Shown here: positions 1 through 64,000 of the stretch, piece by piece
Position numbering within the stretch: the stretch's first letter is position 1
How the letters are laid out: every line of letters starts with the position of its first letter
Notes under the pieces: model-generated
What the model saw: the letters and a program-made list of their open reading frames with translations, nothing else
What the model was told of the DNA's origin: nothing
Database searches by the model: none
Sequence record: PQ850605.1
Source of the DNA: Escherichia phage HansTraber_Bas100
DNA length: 64,000 nt
Strand: one strand, 5' to 3'
Translations under genes and position numbers: made by a program

Positions 1-1428
1 ATGTACCAGTTGAATCCTGCTTTAAAAGAAGTCTGGAAGACAAAAGCGCGATACAAAGTAATATACGGCGGTCGTGCATCTTCCAAATCGCACGATGCCG
101 CTGGTTTTGCTATTTATTTGGCGGCAAACTTCAAATTAAAATTCCTTTGCGTTCGACAATTCCAGAACAAGATTTCTGAATCTGTATATACTCTATTAAA
201 AGATAAAATAGAGATTTCTGATTTTAAAGATGAGTTCAATTTATTAAAGAACTCTATCGAGCATAAAAGAACTAAATCTGAATTTCTATTTTACGGTATC
301 GCACGTAACGTTGATGAAATTAAATCAACGGAAGGTGTTGATGTTCTTTGGCTGGAAGAAGCGCACGCACTTACTGAAGAACAGTGGGACATTATTGAGC
401 CGACAATCCGTAAAGAGGGGTCAGAAATATGGATCATCTTTAACCCTGATGAAGAGGCCGATTTCGTCTACCAAAACTTTGTTATGCGACCGCCGAAGAA
501 TGCCATAGTTAAAAAGATAAACTGGCAAGACAACCCATTCTTGTCGCAAACAATGCTGGATGTTATTGCAGGCATGTACGAGCGCGACCCGAAAAAGGCA
601 GAGCACGTTTATGGCGGTGTGCCGAAGACTGGCGGCGATAAATCTGTAATCAACCGTGCATTCGTTAAGGCCGCTCTTAATCTCCACAAACACCCTACGC
701 TGGGCTGGAGTTTGTCAGGGTCTAACCGTATAGGCTTTGACGTAGCGGACGATGGCGACGACCTTAACGCCACTGCATTCGTTACAGGAAACGTATTGCG
801 CGGCATCAAGACGTGGGAAGGTCTGGAAGATGAATTGTTGAAATCGGCAAGCGGAGTTTGGAAAGATGCGCTTACATTTGGCGCTTCTATAACTTATGAC
901 GCCATCGGTGTCGGCGCTTTTGCTGGTTCAAAATTTGATGAACTAAACGAGTATGCAATACATGAAAATCCATCATTTCCAAGAATCGAATTTAATGCGT
1001 TCAACGCGCAAGGGTCTGTTGATGATCCTGATGACGTTTTTCTTGAGCTACCACACGTTGAAATACTCAATAAAGACCATTTCGCGAACATAAAAGCGCA
1101 AAAGTGGACTGAAATTGCAGAGAGATTCAGAAAGACATACGAATATGCAACTGGGCAAGCCGTATATCCGACTGATGAATTGATTTCAATCGACACCGAT
1201 GGTATACCGGAACTTGGGATTCCAGCTTGGACTACTGAAGAGATTGAGACGTTTCTTTTTGAGATGTCAGCGCCGCGCAAAGATACGTCTGTTCTTGGCA
1301 AGTTCAAAGTTGAATCCAAAAAGGATATGGCAAAGCGTGGAGTCAAATCACCTAACAAAGCGGACGCAGCAATCATGGCATTGATGAAACCAATTGTTGC
1401 AGCATCCGGCTTCTTCTCTAACCTTTAA
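1..1428 (+). CDS. terL: terminase large subunit
   Basis: 475-aa ORF starting at window base 1; N-terminal Walker A-like GGRASSKS, Walker B-like VLWLEEAH, C-terminal nuclease-like region. Confidence 0.85.
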   Translation: MYQLNPALKEVWKTKARYKVIYGGRASSKSHDAAGFAIYLAANFKLKFLCVRQFQNKISESVYTLLKDKIEISDFKDEFNLLKNSIEHKRTKSEFLFYGIARNVDEIKSTEGVDVLWLEEAHALTEEQWDIIEPTIRKEGSEIWIIFNPDEEADFVYQNFVMRPPKNAIVKKINWQDNPFLSQTMLDVIAGMYERDPKKAEHVYGGVPKTGGDKSVINRAFVKAALNLHKHPTLGWSLSGSNRIGFDVADDGDDLNATAFVTGNVLRGIKTWEGLEDELLKSASGVWKDALTFGASITYDAIGVGAFAGSKFDELNEYAIHENPSFPRIEFNAFNAQGSVDDPDDVFLELPHVEILNKDHFANIKAQKWTEIAERFRKTYEYATGQAVYPTDELISIDTDGIPELGIPAWTTEEIETFLFEMSAPRKDTSVLGKFKVESKKDMAKRGVKSPNKADAAIMALMKPIVAASGFFSNL

Positions 1429-1431
1429 CAA

Positions 1432-1671
1432 TCAAAGCATTCCGTGCTGAAGGTCAAGCTTTCTTGCGGCAAACGACCTGGCACGGAATCGCTTACCCGC
1501 TCTCACCGCCTGCCGAATCTTCTTTTGCATACACTTACGGTCAAAATCGTTGCGGTCAACGGCTTCGAGTAAATCCCGACGCAAAGCACCTAGTGTCGCC
1601 TTTTCGGATAATTCTACGCCCAGCGCGGCTGCAACGTCTTTCAAAACATCGAGTTCGGTTAACGTTCTCAT
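1432..1671 (-). CDS. hypothetical protein (79 aa, basic C-terminus)
   Basis: ORF with AAGGGG RBS about 8 nt upstream of ATG; ATGA overlap with upstream gene; opposite strand to flanking structural genes. Confidence 0.45.
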   Translation of the reverse strand: MRTLTELDVLKDVAAALGVELSEKATLGALRRDLLEAVDRNDFDRKCMQKKIRQAVRAGKRFRARSFAARKLDLQHGML

Positions 1672-2084
1672 TTGATGATCCCCTTGATGTCTGATTCTGC
1701 CATAAAGATTGGAGTGCCGCCGCCGGGAACAATCGAGCGCGTTACTTTGTCGAACATATCGTTCTCTTCAACTTGAATACGATAAAATTTATTTTTGGAT
1801 GAAGATGGGCACAATCCAATAAATTTACCAATGCCGCGAACGCATTCATCTTCAAAGTATACTGTTTCACCTTGAATGGATTCGATGTTTTCAACCGGAT
1901 ACACCTTGCGACCTAAAAGCCACTCATCCATGGTCGCCTGCAACACGTTTCGCGCATCCAAAATCCAAGGGTCAACTGTGGCACCTTCATATCGCGCAGC
2001 AGTGGCTTTTGCCAGCTCTTCATATTCGCATACGTTTACCACTTCGCCTTGATGAAGGACGACAAATACAATTGTTGTGCTCAT
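1668..2084 (-). CDS. hypothetical protein (138 aa)
   Basis: ORF with strong AAAGGAGA RBS; antisense insertion between terL and portal. Confidence 0.5.
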   Translation of the reverse strand: MSTTIVFVVLHQGEVVNVCEYEELAKATAARYEGATVDPWILDARNVLQATMDEWLLGRKVYPVENIESIQGETVYFEDECVRGIGKFIGLCPSSSKNKFYRIQVEENDMFDKVTRSIVPGGGTPIFMAESDIKGIIK

Positions 2085-2179
2085 TTCAATCTCCTTTCGT
2101 TTGGTTAACTAAAATATAACTCAAAATGATACAAAAGCAAAATATTTTATGAACTATTTATGATTACTATACATATCAT

Positions 2180-2208
2180 TTGCTTACAAACACATGAATA
2201 TTTATAAT
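2180..2208 (+). promoter_or_regulatory. sigma70-like promoter (TTGCTT-17 bp-TATAAT) upstream of portal gene
   Basis: near-consensus -35/-10 hexamers with 17-bp spacer in an AT-rich intergenic region about 40 nt upstream of the portal ATG. Confidence 0.5.
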
Positions 2209-2246
2209 ATAGATTGATTCCCTTTCACTGTCAGGTGGCGTTAACA

Positions 2247-4622
2247 ATGAAAATTCTTGGCATAAAACTCTGGGAGAAGACGCAACCAGAAGCCGAACAA
2301 GCGGAGATGCCGCCGGGCGACCCATTGGCACCGTTTGAACGCCTGGAAAGGCGCGGCAGCGGTCAACGCTGGGATAAGACCGAAAGCAACCGCCCGACCT
2401 TTAAAACCGTTGATGACTTTCCTTTATATGAGCCTGATATCAACGGGGACGGTGTTGCAATCATCAAAGGTCGCTCAGTAGATTCAGCAACCGTATCCAA
2501 AAAAGTTATGGACAATGCTTTGAAGAACATCAGTTCAGAAGGGCAGGTTAATCCATACACAGTACCTATTCAGTTGCAAAACTGGTACTTATCGCAATCA
2601 TTTATCGGATATCAAGCTTGCGCCATCATCGCGCAGCACTGGCTGGTGAACAAGGCTTGTTCCATGGTAGGCCGCGATGCGGTCCGTAAAGGCTGGGAAG
2701 TCAAATCCAGTTCTGAGTCGGAATTGTCAGTACAGGCCAGCGAACGTCTAAAGCAAATTGATAAAGAATTTAATATCAAAGAGCACTTAGTTGAAGCCGA
2801 ACGATTCAAGAATATTTTTGGTATTCGCGTCATCATATTTGACGTGCGCAGCGATGACCCAGAATATTATAGCAAACCTTTTAACATCGATGGTGTGACA
2901 AAAGGGTCTTATAAGGGAATTATTCAGGTTGACCCTTATTGGATGATGCCATTCTTGACGTCTGAAAACACCGCCGACCCTGCATCACAGCACTTCTATG
3001 ATCCAGAATACTGGGTGATCAGCGGCCAGCGTTATCATCGCAGCCACCTAATCATCTTGCGCAACGATGAGCCAGCTGATATTCTTAAGCCGACTTATAT
3101 CTACGGCGGCATTCCTCTGACTCAGCAGATTTATGAACGCATCTATGCCGCTGAACGTACCGCTAACGAAGCGCCATTGCTGGCGATGTCAAAGCGTACA
3201 ACCACGCTTCGGACCGACGTTGACAAGGCGATTGCCAATGAGCGGTCGTTCGCCGAACGTCTGATGATGTGGATTAAGTACCGCGACAACTATGCAGTCA
3301 AAGTGCTTGGTCAGAAAGAAGAGATGGACCAGTTTGACATCAACTTGTCAGACTTCGACAGTATCATCATGAACCAGTACCAGCTGGTGGCCGCAATCGC
3401 AAAAGTTCCGTCGACAAAACTGTTAGGGACATCACCTAAAGGCTTTAACGCCACTGGTGAGTTCGAGATGGTCAGCTATCACGAAGAATTGGAAACTTGT
3501 CAACAGCACGATTTGACGAAGATTCTGGACCGTCACTATAAAATCCTTTTGAAATCTGAAGGTGTTGAAGTCGACGTTAAAGTGGCATGGGAGCCAGTTG
3601 GTTCACTTACTGCTACTCAGCTTGCAGAAATTAACGACAAACGAGCGAATACTGGCAAGACTCTCATTGATGCTGGCGTCATCTCCCCTGATGAAGAGCG
3701 TGACCGCATCAAAGACGACAAAAACAGTGGCTACAACCGTTTGCCAGAAGATACAGCAGAAGAAACCCCAGGGATGTCTCCAGAGAACATGGCGTTGCTT
3801 GGCAAGTCTGCTGGTGAAGTGCTGCAAGGTAAGGCCGATATTGAACAGGCTAAGGCTGATGTTGTCAAGATGGGCGGCCAGTTCTATAGCGAGACTGGTA
3901 TCATGCCGGAAGGTGCCGCGCGTGGTGAGTTGGCAGAAAACCCTGACAGGGCACCAGTTGAGATTAACATGGATGATACCGATGACGAATCAAGCCATCA
4001 CGTCGATGTCCTAACGCAACTGAAAGAAGGTCTGGAGGGTATTGCTGACTATTACCTTAAAGAAGGTCAGGATGTGGATTTTGACCCTCAAAAAGATGCA
4101 AGGTCGGTGCAACCGTCTACGCTTCCAAGCGTAAAAGGAAATGTCGTAAACTTGCGACACAATGTAGGGAAGATGGATGCCGCATCGCTGCCTAAGATGA
4201 AGTTGCACGGGATGATTCTTGGTATTGAGAATCCTCGCAACAGCATTCGCAGGGGCAACAGCCTTGATGGTGAATGGGCAGTTAAGATGCCGCACCATTA
4301 CGGATTTATCAAAGGCACCAAGGGTGCTGATGGTGATGAAGTCGACTGCTTTGTTGGGCCAAATATGAAGTCGCCTAAAGTATTCATCATTAACCAAAAT
4401 GATAATTATTCTGGCGAATTTGATGAACACAAGTGCATGCTTGGATTTGATTCAGCAGAAGAAGCGAAAGAAGCTTATCAAGCATCATTTGGTAACGGTT
4501 GGAACGGATTCGACTCAATTCACGAATTGGATGTAAACTCATTCAAGGAGTGGTTGAAGGGTGATTGCTCTCAAGCATATGGAGCACTCAATAATCCTAC
4601 TAATTCACCGAAGCAAGGTTGA
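2247..4622 (+). CDS. portal protein with extra C-terminal domain (about 170 aa)
   Basis: 791-aa ORF right after terL-side cassette and before MuF-like gene; AGGTGG RBS; ATG at 2247 preferred over track TTG at 2214; unusually long for a portal. Confidence 0.7.
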   Translation: MKILGIKLWEKTQPEAEQAEMPPGDPLAPFERLERRGSGQRWDKTESNRPTFKTVDDFPLYEPDINGDGVAIIKGRSVDSATVSKKVMDNALKNISSEGQVNPYTVPIQLQNWYLSQSFIGYQACAIIAQHWLVNKACSMVGRDAVRKGWEVKSSSESELSVQASERLKQIDKEFNIKEHLVEAERFKNIFGIRVIIFDVRSDDPEYYSKPFNIDGVTKGSYKGIIQVDPYWMMPFLTSENTADPASQHFYDPEYWVISGQRYHRSHLIILRNDEPADILKPTYIYGGIPLTQQIYERIYAAERTANEAPLLAMSKRTTTLRTDVDKAIANERSFAERLMMWIKYRDNYAVKVLGQKEEMDQFDINLSDFDSIIMNQYQLVAAIAKVPSTKLLGTSPKGFNATGEFEMVSYHEELETCQQHDLTKILDRHYKILLKSEGVEVDVKVAWEPVGSLTATQLAEINDKRANTGKTLIDAGVISPDEERDRIKDDKNSGYNRLPEDTAEETPGMSPENMALLGKSAGEVLQGKADIEQAKADVVKMGGQFYSETGIMPEGAARGELAENPDRAPVEINMDDTDDESSHHVDVLTQLKEGLEGIADYYLKEGQDVDFDPQKDARSVQPSTLPSVKGNVVNLRHNVGKMDAASLPKMKLHGMILGIENPRNSIRRGNSLDGEWAVKMPHHYGFIKGTKGADGDEVDCFVGPNMKSPKVFIINQNDNYSGEFDEHKCMLGFDSAEEAKEAYQASFGNGWNGFDSIHELDVNSFKEWLKGDCSQAYGALNNPTNSPKQG

Positions 4623-4623
4623 T

Positions 4624-5475
4624 ATGGCTTTTAAAGCTTCGAAAAAACGTGAACGCCGCTCACCCGATAGAATCGGGCGCGGCAGTCCGATAATCCCATC
4701 CAATGCTATTGCGATGGCCTATCGTCGTGAGATGAAAGGTCTTTGCTATGCGATGATTGACGACTATCAAGCAGGAATTGCTGAGTGGCTTGAAAAGAAG
4801 CAGGTTAAAAAGTTCTTTGCGCAAGACTCTGCTGATTCAACTTTTCAGACCTTGATGAAGCGACTGCAACTGAAATGGGCAAAAGCTTTCGCCCGTGTCG
4901 GGTCAAAGATTGCCGCAGATTTCATCAAGTCAGTTGAAAAGGGTGCCACTTCTGCTACATTTGCAAGTCTTAAATCTGCAGGAATAGAAGCGCCAAAAGC
5001 CACATATAATAAATTCGTTGAGAACACTCTTAAAACAAGCGAGACGTTCAACACGACTTTAGTGACTAAGGTTGGCGAAGATATTCACAACAGGGTGTAC
5101 GAAGCGGTGATGCTTTCGCTTACTTCGCCAGACCCAGCGCAACAAGGCACGTCCGGCATTCAGGCGGCATTAAGGAATGTAAAACACTTCTCTGCAAAAC
5201 GCGTAGACCTTATCGCAAAAGACCAAACGAGCAAACTTTATTGCGTATTAAGTGATGAAAGGATGCGACAGAATGGCGTTGAGGAATTTGAGTGGGCGCA
5301 TTCAGGAGCAGGAAAAGAGCCGCGAATATCGCATGAGCACGTCGACGGAATGAGATTTAAACTTGATGACAAGCGCCTATGGGAAGTTGGCGGCGAATTG
5401 AAGTTCAAAAAGGGTGACATCGGTCCTCCTGGATGGGCGATACACTGCAAGTGCAGAAAAATACCAATTATCTGA
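4624..5475 (+). CDS. head morphogenesis protein (MuF / SPP1 gp7-like)
   Basis: ATG 2 nt after portal stop; C-terminal motifs SHEHVDG and GPPGWAIHCKCR typical of MuF-like minor head proteins. Confidence 0.7.
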   Translation: MAFKASKKRERRSPDRIGRGSPIIPSNAIAMAYRREMKGLCYAMIDDYQAGIAEWLEKKQVKKFFAQDSADSTFQTLMKRLQLKWAKAFARVGSKIAADFIKSVEKGATSATFASLKSAGIEAPKATYNKFVENTLKTSETFNTTLVTKVGEDIHNRVYEAVMLSLTSPDPAQQGTSGIQAALRNVKHFSAKRVDLIAKDQTSKLYCVLSDERMRQNGVEEFEWAHSGAGKEPRISHEHVDGMRFKLDDKRLWEVGGELKFKKGDIGPPGWAIHCKCRKIPII

Positions 5476-5482
5476 GGTCATT

Positions 5483-6403
5483 ATGACGATACCAATCAAC
5501 ACATTCCCTCTATCTGGACAAACTCCAGTCTTGCCTGCGGTGTATGCTAATGGCTTGGCAATTGTCTCAGAATTCACTTCTGATAAAAACTTGATTGTTC
5601 CACTGAGCCCGCCGCTTGCATCAGGGTATAACTCAGTAGGTCAATTCTTTATGATTGGCAATGATGGCGATTCGACCAGCAAGCCTAATCTGACGTTGTC
5701 TGTGCCTAAGATGAACATCACAGACGTTCAAACTGGCTTGACTGCATCTACAATCACCATTGCTTTTGGAGAAGCAGTGATTATAGGGATGGAGTCTGGA
5801 GGGTCCAAGAATGCTGTCGCCGTTAAGGTAGTAAAATCCAGCGACAACCAATACACTTTACCAGCTGCGACGGCTTCCGTTCTCGGCGGCGTCAAAATAG
5901 GAAGCGGAATAAGCGTCGCAGGTGACGGTACAATTAGCGTCACTCAATACTCATTGCCGATTGCGTCAGCATCTACTTTAGGCGGCGTAAAGGTCGGTAC
6001 AACTCTATCAATTGATGGTTCTGGTATGCTTAATGTAGCGCCAAGCACCGTCCAGAATGCTACTAATAGTGTCAGCAATCCTCCAACTACTCTGGTCAAT
6101 CTGGCGACCTTAAACCTTCCTGCAGGGAAATGGCTTGTAACAGCAAGTCAGTTGACTGTCGCGACAGCAGGAATTCAAGCGAATACCGGAATTACAGTCA
6201 AATTGTCAACAAGCGATTCAGATATTACGGATGATGCATTTACAATGTCAGCTGGCATTCGGGCTGCAGGTCGTTTCGGCGGCAATATTCCAACAAAGAT
6301 AATTACTCTTGCCGCGCCTGGCGATGTATGTCTAAACTATCAGTGCACCGATGCGTTGACATCTACCGTTTACGGACAGATCACCGCAATTAAGCTGAAC
6401 TAA
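5483..6403 (+). CDS. virion fibre-like protein with tail-fibre-type repeats
   Basis: GAGG RBS; Ser/Thr/Gly-rich; repeated ATASVLGGVKIGSGISV / ASASTLGGVKVGTTLSI motifs resembling phage tail fibre repeat. Confidence 0.5.
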   Translation: MTIPINTFPLSGQTPVLPAVYANGLAIVSEFTSDKNLIVPLSPPLASGYNSVGQFFMIGNDGDSTSKPNLTLSVPKMNITDVQTGLTASTITIAFGEAVIIGMESGGSKNAVAVKVVKSSDNQYTLPAATASVLGGVKIGSGISVAGDGTISVTQYSLPIASASTLGGVKVGTTLSIDGSGMLNVAPSTVQNATNSVSNPPTTLVNLATLNLPAGKWLVTASQLTVATAGIQANTGITVKLSTSDSDITDDAFTMSAGIRAAGRFGGNIPTKIITLAAPGDVCLNYQCTDALTSTVYGQITAIKLN

Positions 6404-6413
6404 AGAGGAAGTT

Positions 6414-6551
6414 ATGCAAAAGATTATTCAGTCACGTTATGTTAAAGTGCGAAATATTAATTGCAACTCTTTGCTTTCTTGGAAATGGGCTGTTTATGAC
6501 TCAATGCTGATTGGCGTTTTAGTTGCAGGAGTGCTATTTAATATTCACTGA
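6414..6551 (+). CDS. small hydrophobic protein (45 aa), not in ORF track
   Basis: AGAGGAAG RBS 5 nt before ATG; C-terminal hydrophobic stretch SMLIGVLVAGVLF; translated by hand. Confidence 0.3.
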   Translation: MQKIIQSRYVKVRNINCNSLLSWKWAVYDSMLIGVLVAGVLFNIH

Positions 6552-6580
6552 ATTCATCGGCAAAGGATTGCCGCGAGTTT

Positions 6581-6860
6581 TATACGTATAATGACGTATC
6601 ATACGTATCAAGTAAGTTATTGTTTTCAAAAGAATCTTACGGATGATACGGATGATACGCGTTGCCGCCGTACTATATAGGAATTCAAATAAATTAATTT
6701 AAAATTATATATCTAATTTAATTTTATTTTTTTTATAAACTCTTATATATGAAAAGTATCCGTATCATCCGTATCATCCGTAGCACACCAGTGATAGCGC
6801 GGCTTATACACCGATACGGATAAAAATACGCCTCATTTTATCCGTATCATCCGTATCACA
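6581..6860. repeat. iteron-like inverted repeats flanking an AT-rich core (element R1)
   Basis: CTTACGGATGATACGGATGATACG at about 6636-6659 and its reverse complement at about 6756-6783, further ACGTATCA / GATACGGATA copies, about 80-bp AT-rich core with TATATAGGAATTC. Confidence 0.65.
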
Positions 6861-6967
6861 CTAATAAAGGCGCGGCTATATCGGTTGTTATACATATTCA
6901 AACCATAATTATTGTTTGCCTAAGTTTTTTTCATTAGATATAATACACAATACTTATTTGAGGGTGG

Positions 6968-8389
6968 ATGCGAATGCAAACGGCACGCGAAATTGACAAA
7001 AATGGATTCTTGACGATTATGGGTTGTCCAATTTCGTCATTTGGCATTTTTGATTATTCTGCTGGTCAAGTTGGTCTTGATGGTGATCCGAATCGCATCG
7101 TAAAAGTCTATCGCCCTGAGTCAGCGGTGAAAGACCCCGAAGCGATAGATTCATTCAAAAATATCCCTTTCATCGACAATCACGAAATGCTTTCTGGATT
7201 TGAAGGTGATGAGGATAACACAGCACCCGAAGAGTATGGAGTTGATGGCGTTCTGACTGGCAATGTTTATTATGACAAGCCATGGATGCGCGGCGACCTT
7301 AAAGTGTTCAGCCGTCGTCTGAAGAAGGCCATTGATTCTGGAAAGGTTGACTTGTCTTTGGGCTATGACTGTGAATTCATCATACAGTCTGGAGAGTTTG
7401 ACGGGCAGCCGTATGAAGTGGTGCAGACAACTCTTCGCGGCAACCACATTGCTCTCGTGGACGTTGGTCGAGTACCAGGTGCACGGGTGCTGGATGGTCG
7501 TTGCTTTGACCATCTTTGTTTGACGACTGTAACACCATCCAACGAGGATTTAGACATGCCAAAACCGTTAAAAGGTAAAGCGCGTGATAATGCTGTTGAA
7601 CAGCTGAAATCACTGATCCCTGCGCTCGAACAATTTCTGAACGAAGAGAGTACTGAAGCTGCTCATCAGGATGAAGTTGAAGTGAAAGCAGAAGAGAAGG
7701 ACTCAACCGAAAATCGTGAAGAAGTAATGGTTGATCCAGAAGTCAAGGCAGAAGCAGAAGAAACCCCAGAAGGTGAAGAGAAGTTTGAAGTTGAAACTGA
7801 ATCTCACGCTGGCGGCGAACTTCCGCAATTGATCAGCCAAATCGAAGCACTTATTGCAAAACTGAAAGGTGGCGCGGTAGGTGATGAAGAAGAAGTTGAA
7901 GCCGAAGTCAAAGACGAAGAAGAAGTTGAAGTCAAGGCTGAAGATGTATCACCTTGCGACAAAGCTGAAGATGTGGTTAGCGGCCTGCAAAACAGCAACG
8001 TAAAGGGGGCTTCGGTCGAAAAAGATGACAAACCGACAAAAGCGGCGAAAGCGTCGCCAGGTCCAGCAAAAGGGGAACACTCAATGGCATCTGATTCAGC
8101 AGTTGCTGCTTTCTACGCTGATTCTGCTCGTAAGAATAGCCTCTACCAGCGCCTGTCTAAAGTTGTTGGTGCCTTTGATCATGCAACTATGGACTCCAAG
8201 TCCGTAGCGAAATATGGCGCTAAAAAGTTAGGCTTGAAGTGCGTTGATGGGGCTGAGTTTGACGTGGTGGATAATTATCTGCGCGGCGTTGAGCACGGTC
8301 AAAAACAGCGTGTAGTCGCAAAACAAAAGGCCGCTGCGGATTCTGCAGCAACTGACGAAGCATTTGAAGCTTGGTTGAAAGGGGAATAA
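6968..8389 (+). CDS. scaffold/prohead-like protein with acidic E/V/K-rich C-terminal half
   Basis: position between head-fibre gene and capsid gene; low-complexity acidic repeats (EEEVEAEVKDEEEVEVKAED); start may be ATG 6974. Confidence 0.5.
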   Translation: MRMQTAREIDKNGFLTIMGCPISSFGIFDYSAGQVGLDGDPNRIVKVYRPESAVKDPEAIDSFKNIPFIDNHEMLSGFEGDEDNTAPEEYGVDGVLTGNVYYDKPWMRGDLKVFSRRLKKAIDSGKVDLSLGYDCEFIIQSGEFDGQPYEVVQTTLRGNHIALVDVGRVPGARVLDGRCFDHLCLTTVTPSNEDLDMPKPLKGKARDNAVEQLKSLIPALEQFLNEESTEAAHQDEVEVKAEEKDSTENREEVMVDPEVKAEAEETPEGEEKFEVETESHAGGELPQLISQIEALIAKLKGGAVGDEEEVEAEVKDEEEVEVKAEDVSPCDKAEDVVSGLQNSNVKGASVEKDDKPTKAAKASPGPAKGEHSMASDSAVAAFYADSARKNSLYQRLSKVVGAFDHATMDSKSVAKYGAKKLGLKCVDGAEFDVVDNYLRGVEHGQKQRVVAKQKAAADSAATDEAFEAWLKGE

Positions 8390-8391
8390 AC

Positions 8392-9009
8392 ATGACTTTC
8401 CAAACTAGTGTAGGCCGTCAATATACAACTGGCTTTCCTGGCGACATCGTTCGCGACGGCCCACAGCGTGGGAAGCCAGGCCGAATCGTTAGCGCCAACG
8501 ACGGTGCAAACGTAAACGCCATCAGCCGTGTGTTTGGTTTTAAGGCTGACGTGTCATTAATGGGTACTGGCCAGACCAAAACCTTGGGCGCGCAGGACTT
8601 TGAAGTTGAACTGGGCGGCACCAATTACTATGGCATCCTTGGCAACAGCAAGCGTTACGCTCTGTATGGCAACTCTACTGGTCCTTTGGGTGCCAGCATG
8701 GTTCTGCCTCAATATAGCGAAGGCGAGTTCTATGATATGTGCACGGGCCTCGTAGTTGAAGTATTCAACCCAAGCACCAGTCCGCAGACGCTGAACTACG
8801 GCGACCTGCTCGCTTATGTACCTAAAGGCATTTCCAGCGGTAACAACCCGAACAACTTGCCTATCGGTGCAATTATCGCCTATACTGGCTCACTGCCAAC
8901 TGGCATGGTTGCCATTCCAGGCGGTATCGTGATTGACCCGACTGCTATTGCCCTTTCCGGCCCAAGCGTCCAGTCTTCCACTTATACCATTGTACAATTG
9001 ACTCGTTAA
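8392..9009 (+). CDS. hypothetical head-module protein
   Basis: AAGGGG RBS; ATG 8392 preferred over track start 8371; sits directly upstream of capsid gene. Confidence 0.5.
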   Translation: MTFQTSVGRQYTTGFPGDIVRDGPQRGKPGRIVSANDGANVNAISRVFGFKADVSLMGTGQTKTLGAQDFEVELGGTNYYGILGNSKRYALYGNSTGPLGASMVLPQYSEGEFYDMCTGLVVEVFNPSTSPQTLNYGDLLAYVPKGISSGNNPNNLPIGAIIAYTGSLPTGMVAIPGGIVIDPTAIALSGPSVQSSTYTIVQLTR

Positions 9010-9023
9010 TAGGCAGGTGAATA

Positions 9024-10163
9024 ATGACTCGCATTAGCCAAACACACTCTCGCCTCCCAGCGAGCAAGGTGCGCCCTTTTGATATGCAATCCGTTACTGA
9101 TGCGGCTGTTTCCCAGCTTGCTCGTATCGGTATTGTGTTTGATTCCGCGATTGTGCGTGATCAGATTGAGCACTTAAACCGTGCAGGCGCTTTTCGCGTA
9201 GGTGACGCCGCGTTTACTGCGCCGCAGACTACTCCGTCAATCCCGACCCCGTTGCAATTCCTGCAGCAGTGGTTGCCTGGCTTCGTCAAAATCATGACCG
9301 CTGCTCGTAAAATCGACGAGCTGGTTGGTATTGATACCGTTGGTCAGTGGGAAGATGCAGAAATCGTTCAGGGTATCGTTGAACCAGCTGGCACCGCAGT
9401 TGAATATGGTGATTTCACCTCTATTCCTCTGGCAAGCTGGAACGTAAACTTTGAACGTCGTTCTATCGTTCGTGGCGAAATGGGCATGGCAGTTGGTATG
9501 CTGGAAGAAGGCCGCGCGTCTGCGATGCGTCTGAACTCCGCAGAAACCAAGCGCCAGCAGGCTGCTGTATCTCTGGAAATCATGCGTAACGCAATCGGCT
9601 TCTATGGCTGGTACAACGGGAACAACCGTACATTCGGCTTCCTGAATGATCCAAACCTGCCAGCGGCGATGACTTCCAACACCACTTCCGGCTGGGCCAC
9701 TGCGACCTTCCAACAGGTGACTGCAGACATCCGTTTGATGGTTCGTCAAATTCGTGTGAACTCTCAGGACCAGATTGATCCAGAGAAGGTTGACATGACT
9801 CTGGCACTGCCGACCAACTCTATCGATTGGCTGTCCAACACCACTGACTTCGGTATTTCTGTACGTGACTGGATCACCCAGACTTATCCGAAGATGAAGA
9901 TCAAGTCTGCACCGGAACTCAACGGCGCACTTGGCAGCGACCCGACTTTCTTGAACGTGGCATACCTGTACGCTGATCACATCGATTCCTCAATCGATGG
10001 TTCAAGCGATGATGGTTCCGTATTCAGTCAGCTGGTTCAGACCAAGTTCATGACTCTGGGCGTTGAAAAGCGTGCTAAGAGCTACGTTGAAGACTACGCA
10101 AACGCAACAGCAGGCGTTCTGCTCAAGCGTCCGTTCGCAGTCGTCCGTATGACTGGTATTTAA
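9024..10163 (+). CDS. major capsid protein (putative)
   Basis: 379-aa ORF with AGGTGA RBS, followed by strong stem-loop; position after scaffold-like gene. Confidence 0.6.
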
Positions 10164-10188
10164 TTGCTGTGATTACACAGTAAAACAC

Positions 10189-10218
10189 ATGGGGCGTGGT
10201 CGAAAGGCTTCGCCCCAT
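10189..10218 (+). terminator. GC-rich stem-loop after capsid gene (no U-tract)
   Basis: ATGGGGCG ... CGCCCCAT perfect 8-bp inverted repeat. Confidence 0.4.
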
Positions 10219-10278
10219 ATCAATAGACCTCAAGGGCTGTAGGGGCTTATCTGAGGCTTATATAAATAGGACTACAAA

Positions 10279-10743
10279 ATGTCAAAATACATCGTTTCAA
10301 CTATGTCTATGTCAGTTAACTACACTTTCTATACGGAAGTGAAAGAAAACCCGAATGCAAAAGCTGGTTCAGGCGCTCTTCCAAATATTCGCAAACAGAT
10401 TCTAATCAAGGGCGGCGCTGGTCTTACTTCAGCAACTTCCGGCTTTGGTGAAATGGCAAAAGGCGCTGACGGTGCACCTTTGTGGACTCCTGAAGGAATC
10501 GTCACCGTTGTAAGCGATGCAGATTTTGAGCATCTGAAAGATCATCACGTGTTTAAGCAGCATCTTGAAAAAGGTTTGGTGAAAGTCGTAAATCACGACA
10601 TTGTTGGCAATCACAAAGCCGTCGCTAAAGAAGTTCGCGGCATGTCAGACGACCCGTTTGCGCCTATGACGCGCGAAACTGCTGACAAGCGCATCAAGGT
10701 GAAATTGAGCGGCGACCAAGAAGATGATTTATTCCGCGTTTAA
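10279..10743 (+). CDS. hypothetical structural protein
   Basis: 154-aa ORF with AGGA RBS in head-tail gene block. Confidence 0.55.
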   Translation: MSKYIVSTMSMSVNYTFYTEVKENPNAKAGSGALPNIRKQILIKGGAGLTSATSGFGEMAKGADGAPLWTPEGIVTVVSDADFEHLKDHHVFKQHLEKGLVKVVNHDIVGNHKAVAKEVRGMSDDPFAPMTRETADKRIKVKLSGDQEDDLFRV

Positions 10744-10757
10744 ATAAGGTGAATGCC

Positions 10758-11213
10758 ATGTCATTAGATTACGAAAAGTTCAGAATTAAATTTCCACAGT
10801 TTGCTGATCAGGTTAAATTCCCTGACACAACACTTCAAGTATTCTATGACATGGCATGTGAATTTATTGAATCACAAGACAGTCCTTGTCGTGTTTTAAA
10901 TGGCAGTAAATTGGAGCTGGCATTGGAATATATGACGGCTCATCTTTTATGCATAGCCACAGACCAACAGGTGTCTGTGTCTTCTGGTGACGGAGTTGAA
11001 CAAGGCGGCTTCGTGACTGGTGCAACAATCGGTGACATCACCGTGAATAAGGTAGCGCCGCCTGCAAGTGATGGTTGGGAATACTGGCTTTCAAGCACTC
11101 CTTATGGCATGGCGCTTTGGGCGCTTCTGCAAGCACTGGCTGTCGGCGGCTTGTCGTTTGGCGGTCTTCCAGAGCGCGAAGGATTTCGTAAAATTGGTGG
11201 GGTATTCTGGTGA
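10758..11213 (+). CDS. hypothetical structural protein
   Basis: ATG 10758 with AAGGTGAA RBS preferred over track GTG 10749. Confidence 0.55.
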   Translation: MSLDYEKFRIKFPQFADQVKFPDTTLQVFYDMACEFIESQDSPCRVLNGSKLELALEYMTAHLLCIATDQQVSVSSGDGVEQGGFVTGATIGDITVNKVAPPASDGWEYWLSSTPYGMALWALLQALAVGGLSFGGLPEREGFRKIGGVFW

Positions 11214-11596
11214 GGATTCCTGGCGTAAACTTATATCGAGTTGCGACAAAGGTCATCGGTCGCCAACCGATTCAATATTACATGTACAAGGGGCGCACTC
11301 TTGATAAAATGCGCAACTACGTTACCACTTATGAAGAACCAATCACGCTACTTGCTTCGGTGCAGGCTGTTCTTCGAAATCAATACGTCGAGCTTGGATT
11401 GGAGCTTCAAAAGAACTATGTCAAAATCTGGGTAGACAAAGACATTGTTGACCTTGACCGCGACGCTTCCGGCGACTATTTTGTGTTTGGTGGGAAAACG
11501 TATAAAATGGAAGATGAAACGACATGGTTTGACCAAGATGGTTGGACGACTTGCCTTGCCGTGGAAATAAAACAAAGCTTTCCAGTGTCTACTTGA
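11210..11596 (+). CDS. hypothetical structural protein
   Basis: GTG start overlapping upstream stop (GTGA); operon context. Confidence 0.5.
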   Translation: MRIPGVNLYRVATKVIGRQPIQYYMYKGRTLDKMRNYVTTYEEPITLLASVQAVLRNQYVELGLELQKNYVKIWVDKDIVDLDRDASGDYFVFGGKTYKMEDETTWFDQDGWTTCLAVEIKQSFPVST

Positions 11597-11603
11597 GGTG
11601 TAT

Positions 11604-12179
11604 ATGACAGATGTCGACCTGATTGACATGCTGGCAACGCGAATTGAAGAAGGTCTGGCGACGTATAGTCGTGCAGACCTTTCTGCTGTTCCGGTCCAGA
11701 AAAAGTATCAACCGACTCAACAGGGTATTCCGACTGGTGACCAAATTTGGTTTAACCTTTTATTCTCAGTTCCGTTTGGATGGTCCATGAGGAAAAGTGA
11801 ATTTGTCAATGATGAGTCTCAATTTGTAAACGGAAAATTCAAAGATATTGAAGATCAAATATACGCTACACGTTTTCAAATCAGCGGCTTATTTCCAGAA
11901 GTTCCTGGCAATCCAGAAAAGCCTACTGCTAATGACGTATTGACTTATTTGGCAAGATTCATAACTCATAAAGCGAATTTGAGGGATTGGTTCAACAAGC
12001 ATCAGGCATCAGTATATCGAATCGACATGAATAATAATGAAAAGTTTTATGATGACATGTCGCAATTTGAATCATTCCCTTCTTTTGATTTGGTAATACT
12101 TCACAGAAACGCAATTTCAATTGATACTCCTGCTGTTGCAAGAGCTGTTAATAATGATTTGGGTGATATTCCGGTGTAA
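11604..12179 (+). CDS. hypothetical structural protein
   Basis: ATG 11604 with GAGG RBS; operon context. Confidence 0.55.
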   Translation: MTDVDLIDMLATRIEEGLATYSRADLSAVPVQKKYQPTQQGIPTGDQIWFNLLFSVPFGWSMRKSEFVNDESQFVNGKFKDIEDQIYATRFQISGLFPEVPGNPEKPTANDVLTYLARFITHKANLRDWFNKHQASVYRIDMNNNEKFYDDMSQFESFPSFDLVILHRNAISIDTPAVARAVNNDLGDIPV

Positions 12180-12180
12180 T

Positions 12181-12666
12181 ATGACAAAATCAAAAATGAT
12201 AGAAAAACAGATTAAGGCGCTTCAGTCTATGAAGGGTCTTACTGTTGAGGCAGGATGGTTTGATTCTACCAGATACCCTTCAGAAACTGGTGGAGAAGGA
12301 ATACTGGTGTCAGAAGTAGCGCGGCTTAACGAGTTTGGTCACATAGCCGTTTTGAACTTTGGACAAGGCCCAGTCAGGGTAGAAGTGCCACCCAGACCAT
12401 TCATGAGATATGCCTATGAATTATTCGTTAGTGAGCGCAGTGAAATAGAGAATAAAATTGCTAAAAAGATTTTTTCCGGTAAAATAGACGCTAGACAGGC
12501 ATTGGGTCAAATTGGGCTTGCGATGGAAGCAAAGATTGTCGAATCAATTAAAAACGGACCGTGGCAACCAAATGCCAGATATACTGTACGTGTGAAGGGA
12601 TTCGACAAGCCTTTGATTCACACTAGCCTCATGTGGCAATCTGTCAGCAGCCAAGTCATTAAATAA
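12181..12666 (+). CDS. hypothetical protein (possible neck/tail completion)
   Basis: ATG 12181, 2 nt after upstream stop; track N-terminal extension rejected. Confidence 0.5.
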   Translation: MTKSKMIEKQIKALQSMKGLTVEAGWFDSTRYPSETGGEGILVSEVARLNEFGHIAVLNFGQGPVRVEVPPRPFMRYAYELFVSERSEIENKIAKKIFSGKIDARQALGQIGLAMEAKIVESIKNGPWQPNARYTVRVKGFDKPLIHTSLMWQSVSSQVIK

Positions 12667-12678
12667 GAGGACACCGAC

Positions 12679-14217
12679 GTGATCAGTCAATCTCGTTATA
12701 TTAAAATTGTATCAGGGGTCGGAGCAGGCGCGGCTGTTGCAGTTCGCAAACTGTCGCTTCGCGTCATGACTTCTAATACAGTTCTGCCGCCGGGCATTGT
12801 AGCAGAATTTTCAACGGCTGATGCTGTTGGATCATATTTCGGTTATTCTTCCGAAGAATATAAGCGCGCAGCATTATATTTTGGATTCATCAGCAAGCAA
12901 ATTAACTCGCCTGATTCAATCAGCTTCTCGCGTATTGTTTCAACTGCGATTCCAGCAATGGTCATCGGTGATACTGAGCCTAAAGTGCTTGCTACGTTTC
13001 AAGCATTCACTGGCGCTATTTTAAGCATCACTTATGATGGCACAGACTACCTGACTGACGCAATTAACCTTTCAGCGGCAACAAGTCTGGCGAATGTGGC
13101 TGAACTTCTGGAAACGGCAATCAATACTAAATTTGCAGCAGAAGGTGGCACGTCGGTGCCTGCACTTGCTGATGCAGAAGTGTATTGGAACGCTAATACT
13201 CAGCAGTTCACGCTGGAAGCAGCGCCGTCGACCGCTGGCGCAGGCAACCTGTCTATCAACGTCACAGGCCAACCGACCGACCCGTCTCAAGCATTGGGTT
13301 GGACCACCACTGGCACCGTAACCGTTGCAGGCCAGGGCGTTTCAAGTCCGGTAGAAGCAATCGCAGCATCTGTGGAAATCTCCAACAACTTCGGCTCATT
13401 CCTTTTTGCTGGGGCTGACCGAACTCTGGAAGAAATTACCGCTGTGGCAGCGTGGAATCATTCGCAGAATAATATGTACATGTATTTATTCTCGACTTCG
13501 TTCGCTAATATCGGGTCATACTACACCGCTCTGAAAGGGTACTCAGGCGTTGGCATGATGATTCGCGCCACTAACCTTGCAAACGATTACATCGACCAAG
13601 CGCCTGCTGAAATCCTCGCGGCGACGAACTATAATACTGTGAATGCGACTCAAAACTACATGTATTATCAGTTTGATACTCGCAACGTGACTGTTTCAAC
13701 TGACTCTCGCGCAGATACTGCTGATCAAAACCGTGCTAACTACATCGGTGCAACTCAGCAGGCCGGACAAACCTTGGCATTCTTCCAGCGCGGCGTATTG
13801 ATGGGCGGGTCTACCGCAGCAGTTGACATGAATACTTATGCCAACGAGATGTGGCTTAAATCTGCTATCACTTCTCAGCTGTTCAGCATGTTCTTGAATC
13901 TTGGTCGCGTGCCTGCAAACGAAGAAGGTAAAGCGACTGTACAAGCCATGATTCAAGTTGCTGTTGACAATGCGAAGGTTAACGGCACCATCTCTGTTGG
14001 CAAGGCGCTGACTGAGATTCAGAAACAATACATCACGCAAACTTCCGGTGACAACACTGCTTGGCGGCAGGTTGAAACTATCGGTTACTGGCTGACTGTA
14101 GATTTTGATACTGAAACCACTTCCGATGGGCGCACCGAATACTATGCAACATACACGCTAATCTACTCTAAAGATGATGCTGTGCGTCGCGTTGAAGGTC
14201 GTGACGTCCTTATCTAA
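12679..14217 (+). CDS. tail sheath protein (putative)
   Basis: 512-aa ORF, GTG start with AAGAGGA RBS; size and position immediately upstream of tube-like gene. Confidence 0.6.
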   Translation: MISQSRYIKIVSGVGAGAAVAVRKLSLRVMTSNTVLPPGIVAEFSTADAVGSYFGYSSEEYKRAALYFGFISKQINSPDSISFSRIVSTAIPAMVIGDTEPKVLATFQAFTGAILSITYDGTDYLTDAINLSAATSLANVAELLETAINTKFAAEGGTSVPALADAEVYWNANTQQFTLEAAPSTAGAGNLSINVTGQPTDPSQALGWTTTGTVTVAGQGVSSPVEAIAASVEISNNFGSFLFAGADRTLEEITAVAAWNHSQNNMYMYLFSTSFANIGSYYTALKGYSGVGMMIRATNLANDYIDQAPAEILAATNYNTVNATQNYMYYQFDTRNVTVSTDSRADTADQNRANYIGATQQAGQTLAFFQRGVLMGGSTAAVDMNTYANEMWLKSAITSQLFSMFLNLGRVPANEEGKATVQAMIQVAVDNAKVNGTISVGKALTEIQKQYITQTSGDNTAWRQVETIGYWLTVDFDTETTSDGRTEYYATYTLIYSKDDAVRRVEGRDVLI

Positions 14218-14223
14218 ATAATT

Positions 14224-14241
14224 GCCGCCGTAACTGGCGGC
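14224..14241 (+). promoter_or_regulatory. stem-loop between sheath and tube genes
   Basis: GCCGCC-gtaact-GGCGGC perfect inverted repeat; no U-tract. Confidence 0.35.
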
Positions 14242-14264
14242 CATCTCTCTGAGAGGAATCTGTA

Positions 14265-14732
14265 ATGATTAACGTTTCCGGTTTTGGCGCTTCGATTCGT
14301 TTAGTGGCATCAAACACTTTTCCAAATGGTGTAACTCTTTCTGATTTCGCAGATGATGCTGATCCGATTGACGCGCCTGATCTTCAAATCTCTGAAGCGG
14401 CAATGGGATTGAACGGTGACTTGGTAGTCTGGAACCGTGCCAACCCTCTTGAAGTAGGCGTCAACATCATCCCTACTTCTGAAAGCGATGTAAACTTAGA
14501 TGTTCTGGCAGCGGCTAACCGTGTAGGTAAGCGCAAGAACTCTGCGAAAGACGTGATCACCCTTATTCTGACCTACCCTTCTGGCATGGTCATCACACTG
14601 AACAAGGGAACTTTGACGACTGGTTCAGTGATTCCTGGCATCCAGTCTCAGGGTCGTGTAAAAACACGTCAATATCGCTTTAAGTTTGAGAACGTAGTCA
14701 AAACTGGCGTGAGCAACCAAGAGATTTTATAA
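14265..14732 (+). CDS. tail tube protein (putative)
   Basis: 155-aa ORF after sheath gene, GAGAGGA RBS; paralog of 15683-16180. Confidence 0.6.
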   Translation: MINVSGFGASIRLVASNTFPNGVTLSDFADDADPIDAPDLQISEAAMGLNGDLVVWNRANPLEVGVNIIPTSESDVNLDVLAAANRVGKRKNSAKDVITLILTYPSGMVITLNKGTLTTGSVIPGIQSQGRVKTRQYRFKFENVVKTGVSNQEIL

Positions 14733-15061
14733 TGTATCAAATACCACTTGACAGCGTACCTAACCAGAATATCAGCTTTAACGTTGACGGTGCTTATTGG
14801 CAGCTGCACATATTCGCCGCAATTGAGCACATGTGCGCAGATGTTTACCGCAATGGCGAATTGTTGATTCAGGGGGTACGTTGTTTTGGTGGTATACCAA
14901 TGGTGCCTTATAAATATCTCATGATTGGGTACGGCAACTTTATTTTTGACAGCGTACCCGATTATGAGCATTTTAACTCTGGCGGCTGTAATTTATATTA
15001 CATGTCAGAATCTGAGTTGGCTGAATTCCAGAAAACTGCTGAAGCGGAGTTTGCAATTTGA
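14732..15061 (+). CDS. hypothetical protein
   Basis: TAATG start/stop overlap with tube gene. Confidence 0.5.
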   Translation: MYQIPLDSVPNQNISFNVDGAYWQLHIFAAIEHMCADVYRNGELLIQGVRCFGGIPMVPYKYLMIGYGNFIFDSVPDYEHFNSGGCNLYYMSESELAEFQKTAEAEFAI

Positions 15062-15414
15062 CAACTCTAACGATTGAAGTTAATGATAACAATGACCTGT
15101 TTCTGCCTGATGGAAGAAATTTGAATATTCTGTCAGGAGAAAAGGCCATGGTACAAGTTATCAAGGCGGCGCATCAAATGCGACTTGGTGAAGACTTGTA
15201 CGATATAGAAAACGGGGTCGATTATTTGGGGACCGTTTTCAAGTCGCCCGTTGACGAAGACGGTGCGCGAAAGTCGATTGCAGATGCTATTCTGAAGAAA
15301 GCAGACGTTGCCGGAATCGACTCATTGACTGTCACCATCCAAAACGGTATTCTTGGATTCACCGCTGAAGTGGTGACTATTTATGGCGAACGTATAAAGG
15401 TGAGTAATCAATAA
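15058..15414 (+). CDS. hypothetical protein
   Basis: ORF with probable TTG start overlapping upstream stop. Confidence 0.45.
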   Translation: MTTLTIEVNDNNDLFLPDGRNLNILSGEKAMVQVIKAAHQMRLGEDLYDIENGVDYLGTVFKSPVDEDGARKSIADAILKKADVAGIDSLTVTIQNGILGFTAEVVTIYGERIKVSNQ

Positions 15415-15680
15415 TGGCACAAGTAATTCATTTTGCAAATGGCGTCATGAAATTTGGCGAAAAATTTGAAGACGCATCAGAGCTGTTTAATAAGAAGGTT
15501 GAGCCTGTTGCAGAAATCAAAGAGCAGGTCGAAGAAGAATCCGTTGAACAAAAACTAGATTTTGATTCCATGAGCGTTTCAGAATTGAAGTCTTATGCTA
15601 AAGAAAATGGCATTGACATCAAGGGTCTTTCTTATAAGGATGAAATTCTTGCTGCAGTTAAATCTGCATCTGCGGAGTAA
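15414..15680 (+). CDS. hypothetical acidic protein
   Basis: TAATG overlap start; 88 aa. Confidence 0.5.
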   Translation: MAQVIHFANGVMKFGEKFEDASELFNKKVEPVAEIKEQVEEESVEQKLDFDSMSVSELKSYAKENGIDIKGLSYKDEILAAVKSASAE

Positions 15681-15682
15681 AC

Positions 15683-16180
15683 ATGGTCAATATTAGTGGA
15701 TTTGGCACAAGCATTAGAATTGTCGCTCTTCAATCTTTTCCTGTTGGGCTGAATATCAGTTCTTTGTCTGATGACCAGGATTCGCTAATTATTGAGGAAG
15801 TTGAATCAGTAGGTTATCAACTTACTTACGACGGCGGCATTTGCATATACGACAAAGCCGCCGTCGTTCGCGTATCCATTGCGGTCATTCCAAACACTGA
15901 AGATGACATAAATCTTAAGCTTTTATTATCTGCCCGTAAAGGTGGATTCAAGTGGTTGCCAATTCAGGATGTGACATCGATGCTTATTACATATCCTGAC
16001 GGTGGAAGGGTAGTATTCTCGAACGGAACAATAATCAGCGGTCCGCTTGGTGACTCCATAGAGCAATCAGGCCGTCGCAAGACAAACCGATACACATTTG
16101 TGTTTGCCAGCTACGGTGGCGCACAGAGCACGTCTCAAATTGCCAAGGGCGTGGTGCAGAGCATATTGGGGTCCATTTAA
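15683..16180 (+). CDS. tail tube protein paralog
   Basis: N-terminus MVNISGFGTSIRIVA aligns with MINVSGFGASIRLVA of 14265-14732; shared LITYP..G motif. Confidence 0.6.
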   Translation: MVNISGFGTSIRIVALQSFPVGLNISSLSDDQDSLIIEEVESVGYQLTYDGGICIYDKAAVVRVSIAVIPNTEDDINLKLLLSARKGGFKWLPIQDVTSMLITYPDGGRVVFSNGTIISGPLGDSIEQSGRRKTNRYTFVFASYGGAQSTSQIAKGVVQSILGSI

Positions 16181-16713
16181 TGGCTATCGATTTACTGTCA
16201 TATAGTCTATCAAACAGAAGCTTCACGATAAAGAGCTTCAACCTTGGAGAAGTATCCACGCTTGGATGGGCCATAGTCAACGTCAAAATAAGACTCCAAG
16301 CGAAGATATTCAAAAACCAAAGGGAAGACGGCAGCTATATTGTCGATGGCAGAGTAAAGATGCCGCGAATACTCACTGTCACCGTGATAGCTCAGACGAA
16401 AAGCGCATCAGATGCAATCGCTAAGATGTTGCAAAACAGGTCGACTATATACACAATTAATTCCCGTGGTCTAATATTCGAACGTATGGTGCTGCAAAAT
16501 AACAACTTCAGCCAGGACGCTGACAATATAACGTCTCAGCCCATACAATTGGTCTTCCATGAGATATTAACACAGCAGGATGTGTCTATTCAAACAGCGC
16601 AGGCAGGCGACTCAACAGTAATAGAGCGCGGCATTGCATACATAAAAGAAACTTCTGCCAGCGTCACTGGCGTCGCTACAAAGGTGATGAATGGTATCAA
16701 GGGGATGTTCTGA
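16180..16713 (+). CDS. hypothetical tail protein
   Basis: TAATG overlap; operon context upstream of tape measure. Confidence 0.55.
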   Translation: MAIDLLSYSLSNRSFTIKSFNLGEVSTLGWAIVNVKIRLQAKIFKNQREDGSYIVDGRVKMPRILTVTVIAQTKSASDAIAKMLQNRSTIYTINSRGLIFERMVLQNNNFSQDADNITSQPIQLVFHEILTQQDVSIQTAQAGDSTVIERGIAYIKETSASVTGVATKVMNGIKGMF

Positions 16714-17273
16714 TGGACTTCGTTTCGATTCTGCTTTCTGGTCAATCTTTGACCATAACGAATGAGTCAACAGGTCTTCCTGTCTGGACAAGGCTTTCAC
16801 CTGTTTCTGCAGAAATAACATCCCCAGCAGAAACAACTCAATTCCCTCTTGCTGGTACAGCCATGCAGGTTGTCGAAGTATCAAGCACGTCATCAGTAAG
16901 CAATTTACAGGCGGCAAAGGTTGTAATGCCAGCCCATATGGCGTTAAACGTAATTTGCAATGACCAGTCTACAATTGAAAATATCATAAATTCATTTGAT
17001 GATGACGAAGTCACATTTTCAATAACTTCTCGAAGCATCATTGCCAGTAAAATGTCGATGTCCGACGTTGAAATAACCCAGTCAGAAGAAAACTTGAATG
17101 GAGTATCAATAGTAATAACTTTCGAGCAAACGTCATTTAGCATTCAAGGAAGCTTCGACCCTAAACAATCTGCAGACGAATCATCAAATGGTGTTGCTAT
17201 TAAAGAACCAGTCAGTTTGACTACAACTGTGAGTTCGTTATATAATAAAATAAAATCAACAGTAGGAATATAG
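16713..17273 (+). CDS. hypothetical tail protein
   Basis: TGATG overlap; operon context. Confidence 0.55.
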   Translation: MDFVSILLSGQSLTITNESTGLPVWTRLSPVSAEITSPAETTQFPLAGTAMQVVEVSSTSSVSNLQAAKVVMPAHMALNVICNDQSTIENIINSFDDDEVTFSITSRSIIASKMSMSDVEITQSEENLNGVSIVITFEQTSFSIQGSFDPKQSADESSNGVAIKEPVSLTTTVSSLYNKIKSTVGI

Positions 17274-17274
17274 A

Positions 17275-17691
17275 ATGAAGATCACCAACAAACAAACTGG
17301 TCGTACAGTAGAAATTAAAATCAGCAAAATGACTGCGATGGAAGGCTGGAATATTCAGCGTCGCTTTGTCGAATTTGCAATGTCGAAAGACCCTGCGTTC
17401 CGTTCAGAGTATACGATGGAAGTGTTGAGCTTCGCAAAAGTCGAGCTTGATGTGGGCCAAGAAATCCCATTAAGTACTGGTGCACTAATTGACAACCATC
17501 TTGGTGACTGGGAAAACCTTAAAGAAGTCTTCGAAGCAGTCCTCATGGAGAACGGTATAAACCCAGATACTCACGCCGAGCGTGAAGGCTACTGGGAACA
17601 AGCTGGCGGCGAAATGGCTGCAGCATTCATCGGCGAATCGATGCGATTAATCGCTCCATTCCTCAGCGGCGAGACTCCAAACAAGGGGTAA
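17275..17691 (+). CDS. hypothetical protein (possible tail assembly chaperone)
   Basis: 138-aa ORF immediately upstream of tape measure gene. Confidence 0.5.
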   Translation: MKITNKQTGRTVEIKISKMTAMEGWNIQRRFVEFAMSKDPAFRSEYTMEVLSFAKVELDVGQEIPLSTGALIDNHLGDWENLKEVFEAVLMENGINPDTHAEREGYWEQAGGEMAAAFIGESMRLIAPFLSGETPNKG

Positions 17692-17694
17692 ACT

Positions 17695-19875
17695 GTGTCT
17701 GACTCATTAGAAAAATTTGTGCTTCAATATACGGTGGACTTGAAAGAGTCCATCAATCGTCTTGAGCAATTGCAAGATAAGGTTGATCAGACAAACAAAA
17801 AGGCAAAATCCGCTGGCAAAGATTTCTCTGGAGCATTCAAAGATGTTTTTGGCGAGCTAAAGCCGCTTACTGGTGAGCTAGGGTCAATTGACGGAATACT
17901 TGCGCGGCTGACATATCGTTTTGCCGCGCTCGTCCCTGTTGTCGCAGGATTGGCAGTCGTCGTCAAATCCATCGTTGATGTTCGAAAAGAATACGAAGCG
18001 CAAAGAAAGCTTGGTTTTGAAGCCGGACTCTCTCCAATGGGTGTCGAACAACTACAACGACAGTTGAATGAAAGTTCAGGTGGCATCCTTGGCGCACAGG
18101 GGTCGCGCGATTTAATCAGCAAAGCTTCTAATTTGGCATTCAATGCATACACCAACCCTGATGTGATGAACAAGGACAACTTGTTGCTGAACAAGATGGG
18201 GACAAGTCCTTTCAACAGTAACGGCGGCATCAAAGACACGAATCAGCTGCTTGATGAAATTGGAACAAAGCTGAGAAGTGTTAATGAGCAAACCGCTCGT
18301 GCCATTGGTGCTCTGGCAGGATTCACGGCTGATGAAGTCCGCGCCCTTCGTGAGCGCAACCAGTCTGTGAAAGAAAGCACGCGCATAAGTGACGAAGAAA
18401 CCGCGAAGCTGCAAAGACAGCAAGCTGCTCTTGAGACTATACGAAATAGTATGGGGCAAATTCAAGAAGATTGGCGGCGTATTGAACTGGTCATCGGTGA
18501 AAACGTTATGCCTGCATTCTCGACGCTTGTCAGCAAAACCGCCGATACAGTCGAAGGATTCCAGATGATGTTCCAAAGAATGTCCGATGGGTGGTCTGAA
18601 TTCGTCGACAATTTCATTGCTGACTTGAAACATCCGTTCGACAAGCAGGCCGCTGTCAACGAGCGTCACGAGCGTGCCGTTGATAGATGGATCACGCAGA
18701 TGGCAGACGGCGATGTGAAACGCCAGAGGAACCAGGAGCAAAACGCTGCTGAACAACGCTCTGCACAAGCACTTTTCACTCGTGATATAAATCTTTTTTC
18801 AAGCGCCGTGTCAACTTTTGCTGGCGTGATTGATGAGCGTCAAGCTTGGGCGGCATGGGCAGGTGAAATTGGGCGCAGCGCAGGGCAATCCGCGATGCCT
18901 GGAACGCCTGCATTGAATACTGGCGCGACCATAGGGAGTAATCTTGGGTCAGGAAACCCGACAGCGTATGACTCAATATATGAGGAAGCTTCAAAACGCT
19001 ATGGCATACCTGTGGCGATGATGAAGGCCGTGACTGAAGTTGAATCTGGATTCAATCCAAATGCTGTGAGCGGAGCAGGCGCGACTGGTTTGATGCAAAT
19101 AATGCCTTCTAACTTCAAGGGTCTTGGAATAACCGATGGCAATGATCCTCGACAAAACATTATGGGCGGCGCTCAACTGTTGAAAGAGTATTTAAACGCT
19201 GCCAACGGCGATTGGAATCTTGCGCTGACGATGTATCACGGTGGCTACGACCGCAGCGGCTGGGGCAAGAATACACGCGCTTATCCTGGAAAGGTCATGG
19301 CCGCTCTCGACCGACAATCCAATGGTGAGTATGCCACGGCAGCGCCGCAAGGTGCACCAGTTACTCCAGTACTTAGCGGTAGCGGAGCGGAAGCACCAAA
19401 GGGCAGCTATGCACCAGTACAAGGCCAATCGCGCCAAACAGTGCAATACAGGCAATTGCAAGAAGCCATTGCAGGATACCTGAACGTACCAGTTGAGCAG
19501 TTGATGCAGGGACAAGTCAACAAAGGTGATATTGACTTTGCTCAAACTTACCTTAAGCTTGGCACGCAAAGGGATTATATTAAAAACATGCAACTGGCTT
19601 CAACTCCAGGTGTAAGACCGAACATTCAAGCCGAAGCTATGAAAAACGCTCGTCTTGCTGCATTCCAACTTGAAGCATTCCAGAAATACGGTGGCGACCT
19701 TTCCGCGAATAGTCGACCTGGTGGGCGTGATATTACTATGGGTCAGAAAAACGTTGTCATCAACGTCAACGGCGCTCAAGACCCACGCAGCACGGCATTC
19801 GAAACGAAACGAGTGCTTGAACAAGATGATATCAACGACATAAACAACCTTACTGCTACACCTTTGAAGTGGTGA
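17695..19875 (+). CDS. tape measure protein with C-terminal lytic transglycosylase (SLT) domain
   Basis: 726-aa ORF, GTG start; TEVESGFNP and GLMQIMPSN motifs typical of SLT domains. Confidence 0.75.
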   Translation: MSDSLEKFVLQYTVDLKESINRLEQLQDKVDQTNKKAKSAGKDFSGAFKDVFGELKPLTGELGSIDGILARLTYRFAALVPVVAGLAVVVKSIVDVRKEYEAQRKLGFEAGLSPMGVEQLQRQLNESSGGILGAQGSRDLISKASNLAFNAYTNPDVMNKDNLLLNKMGTSPFNSNGGIKDTNQLLDEIGTKLRSVNEQTARAIGALAGFTADEVRALRERNQSVKESTRISDEETAKLQRQQAALETIRNSMGQIQEDWRRIELVIGENVMPAFSTLVSKTADTVEGFQMMFQRMSDGWSEFVDNFIADLKHPFDKQAAVNERHERAVDRWITQMADGDVKRQRNQEQNAAEQRSAQALFTRDINLFSSAVSTFAGVIDERQAWAAWAGEIGRSAGQSAMPGTPALNTGATIGSNLGSGNPTAYDSIYEEASKRYGIPVAMMKAVTEVESGFNPNAVSGAGATGLMQIMPSNFKGLGITDGNDPRQNIMGGAQLLKEYLNAANGDWNLALTMYHGGYDRSGWGKNTRAYPGKVMAALDRQSNGEYATAAPQGAPVTPVLSGSGAEAPKGSYAPVQGQSRQTVQYRQLQEAIAGYLNVPVEQLMQGQVNKGDIDFAQTYLKLGTQRDYIKNMQLASTPGVRPNIQAEAMKNARLAAFQLEAFQKYGGDLSANSRPGGRDITMGQKNVVINVNGAQDPRSTAFETKRVLEQDDINDINNLTATPLKW

Positions 19876-19879
19876 TAAT

Positions 19880-20752
19880 TTGAAAAAGAGAATCCTTAAA
19901 GTCACCTTATCTATGCCGGATGGCACAAGCCAAGTGCTTGATGAAGGATTGATGCTTAGATGCCGAATCAAAAAGGCAGCACTTTCCGTGCAAAATAAGG
20001 CCACAATCGAAGTCGCAGGATTAACAGGGTACTTGAGAGAGTACCTGCTTTCCAACTTCACCGCATTCAACAAACGTCTGCGTGATCAAGGCCAATTGGC
20101 GGCGAATTATGTCAACGTAACAATTGAAGCTGGATATAGAGAAGGCAACGTTGTTAGTAGCAACTTAGTCTACAAGGGGCAAGTCACAACGGTCGAGATA
20201 ACAGCGCCGCCGCCGAACATCGTCATACGCATCACTTGCTACACCAACCAGATAAACAGGACTAAGTTCATCACTCAAGCTGCGCCGTCAAACCCAACAT
20301 TCAAAGAGTTTGTGGAGTGGTCGGCAAAGCAAATGGATATTGATACTGTTATATGCGATACTTCGATTAACAATCAGCGCCTTGTTAACCCAGGCCGCAC
20401 AACATATGTTGCAGCCGCCTTGCTGCTTGAGATTCAGAACTATCAAAGGAACTCTATTGCGGCATATATCGATGATGATACGCTCATCGTCAAGGATAAA
20501 GACAAAATTCTGAATCCAGAACAAATAACGGTGATTGAGGAATTTGTCGGAATACCGATGTGGAACGAGTGGGGCGCTGACTTCACTTGCATGTATAACG
20601 CGGATTTGAAGCTTGCCCAAGGTGTGAAATTCAAATCAGTCTTAAACCCAAGCTTGAACGACACCACATTCGTCATCATGCAACTTGAATATGATTTAGC
20701 AAGTCGTGATGACATATTTACGGTGACGGGCGACGTTGCACCATCGGCCTAA
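19880..20752 (+). CDS. tail/baseplate assembly protein (post-tape-measure)
   Basis: 290-aa ORF, probable TTG start; position. Confidence 0.5.
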   Translation: MKKRILKVTLSMPDGTSQVLDEGLMLRCRIKKAALSVQNKATIEVAGLTGYLREYLLSNFTAFNKRLRDQGQLAANYVNVTIEAGYREGNVVSSNLVYKGQVTTVEITAPPPNIVIRITCYTNQINRTKFITQAAPSNPTFKEFVEWSAKQMDIDTVICDTSINNQRLVNPGRTTYVAAALLLEIQNYQRNSIAAYIDDDTLIVKDKDKILNPEQITVIEEFVGIPMWNEWGADFTCMYNADLKLAQGVKFKSVLNPSLNDTTFVIMQLEYDLASRDDIFTVTGDVAPSA

Positions 20753-20754
20753 AT

Positions 20755-21276
20755 ATGAGAAAGAATAAAGTAATTGAGCTGTTTGGAGTTACTTATGAAA
20801 TACATCAATTCAGCGCAATAGATGCGTTTGAAATGGTTGATGCGATAAGCATATTAACTCCACTTGAATTATTGAGTGAATGTCATGTTATCAAATATGA
20901 CGGAACTAAAGTCAGGTTAAACTCTGAGAAGGCAATAAGTGAAGAGGTGAAAAGTGTGCCAAATCACTTGCCGCCCAACCTTGTATTGAAAGTTCTAATG
21001 GAAGCGGTAAAGAAGCACAATTTTGGATTCCTCAGCGATTGGAAAGGTACTAAGATTCCAAATAGATTCTTGGCTGACGTTCCGACCGTAGAGCCTAATT
21101 ATCTTGAGCCGATGGTTGCAAGCCTAATAAACAATGGTCTTGCTTCGTTAAAAGAATTGGAAGAATATTATTCATTGCGTGATGCATTCGCTATGTTTGA
21201 TGGACTAATAGCAAAATCACTTAATGAAGCCTACTCAAACGAAGCTGCCATTAAAGAATCAAAGTCAAATCGCTAA
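20755..21276 (+). CDS. hypothetical protein
   Basis: 173-aa ORF, ATG 2 nt after upstream stop. Confidence 0.5.
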   Translation: MRKNKVIELFGVTYEIHQFSAIDAFEMVDAISILTPLELLSECHVIKYDGTKVRLNSEKAISEEVKSVPNHLPPNLVLKVLMEAVKKHNFGFLSDWKGTKIPNRFLADVPTVEPNYLEPMVASLINNGLASLKELEEYYSLRDAFAMFDGLIAKSLNEAYSNEAAIKESKSNR

Positions 21277-21288
21277 AATATTGCTTAT

Positions 21289-21333
21289 AGACTCCTTATA
21301 GATTATAATTTGTTGATCAGATATAAGGAGTCT
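21289..21333 (+). promoter_or_regulatory. hairpin sequestering the RBS of the downstream baseplate gene
   Basis: AGACTCCTTA (21289-21298) is the exact reverse complement of TAAGGAGTCT (21324-21333), which contains the AAGGAG RBS of the ATG at 21334. Confidence 0.4.
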
Positions 21334-22062
21334 ATGATGGCAGAAAAGTTAACCCAACTTACAAGCCCCAACCAAACTGACAAATCAAGTATGTTTGCCG
21401 CGCTGCAGGGAATGCTGGACCGTGGCAAGTATACCACTGACGGCATGATTCCTGCACAAGTAATATCTTATGACCGCAAACAGAATTTAGCAGTCATAAA
21501 GCCTGTTATTCATTTCGTAAGTCTTGATGATAAACCAGTGGAGCGTCAACCTTTGGTGTCAATTCCTGTATTGGCAATCGGCGGCGGCGGCTTCGTAATC
21601 AACTTTCCTCTGAAAGAGGGTGATTTGGGCTGGATATTCGCTGGCGACCGCGAGTTGTCGACATTCCTTGAAGAATTGAAGCCGACCGCGCCTACCAATG
21701 GCCGCGCGAAAACTTTTGCTGATGGACTGTTCATACCGGATGTATTTCGAAAATACGCCATAAGCGGAGAGGATGCAGGCTCAATGGTAATCCAGTCACT
21801 CAGCGGAGCTGTCCGCATCGCATTAAGTGATGACTCGATAAACATAACTGCATCGGCTGGAGTAAATGTGAAAACACCAATAACCACTATCGACCAACAA
21901 TTGATAGTTAATGGAAAGGCAACGTTCAATGGTGGTATAGAAGGGAAAGAAGGAACGACGGCAACGCTTCCGACTGGCACAACAATCGGCGGCACAAATG
22001 TATCCACTCACGGTCACATAGGTAACGGACCTGGAAACAGAACTGGGGATATGATAGAATGA
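21334..22062 (+). CDS. baseplate spike/hub-like protein (gpV-like, tentative)
   Basis: ATG 21334 with AAGGAG RBS preferred over track 21310; position ahead of baseplate J-like gene. Confidence 0.45.
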   Translation: MMAEKLTQLTSPNQTDKSSMFAALQGMLDRGKYTTDGMIPAQVISYDRKQNLAVIKPVIHFVSLDDKPVERQPLVSIPVLAIGGGGFVINFPLKEGDLGWIFAGDRELSTFLEELKPTAPTNGRAKTFADGLFIPDVFRKYAISGEDAGSMVIQSLSGAVRIALSDDSINITASAGVNVKTPITTIDQQLIVNGKATFNGGIEGKEGTTATLPTGTTIGGTNVSTHGHIGNGPGNRTGDMIE

Positions 22063-23330
22063 GTGCACAATATTCTTACATAGTAAGCACTGGTGTAATA
22101 ACCATCGACACAGCCGATTTGCTGGCTGACGTTCAAAGTGAATGGATTGAGTCATTAGGGGTCGGGCTTGACGTTGATGCCTCGACACCGCAAGGCACCC
22201 TAATCGCAACGGAGACTTTGGCAAGAACTTCAGTGATGAAGAACAACGCCGAGCTGGGAAGTCTCATCAACCCAAATTATTCGTATGGCGTATACCTTGA
22301 TGCCATCGCGGCATTGCTTGGGATTGAGCGAACTAAAAACATCAGCACGATGCTAAAAGGAATTACCGCAGAAGGAACGCCGCTGTTGGAGATTCCTGCT
22401 GGAAGTTTGCTGACGGATTCAAATGGCACATACTGGTATGTTTTGGAAGACGTTCAAATCACTTCGACTGGCAAGACAAGTAATATGACTCTTGCATCAA
22501 AAGAGTATGGCTCATTTACTGTTGCACCTGATGAAGAGTTTACCGTGGTGCAAGGATATGACGTCATCGGATGGTCAAGAACGTATTCAACATCAGCAAC
22601 GACGACCGTACCAGGTACGCAATACATGGGCGACGGAGCGTTAAAGGCCGCTCGCGTTAAGCGCCTTTACCAGCAGGGAATTGCATCGCTTGGTGCTATT
22701 CGCGCTCGCGCCATGTCGGTCGACGGCGTGGAATCGGTGATGGTCGTGGAGAACGACACGGGATTGCCTGGAACGGTGCGCGGCATCACCTTTTCAACGC
22801 CTAACGGTGTCTGGGTGTGCGCAAGCGGAACGTTCGATAAGCAAGTCTTTGCTGAGACTATTTTCAAGGCAAAGATGGGTGGCCAGCCGTGGGACTTTGG
22901 TGCTACCAACCAGGGTGATCCAGTCAACTCGCCTGATGGAATAGAAGTTGTCGACGAAGAATCGCAACTGTCTTATTTCGTAAAGTTCAACACTGCTGTC
23001 ATATATGACTTGTATGTCGATATTACTGTTGTAAGAGGCACCGCAACCGCCGATGCCGAATCTATTATTGCCGCTGTGTTGAATTACGGTAATGGAAATT
23101 TTAACGGCGAGCAAGGATATGCAGTGGGCCAATCTCAATCTTCTTTTGAGATTGCTTCAGCAGTGTCTTGCGAGTATCCAGGTCTGTACATTAAAGATTG
23201 CAAAATTGCAGCAGTAAAAAGCGGACAGGCAGCGCCAAATTATCCATCCGATTACGGCAGCGAGTGGATTGCCAATCCTTGGGATAAGGCTAATACTATG
23301 CGCGGCTTCATCAACGTTAAATTTGTGTGA
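22059..23330 (+). CDS. baseplate J-like protein
   Basis: 423-aa ORF, ATGA overlap; size and position typical of gpJ-like baseplate wedge proteins. Confidence 0.55.
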   Translation: MSAQYSYIVSTGVITIDTADLLADVQSEWIESLGVGLDVDASTPQGTLIATETLARTSVMKNNAELGSLINPNYSYGVYLDAIAALLGIERTKNISTMLKGITAEGTPLLEIPAGSLLTDSNGTYWYVLEDVQITSTGKTSNMTLASKEYGSFTVAPDEEFTVVQGYDVIGWSRTYSTSATTTVPGTQYMGDGALKAARVKRLYQQGIASLGAIRARAMSVDGVESVMVVENDTGLPGTVRGITFSTPNGVWVCASGTFDKQVFAETIFKAKMGGQPWDFGATNQGDPVNSPDGIEVVDEESQLSYFVKFNTAVIYDLYVDITVVRGTATADAESIIAAVLNYGNGNFNGEQGYAVGQSQSSFEIASAVSCEYPGLYIKDCKIAAVKSGQAAPNYPSDYGSEWIANPWDKANTMRGFINVKFV

Positions 23331-23336
23331 GGAACT

Positions 23337-26075
23337 ATGCAAAAGTTTGACACAAACCTGTTGCAAAACCTTAAGTGGATGCAGAACAATGCGCCAAACA
23401 TCACATCTTTGGTGCAAAAGAAAAGTGACTGGTATGAAAGATACCAAGATCAGTTTTGGACTGACTGGTACAATAACATTTTTAACATTGACACTTGTGA
23501 TGCAATGGGCATTTATATTTGGTGCGACATTCTTTGCATACCAAGAGACTTTGTGGACTTAAGCAATTATGAGCACAACTGGGCGTTTGGAACGACGCGC
23601 GACAACTTTGAAGGTGCGGACAACATCGGCGGCAACTTCTTTGGTGCTGGCGGGAAGGTTGTAAAGAATATCGAAGAAGCACGCATACTTCTTAAGCTTC
23701 GTTATCTGACGCTCACAAGTGATGGTCGCATCGAAAGTATCAACCGCATGCTTAAGTGGATTTTCAACCGTGGAGAGGCTTGGGATTACTCTTCATCACG
23801 CTACGCATACGTGACCGACAACACTCAAGGCGCAGTATCTTCATCTGAATCAACAAATGGATCATTCCTTCTATACGACTGGCAGGGGTCAACTGAGATT
23901 CAGCACGATTATAAGCAGATACTTTTAAGCCATGGCAACAACGCCGGACTGACTATCAGCGGAGTGTCAGGCACCGTGTCACGGATGGCGCACCCAGATT
24001 GGTACTCATGGGGGAATGGTTCCGGCACAGGTCTTGTCGGCGGCGACACAAGACAGTATGGCGGCCCTGATTACTATGGGCAGTTGTGTGGCGATTACCC
24101 AGGTGAGGCAATAGAGAATTTTGCCAACGCAGTAAGGGTCGTCAAGACGGCTTCAAGCGGTGAGCCTGTGTATTCTTTGGCCAATAATCCAAGCGCACAG
24201 TCAATTGCCCTTCCTTCGCAGGCTGGCGTTAACGTTTGCTATAGCTTCTACATAAAGGTGCTTTCTGAAAACGTCGCTTCTGTTTCTGTTACAGAGAATA
24301 GTGATGCATCGAGTAATGGAAAGCTGTTTGACCCCGTCACTGGCCAGTTCAACTTGGACCCGTCATTGAGCTATTTCATCAAAGGCAAATTCGATGGAGT
24401 AAGAAGGGAATCAAACCGTGGTGGCATAAAAGCAATTGGCGGCGATTGGTATCGAATCTGGATTGTAGAGCAGACGGCAACCGCTGCTTCTGGAGTAAGT
24501 ACCAGCTTTTCAATAGAGTTGAAGGCGACTGCCGCTGGATCAACTCAAACTCGTGAATTGCCTGAAGGGTCTGATGCTCTTTTGTTTGGATACTCGATTT
24601 GCGTCTGCGACCCTGTTCAGAATCCAAATGGACCTGAGCCTTATTTTTATGGAACGCAAAACCCTCCTTCTGACGGAATAGCAATCCTGTCTGTAACGGC
24701 GGGAACGCTCAATAACATCTCCTGTGCAAACGGACCGCTGACGACAAGAAACGGTGTAGTTGGCGAGTCATTCATGCAACCTGGCTCATCACTTGCATAC
24801 TCTGGCTCAATCGGCGGCTACCCGTACCCAGGGAACGCCACGCTGATTGCAGAGACTGATGGAATCAGACGCTCATGGAACGTTAGCAGGCTGGATGGAG
24901 TACCGCCGCCGCCGACCGCCGACTATTACATGGAATACGTCATCGGACCTTATTTCGCCAACAACCTGTCTGACAACTTTAAGACGCTAGTTGGCGACAG
25001 GAATGAAGGATTCTTGCCAGCAAATGCCGGAATACGCTGGCAGCTTTACCAAGAAGTCGCAGACTTATCTGATATCGATTTGACTGTCAGCGACATAACA
25101 GACACGCGCGTAGGATTTGAAACGGAAGGTGTTGCGTGGATTAACACTGACGGCATCATCAGAGTTGGCGGCATTAACGAGTGGCCGCTGAACAACTTCA
25201 ACGGTGTGATACGCCAGCTTGAATCTTTGAAAGGTGTAAACCAGGTCGTCGACGGCGCGCTTGTCAACGACTATTCAATCTCAAAAGCATCAAGAGATGA
25301 CTTTGGTCGTGAAATACCACGCGCGGCAATCACTAACTATTGGCGCTACACACAGCCAAATGACGGTACATCTTTTGGCAATATCATTGAGGATGGCGCA
25401 AACACTGTCACAGCGACGCCAATCAGCGGTGCGCCCAACCAGTTCCCATCATTCAAGCTTTCCGCTACAATAGGGACTGTGCCAGCGTCCGGTTATGCAC
25501 GCGCTGTACTTGCTACTAAATACACTGGCACCCTGACTGGCCCTTTGTCATTTATCGCAATAGTCAAAAACAACACGGTTAACGGTCAAAAACTTTTTGT
25601 AACTGTACCGGATGGGATGGGCAGCTATATCCCTAAATTCTACAACATAGGCGCAGGTGATTTGCAACGTATCGAAATCGACCTTGGCGCTGAGATTGTT
25701 GAAGGCGCTACCTGGGATGGATCAACAGGCGGCATCAGCATCGGTTTGATATCAGGGAAAGACTTGCCGACCGAAGTTGGTACGACTCTTGAACTTGATA
25801 TTTTAAGCTTGATGCTTGTGTCTGGTAGTACGATGAATGCGCTTGCAATTTCAACAAGCGAAGATTTCGCAAAGAAAACTGCGACTTCTATATACATCAA
25901 AAACCCAGGATCACTTGCCACTGGAGTTCAATTGATTGCTTCTAATGGTGATGTTGTAGCAACAGTAAACTTTCCGAGAAGTGCTGCTGGTGGTTATGTT
26001 TCAAGCATGAACATAACTGACTTAACTGGTGATTGGGCATCAACCCTTTTATCAAAAATTAAATACATCGTGTAG
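23337..26075 (+). CDS. large baseplate wedge / tail fibre-associated protein
   Basis: 912-aa ORF; N-terminus resembles gpI-like baseplate proteins; precedes tail fibre gene. Confidence 0.5.
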   Translation: MQKFDTNLLQNLKWMQNNAPNITSLVQKKSDWYERYQDQFWTDWYNNIFNIDTCDAMGIYIWCDILCIPRDFVDLSNYEHNWAFGTTRDNFEGADNIGGNFFGAGGKVVKNIEEARILLKLRYLTLTSDGRIESINRMLKWIFNRGEAWDYSSSRYAYVTDNTQGAVSSSESTNGSFLLYDWQGSTEIQHDYKQILLSHGNNAGLTISGVSGTVSRMAHPDWYSWGNGSGTGLVGGDTRQYGGPDYYGQLCGDYPGEAIENFANAVRVVKTASSGEPVYSLANNPSAQSIALPSQAGVNVCYSFYIKVLSENVASVSVTENSDASSNGKLFDPVTGQFNLDPSLSYFIKGKFDGVRRESNRGGIKAIGGDWYRIWIVEQTATAASGVSTSFSIELKATAAGSTQTRELPEGSDALLFGYSICVCDPVQNPNGPEPYFYGTQNPPSDGIAILSVTAGTLNNISCANGPLTTRNGVVGESFMQPGSSLAYSGSIGGYPYPGNATLIAETDGIRRSWNVSRLDGVPPPPTADYYMEYVIGPYFANNLSDNFKTLVGDRNEGFLPANAGIRWQLYQEVADLSDIDLTVSDITDTRVGFETEGVAWINTDGIIRVGGINEWPLNNFNGVIRQLESLKGVNQVVDGALVNDYSISKASRDDFGREIPRAAITNYWRYTQPNDGTSFGNIIEDGANTVTATPISGAPNQFPSFKLSATIGTVPASGYARAVLATKYTGTLTGPLSFIAIVKNNTVNGQKLFVTVPDGMGSYIPKFYNIGAGDLQRIEIDLGAEIVEGATWDGSTGGISIGLISGKDLPTEVGTTLELDILSLMLVSGSTMNALAISTSEDFAKKTATSIYIKNPGSLATGVQLIASNGDVVATVNFPRSAAGGYVSSMNITDLTGDWASTLLSKIKYIV

Positions 26076-26085
26076 AGGAACGGCA

Positions 26086-27873
26086 ATGCCAACACTTATT
26101 AACAGACCTTTCGCGCAAAGCGGTGATGTATCCGTGGTGCCGGATGCAAGTCCAAGCGGTTATGTGAACTTCCAGCGCGGCTACACCCCTGACTATGCAC
26201 TTGCGCTGGAAGCCGGAAACGTCGCCGCGAAAGCAGTTGAACGTGAGTCGATGAACTGGTTGCTGAATCTGATCACCGACAACCTTATGTTCATCCAGGA
26301 CCACGGCGCTCAACAGTATTTCTCGTCTGACTTGAAGCCAGATGGATACCCGAAAAATGCCATCGTTGTCAGCAACTCTGGCACCCCTTCAGCGCCTGAA
26401 TGGCGCATTTTCCAGAGTGTGGTAGACGGCAACACCAGCGCAGTCCCAGCTAACGGCGAAACAGAATCTTGGCAGGAATTGACGCTGCCTAGCGAAGCGA
26501 GAAAATATATTCCTATGCCTGCTGGCGGCGATGCGCAAAACCCGTATTTTGTTCGCGGACTGATTTCAAACTTTGTGGACTTTGATAATATCACGACTTC
26601 CACAACTATTGTCATTCAATCTGATGCCGTTGCCGCTCTCTGCTCTAACATCCCGAACGCGGTTGGTGCGACGAAGGTTGCAGGTCGTCTCCAGGTTTGC
26701 GCTTGGCAGGTTGATGCGCAGACTTTCGCCCTGCAACAATACACGTCAATGAACGGATATGTTTTCACCCGCTCTTATACGTCTGGTGCTTGGAGTGCTT
26801 GGATTCAAAATGCAACTGTTCAAGATGTGCAAATCGGCACGCCGAATCTTGCATCAGGTAAAGGCGCACAAGATATAATCCTTACCGTTCCGGCAGGTTA
26901 TGCATGGCCGCCGTCAGCAGGTAGTCGCCTGACAATTGTCAATGATGTAACGACTACCGGACCTGTTACCGTGACCATTGGTGCAAACAAAGTTGCAGTC
27001 CTTGGATTCGACGGCGGCGAGCTGCCAGCAGGGTCCATCGTCGGGCTTCTTCCTTTTACTATTATTTATGACGGCACCGTTTGGCGTCTTCTTCAAGCAT
27101 TCGGCGCGGCGCAAATCGGTGTCGATGCTAGTGAGCCGCAACAGTTTGTTACAAAGCGCCAACTCGATGCTTTGGCCGCGAAGTTGATCACTATGGGTGA
27201 TGTGTTCGAAGTCGGTGAGACTCGATTCTTGACTAATGGCACCAACCCAAATACTAAACTGGGCGCTTACGGTCAGGTATGGACCAGATTGCCTGATAAC
27301 ATGGTCATCAGGACGTCTGGCACGGCAAGAAACGGTCTTGACACTGGAGGTGCAGACTCTGTTACTCTTACTGCCGCCATGCTTCCTCTGCACAATCACA
27401 GCGTGAACATAACTACGCGACAAAGTGGTCCATGGTCCAATACCACTGGAGACGCAGGCAACCATAACCACACAGGCGATACCAGTCAAAACGGTGCTCA
27501 CGTGCACGGAATGGATTCAGCAGGCAACCACCACCATGACAGTAGCTGGGGTGAAGCAAATACGAATGATGCGCGGTATGGCGTGTATGATGGGACGCAC
27601 AACAACTTCGGAAGTCGAAAGGGCGGCGACTGGGACAACTATAAATACAACACCTCAACTAACGGCAACCACGTTCACAATATTCAATCTTCTGGGTCAC
27701 ACACTCATGGGTTGAATATAAATTACGCTGGCAATCACAGCCATGGATATACCCTCCCCGCTCACACTCACGATGTGGTCGGTAACACTGGCGATGCAGG
27801 GCAGTCCGTCCCAACGGCTGTTTCAACTCTGCCGCGATATGTCGTCTTGAACGGCTGGTACAGAAGCGCATAA
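26086..27873 (+). CDS. tail fibre protein with His-rich HxH repeat tip
   Basis: ATG 26086 with AGAGGA RBS; C-terminal GNHNHTGD, GAHVHG, GNHHHD, GNHVHN, GSHTHG, GNHSHG, AHTHD repeats. Confidence 0.65.
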   Translation: MPTLINRPFAQSGDVSVVPDASPSGYVNFQRGYTPDYALALEAGNVAAKAVERESMNWLLNLITDNLMFIQDHGAQQYFSSDLKPDGYPKNAIVVSNSGTPSAPEWRIFQSVVDGNTSAVPANGETESWQELTLPSEARKYIPMPAGGDAQNPYFVRGLISNFVDFDNITTSTTIVIQSDAVAALCSNIPNAVGATKVAGRLQVCAWQVDAQTFALQQYTSMNGYVFTRSYTSGAWSAWIQNATVQDVQIGTPNLASGKGAQDIILTVPAGYAWPPSAGSRLTIVNDVTTTGPVTVTIGANKVAVLGFDGGELPAGSIVGLLPFTIIYDGTVWRLLQAFGAAQIGVDASEPQQFVTKRQLDALAAKLITMGDVFEVGETRFLTNGTNPNTKLGAYGQVWTRLPDNMVIRTSGTARNGLDTGGADSVTLTAAMLPLHNHSVNITTRQSGPWSNTTGDAGNHNHTGDTSQNGAHVHGMDSAGNHHHDSSWGEANTNDARYGVYDGTHNNFGSRKGGDWDNYKYNTSTNGNHVHNIQSSGSHTHGLNINYAGNHSHGYTLPAHTHDVVGNTGDAGQSVPTAVSTLPRYVVLNGWYRSA

Positions 27874-27881
27874 GGTGATTT

Positions 27882-28526
27882 ATGATTAATGCAAACGTAA
27901 TATCTAAAGGGACCGGATGCAGCATGGATGTTGCTGAAAAATGGGTCGACCCCTTCAAGCAGGCTTGTGAGCACTACGGAATCAAAAGCAAGAATGCCAT
28001 CGCTGCGCTGCTTGCAAACGTAGGAGTGGAAACAGGCAGTCTGAAGACCTTTGTGGAAAATCTGAATTATTCCGCTCAAGGTCTTGCTAATACGTGGCCT
28101 AGCCGTTACAGCGCCAGCGGTCGTTTCGGTGGCGCACCAAACTCCTTGGCATTGTCGATTGCCCGTAAACCAATGGAAATCGCCAATAATACATATGCAA
28201 ACCGAATGGGAAATGGTTCGGTAGCATCTGGCGACGGTTGGAAGTACCGTGGCCGTGGTGCCATTCAGCTGACTGGAAAGGATAACTATGCAGAGTATTC
28301 AAAGCAATCAGGGTATGACGCATTGAATAACCCTGACATTTTGACTGAGCCGAAATACATTGCTGACAGCGCGGCATGGTTCTTCAAGAACAGCGGTTGC
28401 ATTCCACTTGCCGATGCGGGCGCATTTGATTCGACCGTGAAGCGGATTAACGGGGCCGCGCCAAATACGGCTAACCATGGGGATTTGCGACGAAAGCGTT
28501 ACAAGGAAGCACTAGCAGTTATGTAA
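27882..28526 (+). CDS. endolysin, glycoside hydrolase family 19 type
   Basis: YRGRGAIQLTG matches the GH19 signature; last gene of + strand structural block. Confidence 0.75.
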   Translation: MINANVISKGTGCSMDVAEKWVDPFKQACEHYGIKSKNAIAALLANVGVETGSLKTFVENLNYSAQGLANTWPSRYSASGRFGGAPNSLALSIARKPMEIANNTYANRMGNGSVASGDGWKYRGRGAIQLTGKDNYAEYSKQSGYDALNNPDILTEPKYIADSAAWFFKNSGCIPLADAGAFDSTVKRINGAAPNTANHGDLRRKRYKEALAVM

Positions 28527-28558
28527 GAAAAAGGCCCATATGGGCCTTTGTTTATTTT
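28527..28558. terminator. bidirectional intrinsic terminator
   Basis: AAGGCCCA-ta-TGGGCCTT stem flanked by A-run upstream and T-run downstream, between convergent genes. Confidence 0.6.
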
Positions 28559-28782
28559 ACGGCTTCAACCTGGACGGGCGGCGCGGAACTTGTATCGATG
28601 TCTGGCAAGTCGAAGTAATACCCCGCCATGCCAATCACGCCAACAATCGCGGCCCGTGCCACCTTGTTGCTAATTGACTCCCCAATAAGCTTTACCAACA
28701 GGGACAAGATTTGAGACGTCAAAGCCTTTTTCAGCCTTTTGTTTTCTTCCAAATCTTTCTGCATAACTACCACCCATGTCAA
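28552..28782 (-). CDS. small hypothetical protein with one hydrophobic segment
   Basis: 76-aa ORF, AAIVGVIGMAGYYF hydrophobic stretch; ATGA overlap with upstream gene. Confidence 0.45.
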   Translation of the reverse strand: MTWVVVMQKDLEENKRLKKALTSQILSLLVKLIGESISNKVARAAIVGVIGMAGYYFDLPDIDTSSAPPVQVEAVK

Positions 28783-29321
28783 CGCACATCCTGTGTCTTA
28801 ACATTACCTGAAGCATCTCTTAATGGCAGTGGATAGTAGGCCATTTGGTAGTCTGATACGCCTTCAACATGATAAAACACGATTACGTCTTTGCTGTTGA
28901 TGAGCATGTTAACGACATCTGATTTATCTTCTGGAGTGAGTATGAGTGCGCCGCCTGTCCTGCTGTCTACTGCAACAGGGTATGTCTTATCGACAAGGCC
29001 GCTGTCCAATGTATTATACCTGACAACGATTTCAGGGGCATCAACTTTTGCAATTGACATTCCGAACACAAACGACACGACTTGGCGACCGCGATCATTC
29101 ATTACGCACATCTTTTCCTTGTCAAACCTTTCCTTTATCACATCGTATTTATTCCAGCAAAATTCGAACGATTGGCCGTTGTTAAAATATCTCGTTAACA
29201 CTTTGGCATTACTATTTGGCGGCGTAAACATACTTTCAGCCGCTGCACTTTTGGTGAAGAACAAAACTGTCAGCATAGCCATGATGATGATCAAAACAAT
29301 CTTTAAGTTTTTCGATTTCAT
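28779..29321 (-). CDS. secreted or membrane-anchored protein (N-terminal signal/TM)
   Basis: AAGGTGA RBS; N-terminus MKSKNLKIVLIIIMAMLTVLFFTKSAAA. Confidence 0.5.
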   Translation of the reverse strand: MKSKNLKIVLIIIMAMLTVLFFTKSAAAESMFTPPNSNAKVLTRYFNNGQSFEFCWNKYDVIKERFDKEKMCVMNDRGRQVVSFVFGMSIAKVDAPEIVVRYNTLDSGLVDKTYPVAVDSRTGGALILTPEDKSDVVNMLINSKDVIVFYHVEGVSDYQMAYYPLPLRDASGNVKTQDVR

Positions 29322-29394
29322 TATAATTCACCTTTTGATTACGAATATTAATAGTATAGGCCGAAGGTTTTGAAAGTAAATAAGGCGAAAGGTA

Positions 29395-29425
29395 AATAAA
29401 AGAAAAGCCGGAGATTTCCGGCTTT
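29395..29425 (-). terminator. intrinsic terminator downstream of ligase gene
   Basis: AAAGCCGGA-gatt-TCCGGCTTT stem followed on the - strand by a T-rich run. Confidence 0.55.
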
Positions 29426-29497
29426 ATGTATACACTGTATATTAAATTCTATAAAACGACGCGATAGATTATCCGCACCAATTACTTATCTAGTGTC

Positions 29498-30475
29498 TTA
29501 AAAATACTCCATATCGGTAATATCACGGAAGCATTTATACAAAGCAGAGCGCGGCACGTCGACGATGCCAAAGTTAAAGAATTTATACGTTAGGTATTTA
29601 TCGCGATAGTTCTCGCGATTCTCCCAAAGCATTTTACGCTCTGCCATAGGCATTGAACCAGCGGAGACGCGGAAAGGAATCATTTCACCTTTCTCATCCA
29701 CATATTTTGGATTGACGACTACGAATGAGCCAAGGTATCCTTTCGCAACTAAACCTTCAGCCTCTTTTGAACGCTTGGTGCGACCCAATTCGTCAATGAA
29801 TGCTTCGTTGTTGTTCTCCATCATCTCAACGAAGTCTATGATCAACCCTTCTTCATCGGTCCACGGCTTGTCCTTCCACACATCACGTGACTTCGGCGTC
29901 GCGCGGCCATGCTTATATTTGCCCGTCCAAGACTTGCCATACAAGCCTTCATAGCCAAGCTGGTCTGCTTCGATTTGCATTGCCGCGTACTGGTCCATAT
30001 TTTCGATGTTGCGATATTCGAGAGCGCGAAGGAATGGACGTCGGCCATGGTCAATGAGATGTTGATTGACCTCAGCAACACGTCGATTGTACTTCTCATA
30101 ACGGGCCGAGAATGGCAAATCAGGTTCGCTAAAGTCATCAAACACCCACCATGTAAAGTTAGTGATTGCATCAGTGTTCATGCATGCAGTATAGGCCTGT
30201 TGCATGACGTTCTTGTCATTTGGATTGCCGTCGATTAGCTCTCCATCAAGTCCGTGAATTAATTCACCCAAGAAGAGGAACTCTTTTTTGATTTGAATGT
30301 TGCGCAGCGCCATGCCGGACGTGCCCATTGGCAAGTTGTCATACGCCATTGCGCGTATGCCATCGACCTTGAATGACAATCCGCAAGGCAGCGGCACGTC
30401 TTCGCCGCGCTCGATTATTTGCTTACGCTGGCAACCCTTCATTGGTTTTAATGCTTTGATTTCTCCTGCCATCAC
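29498..30475 (-). CDS. ATP-dependent DNA ligase
   Basis: motif I KVDGIR (adenylation lysine) near N-terminus; 325 aa. Confidence 0.7.
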   Translation of the reverse strand: MMAGEIKALKPMKGCQRKQIIERGEDVPLPCGLSFKVDGIRAMAYDNLPMGTSGMALRNIQIKKEFLFLGELIHGLDGELIDGNPNDKNVMQQAYTACMNTDAITNFTWWVFDDFSEPDLPFSARYEKYNRRVAEVNQHLIDHGRRPFLRALEYRNIENMDQYAAMQIEADQLGYEGLYGKSWTGKYKHGRATPKSRDVWKDKPWTDEEGLIIDFVEMMENNNEAFIDELGRTKRSKEAEGLVAKGYLGSFVVVNPKYVDEKGEMIPFRVSAGSMPMAERKMLWENRENYRDKYLTYKFFNFGIVDVPRSALYKCFRDITDMEYF

Positions 30476-31065
30476 TCAAACTCCTTATTCATCACTTGTT
30501 CCAGCGCATAGGCGTAATCCTGATCAGTCGATTTGATAAACGTGCCGTTGTACATGACGCCTTTGCGGTCTTTGATGTCTTCGTAGGCAGCTTGCGCACA
30601 GTCGGATAAGCGAAGGCCATAATCATGAGCTACGCCGGAAAGGTAATCGACTGCGGCCATGATGTTGACGTCAATATCCATGGTTTGATTCTTGGCAATA
30701 GCATCACCAAGTCGTCCAAGGGTCTTTGCCAGGCGAAGGATAAATGAATGAGGGTGAGCGCCTTTATCAGCGCAACCGCCGCCATTAATGTTTTCGATTT
30801 CAGCACCGTTTTGCGCTGCCAGGATGGTCAACACAACAAGGCAATCGCCAATGTCGTCCTTAATTGCAGCTTGCAAGTCACAGATGGCCTGCTCTGTATA
30901 TCCAATTTCAGGGTCGAAGAACACAAGGTCATGGAGTTGATCAACGTGGTCGGTTAACTCCCCAAACTCGCTGATAAGCTTCGGGTATTGGTCCTTAAGG
31001 TCGCAACCTTGGATGATGTTACGGTCAGAAGCCCACTGGCGAATGTTTGCATAAATCTGTTTCAT
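30472..31065 (-). CDS. mazG: MazG-like nucleoside triphosphate pyrophosphohydrolase
   Basis: 197-aa ORF with EFGELTDHV-type acidic motif; 4-nt overlaps with both neighbours. Confidence 0.65.
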   Translation of the reverse strand: MKQIYANIRQWASDRNIIQGCDLKDQYPKLISEFGELTDHVDQLHDLVFFDPEIGYTEQAICDLQAAIKDDIGDCLVVLTILAAQNGAEIENINGGGCADKGAHPHSFILRLAKTLGRLGDAIAKNQTMDIDVNIMAAVDYLSGVAHDYGLRLSDCAQAAYEDIKDRKGVMYNGTFIKSTDQDYAYALEQVMNKEFE

Positions 31066-31580
31066 TTATTTTCCTTTGATGCATTGAATTGATCGATTTT
31101 TATTTTAGCCTGATTATAAGTATCAATCAAGCTATTAACTTTCTCTTTTAATCGATTTGTTTCTGCGGCGAACTGAACAAGAAATCTGACATCTTCTTCT
31201 GATAGTCCACAGTTTCCTTCTGGGATAGAGAGGCGTCCAGTGGTCGCAGAGTCGGGCACACTCCTGAGTAACTCACGGGAGCAGCTGAGTTGCTCGCGCA
31301 GCTTGATATTCCCAGACTTGTAACGAGCAATAGTGTCATCAGCAACCAGTTGCGCTTCCTGGCGACCTTTCTCATATGCCGATGCCGATTCAACCTGTAA
31401 AGATGCAATTTGCTCTTCGAGTGCATTTATCTTGTCCTTACGCTCATTAAGCGATGTCAGATATTGATTATCCTTGGCCAGTGATGCGTTGGTTTGCTGC
31501 AGGTCTTCAACGTATGATCCAGCGGCGAACGCGCCAACAAGGGCCAGAATCTTCAGGAGCGGTACAATTCTTTCTATCAT
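31062..31580 (-). CDS. i-spanin-like protein (N-terminal TM helix, periplasmic coiled coil)
   Basis: N-terminal IVPLLKILALVGAFAAGSYV hydrophobic helix then heptad-like charged region; contains embedded +1-frame lipoprotein ORF. Confidence 0.45.
   Translation of the reverse strand: MIERIVPLLKILALVGAFAAGSYVEDLQQTNASLAKDNQYLTSLNERKDKINALEEQIASLQVESASAYEKGRQEAQLVADDTIARYKSGNIKLREQLSCSRELLRSVPDSATTGRLSIPEGNCGLSEEDVRFLVQFAAETNRLKEKVNSLIDTYNQAKIKIDQFNASKENK
31148..31426 (-). CDS. o-spanin-like outer membrane lipoprotein, embedded in 31062-31580
   Basis: AAGGA RBS 8 nt upstream of ATG 31426; basic n-region, hydrophobic LLMTLLLVTSLGI, lipobox-like ISSC; alternative start at 31375. Confidence 0.4.
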   Translation of the reverse strand: MHSKSKLHLYRLNRHRHMRKVARKRNWLLMTLLLVTSLGISSCASNSAAPVSYSGVCPTLRPLDASLSQKETVDYQKKMSDFLFSSPQKQID

Positions 31581-31590
31581 GATGCACCAG

Positions 31591-31620
31591 ATAAATAAAA
31601 GGCCGCCAATCGGCAGCCTT
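31591..31620 (-). terminator. candidate intrinsic terminator
   Basis: imperfect AAGGCCGCC / GGCAGCCTT stem followed on - strand by T-rich run. Confidence 0.4.
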
Positions 31621-31637
31621 GTTGATTTGATTGTCGA

Positions 31638-32498
31638 TTAAAACTCTTCTGCGTCGGTCGGAGTTTCATTGACAGGACCAGCGGCACCGCTTGCTTCTTC
31701 CTGCTTGCTGCGGTCAATGTTAACGTTGCCGCCAACTACGTCGTTGTGGAATGCTTTAGCGACTTCGTACAGACCTTTATCCTGCACCAGACCTTCCAGC
31801 TCAAACTTAAGAACTGACCAGGTGTTGCCGTCTTTGGACTGAGATGCAGTGCCCATGCGAACAATGTTCATAAAGGTCGGCGGCGTTTTCAGACCCTGCG
31901 GAGTCTGAACTTTCTTCTGCTGCAGAGCGGTCATCAGCATGCGAGACGGCTTGATCATGGAAGAAGTCAGAGACAGCATTGCGCTACCAAATTCACCAGT
32001 TTCTTCGTTCAACAGAATTACGAAGTGGTTGCGTGTATCTGCGTAGTAAGGCGATTTCTTCTCGTGCACCTTGCCGTTTTCGTCCGGCACGAATACCTTA
32101 CCGTTGATCTCAACAGCGCGGCCTGCCGCGACTTCTGCATCAACGTGCTCTTTGGTGAATTCACCTTTAAAGCCTTTATCGTCGGACTCGCGACCGCCCC
32201 AAAGGATGAAGGTGCGTTTGAATGCGCAAGGGATGATCTGCACGCCTTTCTTGCCGTCATACAACTCACCAGTAACGGTGTTGTAAAGCATGCCAGCTTT
32301 TGCACCAGGAACGTGTTTTGGATCATCTTCGTCGACCATAGGAGACATCTTCTGCAGGACGACGATAAAAGGAATGGCATACGCATCGGCATCGGCACCT
32401 TCAAAACCAGCGCCAAAATCGGTCATGTCGACAAAATCAGCCATAGCGGACATCTGGGTGTTTTTCACTGCAACTTCGGTAGTTTCTTTCTTAGACAT
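31638..32498 (-). CDS. hypothetical protein, possibly an SSB (acidic tail ending in Phe)
   Basis: 286-aa ORF in replication block; C-terminus TPTDAEEF resembles acidic Phe-terminated tails of E. coli SSB and T7 gp2.5. Confidence 0.4.
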   Translation of the reverse strand: MSKKETTEVAVKNTQMSAMADFVDMTDFGAGFEGADADAYAIPFIVVLQKMSPMVDEDDPKHVPGAKAGMLYNTVTGELYDGKKGVQIIPCAFKRTFILWGGRESDDKGFKGEFTKEHVDAEVAAGRAVEINGKVFVPDENGKVHEKKSPYYADTRNHFVILLNEETGEFGSAMLSLTSSMIKPSRMLMTALQQKKVQTPQGLKTPPTFMNIVRMGTASQSKDGNTWSVLKFELEGLVQDKGLYEVAKAFHNDVVGGNVNIDRSKQEEASGAAGPVNETPTDAEEF

Positions 32499-32557
32499 TT
32501 GATATTTTCCTATAGTATCAAGTTTCGTGGCAACCTGATTTCAAGATAAAGGTTAAA

Positions 32558-33115
32558 TTACTTTTTGCTTTTAGGCAAGGTTATTTTAGCTTCTTTGTAT
32601 TCAAAAACGCTAATATCTTCACTAACTGGATTGCCCGCTTCCAGCTGTTCTTTTACAAACGACTTCAGTGTAGCAGAATGAACGCCTTGTTTCAACGTGG
32701 CTTCAACACCATCTTCACGCAGCGCGGCAACAATCTCTTGCGCCTGTTCGATTTCTTCGCGACCGAACTCAGCCGTGACGCTGGACTTGATCAAGCCGCC
32801 GTAACCGTTGTTGACAAGCCAATCGAAAACTTTTAATTCGTTTTCTTTCTTGATTGAAGCGTTCACCTTGGACTCGACCTTGATTTTGGTCTTGTCCTCA
32901 AGCTTGATTTCGGACACACCAAGCTCATCCATAACGCCAGGAAGCAGAACAGTTTTGATTTCACTGATGCGCTGCTTTTGCATATCAGCTTCATCTTCAA
33001 GCTCTGTCAAAGCCTCTTGGCGTTCTGCCAGTTCAGATACTAAGCGCGCAAGGCGCTCTTGAATGCTCTCAGGAGCGACCTGCGGCAAATCATCTTCCCA
33101 ATTAATATTGCTCAT
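32558..33115 (-). CDS. hypothetical coiled-coil protein
   Basis: 185-aa ORF in replication operon. Confidence 0.5.
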   Translation of the reverse strand: MSNINWEDDLPQVAPESIQERLARLVSELAERQEALTELEDEADMQKQRISEIKTVLLPGVMDELGVSEIKLEDKTKIKVESKVNASIKKENELKVFDWLVNNGYGGLIKSSVTAEFGREEIEQAQEIVAALREDGVEATLKQGVHSATLKSFVKEQLEAGNPVSEDISVFEYKEAKITLPKSKK

Positions 33116-33375
33116 ATTTTACCTTCTTGCATTAGCCCTTCAACACGGGTCATTTGATAACGTTCAGGTTTCCAAGCCGCCAAAGCCTTCTCAGCGCCTT
33201 TTAAGGTTTTATATGCCTTGATGCCAGGCATAATAACGGTATTCACCCCAGCACCGTTGCCATAATCAAACTCTTTAACAACGCGGAACATCCCGTCAAT
33301 TTCTTTGACCAAAAGACGTTTGAAAGCGATTGCGCCAGTAGCTTCATTTTTGTAACGTTCAAGGATGCGTACCAT
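33112..33375 (-). CDS. hypothetical protein (87 aa)
   Basis: GAGGA RBS; ATGA overlap with downstream gene. Confidence 0.5.
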   Translation of the reverse strand: MVRILERYKNEATGAIAFKRLLVKEIDGMFRVVKEFDYGNGAGVNTVIMPGIKAYKTLKGAEKALAAWKPERYQMTRVEGLMQEGKI

Positions 33376-33407
33376 TTTGTATTCCTCTGTTTCGTTTCGA
33401 TGAAGTA

Positions 33408-33436
33408 ATTATGACTCATCTTCCGTGACAAGTCAA
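33408..33436 (-). promoter_or_regulatory. sigma70-like promoter (TTGACT-17 bp-CATAAT) on - strand
   Basis: -35 at 33431-33436 and -10 at 33408-33413 read on the - strand, about 25 nt upstream of the ATG at 33375. Confidence 0.45.
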
Positions 33437-33449
33437 ATTATTTTTGATA

Positions 33450-34973
33450 TTAATTCATCTTTTTGCCGTCGAGGATGTGATCAGCAAGCATAGACTTCAT
33501 ACTTAGTGATCGCTGAATTTCTTCGTCGATGGTGTCAACACCAATAAAATCAACATACAACACGCTTGATTTGGTGCCGATGCGGTGATTTCGGTCTTCG
33601 GATTGCTTGCGCAGCTCGTTGTCATAGTTGCAAGAATAATAGATTGCCAAGTCAGCGGCGGTAAGCGTGATTCCGATGCCTGCCGCTGCAGCGTGACAAA
33701 CCAACACTTGCGTCCCACCGTTCTCGACTGTGTTCTTCTGGAAGTCATCAATCAAAAACTCGCGTTGCTCTTTTGATGTTTCACCGTTATATACACCAGT
33801 GACCACGCCTTCAGACTCAAGCCAATCCTTAATCTGGTTCATCTCTTCCTTAAAGATGGCCCACACAATGAATTTGCGCTCTGGGTCGTCTTCCAGCACC
33901 CCTTCCACATAGTCCTTAAAGGCCGTGAATCGTGGGTTGTCTTCCATGTAGACCATCTCATCATACACCTTAACAAAGCCTGATGTCACCTGCTTCATCT
34001 TGGTGCGAGACGCGATCATCTCAAACTTAACGTTTTCTTCTTCGCCTTTGTACTCCATCAGATAGTTGTACTCATTCTTGAGTTCATCGTATACATCGCG
34101 CTGCTTAGGTGACAACTCGAAGTCGATAAACTTGTACACCTTCTCTGGAAGGTCCGGCAAGTATTCTGCTTTTGTCGCGCGGAAATAATGCGGCTCCATC
34201 AGCCGGATAAGCTTGTCAAGGTTTTTGTACATCGGTCGGCCAAACTGGTCTTTGCGCGGCACTTGCGGAATGCCATAACCGTTGCCGCCGATTTTCTTGA
34301 GAATGGCCTGCATCTCTGGGTCGTGCGCTTCAAGCAGCACCGTGAATTCAGAATTGAATGCACGGAACGATTTTGTGCCAAGCAAGCCAGCTTCAAGGAA
34401 GTGATACTGCATGTAAATATCAGCAGGCGAGCGCGGCAGCGGCGTACCGGAAAGGATTCGACGGGCCTTTGCCAGCCGTCCCAATTCCACAACCTTGATG
34501 GAGCGTTTGGCTGTGTTATTTTTGATACGCGTCGATTCATCAATGATCATCAAACAGCGGTACTTCTTCAGGACGGACTCAATGTGTTGATAACCGACTG
34601 GCGTATTCACCGTATCAATGTTGAATGAGAAGATGCGCGCAGGCACTTCACCTTCAGGGTAGTGATCAGCAAACATCTTCTCCCAAAGCGCCTTGCCCTT
34701 TTTAGTCTTCATCTTGTCATTGCCGCGCCAGTAATGACCAATCCATTTGATGGAAAGGTGCTCTGGTGCTTCACGGCGAATCCAGTTCGAGTGGACACCG
34801 TTAGGAGCGATGACAACCATGGCATCAAATGCGCCAGCGGCGAAGTGTTTTTCAAACTCTGCCAAAGCAGTCCAGGTTTTGCCAAGACCCTGCTCCATGA
34901 AATAAGCAAAGTATTTTCTGCGGCCTGCTTTATCAAGCGCCAATAATTGGTGGCGCATTCCTTGTGTTTTCAT
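33450..34973 (-). CDS. SNF2-family DNA helicase
   Basis: Walker A GLGKT, DEST-box MIIDESTRIKN; 507 aa. Confidence 0.8.
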   Translation of the reverse strand: MKTQGMRHQLLALDKAGRRKYFAYFMEQGLGKTWTALAEFEKHFAAGAFDAMVVIAPNGVHSNWIRREAPEHLSIKWIGHYWRGNDKMKTKKGKALWEKMFADHYPEGEVPARIFSFNIDTVNTPVGYQHIESVLKKYRCLMIIDESTRIKNNTAKRSIKVVELGRLAKARRILSGTPLPRSPADIYMQYHFLEAGLLGTKSFRAFNSEFTVLLEAHDPEMQAILKKIGGNGYGIPQVPRKDQFGRPMYKNLDKLIRLMEPHYFRATKAEYLPDLPEKVYKFIDFELSPKQRDVYDELKNEYNYLMEYKGEEENVKFEMIASRTKMKQVTSGFVKVYDEMVYMEDNPRFTAFKDYVEGVLEDDPERKFIVWAIFKEEMNQIKDWLESEGVVTGVYNGETSKEQREFLIDDFQKNTVENGGTQVLVCHAAAAGIGITLTAADLAIYYSCNYDNELRKQSEDRNHRIGTKSSVLYVDFIGVDTIDEEIQRSLSMKSMLADHILDGKKMN

Positions 34974-35392
34974 GACAATTCCTCTAAATACTTGATGATG
35001 TGATGAATAGTTCCCTTCACGATTATCTCACGTTGAACGTCTGCAGTATTATAACGCTTTAATTCAATAGAAGGGTGGACTAAATAAAACATCTTCTCAG
35101 AATCAACCTTAAGCAAAACGAATGATGGGTATCGCCAATCATTCCACGAAGAAAGGAAGCTGCACTGTCCTTTCTCAAATGCATTTCTGAAAGGTGCAGT
35201 GGTTGCCCTTGCAGGCCACGATTCAAAGAACTTCATTTCAAGCCAAAAGCCGCGCCCTTTCCGGTTGGTGCCGATTACGTCCGGCACGCCATCACCAGTC
35301 ATCGACTCGATTCGTTGAAGCTTCAATACCGATTCTGAATGCTTCTTCAAAGGCACGAATATGTATTTCTGCTCACGGTTATTTGTTGCCAT
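34970..35392 (-). CDS. VRR-NUC-like nuclease (PD-(D/E)xK)
   Basis: GVPDVIGTNRKGRGFWLEMK motif; frequent neighbour of SNF2 helicases. Confidence 0.45.
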   Translation of the reverse strand: MATNNREQKYIFVPLKKHSESVLKLQRIESMTGDGVPDVIGTNRKGRGFWLEMKFFESWPARATTAPFRNAFEKGQCSFLSSWNDWRYPSFVLLKVDSEKMFYLVHPSIELKRYNTADVQREIIVKGTIHHIIKYLEELS

Positions 35393-38276
35393 CTGGATAC
35401 ACCTGTTTGATCACGTCAACGATGAACATGTCAATGCCTTCAAGCTTACGACCTTTCATCAGGAAGAATGCGCCGTTCCCGACGTTTTCAGCAATGTACT
35501 TCCCGTACTTCTGGAACTTCTCTGGACGAATCCTGAAGCGCATTGGCGAGTCGGTCGAGTCGTCTTTGCACATAAGGTCGATGAACTGAGTCTCAAGCTT
35601 GTTCCCGTACTGGTCAAACTCTGCGTAGCGGCCATCAGCTTGAAGACCCTTTTTAAGCTTTCCGTACTTTGTATAAATGCCGCGCTCAAGACGTTTGCGG
35701 ATGCGTGTTGCTTCGTTCTCGTCTGCAAGCACTTTCTTTGTCAACTTGCCGATTACTATTGCGCGCTCGTCATCACCGACTTCCTTCATCTGGCGTATTG
35801 AAGCGCCGGACGTCACGCCAATAAGATAAGGGTCATTATACGCCCAGCCAAACTTTGTGTGCATCTCTGTAAGGTCGCCGTATTTGACTTCAGCATTGGC
35901 CAATGCATCCTTTTGCTTTTGCGTTAAGGTTCCGGCTTCACGTGCTTCGATATACTTCATCGCCTTCACCATTCCGTACCCTTTCGCGTTCATGATGCCG
36001 CCGATTAGCTTTCCGTTCGCGATGGTCCAGTTCATCGAAGAGTGATCAGGGTCGATTGGCACATAATCCACGCCTTCCTTCGCAAGTTCACGTAATATCG
36101 CAATCGTCTGGTCTTCGTCCTTAGCAGCGCGTAAGCAGGCAGCGGCAAATTCCAACGGGTAGTGTCGCTTAAGCCACAAGGTCCAGTAGGTCACGACCGC
36201 GTATGACACGGAGTGTGACTTGTTAAAGCCCCATGACCCGAACGTAGCCATCGCTTGCCAAAGCTTTCTTGCATCCGCTTCCGGTACGCCGTTATTGATT
36301 GCGCCTGCAACGAAGTCCTCGCCAAGCTTGTTAAAGTATTCTTCACCCTTACGGCCTGACATTGCCTTACGTACAGCGGACGTTTTCGCCCAGTCAAATG
36401 AACCAATCTCTTTAACCACTGCCATGATTTGCTCTTGGTAAAGAAACACGCCGTAAGTCTCTTTTAAGTACGGCTCAAGCTGCGGCACGTCGTATTCAAT
36501 CGGCGCACGCCCTGCCGCGCGTTCAATGTATTTCTGGGCCATACCGGATGACAACGGGCCAGGTCGACCCAAAGCTGTCAGGTTGTCGATTTTGTTAAAG
36601 TTATCGACGTGAACAAAGTTTGTTACTGATCGTACAGCATCACCTTCAAACTGGAAGATGCCTGACATCTTGTTTTCGTTAAGAATGTCAAGGACGCTTT
36701 GATCATCAAGCTTGATTCCGTAGAGCGTTTCAGCATCAATAACGCCTGTATCAGAAATAATGCCGAGAGTACGAAGGCCCAGCGCATCAAGCTTCAAAAG
36801 GTTGAGGTATTCGCTGTCAGGCTTATCGATTTGCGCAATCCCTTCTGCAGTTACAGTACAGTAATCAGAGATTGGGTCATTACACACGATGATTCCCGCT
36901 GCGTGAACACCTGTGTGGGATGGGTGAATCTCAAGGTCACCCATGCAACGCGCGGCATCAGGATATTTCGCCACGAACTCTTGACCCGTGGTCGTTGTTG
37001 CAAAGGTATCCTCCAGGCCGTGACCATAACGGGCGTCACCGGATGAGTATTCAAGCAATGCGTTTTTAATGTTGGCCGTTTCGTGGTATCCAATGTTGAA
37101 CTTCTTACCAACCTGCGCCATTACTGAGTTGGCCTTAAGCGTGTTGATGTTGCCAAGTTTTGCAACGTTCATTTCGCCGTATTTTTCTTTAAGGTAATCA
37201 AACACCATATAGCGTTTGGTATCCTCAAAGTCGATGTCGATGTCAGGAAGGTCGGCGCGGCTTACGTCGATGAATCGGGCAAACAGCAGCTTATACGGGA
37301 TTGGGTCCACTTCCGTGATGCCGAGGCAATAGCAAACAAGTGAACCAGCTGATGAGCCGCGAGCAGGACCGACGAGCATTTTTGTTTTTGCGAATCGTAC
37401 AAGGTCAGCTACTACCAGAAAGTATGAGTCGAAATCTTTCAGCTGAATCTGGTGAATTTCTTCATTGAATCGGTCCTCATATTCCTGAGTCCATTCTTTG
37501 ATGTGACCTGCTTTTAGACGATACTCCATCCCCTCGCGAGCAAGTTTTACCATGTCACCAGCAAGGTGAATAATCGGTGCCTTGCGCAATTTCAAGTCAA
37601 GTCCGACTATGCCGTTTGCGATGTCAACAGCATTGGCCGTTGCCTGATCAAGTTCATCTTCAGTCAAGATGCCTTTAAGCTGTTTGCGCAAATCTTCAAC
37701 GTCCACGATGCAATGCGGCTTAACCGTGTCGCGCACTTCCCACGCATAAGCGAAGTAAACATGCTCAGGAGAAGGCATGTGATTGTATCCGGTTAAAACC
37801 AGCGGCCTTCCACCACTACGATGAGCCAATGCCTGGCGTTTTGCCAAAAGGAACGACGATGGGTTGACGTCTATATAGTCGTAGTCCTCTGGCCGCAGCA
37901 GCTCCACGGCACCGCCACAGAATTTAACGACGCCATCGAGCGCCCCGAACTCTGCACGGGTAAGCCCGCCGCGCTGCGTTGCAAGCGTTGTAGCATTGTA
38001 AAAAGATTTTAAGTCAAGGGCCAATATCCAAGCCTTCGGTTTAAATCCCTTTTTCGGGTCCGCATCAGGGTCGATGATTGGAATCTCCATCCCAAACATA
38101 GGCTTAATATCATTTTTCTGGCATTCCTTTTCCCAGCGAACGTGACCCCATGTATTGTTATCAACTAATGCCGCGACTTCGCAGCCCAACTCTTTGAGCC
38201 GTGCTATAATTTCAGGATGCCGTCCATAAACTTCTTTGAACGTGTAACCGCTGCGAACTCTCAATTGTGGAAACAT
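35379..38276 (-). CDS. dnaE: DNA polymerase III alpha subunit homologue (DnaE-type, PHP domain)
   Basis: 965-aa ORF; PDIDIDFED and LLKLDALGLRTL motifs characteristic of Pol III alpha catalytic core. Confidence 0.8.
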   Translation of the reverse strand: MFPQLRVRSGYTFKEVYGRHPEIIARLKELGCEVAALVDNNTWGHVRWEKECQKNDIKPMFGMEIPIIDPDADPKKGFKPKAWILALDLKSFYNATTLATQRGGLTRAEFGALDGVVKFCGGAVELLRPEDYDYIDVNPSSFLLAKRQALAHRSGGRPLVLTGYNHMPSPEHVYFAYAWEVRDTVKPHCIVDVEDLRKQLKGILTEDELDQATANAVDIANGIVGLDLKLRKAPIIHLAGDMVKLAREGMEYRLKAGHIKEWTQEYEDRFNEEIHQIQLKDFDSYFLVVADLVRFAKTKMLVGPARGSSAGSLVCYCLGITEVDPIPYKLLFARFIDVSRADLPDIDIDFEDTKRYMVFDYLKEKYGEMNVAKLGNINTLKANSVMAQVGKKFNIGYHETANIKNALLEYSSGDARYGHGLEDTFATTTTGQEFVAKYPDAARCMGDLEIHPSHTGVHAAGIIVCNDPISDYCTVTAEGIAQIDKPDSEYLNLLKLDALGLRTLGIISDTGVIDAETLYGIKLDDQSVLDILNENKMSGIFQFEGDAVRSVTNFVHVDNFNKIDNLTALGRPGPLSSGMAQKYIERAAGRAPIEYDVPQLEPYLKETYGVFLYQEQIMAVVKEIGSFDWAKTSAVRKAMSGRKGEEYFNKLGEDFVAGAINNGVPEADARKLWQAMATFGSWGFNKSHSVSYAVVTYWTLWLKRHYPLEFAAACLRAAKDEDQTIAILRELAKEGVDYVPIDPDHSSMNWTIANGKLIGGIMNAKGYGMVKAMKYIEAREAGTLTQKQKDALANAEVKYGDLTEMHTKFGWAYNDPYLIGVTSGASIRQMKEVGDDERAIVIGKLTKKVLADENEATRIRKRLERGIYTKYGKLKKGLQADGRYAEFDQYGNKLETQFIDLMCKDDSTDSPMRFRIRPEKFQKYGKYIAENVGNGAFFLMKGRKLEGIDMFIVDVIKQVYPDGNK

Positions 38277-38818
38277 TATTTACTCCAGATGTCATATACG
38301 CCAATTTGTTGGCAGACTTTGTGCAGTAATATTACGTCGTCTAATGCACGGTGCTTCTGTTCATATTTTCCGAAATATAATTCATACAACTCTTGAAGCT
38401 TAACTCTTCGGCCAAAAATAGGCAAGGTTTGCTCAACTGTACAGATGTTTATTTCTGGGAAATTAACATCATCAAGTGTAAGTCCTTCGCGCTGTAGTGC
38501 ATAATCAAGAATGTTCTTATCGAACGCATGGTTGTGCGCGATAGTTGCATCCGTCTTCTTGAATATTTCTTTTAGCTGCGGGACAAAATTGATGAATGGT
38601 GGATTGCACTCAAGGTCTTCATTTGTTAATCCGGTAATCTTTGTGATGATTTCTTCAATCACGATTTCAGGATTAATTATGAATTCAAACGTTTCAAGAA
38701 TCTCTTTGCCGTCCGTCAACAGGCCTGCAAATTCAATAGGGCGCGGCTGCATCCCAAGCGGCGCTTTCGGGTGCACGGTCAATCCGGTTGTTTCGAAGTC
38801 ATAAGGGAGAAATAACAC
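38276..38818 (-). CDS. dnaQ: DnaQ-like 3'-5' exonuclease
   Basis: Exo I motif YDFETTGL and Exo III motif HNHAFDKNIL. Confidence 0.75.
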   Translation of the reverse strand: MLFLPYDFETTGLTVHPKAPLGMQPRPIEFAGLLTDGKEILETFEFIINPEIVIEEIITKITGLTNEDLECNPPFINFVPQLKEIFKKTDATIAHNHAFDKNILDYALQREGLTLDDVNFPEINICTVEQTLPIFGRRVKLQELYELYFGKYEQKHRALDDVILLHKVCQQIGVYDIWSK

Positions 38819-38872
38819 ATTAGCCTCCTACAAAAAGGCCGCCCATTAGGACGGCCACAGATTCACGATTCG

Positions 38873-39424
38873 TTATACGGTGTACGGAGTACCGTCTTGA
38901 TTCAAGCGCACGATGAATTTCAAATCGACGCCGATGATTTCACGCGTATCAAAGATCACATAGTTGTAACGACGTTGGCCAGCAATGTTTGGGTTGGTGT
39001 GAGAGTCAGTCACGACTTCCTGTGCAACCTGAATGCCTTCTTCGCTAAAGAACTTACGCCATTCGGCAAGTTCAACGGCAGTAACGTGCATGCCAAGATG
39101 GCTCACTTGATTGTCGTGCGCATCGAGCATTTCGATGTTTTCTTCAATCCAGTTACACCCTTTTGTATAGTCGAGAATTTCAAGCTCAAGAGGCTTACCA
39201 GCGCCGCCATCCGTGCCATTGCCAGACTGATAGTTGAAGCGCAAGTCAGCTTCATTGGTGCAATCGTCGCGACGACCTTTAAAGTCATCAGCTTCAAATA
39301 CGCGACCAGTAGCAACAACATGATCATGGAACCATTCTGTCAGGCCGATTTTAGCCAAGAAATCCTGTGCGCGCTGAGCATCTGGAATTGACAGGGCGAT
39401 TTGTTCAATTTTAAAATGTGGCAT
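38873..39424 (-). CDS. VOC/glyoxalase-like fold protein (tentative)
   Basis: N-terminal FKIEQIALSIPD..AQDFLAKIG pattern resembling glyoxalase/bleomycin-resistance fold. Confidence 0.35.
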   Translation of the reverse strand: MPHFKIEQIALSIPDAQRAQDFLAKIGLTEWFHDHVVATGRVFEADDFKGRRDDCTNEADLRFNYQSGNGTDGGAGKPLELEILDYTKGCNWIEENIEMLDAHDNQVSHLGMHVTAVELAEWRKFFSEEGIQVAQEVVTDSHTNPNIAGQRRYNYVIFDTREIIGVDLKFIVRLNQDGTPYTV

Positions 39425-39521
39425 TTTTGTTTCCTTAATTAAATATTATTGATTAATTACTGTGTTGTCTTCGTCCTGTTTCTTTTCAGGAGCGGGTGTG
39501 ACAACTTCAAATGTTCGTGAT

Positions 39522-40205
39522 TTATTTACCAAATGGAATATCAGTACCAGACATAAAGCGCCATGCGCCAGTAATTAAGATATGGCGAATGAAGTCGGCA
39601 ATTACTTGCGGCTCAGTCTCCAATCCATTCATCAATGCCTTTTTCTGGTATTCAGCGGCGTATTCAGGAGTCCAGCCGCGAGTCGCACAAACGGCATCTT
39701 CAATCTGTTTAGACATGCCGGTGCCGCGCAACTTGTTAGGACTAATAGAGAATACCGTGATGCCGTACTTAGGCGTAAGTTCGTGAGCCATCTGCTTGCT
39801 GATCATAAGCGCAGCAGCCTTGGATGCATTATAACACAAGCTGGACGTCATAGGAATATGCGCAGCGTTGGAAACGATGTTGATCACAAAGCCTTTGTTG
39901 TCGATAAGACTTTTCAGCGCAGCCTGAGTCGTGTTAACGAAAGAGAATGCGTTGGTGTGCATAACGCGGTTAAACTCTTCATAGTTTACATCTTCAAACC
40001 AATTGTTAGAGTTGACACCAGCACAGTTGATCAAGCCTTCAACATCATATGGGCTTAAAATTTCTTTCATCTGTTTAGCATCGCGGACGTCATATCCGTA
40101 TGCTGAATCGATGCCAAGCACGTTATGACCGTAAGCGCCAAGGGTGTCAAAAATAGATTTACCAAGACCGGAATTGGAACCTGTTACAACAATTACTTTT
40201 TTCAT
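39522..40205 (-). CDS. short-chain dehydrogenase/reductase (SDR)
   Basis: TGSNSGLGKS dinucleotide-binding motif, NCAG, catalytic YNASK (YxxxK). Confidence 0.75.
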   Translation of the reverse strand: MKKVIVVTGSNSGLGKSIFDTLGAYGHNVLGIDSAYGYDVRDAKQMKEILSPYDVEGLINCAGVNSNNWFEDVNYEEFNRVMHTNAFSFVNTTQAALKSLIDNKGFVINIVSNAAHIPMTSSLCYNASKAAALMISKQMAHELTPKYGITVFSISPNKLRGTGMSKQIEDAVCATRGWTPEYAAEYQKKALMNGLETEPQVIADFIRHILITGAWRFMSGTDIPFGK

Positions 40206-40271
40206 TTATTTATCCTTTTTTGGACTTCGTTTCGATGAGGTAAATATAACTCATCGAAACGCACAAGTAAA

Positions 40272-41147
40272 CTATTTATTGAAATTAATATTATGGGTGT
40301 TGACAAGACGTTCACACATGGCGCTATAAACACCATCGTCGTGTATCGAGTCTTCATGCTTCAGGCCGCTGATTGCGAAGCGTGTAAGCTTGACAATCTT
40401 AAGCTCGAACAGGTGCCACATGTGGTAGTCTTCCGGTGTCTTCAACGTTACGCCATTAGGGAACAACACCTGCATAACCTGACCTACCATCACAGCGTTA
40501 TCGCCATAAACGGCATTGCGCTCACGGAAGGTCGCGGCCATCGCATCAAGAATATCAGCAGCGGTTGCTGGGGCTTGTTGTTCAACTTCAACAAGTTTAG
40601 TCTCTTCTTTTCCTGTTGCACTTGGATCAACTGCTAATTGTTGCACCACTTCACCTGCCTTGCAAAGATTAAATGTAAAGGCGATTTTATTTTGCGCCAT
40701 GGAATTATAATGCAAAGCTTCTTCTTGCATCCGCGCGAGTACGTCTTGTCTATCTTCAAATACGTTGATTATTCGATAATCGCCGTGTCGCAATACATAC
40801 GATAACCATGCAGATTTCATAACAGTTGATGGACGCTTGTCGCCATGTTCTCTCATCTTGATTGTGAATTCATCAAAAGGGAAAACGTTGTCCAGACGTT
40901 CAAAAGTGACTTGTCTGTATTTTTCTGGTCTTGCAGTCCAATATTCGACCGCCTCACCGCGAAGTGATGCCGTCTCTACTGCTGACGCAATGTTAGGATA
41001 GAACTGATCATAACCAATGCCGCTGTGGTAATCATCATAGTCGGACAACGGGCCTGCCACCCTGATACGGTCTAAGCGCCAACGGTCATCAAACAGAGTT
41101 CCGTCAAGGTCGAATACGTTTAAGATTTGGTTATTTTTGATACTCAT
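40272..41147 (-). CDS. HAD-superfamily phosphatase fused to C-terminal domain of unknown function
   Basis: motif I VFDLDGTLFDD near N-terminus; 291 aa. Confidence 0.55.
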   Translation of the reverse strand: MSIKNNQILNVFDLDGTLFDDRWRLDRIRVAGPLSDYDDYHSGIGYDQFYPNIASAVETASLRGEAVEYWTARPEKYRQVTFERLDNVFPFDEFTIKMREHGDKRPSTVMKSAWLSYVLRHGDYRIINVFEDRQDVLARMQEEALHYNSMAQNKIAFTFNLCKAGEVVQQLAVDPSATGKEETKLVEVEQQAPATAADILDAMAATFRERNAVYGDNAVMVGQVMQVLFPNGVTLKTPEDYHMWHLFELKIVKLTRFAISGLKHEDSIHDDGVYSAMCERLVNTHNINFNK

Positions 41148-41947
41148 CCTTTTGATACTCCATCTTTGGCAACTGGATTATTGGTGATTGGCATCGCATC
41201 CCAAAACTGGATGCGCAACTCTTCTTGCTGTGCAGTGGTATCCATCCAATCACGATACCATGGGCAATGGGCCTTACCGTGACGAGGAAATGCGCACTTA
41301 CCCATACCGATGCACTGCGGCTGTAGTAAAGGATTGGCCCACGGGTGCACCTTAAGGACTTCCGCAACCATTGCACGGAATACTTCTTGATACTCGCCTT
41401 GAGTACGCGTGCACAAGCGGTTAGAGGCCATTTGTTGTAGAGTGCGCAAGTTGAACTTTGCCATGATATGCGTTTGCATATTAGAAGGCAACACGGCACG
41501 TGCATCTTGAATCTCTGCACCAGCCGCGCGAAGTTCTTGGTATAGGGCGTCAATGGTTGCCATTGCATCATCCCACTTCTCTGCAAGTTCAGCGGCCTTC
41601 TTGTCGTGACGAGTCCATCCCCTTGGATCATCCTCTGGGTAAGTGAATTTAGCAGGACGAATCGCATCAAATGCAGAAGATTCCTGAGCGCGGCTGGTGC
41701 GTTCTTGATATGCGCCTGTGCGTGTGCGTACCATCTGATGAGTCATATTCTTTGATACAGCGGTGATGTCAAAGATATAGTCCACAAAGTCAAAAGGCGA
41801 CTTGATGGTGTCAAGCATGTAGTGCCAATGCTCTTGCTTCTCTGATTCCGTCATCTCAGAGACAGGCTTACCAGTCATGCGCGTGCTCTTTGTTTCCAGC
41901 AAAAGGTCAAGTGCATCTTGGGTGTATCGAATTAATTCAACTTTCAT
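41144..41947 (-). CDS. thyX: ThyX-like flavin-dependent thymidylate synthase family protein
   Basis: segments PFDFVDYIFDITAVSKNMTHQMVRTRTGAYQERTSR and ARAVLPSNMQTHIMAKFNLRTL align to ThyX core; canonical RHR is RTR here. Confidence 0.65.
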   Translation of the reverse strand: MKVELIRYTQDALDLLLETKSTRMTGKPVSEMTESEKQEHWHYMLDTIKSPFDFVDYIFDITAVSKNMTHQMVRTRTGAYQERTSRAQESSAFDAIRPAKFTYPEDDPRGWTRHDKKAAELAEKWDDAMATIDALYQELRAAGAEIQDARAVLPSNMQTHIMAKFNLRTLQQMASNRLCTRTQGEYQEVFRAMVAEVLKVHPWANPLLQPQCIGMGKCAFPRHGKAHCPWYRDWMDTTAQQEELRIQFWDAMPITNNPVAKDGVSKG

Positions 41948-41960
41948 TTTAATTATCCTA

Positions 41961-42407
41961 TTAACGGTAATTTACTAGTTGCTGATCACCAGAGAAGGTG
42001 CAATGATAAACGAATTGTGCGTTATAAAGCAACTGAAAACTTTTCTTTGGTTCATTATTAGAACTCATTGATGTAAAGATTTCTGCACCAGAACGGTTTT
42101 CACCAATCAGGTTGATAAAGCCGCCAGTTGAACGAGGCTGAACGAAAGTGAAACGTTGCATCCAAGGAGTGCGGTTGGCACCTTTGCCTGTGAATCCTTG
42201 AATCTGAATATTCAGACCTTCTTGCTCGTTCACGCCGATGTAAGCCGTGATAGTTGCGCCAGTGGCTGCTGCGGTTTTACCGTCCATCGCTTCGCAATCA
42301 TACACAGCGATTGAATCGGAAGTACGGACAGCGGCTTCAGTCGCTTCCATATACATGGTGCCGAGAATAGCAGTTGCGGCAAGCGCGATTCCAGTGATTC
42401 GTTTCAT
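41961..42407 (-). CDS. secreted protein of unknown function
   Basis: N-terminal signal-peptide-like MKRITGIALAATAILGTMYMEATEA; 148 aa. Confidence 0.5.
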   Translation of the reverse strand: MKRITGIALAATAILGTMYMEATEAAVRTSDSIAVYDCEAMDGKTAAATGATITAYIGVNEQEGLNIQIQGFTGKGANRTPWMQRFTFVQPRSTGGFINLIGENRSGAEIFTSMSSNNEPKKSFQLLYNAQFVYHCTFSGDQQLVNYR

Positions 42408-42472
42408 TTTCGTTTCCTCTATGAGTTCTGCTTCAATGATTAAAGTATACGCCCATTGAAGCAGAAAGCAAA

Positions 42473-43468
42473 TTATTTATTAGCAATATAAGCAAATTTT
42501 TGATAGTTATTTGCTTTGATGAGTTTTTCAACTTCAACAAGGTCATGAGCGACATCATCAAGCAAAATGTTGCGCCAGGTAGCAAATCGACCGACACTAA
42601 ACACGTTCAAATCCATAGTCAGCTGCAGGAGTAGGGCGTGTCGCAAGTCCTTCGGAATGTCGACAATCTTGCCATATTTCTGGTCGACCTTTTCAACTTC
42701 TTCAAGAGTAATGTCACTCCATGAGAGGCCAAAGGCTGTCAACACTTCGTCGACTTCTGCGCGCAGCTTCATGTCGCGGTAACGAGTGATGCCGCCTGCG
42801 GCTTCAACTGCAGCTGCACTTACGCTGACCAAAGGAATGGTTTCGATGATAAGTGTGTCACCAGTGATTGATGCGCGGTAAGTTCTGACGGAGTAGTCAG
42901 GGAAGTAAATTGTCTGATACAACTCACACTTACGTTTAATCTTAAAGCGGTAAACACGAATGTTTGTTTTATCAAATGAAAAATCAAGCTTTTGATCAAT
43001 CCCAGCCAGCTTCATCATAACTGGAAGCGGCGACGTGTTGATGATTGGCGTCTCGCTATAGCCGCAAAGCGTGTCAACCGGAGTGTTAAAGAATATACGG
43101 TCCCCCAGTTTATCGACAAGCTGATCATAGAAGTCGTCTGGCGCAATATAACGCGTTGCAGTTTTAAGCTTCATGATTGAGCGGCTGCCAAACTGATTGG
43201 TGACCTTCATGGAATACATATTGGCAAGGTTGATTGGGCAATGGTCGTGATAGTAGTTACCGCGAAAATACACAGCCTTGTCAACTGTCACTGCCTTAAA
43301 AGGGATTCCGGTAATACGGCTTACTTCTTCGCCGCGAAAGCGTAGCAGCGCCTTGTGCTGTGGCGCTCGCTCCCCTGCTTCGTACACAATAGAGTTCGGG
43401 AAGTGACACGCGGTAATAAGTCCTGCCAAACCGCCGCCGATAATCATTACAGGTTGTTTCATGTTCAT
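42473..43468 (-). CDS. FAD/NAD(P)-binding oxidoreductase
   Basis: N-terminal Rossmann motif VMIIGGGLAGL (GxGxxG); 331 aa. Confidence 0.55.
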   Translation of the reverse strand: MNMKQPVMIIGGGLAGLITACHFPNSIVYEAGERAPQHKALLRFRGEEVSRITGIPFKAVTVDKAVYFRGNYYHDHCPINLANMYSMKVTNQFGSRSIMKLKTATRYIAPDDFYDQLVDKLGDRIFFNTPVDTLCGYSETPIINTSPLPVMMKLAGIDQKLDFSFDKTNIRVYRFKIKRKCELYQTIYFPDYSVRTYRASITGDTLIIETIPLVSVSAAAVEAAGGITRYRDMKLRAEVDEVLTAFGLSWSDITLEEVEKVDQKYGKIVDIPKDLRHALLLQLTMDLNVFSVGRFATWRNILLDDVAHDLVEVEKLIKANNYQKFAYIANK

Positions 43469-43546
43469 TTGTCCTTTGTGGGTGATATGAGAAGTATAAT
43501 AGCTAAATTATTTTACAGCAACAAGTCATTTCTATTTAGTACAGAC

Positions 43547-43574
43547 GAAAAAAGACCCACAACAAGTGTGGGTC
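43547..43574 (-). terminator. intrinsic terminator after K/A/E-repeat gene
   Basis: GACCCACA-acaag-TGTGGGTC perfect 8-bp stem, T6 run on - strand. Confidence 0.6.
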
Positions 43575-43602
43575 AATTACCGCTATATAACCGTCCTACA
43601 GG

Positions 43603-44442
43603 TTATTCCGCTTGATCACCGTCTTCAGCATCGTCGTTGGATTCAACATCGACAAACTCGATGTGGCCCATCTCTTCCAGCTTGCTCAGGTAGGAGCGAA
43701 CGGAAGCGCCAAACAGTTGATCTTTAACTTTCTCGCCCAGCTCATCGATAGACTGTGCCACGCCAACTTCGCCTTCTTTGATCGCAGCCAGAACGCGTCC
43801 ACGGGTGGAATGCTCTTGCGGCTGGCTCAGGCCATTACCAGTGTAGATGAAGTGAGTAGCTTTTGCACGACGCTGACCGTTTGCCTTTTTAGCAGCCTTA
43901 CGTTCTGCGATGGCTTTGCGACGTTCTTCAGCTTCTTTCTTACGCTGTTCTTTCTGCTGTTCTGCAGCTTCTTTCGCCGCAATCTTAGCAGCTTCACGCT
44001 CTGCCTTGCGTTTCGCTTTAGCTTCTTCTTTGGCCTTCTCTTTTTCGGCCTTCGCTGCAGCACGGGCTTGATCACGCTCTGCTTTCTTAGCAGCAGCTTG
44101 TTCAGCTTTCAGGCGCTTGGCTTCTTCTTTAGCCTTTGCCTTTTCGATTTCTTTCGCTGCTTTAGCGGCTTCACGCTCTGCTTTCTTAGCAGCGGCCTTT
44201 TCTGCACGCTCTTTAGCTTTCTTGGCTGCTTCTTCAGCACGCTTCTGAGCCTTCTCATCAGCAGCCTGCTTGCGTTTCAGCGCAGCTTCTTCACGCTTGG
44301 CTTGTTTTTCCTGCTCACGCTTCTGGCGTTTTTCTTCGGCTTCTTTCTTTTTAGCCAGGCGTTTTTCTTCAGCCACGCGACGACGTTCTGCTGCAGCTGC
44401 TTGTTTTTCTTCTTTAGATAATACTTTGATTGCTTCGGCCAT
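43603..44442 (-). CDS. K/A/E-rich repeat protein with structured C-terminal domain
   Basis: ATG 44442 with AAGGA RBS preferred over track GTG 44448; about 180 aa of KAEEAAKKAKERAEKAAAKK-type repeats. Confidence 0.6.
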   Translation of the reverse strand: MAEAIKVLSKEEKQAAAAERRRVAEEKRLAKKKEAEEKRQKREQEKQAKREEAALKRKQAADEKAQKRAEEAAKKAKERAEKAAAKKAEREAAKAAKEIEKAKAKEEAKRLKAEQAAAKKAERDQARAAAKAEKEKAKEEAKAKRKAEREAAKIAAKEAAEQQKEQRKKEAEERRKAIAERKAAKKANGQRRAKATHFIYTGNGLSQPQEHSTRGRVLAAIKEGEVGVAQSIDELGEKVKDQLFGASVRSYLSKLEEMGHIEFVDVESNDDAEDGDQAE

Positions 44443-44512
44443 GTTCACAGTCCTTAAATAAATTAGTTTATTTTATATTCCCCGTTTGGGATAACTTAAT
44501 TATGCCTTCAGT

Positions 44513-44545
44513 CGCCGCCAGTAGCAACTAAAAACTATGGCGGCG
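44513..44545. promoter_or_regulatory. stem-loop in intergenic region
   Basis: CGCCGCCA ... TGGCGGCG perfect 8-bp inverted repeat with 17-nt loop. Confidence 0.35.
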
Positions 44546-44601
44546 ATGCCACTTTAATTAAACTGATTTTCAGTTTTATTTTTCGTAAATTTACGTCAAC
44601 A

Positions 44602-45786
44602 TTAACGCGCTTTCAAATCACGGTACACGGTCAGATTCTTCTTAGCACGGGTGATTGCGGTGTACATCATCTTGGAGTACGGAACGCCGCGCAAGATTTC
44701 TTCCAGCACGCACACATTATCCCACTCGCTGCCTTGCGATTTGTGCACCGTGATGACATAGCCATAGTCCATCCCGCCAACAGCGCGTTGCGCTTCTTTG
44801 CGCACTTCCTGATCAGTAGAGAAGGAAAGAGGATTAATCTTAACCTTTATATCTTTACCATCAGTCAATGAACGCAAGTTGACATACATTATTTCATTCG
44901 ACTCATCTTCACCCCTTTCAAAGTCCGGCACTGGCTCATAGCCAATAACAATCCCTTGCTCGCCATTACAGAATCCTGGCCCGTGTTGGTTGAAGGTGCA
45001 AATAACCTTCTCGCCGATTCCTGGCATTGGTGTTATACGTCCGCTCACTTGCCGTAATAATGAATTCCATTTATCTTTGGTGCTATTATAGGAGCAAATA
45101 ATTTGATCATCTTCGCCCATGAATTTCTTCAATGCAGTAACGCGCGGCGATTCTGCCAATACTTTGACGTCATCGTATTCACGCGGAGGAAGGCGGTTGC
45201 CTTGGCGAACGAAGAAGGAAGCACGGATGATGTTGGACTCTTTCCCTTGCCGCATGATTTCTGTTAACAGTACGTCAACGGCTTCTTCGGTAAAGTAGGC
45301 GGCGGCTTTTACCGGAGGGACTTGTCCAATGTCGCCTAATGCCAGTACAGGGATGCGGTGATCAAGAAGGCGCTCTGTGTCCCACTCGCCAACCATTGAA
45401 GCTTCATCAAGGACGACAAGGAGCGGCTTTTCGTCAAGCTTTGACTTTCTCGAAAAGATTGGCTCATTGTCGTCATTCACGCCGCGCACGTTATAGATGA
45501 ACTGGTGAAGGGTCTTAGCGCCACGACAACCTTTCTGCTTTAATCGGCTTGCAGCCTTTCCGGTCGGCGCAATATAGATAGCGCCGTACTCACCGACACA
45601 ACGGCGCACAATCTCGCGAGCAATAGAGGTTTTACCAGTCCCTGCATAGCCAGCAATGAAAAACACGCGCTTCGTCGTTTTACCGTCCTGCAATCGCTTG
45701 TACCATGCAACGGCCTTCTCGATGGCATCGATTTGTTGCGCGTTAAACTGAATCACTGGCTCATCATTAAATTCTGGAATGTTCAT
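44602..45786 (-). CDS. Dda/RecD-like SF1B DNA helicase
   Basis: Walker A GYAGTGKTS, Walker B VVLDEASMV, C-terminal VHKSQGSEWD motif. Confidence 0.8.
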   Translation of the reverse strand: MNIPEFNDEPVIQFNAQQIDAIEKAVAWYKRLQDGKTTKRVFFIAGYAGTGKTSIAREIVRRCVGEYGAIYIAPTGKAASRLKQKGCRGAKTLHQFIYNVRGVNDDNEPIFSRKSKLDEKPLLVVLDEASMVGEWDTERLLDHRIPVLALGDIGQVPPVKAAAYFTEEAVDVLLTEIMRQGKESNIIRASFFVRQGNRLPPREYDDVKVLAESPRVTALKKFMGEDDQIICSYNSTKDKWNSLLRQVSGRITPMPGIGEKVICTFNQHGPGFCNGEQGIVIGYEPVPDFERGEDESNEIMYVNLRSLTDGKDIKVKINPLSFSTDQEVRKEAQRAVGGMDYGYVITVHKSQGSEWDNVCVLEEILRGVPYSKMMYTAITRAKKNLTVYRDLKAR

Positions 45787-46112
45787 TATAACTCCACTAC
45801 GCTTTCAAGGTCCAGATATACTGGAATAAAATGGCAATCTTCTTTTCGTTCAAACATCTCACCATCAACATGGCTGAAGAAAACAGTCGTGTTTGGTATC
45901 TTCCATCCTTTCTCGTCGCGCACTAAGTACGCCATGGATTCAACAGGGATGTACAGCGATACCGGATTTGCGGCAAAAATAAATTTGATTCTGTCTGGTT
46001 GACCCAGGAATCGCATAATTGTTAGGCTTGAGTTCAATCTTGTATTAAGGAAGGACTCAACGATGCCGACGTGTGTTGCACGTTCGCGTTGCTTCGTATC
46101 TTTTTCGTTCAT
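45786..46112 (-). CDS. hypothetical protein (108 aa)
   Basis: first gene of leftward operon; AAAGG RBS. Confidence 0.5.
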   Translation of the reverse strand: MNEKDTKQRERATHVGIVESFLNTRLNSSLTIMRFLGQPDRIKFIFAANPVSLYIPVESMAYLVRDEKGWKIPNTTVFFSHVDGEMFERKEDCHFIPVYLDLESVVEL

Positions 46113-46150
46113 TTCAGGCGACCTTTGTTAGTGCGGAAATATTTTCTGAT

Positions 46151-46179
46151 AGTATAATTGCAGATATAGTATAAAGCAA
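46151..46179 (-). promoter_or_regulatory. sigma70-like promoter (TTGCTT-17 bp-TATACT) for leftward operon
   Basis: hexamers read on - strand about 35 nt upstream of ATG 46112. Confidence 0.45.
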
Positions 46180-46215
46180 AGTAAATCGAAATTGTGAACT
46201 AAATGGTAAATATTG

Positions 46216-46243
46216 TTGACTTTGTATCACTCAATATTATACT
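46216..46243 (+). promoter_or_regulatory. sigma70-like promoter (TTGACT-16 bp-TATACT) for rightward operon
   Basis: hexamers about 30 nt upstream of ATG 46273. Confidence 0.5.
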
Positions 46244-46272
46244 GCAGGTATTGATCACCGAAGGAAAGAAAG

Positions 46273-47355
46273 ATGGCTAGTTTAAGAGAAGAAGCAAAAA
46301 TAATCGAAGAGTTTTTAACAGAACTCCAAAGAGGCATTCCAGAAGATGAGCGCGTCATGACGGTGTTTGCGCCTGAAGCAACGGTGCAGACTGACGAGCG
46401 CGGCAAGAAGATTAACAGCAGCTTCTGGCCTAAGCCTTGGAAGTTGGGCAAGCCGCTCATGCAGCACCAAAACGGCTATGCCTGCATCAGTTCAATGCGT
46501 AAGTCTCCCAACCCGAAGACGGGTGAGATGCGATACTGGCGTACAGAGTCAGCCTTTGGTCACGGTATGGCGATGATGGTCGACGACATCGGTCACGGTA
46601 AAGGGTCCAAAGGCGATTTAGATTTGGAATTCTTTTTCGAGCGACTGAAGCCGACTGTCATTGTCGAGACGTCACCGAACAACCACCAGCTGTGGTACTT
46701 CTTTAAAGAACCAATTGACCATCTTATTCAGTTCAAAGCATTCCTTGGGTCTTTCGTAAACATGGTACTCAAGAAGGGCGGCGACAACACGATTAAAGAC
46801 GTAACGCGCGTGGGCCGTGTTCCTGGGTGCATCAACAACAAGCGCGTGACTCACGACGGCCCCTATAAATATGTCGATGAGAACGGCGACCCGTTCCGCT
46901 GCCGACTTGTCCATGCAGATTACTCCTTGCGCTACACCATCGAAGACATTTGTCAGGCATTCGGCTTTCACGTTGTAATGCCGCAAAAGCGTGAGATTCA
47001 AATTGACGTCGATGAATACAAATACGATGCTGTTTGGTATAAGATAGCCCAGCAGATTCTAGCGCGCAACAAGATGGGTGAAGGGTCTGATGGCGACGTT
47101 ATCGAGAATATGTCAGGTAAGTGTCGCATAATCTGTCCTTGGGGTGAAGAGCACACCAACGGCGACCCGTATGGCGCTTACTTTCGCGGCCCTATTCCTG
47201 GTGCAGAACATGAATTTGTGTTCGGTTGCGCCCACGACTGTCACCGGAAAGGGGAAGGCAAGAAAGGTTGGACCGCTTTTGTTGAAGCAATCGTCATGCC
47301 TTATATTGAGAATCAACTTGACATGATAAATCGTCGTGCAGGTGGCATAAAATAG
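46273..47355 (+). CDS. primase-like replication protein with C-terminal Cys/His zinc-binding motif
   Basis: 360-aa first gene of rightward operon; MVDDIGHG acidic motif; CPWGEEH ... CAHDCH cluster. Confidence 0.4.
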   Translation: MASLREEAKIIEEFLTELQRGIPEDERVMTVFAPEATVQTDERGKKINSSFWPKPWKLGKPLMQHQNGYACISSMRKSPNPKTGEMRYWRTESAFGHGMAMMVDDIGHGKGSKGDLDLEFFFERLKPTVIVETSPNNHQLWYFFKEPIDHLIQFKAFLGSFVNMVLKKGGDNTIKDVTRVGRVPGCINNKRVTHDGPYKYVDENGDPFRCRLVHADYSLRYTIEDICQAFGFHVVMPQKREIQIDVDEYKYDAVWYKIAQQILARNKMGEGSDGDVIENMSGKCRIICPWGEEHTNGDPYGAYFRGPIPGAEHEFVFGCAHDCHRKGEGKKGWTAFVEAIVMPYIENQLDMINRRAGGIK

Positions 47356-47413
47356 TTTGCTTTTATTTTTATAGCAACTATAATCATTTTATGAACTGAA
47401 GCAGAGGTGGTTT

Positions 47414-47560
47414 ATGCAAAGCGAAGAATTGAACATCGAGGTTGAAGGTCTGTTAAAGGCGTTAGAACCTAAACCAGTAGAGCTTCCGACCCTTCAAGGC
47501 GTCATGGCTCACCATCAAGCGGCTGCGGCCCAATACTACTCTGAATTTGTTAAGGAATAA
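47414..47560 (+). CDS. small hypothetical protein (48 aa), not in ORF track
   Basis: GAGGTGG RBS 4 nt before ATG; translated by hand. Confidence 0.35.
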   Translation: MQSEELNIEVEGLLKALEPKPVELPTLQGVMAHHQAAAAQYYSEFVKE

Positions 47561-47563
47561 AAG

Positions 47564-47854
47564 ATGAACGAACCAAAAATGATGACCGTTGAAGAAGCAC
47601 AAAAGCTTCGTGTTGAAAACGAGCTTAAGCTTGTCAACCAGATTCTCCCCTTGTTTGCAGGCTACGCAGTGGAGGAAGTTGTTGGTGCAATCCTTAACGT
47701 ATCAACGCATGTCGCTATGAATCTTCAGGCCGAGCGATTCAACACACTTCTGACTATTAAAGACCTTACCGTCAGCGCAACGTTCACTGTTGAGCCAGTC
47801 AATTTTGACGAAGCTTCAGCCGCGATTCAACAGCAAAGAGATCAAGAGGTGTAG
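47564..47854 (+). CDS. hypothetical protein (96 aa)
   Basis: ATG 3 nt after upstream stop. Confidence 0.5.
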   Translation: MNEPKMMTVEEAQKLRVENELKLVNQILPLFAGYAVEEVVGAILNVSTHVAMNLQAERFNTLLTIKDLTVSATFTVEPVNFDEASAAIQQQRDQEV

Positions 47855-47855
47855 C

Positions 47856-48119
47856 ATGGGCGCTTTCCGTAACGAGTTCATCTGGAACGTTACCAGCAAT
47901 CTCTCGACTTGTCCTAACTGTGCGAGCGATGTTATCAAGGTGCGGCAGCATCGCAACGCGGAGGAAGGTGCCTGGGAAGATGGCGACCTTGTAGAGTGCC
48001 AGTGCTGCTCTCATGAAGGTGTTGTGGAGCTTTACGCTGGCGAAGGTTGCCCACCAGCAGAACGCACAGCACGCGTTGAATGGGATGCGACAGACTCCAT
48101 TGGTGATCCTCAACAGTAA
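47856..48119 (+). CDS. small zinc-ribbon-like protein
   Basis: ATG 47856 with AAGAGGTG RBS; CPNC ... CQCCSHEG cysteine pairs. Confidence 0.5.
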   Translation: MGAFRNEFIWNVTSNLSTCPNCASDVIKVRQHRNAEEGAWEDGDLVECQCCSHEGVVELYAGEGCPPAERTARVEWDATDSIGDPQQ

Positions 48120-48137
48120 ATTTAGGTATAGATACTT

Positions 48138-48242
48138 ATGAAAGCCGTAAAGAAATACACATTAATCATTTCCCTTGTTATCATCCTGGGGCTATTATAT
48201 GTATTGGATATGGCATATTATTTGGCAGGGGTGAGCGGATGA
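48138..48242 (+). CDS. small hydrophobic peptide (34 aa), not in ORF track
   Basis: single hydrophobic stretch LIISLVIILGLLYVL; ATGA overlap with next gene; weak RBS. Confidence 0.3.
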   Translation: MKAVKKYTLIISLVIILGLLYVLDMAYYLAGVSG

Positions 48243-48529
48243 ATATTGTAATTCTTTATGGTGAAAATATCAGCGATGACGACATCGAAGTTGCCGTTGA
48301 TGTTTACGGTATCGATGAGGTGAAACGTGTTGAAGAAATTAGTGGCGCAAATCTCAATGAGATTGTCAAAGAAGCTGGTTGCCCTTCGGAAGAGATTCTG
48401 GTGGTTACTAACGATGACCTGTCTTCTATGGATCATTTGCGCCGCATCTTCACCGATTGCCAATACCTTCATGCTGTTCAATCAGTAAACAAATTGAGAA
48501 AGGCATACGCCAACCAATTTCCTTGCTGA
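48239..48529 (+). CDS. hypothetical protein (96 aa)
   Basis: ORF with GGGGTGAGCGG upstream. Confidence 0.5.
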   Translation: MNIVILYGENISDDDIEVAVDVYGIDEVKRVEEISGANLNEIVKEAGCPSEEILVVTNDDLSSMDHLRRIFTDCQYLHAVQSVNKLRKAYANQFPC

Positions 48530-48665
48530 TAGTTCACCAGTTATATTGCTTTAAATTGAGTTTTACTATATTAATATACAACGCCAGATTTCTGGCGTTT
48601 ATTTACCGCACCCTGAAAGGATATATCCATGCAACAATATAACAAAGCCGTATCAGGAGGATTAA

Positions 48666-50336
48666 ATGTCAATTAATAACGACAATCTTCCAGAGGATAC
48701 AGGTGATGAATTTGGTGCAATCTTTGACGAAATTCAAGATGCAGGCGTTTCGGAAGAAATGCAGGCAGCAGAGCAGCAAGGCACCAGAGCTAAAATCAGC
48801 CTTCAACATAAAGCCGTTGAAAAAGATTCAGAGCGCATGGAATGCTACGGTGAAGAAGACTTGGTTGAAAGAGCACGCTTGCTCGCCTCACTTCAGGTAA
48901 TCAAGTTCCCTCACTACAAGCCGACCAAAGATGACTTCGTTCTACAGGCAGACCGGACGAGTGACATGAACCGTTATGCGGTTTTCGACGCGTTGTTTGA
49001 TAAGGGAAGTGGCGTTGTTCCATTCCCTCACAAAGATACCTTTCGTGGGCGCTTAGTCGACCATCGCGGCGAAACATTCACCGACCGTACTTTGGAAGTC
49101 ACAGAGATAGTTGCCGCTGTCGACGCAGCAGGATTGTCCAACCCAAACTCACGTCAGGTCGCTCAATCCTATAAGGAATGGGCCATGCGTTATCAGCGCG
49201 ACGACCTGATGGACTTCTTCTACAAGAAGCTGCCTGAATGGGACGGTACTGCGCGCATCGAGAAATACCTTATCGAGCTATTCCGACCGTTCGATACAGA
49301 GTTAAACCGACAAATCGGTGTGTATTTTTGGCTATCGCTCTACAACCGCCTGACCAACCCTGGCTGTCAAGCGCCAATCTCCATTGCGCTCATCGGCGGC
49401 CAGAACGCAGGGAAGAGTTATTTTAGCAAGCTGCTTTGCGAAGCTATTATGAACGACCGCCACGCAACACCGATTCCGTTGAACTTAGCCGCGCAGAACT
49501 TCAACCCGTTCTTGCGAGCTATTACGGGTCGCTCAATTATCGCGAACGTCGGCGAGATGACAGGCTTTAAAAAGGCCGACATCGAAAACATGAAAGCATT
49601 CCTGACTAAGACGGAAGATGACCTGGACTTCAAATTTGAAGATACGCAGGTTAAACCACGCCAGTGGATTGCTATCATGGACGGCAACGAATACGCAGGC
49701 ATGCAGCGTGATGACACGGGCAACCGTCGTGTGTATCCTATCTTTGTTGGCCAACTCGCTGACAAGGACGGGCAACCGAACTGGTCGAAAGACTTCCAAG
49801 CTGACCTTTCCACTTTGAAAGAAGATGTTTGGCAATTGATGGCTGAGTGCGCTGCTTGGATGGAGAAGCACGGCGAAGCAGGCTACAACGCGTTTGTTGG
49901 TGAAACATCTCGCATGCTTACTGAGTTCAGTAAAAACGAAATGGAACGTGCGCGCGGCGTTATCCGTGATGAGATGGTTGACAATGACCTTGTTGAAGTC
50001 GTCATCACCGCGCCTTATGACCGACATCACAGCGGACGCTGGCACATCACCAGTGGTGCTATTGCTATGGGATTCAGAGCGAAGTGTGGCAAGTCGCCTT
50101 TCTCTCGTACCCTTGCGCCGCACATGTCGAAGCTTGGTTTTGAGCCTGCAACCTATCGCAACCAGCGCGGTTACTTTACGCCGCTGATTAAGAATGAAGC
50201 AGGGGAATACATTTCTGACTTGATGACCATCTTAGCGTATCTTATCCGTGATGAGTCTGACCCTGAAGATATTGAATTCTTGAAGAAGGTTATCGAGCGT
50301 AAACGTTCTTTGGGAAGAGATAAGGATGAATTCTGA
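48666..50336 (+). CDS. SF3-type helicase / primase C-terminal domain protein
   Basis: Walker A IGGQNAGKSYF; 556 aa; follows primase-like gene. Confidence 0.6.
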   Translation: MSINNDNLPEDTGDEFGAIFDEIQDAGVSEEMQAAEQQGTRAKISLQHKAVEKDSERMECYGEEDLVERARLLASLQVIKFPHYKPTKDDFVLQADRTSDMNRYAVFDALFDKGSGVVPFPHKDTFRGRLVDHRGETFTDRTLEVTEIVAAVDAAGLSNPNSRQVAQSYKEWAMRYQRDDLMDFFYKKLPEWDGTARIEKYLIELFRPFDTELNRQIGVYFWLSLYNRLTNPGCQAPISIALIGGQNAGKSYFSKLLCEAIMNDRHATPIPLNLAAQNFNPFLRAITGRSIIANVGEMTGFKKADIENMKAFLTKTEDDLDFKFEDTQVKPRQWIAIMDGNEYAGMQRDDTGNRRVYPIFVGQLADKDGQPNWSKDFQADLSTLKEDVWQLMAECAAWMEKHGEAGYNAFVGETSRMLTEFSKNEMERARGVIRDEMVDNDLVEVVITAPYDRHHSGRWHITSGAIAMGFRAKCGKSPFSRTLAPHMSKLGFEPATYRNQRGYFTPLIKNEAGEYISDLMTILAYLIRDESDPEDIEFLKKVIERKRSLGRDKDEF

Positions 50337-50983
50337 TGAATAAAGCAATCAACATCGCTAAATTCTTTCAACATCTTGGTGAACTGAACAAAGAAAGTGA
50401 CGTTCACGGCGAAGAAATGAACCGGATGATCTCAACCGTGTTGCGTGGCTTTGGTTATGATAAGGACTCAATCACTTGCAAGCGTACAAAGCTTGTTGAT
50501 GAGTCTTATCTTTACTACGTAGAGCTGCGCATCGGGAAAGATGTGATGATCATTGACCCTAAACTGGAAGGGGCGCACTGTTTTGGCGCTCACCCTCGTG
50601 CGAGTGAATTCAAGGGTCGCGGTCGCAACCGAATCCAGAAGCTTGATGACGCAGGCGACTTGAACATTGCAATGTTCCTCAAAGAGTTCCTTGCTCTTCC
50701 AAAGGTTGCATCATCCACGGGTCGCGATGACCCTTGCAAGATTGGCTTCAGAACTAAAGATTTGCGCAATGCGCTACGCAAGAAGGGATTTGTGCCTTCT
50801 TATGACAACGTCGCCGCGCTGATGGCTTCAATGGAGGAAGCTGAAGCGATGGACAAGGTGCGCGGCTATTTCCTGAATACAGGCTTCACCATGTATGAAT
50901 GGCACACGAAGGGATTGACTGTCGCCGACTTCATCTATTCATTAGAGCAGAAGTATGTACGCAATATGCAGGCCACAGGATAA
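50336..50983 (+). CDS. hypothetical protein (215 aa)
   Basis: ATGA overlap with helicase stop. Confidence 0.55.
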   Translation: MNKAINIAKFFQHLGELNKESDVHGEEMNRMISTVLRGFGYDKDSITCKRTKLVDESYLYYVELRIGKDVMIIDPKLEGAHCFGAHPRASEFKGRGRNRIQKLDDAGDLNIAMFLKEFLALPKVASSTGRDDPCKIGFRTKDLRNALRKKGFVPSYDNVAALMASMEEAEAMDKVRGYFLNTGFTMYEWHTKGLTVADFIYSLEQKYVRNMQATG

Positions 50984-51022
50984 TTATCATCAAAATATTT
51001 GCTTTTCTGACGAGGTGATATT

Positions 51023-51247
51023 ATGATTAATTTAGACAGGATTGAGTTAGCACTTAGTACCTTAATCAAATATTACCAGTTTGCGTTTAAGGCTAGTTTG
51101 TTTGGCTTGTTCAATCCTCATCAAGCAGCAAAGGCGAGAAGCAATGCCAACCGCCTGCGCTGTACTGGTATAGTTATCCATGACCGGATATTGACAGAGG
51201 GTAGATTCAGCCATGAATACACAGGGGAGAATAACAAATCAACGTAG
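51023..51247 (+). CDS. hypothetical protein (74 aa)
   Basis: GAGGTG RBS. Confidence 0.4.
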   Translation: MINLDRIELALSTLIKYYQFAFKASLFGLFNPHQAAKARSNANRLRCTGIVIHDRILTEGRFSHEYTGENNKST

Positions 51248-51422
51248 GGCTTTACAAGTCCTCATCCACTACCTGTCACGCCTTTATCCAACGGCGCACG
51301 AGCAGAATCCAGCAACTGGTCATCTGTTTAAGCGCCGTAACCTTTCGCTAAAAACATTCACTTTAATCCAATATGACCGCTACCTGGACGGGCGCTACTG
51401 CGGCCCGAAGGATTCTCTATGA
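51213..51422 (+). CDS. hypothetical protein (69 aa), overlapping
   Basis: ORF overlapping upstream gene by 35 nt; weak support. Confidence 0.3.
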   Translation: MNTQGRITNQRRALQVLIHYLSRLYPTAHEQNPATGHLFKRRNLSLKTFTLIQYDRYLDGRYCGPKDSL

Positions 51423-51697
51423 TTAATACATACAAAGTATTCTTTGTCAAGTGCACATCATCTATTGATGACCAATTTACTGCTGGCAAGAATTATCCCG
51501 TGATTTCTGAGTCAAGGCTAGATATAATCTTGAATGATCATGAAATCTATGAGCCGATGCCAGCGACTGCGTTTGATGTTATCGGTCACGTTCGGATTAA
51601 GACTAATGTTGAGACGATGCATGACCCGTTGTTCAAGAAACAAATCAAGAATGCCATGCAAGACTTTTGCGCGGCCATGTTTAAATATTATAAGTGA
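51419..51697 (+). CDS. hypothetical protein (92 aa)
   Basis: ATGA overlap start. Confidence 0.45.
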   Translation: MINTYKVFFVKCTSSIDDQFTAGKNYPVISESRLDIILNDHEIYEPMPATAFDVIGHVRIKTNVETMHDPLFKKQIKNAMQDFCAAMFKYYK

Positions 51698-51704
51698 GTT
51701 GAAG

Positions 51705-51926
51705 ATGAGCAAGAAAACCCTTAAGGCTGGCGACCGTATCCGTTGGGTGTCAGGACAGCACATGCGTGCGGGCACCATCCTTGAGCTGGATGAATACCTT
51801 ACCGATTCTCGCGGTCGCAATCATTACCGTGTAAGAATCGATACAGTAAAAGAAGATGACAAGTCAATGGTTGGTGAAGTGGTCATCGTTACTCCACGTC
51901 AAATTAAGGCGGCTTGTGAAGCATGA
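51705..51926 (+). CDS. hypothetical protein (73 aa)
   Basis: internal ATG of track ORF 51534-51926. Confidence 0.45.
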   Translation: MSKKTLKAGDRIRWVSGQHMRAGTILELDEYLTDSRGRNHYRVRIDTVKEDDKSMVGEVVIVTPRQIKAACEA

Positions 51927-52080
51927 ATAAATATCAATTTAGCGATAATAAAATCAGTAAGGCAGATGCAATCAAGCAGCTTCGCCGCGTACTTGAAGCC
52001 AGCGGCCATACGAAAGAGCGCGCACGCGTCCTGGCCAAAGAACATTATAAACGTTTTGTGTCACAAATCAGAGGTTAATT

Positions 52081-52575
52081 ATGATCATCCATCGCCCTTT
52101 AATGTTAAACAAAGAAGAAGCTAAAGAAATTTTACACGCATTGAGACGTGCAGAAGCAGATGTTAACCTTCGTGTAAGGGTGAGAGACTTTATCATGAAG
52201 GAGTTTGAAAGTGATGACGTTGACTATGCCATTGATGAATTACTGAAGCGCAACGTCAAAGGCGCAACAAGACCCATTTGCCATCAATCACGTTGCGTAC
52301 AAGTTCCTATCAAGACTTATGTTGATAAAAAGCCGCGCCTTAAGCCTGTTCCGGCTGATAAAATAGAAGTCGGTGATGTTATCGTCTGCGTCTATTACGG
52401 CAGTCAGATTTTCAATGCTGTTGTAGTAAGGCGATACAGCATAAACGGTTGCCAATACATGGAAGTGACAAACGCAAAGAAAGAACCTGGCAGCTTGAAC
52501 GTGGCTTACGCATTAAGGGAATTCAGCAGTCCTTCTTGCACTCTTTATAAGGTACTCGACCATGGCTCATGTTAA
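52081..52575 (+). CDS. hypothetical protein (164 aa)
   Basis: GAGG RBS. Confidence 0.5.
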   Translation: MIIHRPLMLNKEEAKEILHALRRAEADVNLRVRVRDFIMKEFESDDVDYAIDELLKRNVKGATRPICHQSRCVQVPIKTYVDKKPRLKPVPADKIEVGDVIVCVYYGSQIFNAVVVRRYSINGCQYMEVTNAKKEPGSLNVAYALREFSSPSCTLYKVLDHGSC

Positions 52576-52909
52576 AGACGAAGTGTTGTTTGGCGCAGAG
52601 ATTAAGAAACGTGTCAGAGAAATGGCAGGAGAAGAAAGAGTGAAGCCGCTGCGAAAAGGTTTTGATCACATCAATGGTGTATCCGGCACGAAGGAGATGG
52701 GCGTGTTGGTAAAAGACATTCGCATTGGCGATGTCATGGTCATCGACCGACAAGCGCGCGTCGTTATCCAGGTACAGACGAACGATGATGAAGGTTGTGT
52801 CCTATTGAAGCTGAAGAAGCTTTCATCAAGCCCAGCGAAGGCCGTTATCAAGAAGGTGTGGCCCGAAGGGTTACGCAAACTCATCCGTCGACCCGTGGAG
52901 AATGTATAA
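52562..52909 (+). CDS. hypothetical protein (115 aa)
   Basis: overlapping start; operon context. Confidence 0.5.
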   Translation: MAHVKDEVLFGAEIKKRVREMAGEERVKPLRKGFDHINGVSGTKEMGVLVKDIRIGDVMVIDRQARVVIQVQTNDDEGCVLLKLKKLSSSPAKAVIKKVWPEGLRKLIRRPVENV

Positions 52910-53145
52910 TGGAAGATTATATCAACGCTATGTATATGGCATTCTATGTCGTGCAACTTCCGAATGGCGCGGTATTCTATGGCGAGTATACCTTTGACGT
53001 TCAATATGACGTTTCAGAGCGTACAGTGTTAACAAGGGAGTTGATTGCTGACCTTAAGGACGACATCAAACGCGTCGCGCGGCAGCAGTTCAATTTGGAT
53101 GACACAGTCATCGTTCGAATTACCGGAATAACAGAGGTGCAGTGA
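52909..53145 (+). CDS. hypothetical protein (78 aa)
   Basis: ATG 52909 with GGAG RBS preferred over track 52795. Confidence 0.5.
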   Translation: MEDYINAMYMAFYVVQLPNGAVFYGEYTFDVQYDVSERTVLTRELIADLKDDIKRVARQQFNLDDTVIVRITGITEVQ

Positions 53146-53474
53146 TGACCCGTGATCAGATACTCGCCGCGCACAGACGCGGATCAGTAAAAGACATCTG
53201 GAAAAGACACAACGCCTTTGCCGAAGCCTATTACTTCTTAAAGAAGTGCATAAAAGAGAATGTGAGGATGGGCGATACCGTTTTGACATTCAACCTTTTG
53301 TCTTATGGCAATAAGCTTAATGCAATATATGCTTGTCGCCTTGCAAGCATGAGGTTTGATGCAGGCAGCGACGGAGAGTTGACCATCTATCGATTCTCTC
53401 ACCGGACGGGTGATACAAAGATAACAAGGACAAGGCACGAGATAGAGATTGACCTACTCCACTATGTAAAATGA
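53145..53474 (+). CDS. hypothetical protein (109 aa)
   Basis: ATG overlapping upstream stop. Confidence 0.5.
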   Translation: MTRDQILAAHRRGSVKDIWKRHNAFAEAYYFLKKCIKENVRMGDTVLTFNLLSYGNKLNAIYACRLASMRFDAGSDGELTIYRFSHRTGDTKITRTRHEIEIDLLHYVK

Positions 53475-53492
53475 ATATCAAAAAGGTGATTT

Positions 53493-53687
53493 ATGAGTGT
53501 TAAACTAGACATACAGAAAACTCTTGATAAGGCCGCTGCAATAAAGAACTTCATGGATTGTTATGCCAGTTGCACGCTTTATGGAAGCGTTCCAAACGGC
53601 GACGTAAGACCGGAAAGCATGCTTGAGTGGCTTGTTGAACATCGTTACATCATCGACATAGTTGATGAATACATAAAGCAGAAATGA
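53493..53687 (+). CDS. hypothetical protein (64 aa)
   Basis: AAGGTGA RBS. Confidence 0.45.
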   Translation: MSVKLDIQKTLDKAAAIKNFMDCYASCTLYGSVPNGDVRPESMLEWLVEHRYIIDIVDEYIKQK

Positions 53688-53771
53688 ATATCAAAAGGTG
53701 AGCTAAATGCTTGCCTTTTCTTTTATCAATACTTATACTCTTTTCATCAAGACGAACAAGTGAGGTGAATT

Positions 53772-54089
53772 ATGATTTACTTAGGAATGGACGAAGACGC
53801 GCACAAAGACCTTTCAAGGGTGCCAAACGTTAAGTTAGACACAGCTGTACACATCAAGCCTTGGCCAATCGCCCACCCCGACGTAGTTGTACCAGTTGCG
53901 CCTGGCACGCGTTACGTGGCCATTGATGACGACGGAGTAATTCACTGTTATTCGGAAAAACCAAAGTATATAAAGCAATATCACGGTTGGTTTTTGGACG
54001 AGCACGCAATGGCGCGTTACTGCGGCGAAGTCGGTCTGGAAGGCTGGAGCTTCGAGGCTAGTGAATCGTGTGTCGAGGTGCAATTATGA
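53772..54089 (+). CDS. hypothetical protein (105 aa)
   Basis: AGGTGA RBS. Confidence 0.5.
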   Translation: MIYLGMDEDAHKDLSRVPNVKLDTAVHIKPWPIAHPDVVVPVAPGTRYVAIDDDGVIHCYSEKPKYIKQYHGWFLDEHAMARYCGEVGLEGWSFEASESCVEVQL

Positions 54090-54304
54090 ATGCCGCGCTG
54101 GGTAAGCTGTCTTTCAACAAGCGCAACGAGTTGCGTATGGTGTCGCGCTTTCAACAAACGCATTTATCACTAATCAAGATTGCAAACAAGGCCTACTCTC
54201 TAAATTGTCCTGAAGAAGAATGGAAAGAATTGAATGAGCGTCGTAAACAATTACAAAAGGCTGCATTTAAGCTGCAGCAATATGCTATGGAGTATGCAAA
54301 ATGA
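54086..54304 (+). CDS. hypothetical protein (72 aa)
   Basis: ATG 54086 with GAGGTG RBS. Confidence 0.45.
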   Translation: MNAALGKLSFNKRNELRMVSRFQQTHLSLIKIANKAYSLNCPEEEWKELNERRKQLQKAAFKLQQYAMEYAK

Positions 54305-54684
54305 GAATGAAGCGTTGCCCTTATTGCCACGATGTGATGCACCTTCCACACGAAGAGTTCGTGCAGCACATGATTAACTGTGATAAGAATCCTAAGAGCG
54401 AAAGCGAACTTGAACAGAGGATGTTACTTATTGCATTCAAGACGTCATCTTATCACCGCCAATTAAGTTATGGAGAGCGATGCGACTCTGGGTCGACAAC
54501 AACATTGATAACAGACATTGACTCAATTCAAATTTCTGTCTGGCTAAATGTAAAAGAGGGAATTACACCGCACATAATATCGCGCATACAATCTCAGATT
54601 CTACAAATTAAGCGCGAACATAACAAGCGTATTGCAGAAGTAAAAGTTTTATCCATAACGCCGATGAATAAGGAGTTGCCGTGA
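54301..54684 (+). CDS. hypothetical Cys/His-containing protein (127 aa)
   Basis: CPYCHDVMHLPHEEFVQHMINC N-terminal cluster. Confidence 0.5.
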   Translation: MRMKRCPYCHDVMHLPHEEFVQHMINCDKNPKSESELEQRMLLIAFKTSSYHRQLSYGERCDSGSTTTLITDIDSIQISVWLNVKEGITPHIISRIQSQILQIKREHNKRIAEVKVLSITPMNKELP

Positions 54685-54941
54685 ACAAGGGTCCGATGAA
54701 TAAGTTGGCCGTTGCCGCGCGGAAGCTTCGACAAGCCGTTAATGGGTCGCGGCCCGTGGCGTTAACACTCGACGATGCAAAGGCATTGGTAGAGCTACTC
54801 GACGAGCACAACAGACGCAAGAATCTGGAGAACACATTACGATGGCGCGTTACTCCAGCCGGGCGGGAGAGCGAGAAGAAAGCTTACTTGCGACGCAAAC
54901 TAAGGTCGGTCGGCCTCCACGAAGAGGCGAAGAATATTTAA
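54681..54941 (+). CDS. hypothetical protein (86 aa)
   Basis: GTG start with AAGGAG RBS. Confidence 0.45.
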   Translation: MNKGPMNKLAVAARKLRQAVNGSRPVALTLDDAKALVELLDEHNRRKNLENTLRWRVTPAGRESEKKAYLRRKLRSVGLHEEAKNI

Positions 54942-55019
54942 TTCAAAAAGGTGAGCTAAGTGCTTGCCTTTTTATTTGCCTGTATTATACTTAGTTCATC
55001 AAGCAAAGGAGAGGTGATT

Positions 55020-55325
55020 ATGAGTTGCGACGAAAGGTTTGGCAGAAGCGGATTGTTTCATGATGCTGTATACAAAGACAGCCAAGATGTTGTCTGCGTA
55101 GCGTTGAATGAATCTTATAACGGTGTGTTCAAGCCGTTCAAAATCGGTGAGACATACGAGCTGTTTCACGGATGGTTGACGCGTCGCAACAACCTTCCTG
55201 ATATGGAAGTCTGGTGGATAGAATACAAGGGTCAGGCTCATCGGTGCAAGGTTGTAGAGATGCACGGCGTCAAATACTATCAATCGATTATCAGCGGCTT
55301 TGTTTTTAAAGAGGGTGAGCTATGA
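55020..55325 (+). CDS. hypothetical protein (101 aa)
   Basis: ATG 55020 with GGAGAGGTG RBS; track N-terminal extension rejected. Confidence 0.5.
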   Translation: MSCDERFGRSGLFHDAVYKDSQDVVCVALNESYNGVFKPFKIGETYELFHGWLTRRNNLPDMEVWWIEYKGQAHRCKVVEMHGVKYYQSIISGFVFKEGEL

Positions 55326-55627
55326 GTACCGAAGCGATGAAGAAAAAGATTTTGAACGCTTTGCAAGAAGCCGTGAATTGTGGTGCCATTAAAGAGTTCA
55401 ATGAAGCGGAAGTTAGCGGAGAGAATGCAATAGGATTCAGCAATAATCAAGGTGGAATTGCCGCGATACTTTTATTAAATAACAGCGATGACAAGTTTAT
55501 CCTTTACGTCGGCGGGTATGAGCTTGTTGTCGATGATTTATTCATCACCTGTGCCGACGGCCTTAATCCTATGTTAACATTTGAGCGCTGTGGCATCCGT
55601 GTTGCAACATTTGGAGGGAAGTTATGA
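55322..55627 (+). CDS. hypothetical protein (101 aa)
   Basis: ATGA overlap. Confidence 0.5.
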   Translation: MSTEAMKKKILNALQEAVNCGAIKEFNEAEVSGENAIGFSNNQGGIAAILLLNNSDDKFILYVGGYELVVDDLFITCADGLNPMLTFERCGIRVATFGGKL

Positions 55628-55836
55628 GACTAAGCCTAGCACAAATTCAAACGTTGTACCGAATGGAAGATGGAACGCCATACATGCTGCGCGGCGACCG
55701 AAAGAAGGCTTATGAAAGCGGCCTTCGTTATTCCATGACGTCAACGCGCCATCCATCCCTGTCTTATTCCGGTTGGGCCTTGTTGATTGGGCGATGCCAG
55801 GAGAGAAAGACACAACGCGATATTCATCCGTGGTGA
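55624..55836 (+). CDS. hypothetical protein (70 aa)
   Basis: ATGA overlap. Confidence 0.4.
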   Translation: MRLSLAQIQTLYRMEDGTPYMLRGDRKKAYESGLRYSMTSTRHPSLSYSGWALLIGRCQERKTQRDIHPW

Positions 55837-55898
55837 TGACAAAAGCAGGTCGCGCAGCATTAAAAGAGATTAAAGAGAATATGACCGGAGGTAAATAT

Positions 55899-56060
55899 TA
55901 TGACATCAAATCTTAAAGCCCGTTTATTATTCATCAAGCCGCATGTGCCGTATAAGATTAGTAAGCGCACCTGGCTTAACATCTACAACCGCAGCGGCGA
56001 CCGTTGCTTGTACAAGGCCAAGCGGCGCAAGAAAACCTATTCACACAATACGCAATCTAA
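55899..56060 (+). CDS. small basic protein (about 53 aa), not in ORF track
   Basis: GGAGG RBS 8 nt before ATG; hand translation, end coordinate approximate. Confidence 0.3.
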
Positions 56061-56079
56061 TTGAATCAGGAGTAAAGAA

Positions 56080-56589
56080 ATGAAAATTGAACAACTTGAA
56101 GCAGTTCTGGAAATGGCTGTAAAGGCCGGAGCAATCAAAAGCTACAGCCGCGAGAAGTCTGATGATGCTGCGCACTTTTGTCGCAACTTCTATATCGTCG
56201 GCAACCTTAATGACCACTACACCATCGAGTGGTATACAAATGTCATGACTCTTAAGTCGCGCACCATGGAGCTTTGGTGCGATGACGTTTGCCTTTCTCA
56301 TAGTCACCCGTGCTACGACGTTGCAATTGGATTCTTTCACGAAAGCAAACGTCCAATTGCCCACATCGGCGAGAAGCATGAGCATTTGAAGGATAAACAA
56401 AAGACTGCTGACGGTTGGATTGATTGGGATGGTGGAGACTTGAATCCAGTCCCAGGTAAGAAGGTGCTTTACATGCTGCGCGACGGTGCTACAGCGACAA
56501 AGCCGATTGCATCAAATGAATTGCGCTGGGAGAAGATTGAGCGCCACCGCGACGGCGATGTCATTAAATACAAAGTCGTGGAGGAATAA
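56080..56589 (+). CDS. hypothetical protein with conserved C-terminal W-x-W-GGD-NPVPG module
   Basis: AGGAG RBS; C-terminal 60 aa aligns with that of 57596-58021. Confidence 0.55.
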   Translation: MKIEQLEAVLEMAVKAGAIKSYSREKSDDAAHFCRNFYIVGNLNDHYTIEWYTNVMTLKSRTMELWCDDVCLSHSHPCYDVAIGFFHESKRPIAHIGEKHEHLKDKQKTADGWIDWDGGDLNPVPGKKVLYMLRDGATATKPIASNELRWEKIERHRDGDVIKYKVVEE

Positions 56590-56930
56590 TGGAAGAGCAA
56601 GAAGGCCGTGAGCTAACGTTCGACGAGCAAATGCAAGAGCTTCAGCGCACATCGCCGCTGCGCGGTAAGGTTGTTGACATCGAGGCGAGCGAATCCAATC
56701 TCACCCAGTGGCGGCTCAAGTGCACCAGCACAAGCAAAGAGCTGTCGAGCTTCAAGGTCGGTCAGACCTATTTGCTTTATGAGGCAAAAGGACTTATTAT
56801 TGATGGAAGGCAAATTGTCTTCACGGTAGTCAGCGGAATGCGCTGGTTCGTGAAGCGTGATGTCGAGGGCCGTGACATGTTTGTCGCAGGCTTTCCAGAA
56901 ACAAGATTCCAATTGGAGAAGGTTAAATGA
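56589..56930 (+). CDS. hypothetical protein (113 aa)
   Basis: TAATG overlap. Confidence 0.5.
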   Translation: MEEQEGRELTFDEQMQELQRTSPLRGKVVDIEASESNLTQWRLKCTSTSKELSSFKVGQTYLLYEAKGLIIDGRQIVFTVVSGMRWFVKRDVEGRDMFVAGFPETRFQLEKVK

Positions 56931-57592
56931 CTAATAAAACGCAGCGCATTAATTTCGAAGGCAAAGAATATGAAATCGATGCTCGTGCAAAGTTTATCGC
57001 GCGCGATTCTAACGGAACCATCTGGGCGTATGAGGGAAAGCCTGCATGGAACGATTGGCGCGGCCAGTGGGGATGTGCAATTGGCGATTCACTTTGGTGT
57101 AAGCAAATTGGTGATGGAAAGATGTTCGAAGAGAATAGACCATCATCACGTGATTCATTGAAGGAAGTTGAATCAATCAAAATCCAAGACCAAGCGCCAT
57201 CGACCGATAATCAATACGCAGTCGGACAACGTGACATCGAGCAACTCGACGAGGGCGGCTATTATACGCGCCACATCTATGCCATGACTCAAGAAGGACT
57301 TTACAGCAAGTCGGACATCGCCGCTGAACTGGCCCATCGTGACTTGCAAATTGACCTTATGAGAAATTCAGGTGAAGAATATACTGTTGTCAAAATGGTC
57401 AATGCTCCTGGTAGCGTTTATGCATTCCCGACCAGCGATAACAGCGACGGCATAATCTATGAGATTGTTGACGGTCAACCTTGTCGCACCACTTGGATGC
57501 GTTTCGAACTCCTTCGCGCAATCGAATATAAACGCGCAAAAGTAATTGGAAAGGCCAACGTAAAATTAACTATTCAATACAAACAGGATTAA
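56927..57592 (+). CDS. hypothetical protein (221 aa)
   Basis: ATGA overlap. Confidence 0.55.
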   Translation: MTNKTQRINFEGKEYEIDARAKFIARDSNGTIWAYEGKPAWNDWRGQWGCAIGDSLWCKQIGDGKMFEENRPSSRDSLKEVESIKIQDQAPSTDNQYAVGQRDIEQLDEGGYYTRHIYAMTQEGLYSKSDIAAELAHRDLQIDLMRNSGEEYTVVKMVNAPGSVYAFPTSDNSDGIIYEIVDGQPCRTTWMRFELLRAIEYKRAKVIGKANVKLTIQYKQD

Positions 57593-57595
57593 ATC

Positions 57596-58021
57596 ATGAT
57601 ACAACGTTACGACCTGACATATGATGTGGTATCAGAAGATTGCGCCATCACTCCCGTTCCAGAGAGTCATGAAGGACGTTTTGTTGCATATGAGGACTAT
57701 GAATCATTGCTCAAACTTAATGAGTCGCTAACAAAAGAGATCGAGCAATACCGCGAGCGCATCAAAGCCGCTGAAGATGTTATCAAGCTTTTTAGCGAGG
57801 CTGTTGATAAATACAAGGAGTGCAACGTACCGATTAAGGAGGAAGCGTGGACCGTGTGGCTTGGCGGCGATAATCCGGTGCCTGGCGAGATTGTTGAATA
57901 CAAGCTGCGCAATGGAGGTGATAAAGTACTGTCGAGACTTTCTGACTATCTTCACTGGGGTCATATAGGAGCACTCAAAGGCAGCGACATCATTGCTTAT
58001 CGGGTTGTTAAGGAGGGGTGA
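57596..58021 (+). CDS. hypothetical protein with the same C-terminal module as 56080-56589
   Basis: WTVWLGGDNPVPGEIVEYKLRNG ... YRVVKEG aligns with WIDWDGGDLNPVPGKKVLYMLRDG ... YKVVEE. Confidence 0.55.
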   Translation: MIQRYDLTYDVVSEDCAITPVPESHEGRFVAYEDYESLLKLNESLTKEIEQYRERIKAAEDVIKLFSEAVDKYKECNVPIKEEAWTVWLGGDNPVPGEIVEYKLRNGGDKVLSRLSDYLHWGHIGALKGSDIIAYRVVKEG

Positions 58022-58554
58022 TGGGTAACGATGCAGGATGGGGCAAGCCGCGATACTCAAAACTTGCCCACTACTTTGACGACGGCGAGCAAATCAGCTT
58101 GTGCGGTAAATTCAGCAAAGGCAATACAGAGTTGACCGATGCTCAAGAAATGGAATCAAGTTTGACAATTGGTGATTGCTCTAAGTGCAGAAAGGCATTA
58201 TATGAGTTATTAACTCTAAGGGGATTGAAAGCGGCAAAATCAAGGGATGAATGGGTCATTAACGTCTGTGAAGGGAATCCAGAATTAATGGATGAATTGC
58301 TGAAAACAGATGCCGTAAATGCAATTTTCAAAAGGCATTATAAAACTTGTATGCGTTACAAGATGAATGATGATATTATTTTTATGGTATTATCTTATTC
58401 AAGGAGCACAATGGACGTCAAAAAGCTTCGACAATATCGCCACAAGGTCATGTGTGAATTGCGCCGTTTAGGAGTTATTGTGGATAATAATGTCATTAAA
58501 ACGGAATTGAAGAAGCGTGATAAAAGGAATGGTGACTGGAAGGTCAGCGGATAA
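58021..58554 (+). CDS. hypothetical Cys-containing protein (177 aa)
   Basis: ATG 58021 with AGGAGG RBS; last gene of rightward block. Confidence 0.5.
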   Translation: MGNDAGWGKPRYSKLAHYFDDGEQISLCGKFSKGNTELTDAQEMESSLTIGDCSKCRKALYELLTLRGLKAAKSRDEWVINVCEGNPELMDELLKTDAVNAIFKRHYKTCMRYKMNDDIIFMVLSYSRSTMDVKKLRQYRHKVMCELRRLGVIVDNNVIKTELKKRDKRNGDWKVSG

Positions 58555-58842
58555 ATAAACACTGTTTACGTGTTTTGAAGAATGGAATGTGTGCAATTGG
58601 TCGCTTTATGCGGCCTTTTGTCGTTTGGGTCGTGTTTTGCGATGGAATGATTATGAGGTTGTGTTTTATTTATTGATTGTGCGGAAATATTTAGAAATAT
58701 ATATAAACAGGATTGTTAATATTTTAATAGTGTATGGCTATTGGTCCGTGGTGTTTGTTAGATTATATCTATGGATTGAAATTTTAGTGTCGTGAAACGT
58801 GGTTTTGAACACATTTGATACGCCTAAAATACGGTTAAAAAT

Positions 58843-59175
58843 TAAGCGTATCATGGCTGCAGGCCGCGCCGTTGCTGGATTCCTATTTTCAAAAGTGGTA
58901 CACCCTTACGTCATGATACGTCATGGTTTTCTATCCGTAAGAGTGTACAGCCCTTGCCGCGCCTGGCTTGTACATTAATCTTACGGATGATACGGATAAA
59001 ACTGAGCATCGTTATATATAGAATTCGAAAAATTAATTAACTCCATTTTAAAAACATTTATATTAATTTTTTTCATATCCTCATACTTATGTTAATTTAT
59101 ATATTTAACGTATCATCCGTAAGATATAAGTAAAAACAAAGACTTGCGGCAATACGGATGATACGTCATGATACG
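58843..59175. repeat. iteron-like inverted repeats flanking an AT-rich core (element R2, homologous to R1)
   Basis: ATCTTACGGATGATACGGAT (about 58978-58997) and reverse-complement ACGTATCATCCGTAAGAT (about 59108-59125), outer copies, core with TATATATAGAATTC. Confidence 0.65.
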
Positions 59176-59403
59176 CTTCAACCAGCCAGCAGCGGCTAAG
59201 TCATTGATTTGCATAACAAGCGGCGAAAGGGATGGATTTCTTTTATACGTATCAAACAGTACACCACGCACCACGGTCCGCTATTCATTCAGCACTATGA
59301 TTTATGTACTTTTACAGCCAATCTGAACATCAATCTGCACTTGAATATAATGTTCATTCATTGTATAATTCACACTATTAATTTGCACTATGGGATTTGC
59401 ACT

Positions 59404-59877
59404 ATGAGTCAAGATTATGTAGCAATGCCTGAAGACTTTGAAGACCCGCGATTTGCAGAGCATAATCAGGCATTATTCGATGAGTTCATTGACCTTGTTA
59501 TTCAGGGCCATGACATGCGCGCAGCTTTTGCACTAGTATTTGGCATGGAGGTTGCGACCGATAACTACACTGGCCAGCGAATCCTCTGCACGCAACGCAA
59601 TCCGTACTACAAGATGCGCTACAAAAAGCGTATGGAAGAGATGCCATTGAAGGAATTGTGGAGCGTAAAGAGTTCCATCCACAATTTAGTGAAGCTTGTG
59701 CGTGATCCAGAAGTCGCGGCGTCAGCCAAGCTTAATGCCATTCGTGAACTGAATATCATCTACGGCATCACGATGATTGATGAAAATGGCAATAGTAAAA
59801 TGGGCCGTTCCATGGACGATTTCTACAAGGATTTTGGAGAGGCAGCCAAAGAGGGTGAGCAATTCTCCCGCCACTAG
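59404..59877 (+). CDS. terminase small subunit-like DNA-binding protein (tentative)
   Basis: FDEFIDLVIQGHDMRAAFALVFG resembles HTH region of small terminases; weak RBS; ATG overlaps a copy of the 11-mer. Confidence 0.4.
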   Translation: MSQDYVAMPEDFEDPRFAEHNQALFDEFIDLVIQGHDMRAAFALVFGMEVATDNYTGQRILCTQRNPYYKMRYKKRMEEMPLKELWSVKSSIHNLVKLVRDPEVAASAKLNAIRELNIIYGITMIDENGNSKMGRSMDDFYKDFGEAAKEGEQFSRH

Positions 59878-59894
59878 CCAATTTGCACTATAAA

Positions 59895-59932
59895 ATGGCC
59901 CTAGAACACATTTTCTCCACTTCTAGGGCCAT
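59895..59932 (+). promoter_or_regulatory. perfect 12-bp-stem hairpin after terS-like gene
   Basis: ATGGCCCTAGAA - 14-nt loop - TTCTAGGGCCAT; no U-tract. Confidence 0.45.
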
Positions 59933-60305
59933 CGGTAATACGACGGGGAAGGTTACAACCATAAACGCGTTAGAAAGTGTATTATTATAAGTCATCTTTT
60001 AGTCACTTTACGTAACAATTTACGACCTTCCGCCGTCCAGTCGAACGACTCCACCAGCAGATTTGCACTATAACCTAAGACGATGCGTCCCTTCTCGTTA
60101 TCGACCCGCCAACAAGTCTCGAATAGCATTCGATTTGCACTATTAACTATCGCCGCGACGCGCGTTGGGTAAGCGCAATTTGCACTATGGTCATAAAGGG
60201 ATAAGGTGCGACCGCTTCCGATGGACAACGTAGCGATAAGAATAAGCGTATTCATAAGCCACCAATTTGCACTATGAAAAGCGACCCCGAAGGGCCGCCA
60301 TTCGA

Positions 60306-60932
60306 TTAGATAATCTGGAATGTGTAGGACTTGTTGCCGAACTCGAAGTTCAAGCGTCCAGCTTCCTTAAGCTTCATGCGGAAGCGAATGTGCTTGCTAT
60401 CCGGTAATCCCAGCGCGGCGAACGCTACGCGGACCGATTTGAACTCGCCTACACCCTCGACCATGACACCGTTACGGGTGAGACGCTTTTGCGCCACTTC
60501 CTTATTATCCCAGCTTTTTGCAATACCTTCGCTATTCGAACGGCGATGGGAAGGAGTTCCATTTTGCACTACGCAATTTGCACTATCGTTTAAACCGCTC
60601 TTAACGAAGGCTTCATACTCTTCGTCGGTCATCGCGTCGAGTTCTTCCTGGGTCGGCTCGGCCTTTTTAACGACCGCACGCGCCTTATGCGTTTTTACAT
60701 CGCTGGGCACTTCCTCGCGCGACTTCGCGTCTGGGATGGGCGACTCGTTGGACGGCTCATCGAGCGCGTTTAAGGACTCGATTAACGCTATTACGCGAGT
60801 CTCGGCGGTCCGGCGGTCCGCAAATTTTTTGATCGGCTTCGAACCGGAATTTGCATTGTAAAATGCAACGAGGTCGGCGGTCTTAGTTGCGATAACGTCG
60901 CCGCTAGTCGAGAAACGATTTAAGCTAACCAT
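60306..60932 (-). CDS. hypothetical protein (208 aa)
   Basis: AGGAG RBS; coding region contains tandem copies of the 11-mer (reverse strand) encoding SANCVVQN. Confidence 0.55.
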   Translation of the reverse strand: MVSLNRFSTSGDVIATKTADLVAFYNANSGSKPIKKFADRRTAETRVIALIESLNALDEPSNESPIPDAKSREEVPSDVKTHKARAVVKKAEPTQEELDAMTDEEYEAFVKSGLNDSANCVVQNGTPSHRRSNSEGIAKSWDNKEVAQKRLTRNGVMVEGVGEFKSVRVAFAALGLPDSKHIRFRMKLKEAGRLNFEFGNKSYTFQII

Positions 60933-61012
60933 AATGAACTCCTATTTGTTAGGGCGCTAGGCGCGAAAGAATTTTATTAAAGCGCCGCGCACGACGCTCT
61001 AAAAATCCTCTC

Positions 61013-61297
61013 TTACGCTTCGACGAGGGAGAAGGTCTCAAATTCTTCTTCGCCCATAACGAGTAAGATGTTACCGATTTCGACCGCTTCGAAGAAGTAT
61101 CCGTTAACGTTTACTTCGAAGGCTTCGCGGTCCGATTCCGGTAACGCCGCGTAAAGTTTAAAAGCCTCGGCGACCGTTACCCCACCCGCCTCGATAGTTT
61201 GGTCTACGTTCGCGGCGTAGACTTCGGATAAAATTTGTTTTACGCCGTAGTTCTCGACGATAGCGTTACGAATAGAAGAAACGTTAAGAATAGCCAT
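61013..61297 (-). CDS. small acidic protein, paralog A (94 aa)
   Basis: AGGAG RBS 6 nt upstream; promoter and leader homologous to those of paralog C in inverted orientation. Confidence 0.55.
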   Translation of the reverse strand: MAILNVSSIRNAIVENYGVKQILSEVYAANVDQTIEAGGVTVAEAFKLYAALPESDREAFEVNVNGYFFEAVEIGNILLVMGEEEFETFSLVEA

Positions 61298-61321
61298 TTT
61301 AAACTCCTAGTTGGGAGAGGC

Positions 61322-61342
61322 GTTAACGACCTATTCGTTAAC
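61322..61342 (-). promoter_or_regulatory. 5' leader hairpin of paralog A
   Basis: GTTAACGA-loop-TCGTTAAC; same position as hairpin in paralog C leader with two compensatory base-pair changes. Confidence 0.5.
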
Positions 61343-61365
61343 TCATCCCGTCCCGATATGAGTAC

Positions 61366-61393
61366 ATTATAATATAGTGTAGAAAAAAGTAAA
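61366..61393 (-). promoter_or_regulatory. promoter of paralog A (TTTACT-16 bp-TATAAT)
   Basis: hexamers on - strand; spacer contains CTACACT. Confidence 0.45.
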
Positions 61394-61437
61394 GCACTTT
61401 TTCGATAAAAATGAGATAAATTATTTTATCTTTTTTC

Positions 61438-61465
61438 TTTACTTCTTCGTACACTCGCGTATACT
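61438..61465 (+). promoter_or_regulatory. promoter of paralog B (TTTACT-16 bp-TATACT)
   Basis: conserved spacer TCTTCGTACACT shared with paralog C promoter. Confidence 0.45.
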
Positions 61466-61521
61466 TGTTTATATCGAGACGGGCGATGGCCCTTCCTTCT
61501 ACTAGCATCGGGAGTTTTATT

Positions 61522-61824
61522 ATGACTACTTTAATCTCTTCTATCCTTACTTACGACGAAGACCGTTTAACCGTTCGTTCTCTTATCGCCGCCGTTAACG
61601 CGGAACTAGAATCCACCATCATTAAGGTCCGCGCGGTCGCTTTCGTCGGGCTTTCCTTCGACGATATGAAATACGCCGAACGTAGCGCCATCCGCTTCGC
61701 GAAGACCGACGACGAAGCCGTTACCCTTATCGAGACGGTTACGCCTCACGGCGAAGCGTTAATTATCGTCGAGTATATCGACGTAGAAGGCGATAAAGCT
61801 TATAAACATTTTATCGCAAAATAA
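61522..61824 (+). CDS. small acidic protein, divergent paralog B (100 aa)
   Basis: ATG 61522 with GGGAG RBS; track start 61465 overlaps the -10 and is rejected. Confidence 0.5.
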   Translation: MTTLISSILTYDEDRLTVRSLIAAVNAELESTIIKVRAVAFVGLSFDDMKYAERSAIRFAKTDDEAVTLIETVTPHGEALIIVEYIDVEGDKAYKHFIAK

Positions 61825-61834
61825 CGAAAAGTGC

Positions 61835-61863
61835 TTTACTTCTTCGTACACTAAGACTATAAT
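61835..61863 (+). promoter_or_regulatory. promoter of paralog C (TTTACT-17 bp-TATAAT)
   Basis: hexamers plus conserved spacer TCTTCGTACACT. Confidence 0.5.
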
Positions 61864-61885
61864 GTTTTATATCGAGAGGGGATGA

Positions 61886-61906
61886 GGTAGCGAATAGGTC
61901 GCTACC
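61886..61906 (+). promoter_or_regulatory. 5' leader hairpin of paralog C
   Basis: GGTAGCGA-atagg-TCGCTACC perfect 8-bp stem about 25 nt upstream of ATG. Confidence 0.5.
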
Positions 61907-61930
61907 CGCCCGACCAACTAGGAGATTATT

Positions 61931-62221
61931 ATGATTACTTTAGCCGCTATCCGTTCCGCTCGCGTCGAGACTTCCGAAAACTCTAACGTATTTGGCGAGA
62001 CTTTAGAGAGCGTTTATCTCTCTAACGTCGACGCGACTATCGAGTCTATTTATGAGCCGATCAACTTCCTCGACCTTTACAAGTATCGCGACGAGGACAT
62101 CGTATCGTCCCGCGTAACGATCAACGGCTTCGTTTATACGATTACCGAAATCGGCGGCGAATATATCGCGGTCCCGCAACTCGGCGGCGAAGTAACTTAT
62201 TTTAAAATCGTCTCCTTATAA
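61931..62221 (+). CDS. small acidic protein, paralog C (96 aa)
   Basis: AGGAG RBS; shares IR.A.VE, VY..NVD.TIE and NG(F/Y)..EIG motifs with paralog A. Confidence 0.55.
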   Translation: MITLAAIRSARVETSENSNVFGETLESVYLSNVDATIESIYEPINFLDLYKYRDEDIVSSRVTINGFVYTITEIGGEYIAVPQLGGEVTYFKIVSL

Positions 62222-62241
62222 TACCCTTCCGTTACTAATAG

Positions 62242-62266
62242 GCCGCGCTTAGTCGCGGCTTTTCTT
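62242..62266 (+). terminator. intrinsic terminator after paralog C
   Basis: GCCGCG-cttagt-CGCGGC stem followed by TTTTCTT. Confidence 0.5.
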
Positions 62267-62385
62267 CGTCCCTATCTCGTTGCGCTCCTACGCGAAAACT
62301 CCTTTATCCTTCCCTTCGTCGTCGCATAATCTTCGTCGGTATGCGCCTTAGTTCGCATAACAGGTATTACGTTAAATGGAGAACA

Positions 62386-62459
62386 TCGCGTAAGTCCTTG
62401 TTTTATATAGACACCTATATCGGACCGTTAGGGCGGGTCGCGTAAGTCGTTGTTTTATA
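62386..62459 (+). repeat. two direct copies of a 22-bp repeat, 52-bp period
   Basis: TCGCGTAAGTCCTTGTTTTATA at 62386 and TCGCGTAAGTCGTTGTTTTATA at 62438. Confidence 0.6.
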
Positions 62460-62690
62460 AAGGCGCAAAACTTTCCCTTCGTTCCGAACTAAAACGAGAA
62501 ATATGCGGACCCTTCGCTCGAAAATAGTACGCATGCGAAATTACCGACATCTAGAATAATCCCCATCGATATTATCCTACGCGCAACCATTCGCTTTCGA
62601 ATTGTAACGCTGGAAACTGTAACGGCGATTGATTATTGCGTTCGTGTGGTTTTTAGGGCATGGGTCTTTTGGTGCGTTTTGCTACTTGAT

Positions 62691-62804
62691 GGAATTTGCA
62701 GTACACTAATCAAAATACGACACATTTGGTCCACTAACTTTTCAAAGAAAAAGTCCTAGACAGTACCGTACTATTTTGTATCCACAGGAAATTTGCAGTA
62801 CACT
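62691..62804 (+). repeat. two copies of GGAA(A)TTTGCAGTACACT
   Basis: copies at about 62691 and 62787; shares ATTTGCA and CACT with the 11-mer and GTACACT with island promoter spacers. Confidence 0.55.
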
Positions 62805-62876
62805 CCTGCGCGCGGCAGGCAAAATAAAGGGCCGCACTAAGCGACCCACGATTCACGGTTAAATCAACAACACCCA

Positions 62877-63257
62877 CTATTCACTCTTATGGGCATCACC
62901 AAATCCATCAGCAATCTGGCTGATCAACGACTCAATGGACACAGTTTTACCAATTGATCGAGCGGTTATGGCGAGCATATTATCAATCAAACCGTGATTA
63001 ACACAATACTCTGGAGATTTAGAATCATCTTCAGAACAACCAAAAAGCTGGTCGCGCAGACTTTCAAGAGAACGCTCAATATTTTCCAACTTCTCTTCTA
63101 AATCGGATTGGCGACGTAAAACCCATGTCAAGTCACGGTTGCCAACTTCCAATCCATCAGAATAGCAAGGTGGAGCGTCAATTTTGATGCTGGAACCAAA
63201 AGCAGTGCCGCTGCCTTTAGTATAAGTATGGCTCATAGAATCATTTTTATTTGACAT
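62877..63257 (-). CDS. hypothetical protein (126 aa)
   Basis: ATG 63257 with AAAGG RBS preferred over track TTG 63323, which would run through a terminator hairpin. Confidence 0.5.
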   Translation of the reverse strand: MSNKNDSMSHTYTKGSGTAFGSSIKIDAPPCYSDGLEVGNRDLTWVLRRQSDLEEKLENIERSLESLRDQLFGCSEDDSKSPEYCVNHGLIDNMLAITARSIGKTVSIESLISQIADGFGDAHKSE

Positions 63258-63290
63258 ATCATTACCTTTAATATTTGGGTGATTAACAAT

Positions 63291-63317
63291 AACTATAATA
63301 AAGCCGCATAGCGCGGC
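63291..63317 (-). terminator. candidate intrinsic terminator
   Basis: GCCGC-atagc-GCGGC stem followed on - strand by T-rich run. Confidence 0.4.
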
Positions 63318-63332
63318 ATTCAAATCGATTTA

Positions 63333-63581
63333 TTAATTGTGACGATTGGATTCATCAATCGATACCAATTGTGCAGGGTCGCCGGACACCGTTGCGTCGA
63401 TGATTCCCATTTGAGAGAAAAATTCTGAATAAACTTCTTTCCAGTACTTGCGCGCAGCTTTCTGGGCCTGCCCTTTGCGCTTGTAACTTTTTCCTTGAAA
63501 GATGAAGCGGTCGTTTGCTGCGTTATACTCCACCACACCTTCCAGCCATTGTAAGAATGCTGCTGATTCATTTTGATTCAT
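63333..63581 (-). CDS. hypothetical protein (82 aa)
   Basis: ORF in leftward mini-operon at window end. Confidence 0.5.
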   Translation of the reverse strand: MNQNESAAFLQWLEGVVEYNAANDRFIFQGKSYKRKGQAQKAARKYWKEVYSEFFSQMGIIDATVSGDPAQLVSIDESNRHN

Positions 63582-63588
63582 GTTAACC

Positions 63589-63984
63589 TCAATATTTTAA
63601 TAAGAAAGCACCCAACCAACTTTCCTCAATCTCGCGGCCAGTAGCCACACGGTCGGTCTTGGCTATGGGTCTGGATTCGCCGCAGGGCAATCCGTCCTGT
63701 AGTTGTGTACTATTGCCAATTCTCACCAGAATCTTTCCATCAGGGTCGATATAAGCGCGACAGCCCATGATTTCGAGCCGTTGTAGACACTGGCGAATCG
63801 TTTTCAGCTTCTCACCGGACCGGATAGAGCGCGGTCGCGACCGCTGACCATTCTTATTCACTGTACGCTTGAAGACCGGAATATCATTGGTGCGTTGCGG
63901 CTTCGGTCGGTAGTAGGCTTCTTCGCCAGGAGTCGCGCCTGGCGTCAGTTCGCGCTTAAGCGCCTTTTCAATATCAATGATCAT
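63589..63984 (-). CDS. hypothetical basic protein (131 aa)
   Basis: Arg/Lys-rich ORF; start near window end. Confidence 0.5.
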   Translation of the reverse strand: MIIDIEKALKRELTPGATPGEEAYYRPKPQRTNDIPVFKRTVNKNGQRSRPRSIRSGEKLKTIRQCLQRLEIMGCRAYIDPDGKILVRIGNSTQLQDGLPCGESRPIAKTDRVATGREIEESWLGAFLLKY

Positions 63985-64000
63985 AATTCATGCCGCAGCA

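Follow-up and report, generated by a model that had tools for sequence, protein, structure and literature searches.

The genome of Escherichia phage HansTraber_Bas100 carries two copies of an ancient non-coding element, one (R1) inside the head-gene operon and one (R2) directly upstream of the small terminase gene terS, each comprising arrays of short repeats that face one another across a highly AT-rich core. The comparisons presented here lean, modestly but in our view discernibly, towards both copies being replication origins of the Rep type, with R2 doubling as the start of DNA packaging. A previous examination of the letters alone (the sequence-only reading) had offered three options for R1, namely an origin, a miniature mobile element or a regulator-bound late promoter. 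The origin is now the best supported of the three, due to the conservation of both copies across genera and the presence of a Rep1-like helicase gene, but the most informative fact, the genome end inside R2, had been missed.

The window analysed here is the whole 64,000-nucleotide stretch of phage DNA, in which the large-terminase gene comes first, as it does in the Bas98 record. The phage is a Wifcevirus. Its region around R1 is 94–98% identical to 28 Wifcevirus records, the closest being HermannAdler (Bas98), and these records are from myoviruses of E. coli and Shigella with a length of ~68 kb. R1 occupies roughly 330 bp (6558-6885). Upstream of it are the head-fibre gene and an open reading frame of 45 codons, and downstream is the gene that the sequence-only reading had called scaffold-like, which can now be specified as a head maturation protease/scaffold of the Pa193_gp24 type (coordinates of all features are given in Table 1). 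The intergenic gap had been put at 560 bp, but the 45-aa reading frame within it is conserved in relatives, and the true non-coding gap is therefore 416 bp (6552-6967). The limits first proposed for the element, 6581-6860, gave the right location but a slightly too small extent, as it spans from the terminator-like hairpin at 6558 to the second copy of GCGCGGCT at 6876. We see the same immediate surroundings for both copies, with a terminator-like hairpin before and a near-consensus sigma-70-type promoter after the element, which places R1 and R2 each in its own transcription-free island. The first left-side GCCGC of R1 (6570) falls within the hairpin. A search of the window against Rfam gave no match at the gathering score, and only chance-level similarity across 6400-7000.

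Table 1 Coordinates of the R1 and R2 elements, their parts and the associated genes in the HansTraber_Bas100 window. A slash in the genome-end sequence marks the cut.
Feature	Position	Strand	Remarks
45-aa membrane mini-protein ORF	6414-6551		Kept in relatives
Terminator-like hairpin CGGCAAAGGATTGCCG + T-run	6558..6585	+	Ends head-fibre/mini-ORF transcription unit
R1 outer-left iterons: ACGTATAA, ACGTATCA x2	6581..6611		Orientation as in inner-right array
R1 inner-left iteron array: TACGGATGA x2 + TACG, 9-bp period	6638..6659		Left inverted-repeat arm
R1 AT-rich core	6674..6756		75/83 A+T; box TATATAGG on left (6674), inverted CTTATATA on right (6743)
R1 inner-right iteron array: ATCCGTATC x2 + ATCCGTAGC	6758..6784		Includes right inverted-repeat arm
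R1 right flank	6796..6876		Two outward GCGCGGCT, 13-bp palindrome, outer-right iterons
Sigma-70-like promoter TTGCCT-17-TATAAT	6916..6944	+	Restarts transcription into head protease/scaffold gene
Head maturation protease/scaffold, Pa193_gp24-type	6968-8389		
RepB-type DNA primase (PF16793)	46273..47355	+	Likely partner of helicase
VapE-like SF3 helicase	48666..50336	+	Candidate initiator; by its model, full-length structural homologue of SaPI1 Rep1
R2 left side	58816..59260 (whole element)		Left iterons; GCCGC at 58863 and 58956; inner-left array 58982-58999
R2 core	59013-59107		82/95 A+T; box TATATATAG at 59013
R2 right side			Inner-right array 59108-59121; GCGGC at 59146, 59192 and 59220; outer-right iterons 59153-59175 and 59244-59253
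Packaged-genome left end AATTAACTCC/ATTTTAAAAAC	59044..59045		In R2 core, 24 nt right of TATATAG box
Direct terminal repeat region, ~3.7 kb	59045..62750		Limits are the ends of the WFC record
terS, 157 aa	59404..59877	+	Homologue of phage E217 small terminase (PDB 7UXE), E = 9e-33

The repeat unit of R1 is GATACGGAT, or ATCCGTATC when inverted, and around 12 units are present altogether at a spacing of 9 bp. The inner arrays, with 2.5 forward units on the left and 3 reverse units on the right, contain a perfect 22-nt inverted repeat formed by TACGGATGATACGGATGATACG (6638-6659) and its exact reverse complement CGTATCATCCGTATCATCCGTA (6761-6782). The arms are separated by 101 nt, and inverted pairs of this kind are expected by chance only ~1e-6 times per 64 kb. 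The periodic units and exact inverted repeat of the sequence-only reading are thereby confirmed, and the same is true for the extra repeat copies that it had placed outside the arms, which we find at 6584-6611 and 6813-6858 (outer-right iterons at 6840-6858), and for its AT-rich core of about 80 bp, which begins TATATAGGAATTC. When the most AT-rich segments of 60, 80 or 100 bp are sought over the whole 64 kb, the R1 core ranks first and the R2 core second, indicating a potential for unwinding that supports the origin reading. The hexamer GATACG/CGTATC occurs nine times in ~260 bp of R1 (Poisson P(>=9) ~2e-16) and eight times in R2, compared to 19 times in the other 63 kb. A second left-side GCCGC follows the inner-left array at 6664-6668, and two outward GCGGC motifs are found in the right flank, at 6799 and 6872, within a 38-nt direct repeat. 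The outer-left and inner-left arrays together form a long imperfect palindrome (single-strand DNA fold z = -4.1), and the right flank (fold z = -3.2) contains a perfect 13-bp palindrome, GATACGGATAAAA and TTTTATCCGTATC (6813-6825 and 6836-6848). These flank palindromes are significant in HansTraber_Bas100 but not in every lineage, so hairpins are not a defining feature of the element.

Alignment of R1 with R2 confirms the proposed second element as a co-linear paralogue in the same orientation, and extends it to 58816-59260. Common to both copies are AATCTTACGGATGATACGGAT, the box TATATAG(G)AATTC, parts of the core, and CGTATCATCCGTA.

Relatives were collected via homologues of TerS, the head protease and the helicase, and cover Wifcevirus, the Pantoea phage Kyle, Myosmarvirus, Pbunavirus and metagenomic lineages. 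In every relative examined, the two copies lie at the same two loci, one upstream of the head-protease gene and the other upstream of terS, and both gaps show the same succession of repeat arrays, TATA(T/A)AG box, AT-rich core, inverted box and inverted arrays. Opposite-facing inverted arrays with at least two units per side were also seen in L014, L015, L016, L122, L123, L124 and L125. Within Wifcevirus, R1 is present at the same locus in 28/28 records with 95–99.7% identity, and is conserved at least as well as the flanking genes. The interval 6600-6967 is nearly invariant among Wifcevirus genomes that differ by ~5% in those genes, which indicates selection and so supports the origin reading. 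These data also bear on the suggestion that a miniature inverted-repeat mobile element was inserted into the structural operon, with R1 being this element or its remnant. Terminal inverted repeats and a count of two copies per genome would suit such an element, but its locus is fixed in Wifcevirus, and orthologous loci with lineage-specific sequence are found in Kyle, Myosmarvirus, Pbunavirus and the metagenomic relatives. The comparison of relatives gave no insertion footprint, target-site duplication, empty site or extra copy, and we give the mobile-element explanation next to no credence.

The repeat unit itself is lineage-specific, yet identical between the two copies of each genome. It is GATACGGAT in Wifcevirus, GCGGATA in the L015 phage, CTTGCGGATA in the L016 phage, GGTTATT in Kyle, TTATCGGATAA in m42156, CCCGGTAA in m44878, CGAAAAG / CACTTTTC in MTx, and GGTAATTTGG in Pbunavirus. 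When R2 was compared with R1 for 15 genomes with both copies, 14–42 shared 10-mers were found within a lineage and 0–10 between lineages, giving a block-diagonal matrix, and two further lineages showed the same pattern. Such matching of lineage-specific iterons between the two copies suggests co-evolution, and supports the origin reading. In clade 2 of Wifcevirus, R1 and R2 have identical left arms, which points to gene conversion between the copies; the sequence to the left of R2's inner arm is there non-homologous to the window. A second motif, with a consensus of roughly GCGGCAA, is universal and polar, facing away from the core on both sides. In 30 elements from 15 genomes, we counted GCCGC 67 times and GCGGC 3 times in left flanks, and GCCGC 0 times and GCGGC 85 times in right flanks. 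This motif could be a site for the primase or for TerS. The dyad that it forms is more in keeping with an assembly on both sides that proceeds in two directions than with a packaging signal, which would act in only one.

As both copies lie between a terminator-like hairpin and the strong sigma-70-like promoter of a morphogenesis or packaging gene, a role in transcription control of the late head operon and terS was also considered. Here, a phage DNA-binding protein on the repeats would insulate, repress or activate the adjacent promoters, with the AT-rich core serving as an UP element or bend. TATA-like boxes are indeed found at the core borders, and in the Pbunavirus E217 CTGGG comes after the left box of the R1-type copy, a pentamer that forms the core of a phage-specific promoter motif reported for phage 14-1 (PMC10914365). 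However, TATATAG occurs nine times in the window and is intergenic only at R1, R2 and one site in the direct terminal repeat (DTR), and it is not recurrent before other operons; the box was rejected as a general late promoter for this reason. The promoters downstream of both copies are near-consensus and should need no activator, and on its left each element meets genes at their 3' ends. In addition, a strict dyad symmetry and ~330 bp of conserved architecture seem excessive for promoter control in one direction, and neither the genome end in R2 nor the link to the helicase gene (see below) would be explained. We therefore regard transcription control as quite improbable. The late promoter of the sequence-only reading looks weak for the same lack of recurrence, and an ordinary sigma-70-type promoter lies downstream of the element.

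A candidate initiator is encoded by the phage itself. The SF3 helicase is classified by Pfam as VapE-like, and its only sequence match in the PDB was 7PDS (phmmer, E = 4e-11), a structure of SaPI1 Rep1 with DNA. An AlphaFold model was made from 30 homologues (pLDDT 83.6), and its six best Foldseek matches in the PDB were all chains of 7PDS (E 7e-16 to 1e-14, TM 0.55–0.61), with ~480 aligned columns of 451–457 residues, covering essentially all of Rep1. The next structural matches, to NrS-1 helicase and poxvirus D5/E5, were at 1e-7 or worse. Judging from this predicted structure, the phage helicase is homologous in fold to SaPI1 Rep1 over its full length, and its presence in the genome supports the origin reading. 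Residues ~436–510 are predicted to follow the order H-E-H-H-E-E, a winged-helix-like topology. The short iterons of SaPIs are recognised by their Rep proteins through a C-terminal winged helix (PMC9371898). In the 30-sequence alignment, this C-terminal block is the least conserved folded part of the phage helicase (30% identity versus 65% in the ATPase core), and on this circumstantial evidence the variable domain may be the one that confers iteron specificity. Comparison with the partial sequences of MTx and E217 did not show a hypervariable C-terminus, as the domain still aligns with 31–34% identity.

The origin of a SaPI typically lies immediately downstream of rep and comprises 6–12 iterons and an AT-rich centre, with at least two opposed iterons per side, and Rep is believed to be loaded as two hexamers, one per side (PMC9371898). 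R1 and R2 share the layout of two short-iteron sets around an AT-rich centre with at least two opposed units per side, and this likeness supports the origin reading. The phage helicase and SaPI Rep are in turn alike in family, in the C-terminal winged-helix-like domain, and in being accompanied by a separate primase gene. Further support comes from gene order in relatives, since in E217, Ab27, MTx, L123 and the L016 phage the helicase gene is closely followed by the R2-type copy, just as the SaPI origin lies downstream of rep. The likeness to SaPI is not complete. R1 and R2 have units of 9 bp and not the penta- or hexanucleotide (5–6 bp) iterons of SaPIs, which counts against the origin reading; each genome has two of them, at loci that are conserved; they add the universal outward GCGGC(A) motif and the TATA(T/A)AG boxes; R2 carries the virion DNA end; and the element resides in a virulent 68-kb myovirus, not a satellite. 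In HansTraber_Bas100, moreover, neither copy adjoins the helicase gene, with R2 lying 8.5 kb downstream of it beyond a series of small genes and R1 in the head operon, and this also argues against an origin.

A trio of helicase gene, element (~650 bp) and terS is also found in integrase-bearing islands of Caballeronia and Cupriavidus, where the order again resembles that of SaPIs. The TerS of these islands is of the E217 type (hhalign probability 99.1%), and their elements have their own 9-bp iterons in inverted arrays, with GCCGC on the left and GCGGC on the right. As the islands keep both the helicase gene and terS beside the element, adjacency does not discriminate between the helicase and TerS as its partner.

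Other replicons show more partial likenesses. P4 has two iteron clusters, ori and crr, which lie 4.5 kb apart, differ in structure, and are both bound by the alpha primase-helicase. As with R1 and R2, separated cis elements with a common short repeat are thus found in one replicon, and those of P4 are recognised by an SF3-type helicase-primase, but R1 and R2 share their full architecture and are ~16 kb (or 52 kb) apart. Inverted motif arrays also nucleate an SF3 double hexamer beside an AT tract in SV40, where large T recognises GAGGC pentamers, and at the E1 sites of papillomaviruses; these core origins are far more compact than R1 and R2, have a one-sided AT tract, and use another type of origin-binding domain. 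In RSF1010 oriV, the RepB' primase acts on two inverted hairpin signals (ssiA/ssiB), and the phage resembles this system in its RepB-type primase and in the significant palindromes of the R1 and R2 flanks. Origins of the plasmid and lambda type have an AT-rich unwinding region by the initiator sites, 17–22-bp direct iterons on one side, and DnaA boxes. We rejected a classical iteron theta origin of this type, because the units of R1 and R2 are 9 bp long, inverted and present on both sides, and because there is no consensus DnaA box, the nearest look-alike (TTATCCGTA) having two mismatches in the critical CACA. Host DnaA and IHF were also rejected as binders of the repeat, whose motif fits neither consensus and is lineage- rather than host-specific, differing between phage lineages with shared hosts.

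The sole functional datum for elements of this type concerns packaging, and as such it stands against the origin reading. A terminal repeat of 3.78 kb is present twice in the WFC record, and the first and last bases of this record align to window positions 59045 and 62750, respectively (PMC6563267). Position 1 of phage Mansfield, which is the PhageTerm-predicted boundary of a 3,673-bp DTR, likewise aligns to 59045 (PMC6753283). The left ends of the Pantoea phage Kyle (DTR ~3.6 kb) and the Serratia phage MTx (PhageTerm DTR 3,566 bp) each fall within their own R2-type core, 27 nt and 21 nt to the right of the left box, so that in three DTR lineages the cut is found 21–27 nt right of the left TATA(T/A)AG box. 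For Ab27, a single fixed end has been reported, and this read end is at the centre of the R2-type element (PMC4482731). With ends inside the R2-type core in Wifcevirus, Kyle, MTx and Ab27, elements of the R2 type mark the packaging start in four genera. As R2 holds the left genome end and lies directly upstream of terS, a packaging role must be considered. We found no end at R1 in any record or paper, and no Wifcevirus or Pbunavirus record begins there.

The P1 pac and SPP1 pacL-pacC-pacR sites also have clusters of short repeats around a centre that is cut by terminase, beside the terminase gene. R1 and R2 could by extension both be pac-type elements, in which the repeat clusters around a central cleavage region serve as binding sites for TerS or for an accessory packaging protein. 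In that case R2 would be active, and R1 would be an uncut or rarely cut second landing pad, used for synapsis with R2 or for sensing the maturity of the concatemer, roles that have been proposed for the pac-like sites in T4 genes 16 and 19. The two binding clusters around a cleavage centre, the near-constant distance from box to cut, and the position of terS directly after R2 in every lineage, bacterial islands included, all favour this explanation, and the constant presence of terS is also a point against the origin reading. The virion and read ends in the R2-type cores of four genera lend it further weight (PMC6753283, PMC4482731). The similarity to P1 and SPP1 holds for R2, but R1 lacks a reported cut and lies 16 kb from terS, with the head-fibre/mini-ORF unit and the head protease gene as its neighbours in place of a terminase gene. 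Were R1 cut as well, phages with an exact DTR would produce defective genomes, and exact repeats of 3.6–3.8 kb are what we see in Wifcevirus, Kyle and MTx, as opposed to the headful-permuted ends of P1 and SPP1. The strict dyad symmetry and the long AT-rich core also set R1 and R2 apart from those pac sites, and such symmetry is at odds with packaging in one direction. The iterons are lineage-specific, yet the N-terminus of TerS is well conserved across lineages, and Ab27 showed a single fixed end (PMC4482731). Furthermore, the TerS of E217 showed no appreciable DNA binding in vitro (PMC9611059). Taken together, we find it rather unlikely that both elements are of the pac type, although this is the main rival of the origin reading.

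Features that are confined to R2 could carry the packaging signal instead. The cut site lies in a small G/C island, AACTCC/ATTTT (cut at the slash), which is kept in L012, a relative with 70% identity, and is missing from R1. TTTGCA[CG]T matches the window 12 times, always on the + strand and within 59382-62792. Ten of these matches lie no more than 1.5 kb from the left end, and the other two bracket the right end of the DTR, with the last falling just outside it. In L012, L013 and Kyle, R2 is likewise followed by TGCACTA arrays of this polarity, and none is found near R1. From these sequence patterns, the AACTCC/ATTTT island and the polar TTTGCACTA array of R2, rather than the shared iterons, probably direct packaging. 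If they do so, this would explain why no end has been reported at R1.

Returning to the favoured reading of R1 and R2 as Rep-type origins, the GATACGGAT units, opposed across an AT-rich core of ~85 bp, would be bound by the winged-helix C-terminal domain of the Rep1-like helicase. Binding at both flanks would melt the core, two helicase rings would then load, and the RepB-type primase would prime outward synthesis. The terminator-like hairpin upstream and the promoter downstream would keep both copies clear of read-through transcription, and R2 would additionally be the site of terminase cutting, producing the left end of the virion DNA. We infer helicase binding, core melting and origin firing at R1 and R2 by analogy. 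Cumulative GC and AT skew over the 64-kb window follows gene orientation, with its maximum (59.9 kb) at the switch in strand usage and nothing at R1, and so gives no support to the origin reading. A published skew analysis of Pbunavirus placed the minima inside the replication-gene region (PMC12390725), which we count against it.

A bolder proposal, which we hold to be unlikely, is that origin and packaging start are one device, wherein terminase would cut the melted or forked AT-rich core left by the firing of R2. The left boundary of the 3.7-kb DTR would then be set by a replication origin, and rightward synthesis from R2 to a polar stop near 62750 would duplicate the terminal repeat. R1 would in this scheme be a ‘plain’ origin that lacks the packaging add-ons, and the helicase-origin-terS cassette would have been captured by PICI-like satellites of Burkholderiaceae.

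In the literature searched, we found neither an origin for phages of Pbunavirus, Wifcevirus or Myosmarvirus nor a description of these elements. From the present analysis, each genome gains two candidate origins, along with a candidate initiator that has a putative DNA-reading domain, and the point at which packaging starts in this family is placed within one of the pair of elements. A packaging start in R2 may reconcile the contradictory reports on the ends of Pbunavirus genomes (PMC12390725, PMC4482731, PMC3008698). The findings are also relevant to the rebooting and engineering of these genomes, in which the ends and the cis elements have to be kept intact. The bacterial islands with the helicase-element-terS cassette suggest that these phages have satellites not yet described. 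An origin that at the same time sets the boundary of a long terminal repeat would, if true, bear on the way in which exact repeats of this length are restored from concatemers.

Comparison between the two Wifcevirus clades shows that homology stops exactly at the left arm of R2 (window 58979-58983, the left edge of its inner-left array), the paralogue of R1 that lies upstream of terS. From this arm leftward to approximately 58500, the sequences of FEC19, ECML-117, Mansfield and Bas98-101 are unrelated to that of the window. R2 is therefore a recombination junction. On sequence comparison, the left arm of R2 in clade 2 also appears to have been converted to the R1 version.

To the right of R2, a polar repeat, (A/T)TTTGCACTA(T), is found in ten copies in window 59382-60585, with two more at 62695 and 62792. 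When the 64-kb window was searched with TTTGCA[CG]T, all 12 matches (span 59382-62792) were on the + strand, whatever the strand of the gene, and 11 of these lie within the direct terminal repeat of the virion DNA (DTR), the last one (62792) falling outside. In the relatives L012, L013 and Kyle, the R2-type element is followed by TGCACTA arrays of like polarity, frequently close to CCACCAGC; no such array follows the element in MTx or E217. We regard the polar repeat as a candidate terminase or DNA-entry signal. The right end of the DTR, at 62750, is bracketed by two copies of GGAA(A)TTTGCAGTACACT (window 62691-62707 and 62787-62804) placed some 96 bp apart, and the terminal bases ahead of the right cut, CCACTAACTTTTCAAAGAAA, are similar to the start of the left end of Serratia phage MTx, GTACACTAACTTTTC (L017 9-23). 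The right part of the DTR also holds a direct repeat, CGCGTAAGTC(C/G)TTGTTTTATA(T/A)AG, at window 62388-62411 and 62441-62464. Outside R1 and R2, no TATA(T/A)AG box of the window is intergenic except those in this repeat.

The head-fibre gene, at its 3' end (window 6308-6322), and the left flank of R2 (58953-58967) are identical over 15 nt, CTTGCCGCGCCTGGC, a stretch that includes the polar GCCGC motif. The head-fibre match may represent an outlier, a third copy on the left side of R1, or may be due to chance. In E217, the left box of the Pbunavirus R1-type copy reads TATATAGCCTGGGG (L021 2270-2300); CTGGG is the core of the phage-specific promoter motif reported for phage 14-1 (PMC10914365), and the R2-type copy is without it.

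The 45-aa ORF beside R1 has a same-position counterpart in three relatives (L014, L015 and L016) and a looser one in MTx and E217, and is a real, uncharacterised mini-protein gene. Across R2, four short 'hypothetical protein' CDS are annotated in the Bas98 record (L006 58663-59302, approximately window 58640-59330), with comparable ones in E217 (58488-59108) and MTx (gp103). All of these run across the repeat arrays and the AT core. They probably arose as artefacts of annotation.

Coordinates of the short ORF and of the cassette in the bacterial islands
Feature	Coordinates	Strand	Description
45-aa ORF	window 6414-6551	+	just upstream of R1; C-terminal hydrophobic helix, conserved W(K/R)WA(V/I)(Y/F)D motif
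Cassette in island	L124 6001-8859		Caballeronia sp., JALQDQ010000018
Cassette in island	L125 6001-8854		Cupriavidus pauculus, PJRP01000009

Finally, the same helicase-element-terS cassette recurs in two integrase-bearing bacterial islands, each about 10 kb long. In both, a VapE/Rep-like helicase is accompanied by an E217-type small terminase and by an element of iterons, centre and inverted iterons that shows the GCGGC polarity. Both islands appear to be PICI-like satellites, as yet undescribed, of BcepF1/Pbunavirus-type myoviruses.

Follow-up and report, generated by a model that had tools for sequence, protein, structure and literature searches.

In phage lambda, the gene of the lipoprotein Rz1 is nested in the +1 frame of the gene of Rz, a type II membrane protein with two periplasmic cysteines and the plan TMD, CC1, linker, CC2, and the pair belongs to a holin-endolysin-spanin cassette. 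In phage T4, the spanin genes PseT.3/PseT.2 have a separated rather than embedded architecture and do not lie near the holin and endolysin genes (Fig. 8 legend, PMC6139136). Closest to the locus described here is the pair of phage ECML-117, which Kongari et al. 2018 (BMC Bioinformatics 19:326, PMC6139136) list as an embedded spanin. In their Table S1, the o-spanin, 'not annotated / putative o-spanin', has 75 aa, of which 25 are signal peptide and 50 the mature part, and the i-spanin has 172 aa. They list the i-spanin as a singleton family and describe the pair as 'best possible candidates'. The record of phage Mansfield (MK903282; Center for Phage Technology, 2019) annotates an i-spanin and an o-spanin with ribosome-binding sites, and the BASEL records of Bas98, Bas99, and Bas101 (PQ850608 and related) carry an 'Rz-like spanin' and an 'o-spanin' at the same coordinates as the pair studied here. 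An embedded spanin pair of this kind is already known, catalogued in 2018 and annotated in GenBank. The RefSeq records of WFC, WFH, and FEC19 and most GenBank relatives contain the outer gene only or label it 'hypothetical protein'; embedded o-spanins are skipped by gene callers, and beyond correct annotation the locus has little significance. A paper on Pantoea phage PA1 (PMC11538084) that cites Mansfield concerns a Chaseviridae phage and is not relevant here.

The window, the whole 64,000-nt stretch of DNA that we analysed, comes from a Wifcevirus E. coli myophage. Across the region 30400-32600, it has 98.7% DNA identity to Escherichia phage HermannAdler_Bas98, whose coordinates plus about 2 give those of the window, and 94-98% identity to 27 other Wifcevirus genomes, including WFC, WFH, ECML-117, FEC19, and vB_Eco4M-7. 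An earlier note, made from the sequence of this DNA, had read two overlapping frames in the region as an i-spanin/o-spanin pair. Applying the spanin criteria of Summer 2007 and Kongari 2018, we consider it highly probable from sequence comparison that the locus encodes a two-component spanin of embedded, lambda Rz/Rz1-like architecture; that reading is supported by PHROG and Rz homology, by the conservation of the embedded frame, and by independent curation. The pair and its parts are as follows.

31062..31580, minus strand: i-spanin, Rz-like, 172 aa, predicted type II inner-membrane protein with two periplasmic helices and a linker (open reading frame, phrog_1327, AlphaFold2)
31515..31568, minus strand: N-terminal transmembrane segment of the i-spanin, about residues 5-22, IVPLLKILALVGAFAAGS (Kyte-Doolittle hydropathy, conservation)
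31148..31426, minus strand: o-spanin open reading frame, long form, 92 aa from M1, +1 frame, wholly inside the i-spanin gene (open reading frame; 'o-spanin' in Bas98 and Mansfield)
31148..31375, minus strand: o-spanin, short form, 75 aa from M18 (MRKVARKRNW...) (start of Kongari 2018 Table S1)
31298..31309, minus strand: lipobox I-S-S-C, the Cys being residue 43 of the long and 26 of the short form, with Ala at +2 (sequence)

The earlier note had described the 172-aa protein as a single N-terminal transmembrane helix followed by charged, heptad-like sequence. The first part holds: the N terminus, MIERIVPLLKILALVGAFAAGSY, is hydrophobic (Kyte-Doolittle maximum 1.8 over 19 residues) and is kept so in relatives, residues 5-22 being hydrophobic, conserved, and helical in the AlphaFold2 model. 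For the identical protein of ECML-117, 24 N-terminal residues count as the membrane part and 148 as periplasmic (Kongari 2018 Table S1, PMC6139136), and we infer an N-in/C-out topology. The AlphaFold2 model, built from a shallow six-sequence alignment, has a helix at residues 5-106, an unstructured linker at 107-127, and a second helix at 128-171, with a mean pLDDT of 80, a layout that matches the plan of lambda Rz. For the ECML-117 protein, the helix content in the tables of Kongari 2018 (PMC6139136) is 62.8%, and Pepcoil places a coil at residues 25-77. The heptad periodicity, judged by a crude a/d test, is only weakly supported (p about 0.07 and 0.035 for residues 25-77 and 128-171, respectively). 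Two cysteines, C100 and C124, are invariant, and the i-spanin resembles lambda Rz in having two periplasmic cysteines.

The i-spanin matches phrog_1327, 'Rz-like spanin', with E=8.6e-27, its residues 6-160 aligning to profile positions 9-156 of 158. A search of 1.8 billion representatives with a profile built from the clade i-spanins found 237 proteins at E<=0.001, about 160-180 aa long. The Pfam family PF03245 (bacteriophage Rz lysis protein) was matched by 45 of 59 aligned proteins, a set consisting of the five clade sequences and the top profile matches, and 8 of the 10 best distant relatives (E 4e-23 to 9e-11 with the clade profile) were above its gathering cutoff. Unlike lambda Rz, the window i-spanin has no direct match to PF03245 at E<=0.1 (nor anything significant in NCBIfam), and its kinship is visible through the clade profile only. 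Since most of the best relatives found with the clade profile exceed the PF03245 cutoff and the window protein itself is without a match, it is a divergent relative within the Rz superfamily, not a scored member of the Pfam family. Weak matches to GvpL/GvpF, MreC, and PspB were well under the cutoffs and were rejected as coiled-coil noise.

The embedded frame had been claimed to lie in the +1 frame wholly within the 172-aa gene, and it does: 31148-31426 falls inside 31062-31580, and the start is offset by 154 nt, (31580-31426) mod 3 being 1. The placement is lambda-like, with the o-spanin start about 0.3-0.4 of the way along the i-spanin and its end at 0.83. Its product reads MHSKSKLHLYRLNRHRH-MRKVARKRNW-LLMTLLLVTSLG-ISS/C-ASNS..., where the slash precedes the lipobox Cys. 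The basic n-region, hydrophobic core (LLMTLLLVTSLG), and lipobox-like ISSC previously proposed are all present. Counted from M18, a 25-aa signal peptide is followed by a 50-aa predicted mature lipoprotein starting CASNS, and a PROSITE PS51257-type lipoprotein rule is satisfied in all 8 lineages (Cys 26, K/R within the first 7 residues). Counted from M1, the same rule fails, as the Cys is at 43, outside the usual 15-35 range, and the signal peptide would be atypically long. The lipobox Cys is invariant in 8 of 8 aligned lineages, and the +2 residue after it is Ala, Val, or Lys across all lineages and never Asp. Under the Lol sorting rule of E. coli, the absence of Asp at +2 is an outer-membrane sorting signal. 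For ECML-117, the curated lipobox is 'GISS' followed by 'CAS' (Kongari 2018 Table S1, PMC6139136). The mature o-spanin has one further conserved Cys and, at 50 aa with 4 prolines, differs from mature lambda Rz1, which has 10 prolines in 40 residues (PMC6139136). The phrog_4306 profile, labelled 'Rz-like spanin' and containing o-spanins, matched the 92-aa product weakly (E=3.7e-4, residues 11-56 only), and Pfam and NCBIfam scans of the o-spanin gave nothing significant.

Comparison with curated spanin sets leads to the embedded class, as the i-spanin is 100% identical to the Kongari 2018 entry for ECML-117; that of Mansfield is identical too. ECML-117, Mansfield, and Bas98 share with the window the embedded frame, the lipobox, and the position between the Pam3 gp34-like gene and MazG, and the ECML-117 o-spanin has 5 residue differences (K/R, S/N, Q/R, I/T) and otherwise nothing essential separating it from that of the window. 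Outside the clade, the closest detectable relatives are the spanins of PY54 (ORF63), LIET2 (gp065), and Mica (gp32/gp31). The i-spanins of PY54 (Yersinia) and Mica (Burkholderia) show 27-33% identity over 76-89% of the query, and that of Pantoea phage LIET2 46.5% identity over the C-terminal 41% of the query only. All three phages also have a nested +1 lipoprotein, with o-spanins that can be aligned to ours and a conserved lipobox Cys. The motif common to them and the clade is AIS[GS]C ... CP.L.P.D..L...ET.DYQ..MS.FLF, the version in PY54, LIET2, and Mica being AISGC...CP.LPP.D..L...ET.DYQ..MS.FLF. Unlike in the window, the PY54 pair closes a holin-endolysin-Rz-like spanin cassette, and in Mica the order is holin, SAR endolysin, and i-spanin with an annotated embedded o-spanin.

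Homology and anatomy suggest that the pair would act by the standard two-component spanin mechanism. By analogy with lambda Rz/Rz1, the i-spanin would be a type II protein inserted into the inner membrane, and the C-terminal regions of the two partners would bind, giving a complex that spans the periplasm through the peptidoglycan mesh. The conserved cysteines (C100 and C124 in the i-spanin, plus the one in the mature o-spanin) may, as in lambda, form homotypic disulfide-linked dimers. A holin would let the GH19 endolysin degrade the wall and so free the spanin complexes, which would then fuse the inner and outer membranes, disrupting the outer membrane as the last step of lysis. On this model, Wifcevirus phages carry the standard outer-membrane-disruption module, and their lysis system is short only of an identified holin. 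Our literature search found no report of an experiment on this pair or on any Wifcevirus spanin.

The surroundings of the pair differ from those in lambda, as it lies outside a holin-endolysin-spanin cassette. The elements concerned are the following.

31062..31065, minus strand: ATGA, 4 nt shared by the i-spanin stop and the start of MazG (sequence)
31599..31620, minus strand: intrinsic-terminator-like hairpin, AAGGCTGCCGATTGGCGGCCTT followed by a T-run, ending 18 nt 5' of the i-spanin ATG (sequence)
27882..28526, plus strand: GH19 endolysin (PF00182, 30.5 bits against a cutoff of 25.5; phrog_181 endolysin, E=1.4e-69)
28530-28549: terminator-like hairpin 3' of the endolysin, followed by convergent minus-strand genes (sequence)
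28552-28764, minus strand: gene of a 70-aa product with two amphipathic/hydrophobic helices and a variable tail, conserved, in a PHROG of unknown function

The spanin gene and the endolysin gene are on opposite strands, with four genes and about 2.5 kb between them, and the usual linkage to holin and endolysin is absent. The intervening hairpin and minus-strand genes bear out the claimed separation by convergent genes and a terminator. No SAR, signal, or membrane segment was found at the endolysin N terminus, where MINANVISKGTGCSMDVAEKW is not hydrophobic. The earlier note had seen no convincing holin beside the endolysin, and neither annotation nor hydrophobicity points to one: a hydrophobicity scan of all open reading frames found no small multi-TMD protein among the annotated genes, the annotations of Bas98 and of the Mansfield region examined contain no holin, and the vB_Eco4M-7 paper does not mention one. 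The 70-aa product is the only nearby holin candidate, which we regard as a lead and not a finding. In two relatives, a lambda-R-like transglycosylase replaces the GH19 endolysin, while the 70-aa gene and a neighbouring 180-aa secreted protein are kept.

On its other side, the i-spanin gene shares the ATGA with MazG, confirming the 4-nt overlap noted before, and judging by this sequence it is probably translationally coupled to that gene, a MazG-like pyrophosphatase (phrog_1992, E=1.1e-62 in PHROGs). The hairpin before the i-spanin gene is labelled as a terminator in the WFC and Mansfield records, and its tail is 'cggcctttt' in 4 of 5 lineages (the window and the metagenomic relatives L005-L007) and 'cggcctttc' in L008. 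A promoter scan gave sites no more frequent than in shuffled sequence. With a terminator before it and coupling to MazG after it, the pair therefore stands first in a unit of spanin, MazG, and ligase genes that needs either read-through or an unrecognised promoter.

The placement inside a replication operon, to which the earlier note had drawn attention, is real, but less odd than was implied, given the conserved terminator before the gene and the precedent of T4. The T4 spanin genes likewise lie away from the holin and endolysin genes, and linkage to the lysis genes is thus not required; we detected no sequence relation of our pair to PseT.3/PseT.2, which sit among nucleotide-metabolism genes. 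In lambda, intact peptidoglycan keeps the spanins inert until the wall is degraded. A gene whose product is restrained in this way need not sit in a late lysis cassette; by this analogy, early or middle expression would be harmless, and such inertness fits the placement after a terminator within the replication-gene cluster.

The position in a non-late cluster and the lack of an identified holin, together with the few prolines of the mature o-spanin (4 in 50 residues), could also be taken to mean that the pair derives from a spanin and has come to do something else in the envelope (superinfection exclusion, for instance, or envelope remodelling in early or middle infection), with the outer membrane disrupted otherwise, e.g., by a disruptin-like peptide. 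We think this very improbable: all the defining spanin features are kept under purifying selection, the near-identical Bas98 genome has no other annotated spanin or u-spanin candidate, and the curators of the spanin set settled on this pair as their best possible candidates in ECML-117 (PMC6139136). A two-component spanin acting in lysis remains our preferred reading.

We then asked how far the embedded frame can be distinguished from chance. The length of the open reading frame alone is weak evidence for an embedded gene, since 2-16% of synonymous-codon shuffles of the i-spanin gene contained a +1 open stretch no shorter than the observed one. Only 0-0.3% of the shuffles had such a stretch combined with a lipobox and a hydrophobic core, and the +2 frame of the window clade is, unlike the +1 frame, full of stops. 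The embedded frame is intact in 7 genus members. In the four metagenomic relatives L005-L008, which have 53-65% i-spanin identity, the +1 frame and the lipobox Cys are kept, and the embedded products align from the signal peptide through the C terminus. We also computed the pairwise divergence at codon positions along the i-spanin gene, with the following results for third positions and for synonymous differences among identical residues.

Before the overlap: third-codon-position divergence 0.60; synonymous differences among identical residues 0.58
M1 to M18: third-codon-position divergence 0.50; synonymous differences among identical residues 0.44
M18 to the o-spanin stop: third-codon-position divergence 0.28; synonymous differences among identical residues 0.26
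After the overlap: third-codon-position divergence 0.48; synonymous differences among identical residues 0.41

As the third positions of the outer frame are the second positions of the +1 frame, the drop over the overlap is what dual coding predicts. That halving of divergence, like the rarity of the lipobox-bearing stretch among the shuffles, speaks against the +1 frame being an untranslated by-product of the codon make-up of an Ala/Glu/Gln/Leu-rich helical protein, with the 172-aa protein acting alone or with an unlinked lipoprotein. Besides the frequency of equally long stretches, such a by-product would be in keeping with the weak PHROG match of the 92-aa product and with its basic N-terminal region, which may simply follow from the GAA/GAG/CAA codons of frame 0. 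Against it also stand the lipobox Cys, the hydrophobic core, and the 35-residue mature motif, which the Wifcevirus clade shares with PY54 and Mica, at only 27-33% i-spanin identity, and with LIET2, and we regard it as very improbable. In our assessment of the sequences, the conservation across eight lineages is the decisive point for the embedded gene. As for further independent lineages, a word-indexed protein search gave 5 clusters only, and scans of IMG/VR and metagenomes with the clade alignment returned near-identical Wifcevirus contigs only, which added no independent lineage to bear on the start codon.

Equally improbable is that the 172-aa protein is a membrane-anchored coiled-coil protein of replication or recombination rather than of lysis: the pair is indeed flanked by genes for DnaE, an SNF2 helicase, a VRR-NUC-like protein, Pam3 gp33/gp34-like proteins, MazG, and DNA ligase, is joined to MazG by the ATGA, and keeps its synteny in divergent relatives (in the four metagenomic ones, the common order is DnaE, VRR-NUC-like, SNF2 helicase, Pam3 gp33-like, Pam3 gp34-like, i-spanin, MazG, ligase), but the protein has Rz sequence homology and homologues in canonical lysis cassettes, the conserved terminator stands between its gene and the upstream ones, the T4 spanin genes are also found away from holin and endolysin (PMC6139136), and the match to a replication protein, which the earlier note had named as counting against a spanin, was found in none of Pfam, NCBIfam, and PHROGs, the outer frame belonging instead to phrog_1327 'Rz-like spanin' with relatives in PF03245.

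For the spanin pair, the two published choices of the o-spanin start disagree: the Mansfield and BASEL records begin at M1 (92 aa), and Kongari 2018 Table S1 (PMC6139136) begins the ECML-117 protein at M18 (75 aa). The proposed ribosome-binding site of the embedded frame is present, as had been claimed.

31435..31439, minus strand: AAGGA, Shine-Dalgarno-like motif, 8 nt 5' of the ATG of M1 (sequence, conservation)

The ATG of M1, the AAGGA, and the 8-nt spacing are kept in five lineages, all of which have an anti-SD duplex energy at M1 between -5.4 and -5.9 kcal/mol; the corresponding values upstream of M18 are -0.2 to -2.2 kcal/mol, and no Shine-Dalgarno motif precedes M18 in the five lineages of the clade. 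The AAGGA is encoded by the invariant i-spanin residues R47-K48-D49. Over M1, i-spanin residue 52 varies (N, Y, H, D), always with a NAT codon and always followed by a codon beginning with G, and T-ending codons for N/Y/H/D residues are the minority choice in neighbouring genes. On the other hand, the suppression of synonymous changes begins at M18 and not before, and the equivalent Met of PY54, LIET2, and Mica, having a stop just upstream, is the sole possible start there, which leaves no room for an M1-type extension. The earlier choice of the ATG behind AAGGA is therefore upheld as regards the conserved motif, and set against it is the use of M18 in the curated spanin set. We lean slightly toward M1 being used, alone or together with M18, and hold M18 as the only start to be a credible reading that falls a little short of even chances. 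Rather unlikely is a more elaborate version, in which M1 is used in the Wifcevirus-like clade and the two starts may together act as a dual-start device, adjusting how much o-spanin is made or how fast it is exported. If M1 is used, the canonical lipoprotein signal would be preceded by a basic, acid-free extension of 17 residues, which places the lipobox Cys at residue 43.

The lysis enzyme itself differs among the relatives of the phage. The GH19 endolysin gene of the window (27882-28526) is shared with the metagenomic relative L007, and in two other metagenomic relatives, L005 and L006, a transglycosylase resembling lambda R is found at that place. The features concerned are:

28552-28764, minus strand: gene of a 70-aa protein of family phrog_5165, convergent with the endolysin gene and directly adjoining it
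28779-29321, minus strand: gene of a 180-aa protein with a cleavable-looking signal peptide (MKSKNLKIVLIIIMAMLTVLFFTKSAAA, apparent cut before ES)
L005 9065-9520 and L006 9078-9530: gene of the lambda-R-like transglycosylase, 150 aa (MLAWSEGT...)

Because L005 and L006 retain the flanking 70-aa and 180-aa genes despite their different lysis enzyme, the endolysin was replaced inside a conserved module. The 70-aa gene is kept in L005-L007, and the relatives keep the 180-aa gene adjoining it; comparison of the 180-aa protein with Pfam and PHROG gave no match. Two helices, amphipathic or hydrophobic, lie at about residues 17-32 and 39-55 of the 70-aa product, which ends in a variable, proline-rich tail and is the sole holin-like candidate in the vicinity of the endolysin.

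The spanin pair is preceded by a hairpin and two genes:

31599-31620, minus strand: strong intrinsic-terminator hairpin, ending 18 nt ahead of the i-spanin start
31638-32498, minus strand: Pam3_Gp34 gene, strong Pfam match (PF23977, E=4e-86)
32558-33115, minus strand: DUF7307 gene (Pam3 gp33-like family), strong Pfam match (PF23984, E=3e-37)

In every relative the two upstream genes are conserved alongside the DnaE/SNF2 replication cluster. Of the five lineages, four keep the hairpin tail cggcctttt, and the other, the metagenomic relative L008, has cggcctttc. With the hairpin placed ahead of i-spanin, the spanin-MazG-ligase unit must therefore be expressed by terminator read-through or from an unseen promoter.

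Within the genus, i-spanin of WFC-type genomes (L002 and L011) is 171 aa long and ends in ...SKEK, at the site equivalent to 31062-31070 of the window; in the RefSeq annotation of WFC it abuts the MazG gene with no ATGA overlap. Compared with phages ECML-117 and Mansfield, o-spanin (31148-31426) carries 4-5 residue differences (K/R, S/N, Q/R and I/T substitutions) while i-spanin is 100% identical, the o-spanin substitutions sitting on third codon positions of i-spanin.

Follow-up and report, generated by a model that had tools for sequence, protein, structure and literature searches.

Base J is formed when JBP hydroxylates T in DNA and the 5-hmU is then glucosylated. Among phages, thymidine hypermodification pathways have been described in ViI, M6, PaMx11, SP10 and PhiW-14 (Lee et al., 2018; PMC8989533), which use a ThyA-family dUMP hydroxymethylase, a P-loop 5-hmdU DNA kinase and aGPT-Pplase, an amino-acid:DNA transferase, and append amino acids or polyamines. 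UDP-galactopyranose mutase (UGM, Glf) is also counted among the closest known systems, including the UGM of phage RL38J1, which has been implicated in glycosylated 5-hydroxycytosine (PMC13326640). A 2025 preprint reported that the DNA of Pbunavirus phages contains hypermodified thymidine of a pentose or tetritol type and named no biosynthetic genes. According to this preprint, two thymidine derivatives occur in virion DNA of phages F8 and 14-1; the one of 362 Da was described as a tetrose sugar-alcohol derivative and the one of 390 Da as a cyclised aldopentose derivative. About a quarter of T is replaced, and the modification is specific for a TG context. We found no paper in the searchable literature that assigns genes to this modification.

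Wifcevirus phages pose a related problem. In the BASEL study, Bas98-101 resisted all restriction–modification (RM) systems tested except EcoP1_I, the resistance covering EcoRI, EcoRV, type I systems and EcoCFT_II. Bas98 is resistant despite 36 EcoRI, 6 EcoRV and 93 EcoCFT_II sites, and the authors stated 'no known genome protection mechanism'. Here we analyse a gene unit in a window (the whole stretch of DNA studied, 64,000 nt) from a Wifcevirus, an E. coli myovirus. On indirect evidence we propose, with a probability of roughly 0.58, that the unit is an operon for hypermodified thymidine in the phage's own DNA, which would protect it against restriction.

Organisation of the locus

An ORF check of the window recovered all six consecutive leftward genes that an earlier note on this DNA had described (6/6, minus strand, 38873-43468). 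The two terminator-like hairpins that are strongest on this strand lie on either side of them. One of these (43554..43574, minus strand; 8 bp stem and T-run) lies between a K-rich gene and the FAD gene, is followed by a weak promoter-like site (43534-43507) and is the predicted upstream boundary of the unit. The other, a strong hairpin directly past the VOC stop codon (38837..38856, minus strand; 8 bp stem with 7 GC pairs, T-run), is the predicted downstream boundary, and the record of phage Mansfield carries annotated terminators at positions matching both. Within the unit, the stop codon of the ThyX-like gene overlaps the start codon of the HAD gene (ATGA), which suggests translational coupling. 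Because of the hairpin bracketing, the ATGA overlap and a gene order that recurs in dozens of distant viral contigs, the arrangement is far from chance.

Five of the six genes, encoding a flavoprotein, a ThyX-like protein, a HAD::DUF6378 fusion, an SDR and a VOC-like protein, form a collinear module. The sixth (41961..42407, minus strand) encodes a small protein with a signal-peptide-like N-terminus and no family match. Among the compared loci it occurs only in those of Wifcevirus (L010-L012), its slot being occupied in other lineages by unrelated small secreted or membrane ORFs. It is best read as a lineage-specific insert (moron) outside the conserved module, and the secreted protein can be dropped as a pathway member. 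The same applies to MazG, which the earlier note had drawn into the pathway: the MazG-like gene (30472-31065) lies about 8 kb from the unit, is not syntenic with it, and matches PHROG families and no Pfam family. Downstream of the unit, record annotations place a DEDDh exonuclease (38276-38818, minus strand; RNase_T 78.7 bits) and a PolIII-alpha-type polymerase (35379-38276, minus strand), which may be functionally coupled to the module.

Proteins encoded by the module

The first gene of the module (42473..43468, minus strand) encodes a flavoprotein of 331 aa belonging to phrog_4828, a family annotated 'unknown function', and has no Pfam match. Its AF2 model (pLDDT 87) has a two-domain FAD fold of the UGM/protoporphyrinogen-oxidase (PPO)/amine-oxidase structural class, in line with the FAD oxidoreductase proposed earlier. 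UGM is the closest structural match, but the protein fails sequence tests for UGM, and the model-based UGM assignment is weak. The family has 1912 homologs as against 8 matches in 185,579 species genomes, the real ones among these 8 all being on MAG contigs; by this count it appears essentially phage-exclusive.

The ThyX-like flavoenzyme (41144..41947, minus strand) matches Pfam Thy1 with 105 bits, and alignments agree with the earlier reading of its RHR motif as RTR. Across module-linked ThyX-like proteins the motif reads RTR, RSR or RNR. We tabulated residues for 79 such proteins in the numbering of Thermotoga maritima ThyX (T. maritima TM0449, PDB 1O26 series). The positions of His53, His59 and His79 are Ile, Phe and Thr/Ser/Asn, respectively, in 79/79, and Tyr91 is replaced by Val or Ala in nearly all. 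His53 is reportedly the folate/NADPH stacking residue of ThyX (Koehn et al., 2012). The protein nevertheless shares the Thy1 fold with canonical ThyX, and the dUMP-binding residues R78, R80, R90, R147, R174 and Q75 are kept, being invariant in the 79. It differs further from canonical ThyX in a TIGR02170 (NCBIfam thyX equivalog) score of 81.6, below the cutoff of 87.9, and in that its gene is always paired with that of a second flavoprotein. These signatures argue for a distinct, fixed and non-canonical subfamily.

The extra domain that had been noticed behind the HAD phosphatase can now be named. Residues 1 to about 175 (40623..41147, minus strand, the start codon overlapping the ThyX stop codon) form a PNKP-type HAD phosphatase domain, which PNKP phosphatases match better than does Bcs3, and residues 194-291 (40275..40568, minus strand) a DUF6378-like domain with four helices at 196-279. 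DUF6378 was matched in 14/16 homologs (best E 9e-5) and is known from 1998 representative proteins, fused as well as stand-alone. The domain can be 100% identical between proteins of only 56% overall identity, and its median identity is 63% in five-gene loci vs 42% in three-gene loci; no other part of the five-gene form is as well conserved.

The next gene (39522..40205, minus strand) encodes a classical NAD-type SDR, as first read from its TGxxxGxG and YxxxK motifs: adh_short scores 109 bits, and T8-G9...G13-x-G15, D33 and the N85/S112/Y125/K129 tetrad are conserved in 41 sequences. Asp33 stands at the end of strand beta-2, as is typical of NAD-dependent SDRs. Its best matches, among families as in the PDB, are enzymes of the FabG, glucose dehydrogenase and acetoin reductase types; the PDB relatives at E <= 1e-8 include no pteridine reductase. 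The protein is a generic FabG-like, NAD-type enzyme and, in the five-gene form, a putative tailoring enzyme. The VOC/glyoxalase-like gene of the earlier note is present (38873..39424, minus strand), its family support being a sub-threshold Glyoxalase_4 match (16.7 bits against a cutoff of 27). The Mansfield record gives InterPro IPR029068 for the protein, residues Q8, E80, E82, H109, H113, H142 and D167 are conserved, and even a profile search returned no PDB sequence relative; a VOC fold is tentative. The gene always accompanies the SDR gene, the two co-occurring in 46 loci. Depending on lineage, the slot after DUF6378 holds SDR plus VOC, SAM methyltransferases, a polysaccharide pyruvyl transferase or a sulfotransferase-family protein, kinds of enzyme typical of sugar or hydroxyl tailoring.

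Conservation across phages and the link to Pbunavirus

Gene content, conservation of the module, residue signatures and fold classes are established. Among loci collected from IMG/VR with a flavoprotein profile, the ThyX-like gene follows the flavoprotein gene in 54/54 with at least 4.5 kb downstream; the five-gene form occurs in 46 loci and the three-gene form in 16. Gene order is kept in MAG contigs with only 28-37% flavoprotein identity. In diverse viral contigs the module immediately precedes the exonuclease and PolIII-alpha genes, a synteny found in almost all loci; shared ancestry of a block of replication genes could account for much of it. In a 206-kb Rhizobium phage the three core genes lie near one another outside this synteny and adjoin dUTPase and RNR genes. 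By gene order and homolog counts, the module is conserved and almost phage-exclusive.

The three-gene core is also present in Pbunavirus, F8 and 14-1 included. By arithmetic, 362 and 390 Da are the masses expected for 5-hmdU joined to tetritol or pentose with loss of water. The FAD proteins of F8 and 14-1 are 97% and the ThyX proteins 94% identical, although the adducts differ; differences in the HAD protein fall mostly in a linker repeat. The module is the best candidate for the sugar-type thymine pathway of Pbunavirus, a link made through guilt by association, and other genes common to Wifcevirus and Pbunavirus may be responsible instead. If the link is true, the module is the missing genetic origin of sugar-decorated thymine in Pseudomonas phages (Pbunavirus). 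TG-context specificity implies a sequence-reading step on DNA; since domains for DNA binding or base flipping are not recognisable in any module protein, the module's part may be limited to providing a precursor.

Comparison with known modification systems

The proposed pathway resembles those of ViI, M6, PaMx11, SP10 and PhiW-14 in a phage-encoded, restriction-protective change at the thymidine C5-methyl carbon that would affect part of T only, and in a one-carbon unit that would be put on dUMP from methylene-THF. The clusters are alike in a conserved core with combinatorial tailoring enzymes, some flavin-dependent, near replication genes. In contrast to those pathways, the module has a ThyX-family enzyme, a UGM/PPO-class flavoprotein and HAD::DUF6378 at its core, and its Pbunavirus relatives carry sugar-like adducts. 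Among 20 other non-structural ORFs we found none of the three enzyme families of the ViI-type pathways (ThyA-type hydroxymethylase, P-loop 5-hmdU kinase and aGPT-Pplase), and no TET/JBP or glycosyltransferase family either. The proposed end product, a sugar on the 5-hydroxymethyl of uracil in a fraction of T in DNA, would recall base J; host range and enzymes are entirely unlike, and the window yielded neither an Fe/2OG dioxygenase family nor a glycosyltransferase family. A further analogy, with no functional homology shown, is PRPP-dependent ribofuranosylation with subsequent dephosphorylation by a HAD enzyme (Hib capsule polymerase Bcs3; T. composti ribofuranosyltransferase, PDB 7shg), but we identified no phosphoribosyltransferase domain. 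Ribose-to-arabinose epimerisation by DprE1 (FAD) and DprE2 (SDR) is likewise analogy only, the VAO fold of DprE1 differing from that of the flavoprotein.

Proposed pathway and alternative explanations

We infer modification in Wifcevirus itself, and every chemical step, from these comparisons. The ThyX-like flavoenzyme would bind dUMP and put a one-carbon unit on C5; because it is without the histidines of the canonical cofactor site, its product is probably not dTMP, rather a 5-hydroxymethyl or trapped exocyclic-methylene species. The UGM/PPO-class flavoprotein would supply, rearrange or oxidise the sugar part, and the PNKP-type HAD phosphatase would take phosphate off the sugar-phosphate-derived adduct or off the nucleotide, the fused DUF6378 domain serving as a putative nucleotide- or pyrophosphate-handling accessory. 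The product would be thymine whose C5-methyl carbon bears a sugar or polyol. In the five-gene form, the NAD-dependent SDR and the VOC-like enzyme would further oxidise or isomerise the sugar, so the Wifcevirus adduct should differ from the Pbunavirus ones. The earlier suggestion of DNA modification beyond plain dTMP synthesis gains indirect support from the almost phage-exclusive module, the non-canonical ThyX subfamily, the Pbunavirus core and the RM resistance.

The ThyX-like protein retains all of its nucleotide-binding residues and could still function as a thymidylate synthase, if a divergent one whose cofactor site is altered. The unit would then simply supply nucleotides to a phage that replicates very fast, the flavoprotein reducing or recycling the ThyX flavin, HAD::DUF6378 balancing dNTP pools as a nucleotidase/pyrophosphatase, and any modification genes lying elsewhere. 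The Thy1 fold, the position among replication genes (beside dUTPase and RNR in the Rhizobium phage), the many phages encoding ThyX alone and the action of PNKP-type HAD domains on nucleotide or nucleic-acid phosphomonoesters all fit this explanation. We nonetheless regard it as unlikely: hosts already carry ThyA, canonical ThyX has its own FAD reduced by NADPH, and nothing in this explanation accounts for the strict pairing with a UGM/PPO-class flavoprotein (54/54), for the consistent absence of three histidines and Tyr91 (79/79 proteins) or for the variable tailoring slot.

That the module produces or modifies a nucleotide-sugar or glycan for use outside DNA, for instance in remodelling host surface polysaccharide or glycosylating virion proteins, with the ThyX-like gene a mere neighbour, is quite improbable. 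UGM as best structural match, slot enzymes (pyruvyl transferase, sulfotransferase family, methyltransferase, SDR) typical of polysaccharide tailoring, small secreted proteins often inserted nearby and recognition of O-antigen or LPS by these phages speak for it. However, the flavoprotein's failure in UGM sequence tests, the coupling of ThyX and HAD, and the constant linkage of the module with the replicase and the ThyX-like gene rather than with genes for tail or lysis proteins speak against it; nor was a glycosyltransferase, flippase or lipid-carrier enzyme identified in the module, a protein of about 270 aa in four loci being unassigned. A folate/pterin cofactor cycle, in which ThyX makes dTMP, the SDR is a pteridine/dihydrofolate-type reductase and the flavoprotein a redox partner, had been called equally possible. 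The SDR gene does lie close to one of the ThyX family, and pterin reduction is known from some members of the SDR family (PTR1, sepiapterin reductase). The flavin-dependent reaction, however, yields THF rather than DHF, so that DHF reduction is unneeded. With an SDR that carries the NAD-type Asp, resembles FabG rather than pteridine reductases, is missing from the three-gene form (all Pbunavirus included) and gives way in other lineages to a methyltransferase, pyruvyl transferase or sulfotransferase-family gene, such a cycle is very improbable.

Restriction resistance

The window contains 18 EcoRI sites. Wifcevirus phages are resistant at EcoRI and EcoRV sites lacking TG, and therefore the chemistry or the sequence context must differ from that of F8; protein anti-restriction factors could also lie behind the resistance. 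PCR-assembled, unmodified DNA of vB_Eco4M-7 reboots normally, and any modification is thus dispensable in a permissive cloning host.

A candidate thymidine-hypermodification operon

The six leftward genes at 38873-43468, which the earlier note had named as possibly acting in DNA modification together with a MazG pyrophosphohydrolase, are all present as minus-strand open reading frames (ORFs). They probably form a thymidine-hypermodification operon (rough probability 0.58). This is the most economical reading and supports the suspicion of DNA modification, with MazG placed outside the unit. The 'MazG-like pyrophosphatase' gene (30472-31065, minus strand) lies about 8 kb off, between the ligase and spanin genes, shows no synteny with the module, and takes its name from PHROG only (phrog_1992, phrog_715), with no Pfam match at E <= 0.01.

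The unit is flanked by the two strongest terminator-like hairpins of the minus strand, one directly outside its first gene (43574-43554) and one directly outside its last (38856-38837), and the record of phage Mansfield has annotated terminators at both corresponding positions. Inside the unit, the stop codon of the gene for a ThyX-like protein and the start codon of that for a HAD::DUF6378 fusion overlap as ATGA. These two genes and that of a flavoprotein (42473-43468) form a three-gene core, to which an SDR and a VOC-like gene are added in a five-gene form. The remaining gene encodes a signal-peptide protein without a Pfam match, which in the IMG/VR locus survey is confined to Wifcevirus; unrelated small secreted ORFs fill its slot in other lineages.

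Conservation of the module across phages

The region 38873-43468 is 92-97% identical in 28 Wifcevirus genomes, including vB_Eco4M-7, WFC, ECML-117 and the BASEL phages Bas98-101. Homologues of the flavoprotein number about 1,900. Searches with tblastn retrieved 361 phage records for this protein (Pseudomonas 292, Escherichia 26, Serratia 9, Rhizobium 8, Xanthomonas 6, and others), and near-identical counts in the same phage groups for the ThyX-like protein. In Pbunavirus 14-1, the flavoprotein (gp66), the ThyX-like protein (gp60) and the HAD fusion (gp58) are encoded upstream of an exonuclease and a polymerase, with no SDR or VOC-like gene. In a 40-kb Vibrio podovirus the flavoprotein and ThyX-like genes adjoin and are followed by genes for a HAD-like protein (DLDGT by eye), a sulfotransferase-family protein, an exonuclease and PolIII-alpha, and a 206-kb Rhizobium phage carries the three core genes within 7 kb, amid NUDIX, dUTPase and RNR genes.

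A profile scan of IMG/VR yielded 497 confirmed relatives, and the best 80 loci of these 497 were analysed. Among them, the order flavoprotein, ThyX-like, HAD::DUF6378, SDR, VOC, exonuclease, PolIII-alpha is found repeatedly, with flavoprotein identities as low as about 40%. Wherever 4.5 kb or more lies downstream of the flavoprotein gene (54 loci), a ThyX-like gene is present. The five-gene form occurs in 46 loci and the three-gene form in 16, the rest being truncated. Eight flavoprotein matches were obtained from 185,579 species genomes; the real ones are all on MAG contigs and, where there is enough flanking DNA, show the same gene order. The synteny of the module may in part reflect common descent.

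The ThyX-like protein

The ThyX-like protein exceeds the cutoff of the Pfam family Thy1 (PF02511; 105.2 bits vs 24.8) and falls just under that of the NCBIfam equivalog TIGR02170 (81.6 bits vs 87.9). It departs from the ThyX signature RHRxxSxxxxSxR, reading RTRTGAYQERTSR in the window. Its alignment to Thermotoga maritima ThyX is weak (E ~5e-5), with RHR replaced by RTR, and the H53A ThyX structure 4gtf is among its PDB matches.

Residues were compared (T. maritima numbering) in 79 ThyX-like sequences, taken from every locus with a flavoprotein gene, and in five comparators comprising conventional phage and archaeal-virus ThyX and the T. maritima enzyme. The dUMP-binding residues R78, R80, R90, R147, R174 and Q75 are invariant in all 79 module-linked proteins. 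In the same 79 sequences, His53 is always Ile, His59 is always Phe and His79 is Thr, Ser or Asn; Ser88 is mostly Thr, and Tyr91 is Val or Ala in 77. Among the five comparators, four keep His at positions 53, 59 and 79; residue 91 is Tyr or Phe in each of the five. Koehn et al. reportedly found in 2012 that His53 forms a stack with the pterin of folate, in a site shared by folate and NADPH; a literature search on what His53 does yielded nothing usable. Taken together, the invariant dUMP residues and the replacement of His53, His59, His79 and Tyr91 show that the nucleotide site has been kept and the cofactor and second-substrate site systematically altered. Judged by its residues, the module-linked protein is a fixed, non-canonical ThyX subfamily.

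A Cys-rich C-terminal extension (C-x5-C ... H/C-C; window 41144-41350, minus strand; compared loci L005:10163-11080 and L006:154-1254) is common to the ThyX-like proteins of Wifcevirus and Pbunavirus and to the 'ThyX-like' protein of mycobacteriophage KandZ, which has an RQR motif. It is absent from the Vibrio and Rhizobium ThyX-like proteins and from canonical ThyX, and may be a metal site.

The flavoprotein

The AF2 model of the flavoprotein is confident (pLDDT 87, pTM 0.83), and a Foldseek search assigns it to the broad superfamily of two-domain FAD proteins. An identification by sequence as UDP-galactopyranose mutase (UGM, Glf) was rejected, as the Pfam, PDB profile and hhalign tests all failed: no Pfam family matches at E <= 10, searches of PDB sequences with the single sequence and with a profile recover the dinucleotide-binding (Rossmann) motif alone, and hhalign against Lactobacillus plantarum Glf aligns 26 residues, again covering the Rossmann motif only. 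A weak C-terminal FAD-motif likeness persists. For these reasons the protein is named UGM/PPO-class (PPO, protoporphyrinogen oxidase) and not UGM. Many Arg and Lys residues are invariant in the family, as would suit an anionic substrate.

The HAD::DUF6378 fusion

The phosphatase domain of the fusion belongs to Pfam HAD_PNKP (30.8 bits vs cutoff 27.6). It has the HAD catalytic motifs (DxDxT and motifs II-IV), with D13, D15, T71, K111, D132 and D135 invariant in 31 sequences, and the structures nearest to it are those of Pnkp1 and the T4 Pnkp 3'-phosphatase. The database name polynucleotide kinase-phosphatase does not apply to it, as there is no P-loop 5'-kinase domain and the phosphatase alone matches. 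Beyond the phosphatase lie a linker and a DUF6378-like bundle, the C-terminal ~97 residues forming a four-helix bundle. In 14 of 16 homologous domains Pfam DUF6378 (PF19905) is matched, with a best E of 9e-5 and all reported bit scores below the 27.1 cutoff; the domain of homologue P0167 covers nearly the full model, and the window protein itself has no DUF6378 match in the Pfam scan. A deep profile search found 1998 representative proteins with a DUF6378-like domain, as HAD fusions and as stand-alone proteins of 100-200 aa. Comparison by hhalign with the 'MazG-like' protein of the window gave a probability of 0.7%; a four-helix bundle is compatible with a MazG-like fold, not diagnostic of it. 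A literature search on DUF6378 returned nothing usable.

The DUF6378-like domain (40275-40568, minus strand) is 100% identical to those of the homologues P0122, P0130, P0131 and P0133, at an overall identity of 56-90%. It is the best-kept element of the five-gene form (median identity 63% vs 48% for the polymerase); in three-gene forms its identity is 42%, the other proteins being unchanged. Either extreme constraint or a recent exchange of the domain could account for this pattern.

Two loci encode a further PNKP-type HAD phosphatase (HAD_PNKP, 87 bits) between the flavoprotein and ThyX-like genes (L029:11217-11798; L024:11023-11817); a zinc-ribbon-like CxxC...CxxC segment is inserted in this protein.

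The SDR, the VOC-like protein and their variable slot

The SDR matches adh_short (109 bits) and has the classical motifs T8-G9..G13-L14-G15, N60-C-A-G63 and the catalytic tetrad N85/S112/Y125/K129, with conservation of 95% or more across 41 sequences. The VOC-like protein lies below the family threshold of Glyoxalase_4 (16.7 bits vs 27), its profile finds no sequence relative in the PDB, and its assignment is supported solely by an InterPro superfamily entry in the record; its family conserves Q8, E80, E82, H109, H113, H142 and D167. Both genes are present or both absent in every locus surveyed. Comparison with 14-1 had pointed to them as additions specific to Wifcevirus, which the IMG/VR survey ruled out.

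The place of this pair varies between lineages. Three loci have SAM methyltransferases (Methyltransf_11/12, above cutoff) and one has a polysaccharide pyruvyl transferase (51.6 bits vs 25.3), encoded at L096:6424-7398, L089:12402-12974, L084:8826-9326 and L065:12619-13116. The sulfotransferase-family protein in the slot of the Vibrio phage vB_ValP_VA-RY-3 (gp33, L004:10229-10984) matches PF13469 (30.4 bits vs cutoff 27). Four loci without the SDR (L051:8431-9267, L052:7221-8057, L096:7377-8207 and L029:13590-14399) encode a ~270-aa protein with a conserved acidic 'DDD/DDN' stretch, which by eye resembles a GT-A glycosyltransferase and has no Pfam match. Such a swappable slot predicts a range of adducts that differ in their chemistry.

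In 10 of 56 loci a pyrimidine-dimer DNA glycosylase similar to T4 endonuclease V (Pyr_excise, E 1.5e-14) is encoded between the ThyX-like and HAD genes (L073:6401-6919, L037:11913-12344, L039:2387-2818 and 7 other IMG/VR loci). The presence of a thymine-directed base-flipping enzyme within a suspected thymidine module may be no coincidence.

Modified thymidine in Pbunavirus and restriction resistance in Wifcevirus

Two questions bear on the module: which genes produce the Pbunavirus modification, and what causes the restriction resistance of Wifcevirus. According to a 2025 preprint, about one quarter of T in the Pbunavirus phages F8 and 14-1 is replaced by thymidine derivatives with masses of 362 and 390 Da, which it calls a tetrose sugar-alcohol derivative and a cyclised aldopentose derivative. 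F8 DNA resists enzymes with TG in their sites, and Pbunavirus lacks the genes earlier tied to hypermodification (2025 preprint). The searchable literature gives no gene assignment for this modification. Both masses agree with simple condensation: 258.2 (5-hmdU) + 122.1 (tetritol) - 18.0 = 362.3, and 258.2 + 150.1 (pentose) - 18.0 = 390.3. The modified base of Pbunavirus is tied to the module only by association. Among the module proteins, the HAD::DUF6378 fusion diverges most between F8 and 14-1 (79% identity), and the flavoprotein and ThyX-like protein hardly differ despite the different adducts, which weakens the case for the module. Since what changes in the fusion is mainly an acidic 'AEDA' repeat, expanded in the linker between the two domains (L005:11276-12292 vs L090:6114-7178), this divergence is not decisive for the difference in adducts. 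The small neighbours gp59, gp61 and gp62 are 78-82% identical between 14-1 and F8, in a region otherwise 94-98% identical. The Pbunavirus anti-END inhibitor (14-1 gp88 and neighbours), sought as a separate sign of hypermodified DNA, has no homologue in the window; nothing can be concluded from this, since proteins of this kind are short and diverge rapidly.

Wifcevirus phages have an unexplained broad restriction resistance, including to EcoRI, EcoRV and EcoCFT_II, and are sensitive to EcoP1_I (BASEL, S2 table). Bas98 carries 36 EcoRI, 6 EcoRV, 93 EcoCFT_II, 82 EcoP1_I and 5 EcoKI sites (BASEL); the window has 18 EcoRI and 85 EcoP1_I (AGACC) sites. A literature search on in-vitro restriction of Wifcevirus returned nothing usable. 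AGACC/GGTCT contains neither AT nor TG, and the EcoRI and EcoRV sites contain AT; speculatively, a context-dependent modification of T could explain sensitivity to EcoP1_I with resistance to EcoRI and EcoRV.

Proposed pathway and alternative explanations

Established thymidine hypermodification employs a ThyA-type hydroxymethylase, a 5-hmdU DNA kinase (5-HMUDK) and aGPT-Pplase (PMC8989533). The present unit differs from that system in that all three signature enzymes are missing from the cluster and from 20 other non-structural ORFs, the scan having covered ORFs of at least 119 aa outside the last ~4 kb of the genome. We infer each of the chemical steps that follow, and any single one is much less probable than the general claim of hypermodification. 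The three-gene core would be the part common to Pbunavirus and Wifcevirus. Within it, the ThyX-like protein would install a C5 carbon on dUMP and yield a hydroxymethyl or nucleophile-trapped methylene product, a step proposed because an exocyclic-methylene intermediate of ThyX is known (PMC8989533). The flavoprotein would handle a sugar, by UGM-like flavin-N5 chemistry or by oxidation, and the PNKP-type HAD, on the model of PRPP-based ribofuranosylation, would strip off a phosphate that is left over. The SDR and VOC-like proteins might oxidise or isomerise the sugar, following the logic of DprE1/DprE2, and so make the Wifcevirus adduct differ from that of Pbunavirus; this difference could be related to the broader resistance of Wifcevirus to restriction-modification, the EcoRI and EcoRV sites having no TG. 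Specificity for TG calls for a DNA-reading enzyme, and none is identifiable in the module.

In a more far-reaching but doubtful version, the module would be a third route to hypermodified thymidine, one based on flavin. A ThyX-family enzyme, repurposed from methylation, would supply a 5-hydroxymethyl or trapped-methylene handle on dUMP, and the UGM-class flavoprotein and the phosphatase::DUF6378 fusion would attach and finish a sugar-phosphate-derived group, without a canonical glycosyltransferase, 5-hmdU kinase or aGPT-Pplase. The swappable slot would lead to different adducts, and many phages with DnaE-type polymerases, therapeutic Pbunavirus and Wifcevirus among them, would use this route.

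The product of the ThyX-like protein might still be dTMP, and the unit might serve ordinary nucleotide supply, a reading that we regard as unlikely: a conserved core combined with interchangeable hydroxyl-modifying enzymes has the make-up of a biosynthetic cluster for a sugar-like moiety, not of a dTMP-supply unit. A sugar-related unit could also serve a glycan function unconnected with DNA. The slot does contain a polysaccharide pyruvyl transferase in one locus, and across the surveyed loci the module has no recurrent glycosyltransferase or kinase family; such a function seems quite improbable. The earlier note had held a folate-cycle role, with ThyX paired with an SDR-type pteridine reductase, to be equally possible. 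In the SDR, Asp33 at the end of strand beta-2 indicates a preference for NAD, and the nearest solved relatives are FabG-type and include no pteridine reductase, which leaves this role very little weight. What probability remains goes to something outside these readings.

Thymidine hypermodification itself is known; this enzyme set, and a ThyX-family protein in such a role, are not described in the searchable literature. With a candidate gene set common to Pbunavirus and Wifcevirus, both puzzles become open to knockout and reconstitution experiments. PCR-assembled vB_Eco4M-7 DNA, which carries no modification, is infectious in a cloning strain, so that the proposed modification would be dispensable there, and rebooting from assembled DNA is already possible in both phage groups (PMC10913387 among the sources). 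If hypermodification by this module is true, it would imply that the ThyX family has an additional activity and UGM-class flavoproteins a new role, provide a marker predicting hypermodified genomes in metagenomes, and inform the design of phage therapy against modification-dependent defences such as END nucleases.

Neighbouring genes

Directly upstream of the module, 43603-44448 (minus strand; phrog_4765) encodes a protein of 281 aa with a long, Lys/Ala/Glu-rich, histone H1-like low-complexity N-terminus and a globular C-terminus. It is kept in myovirus-type loci, not in podovirus-type ones, and may bind DNA. Further along the replication strand block, two conserved proteins encoded at 31638-33115 (minus strand) match Pfam Pam3_Gp34 (289 bits) and DUF7307 (Pam3 gp33-like, 128 bits), linking that part of the block to the cyanophage Pam3 lineage.
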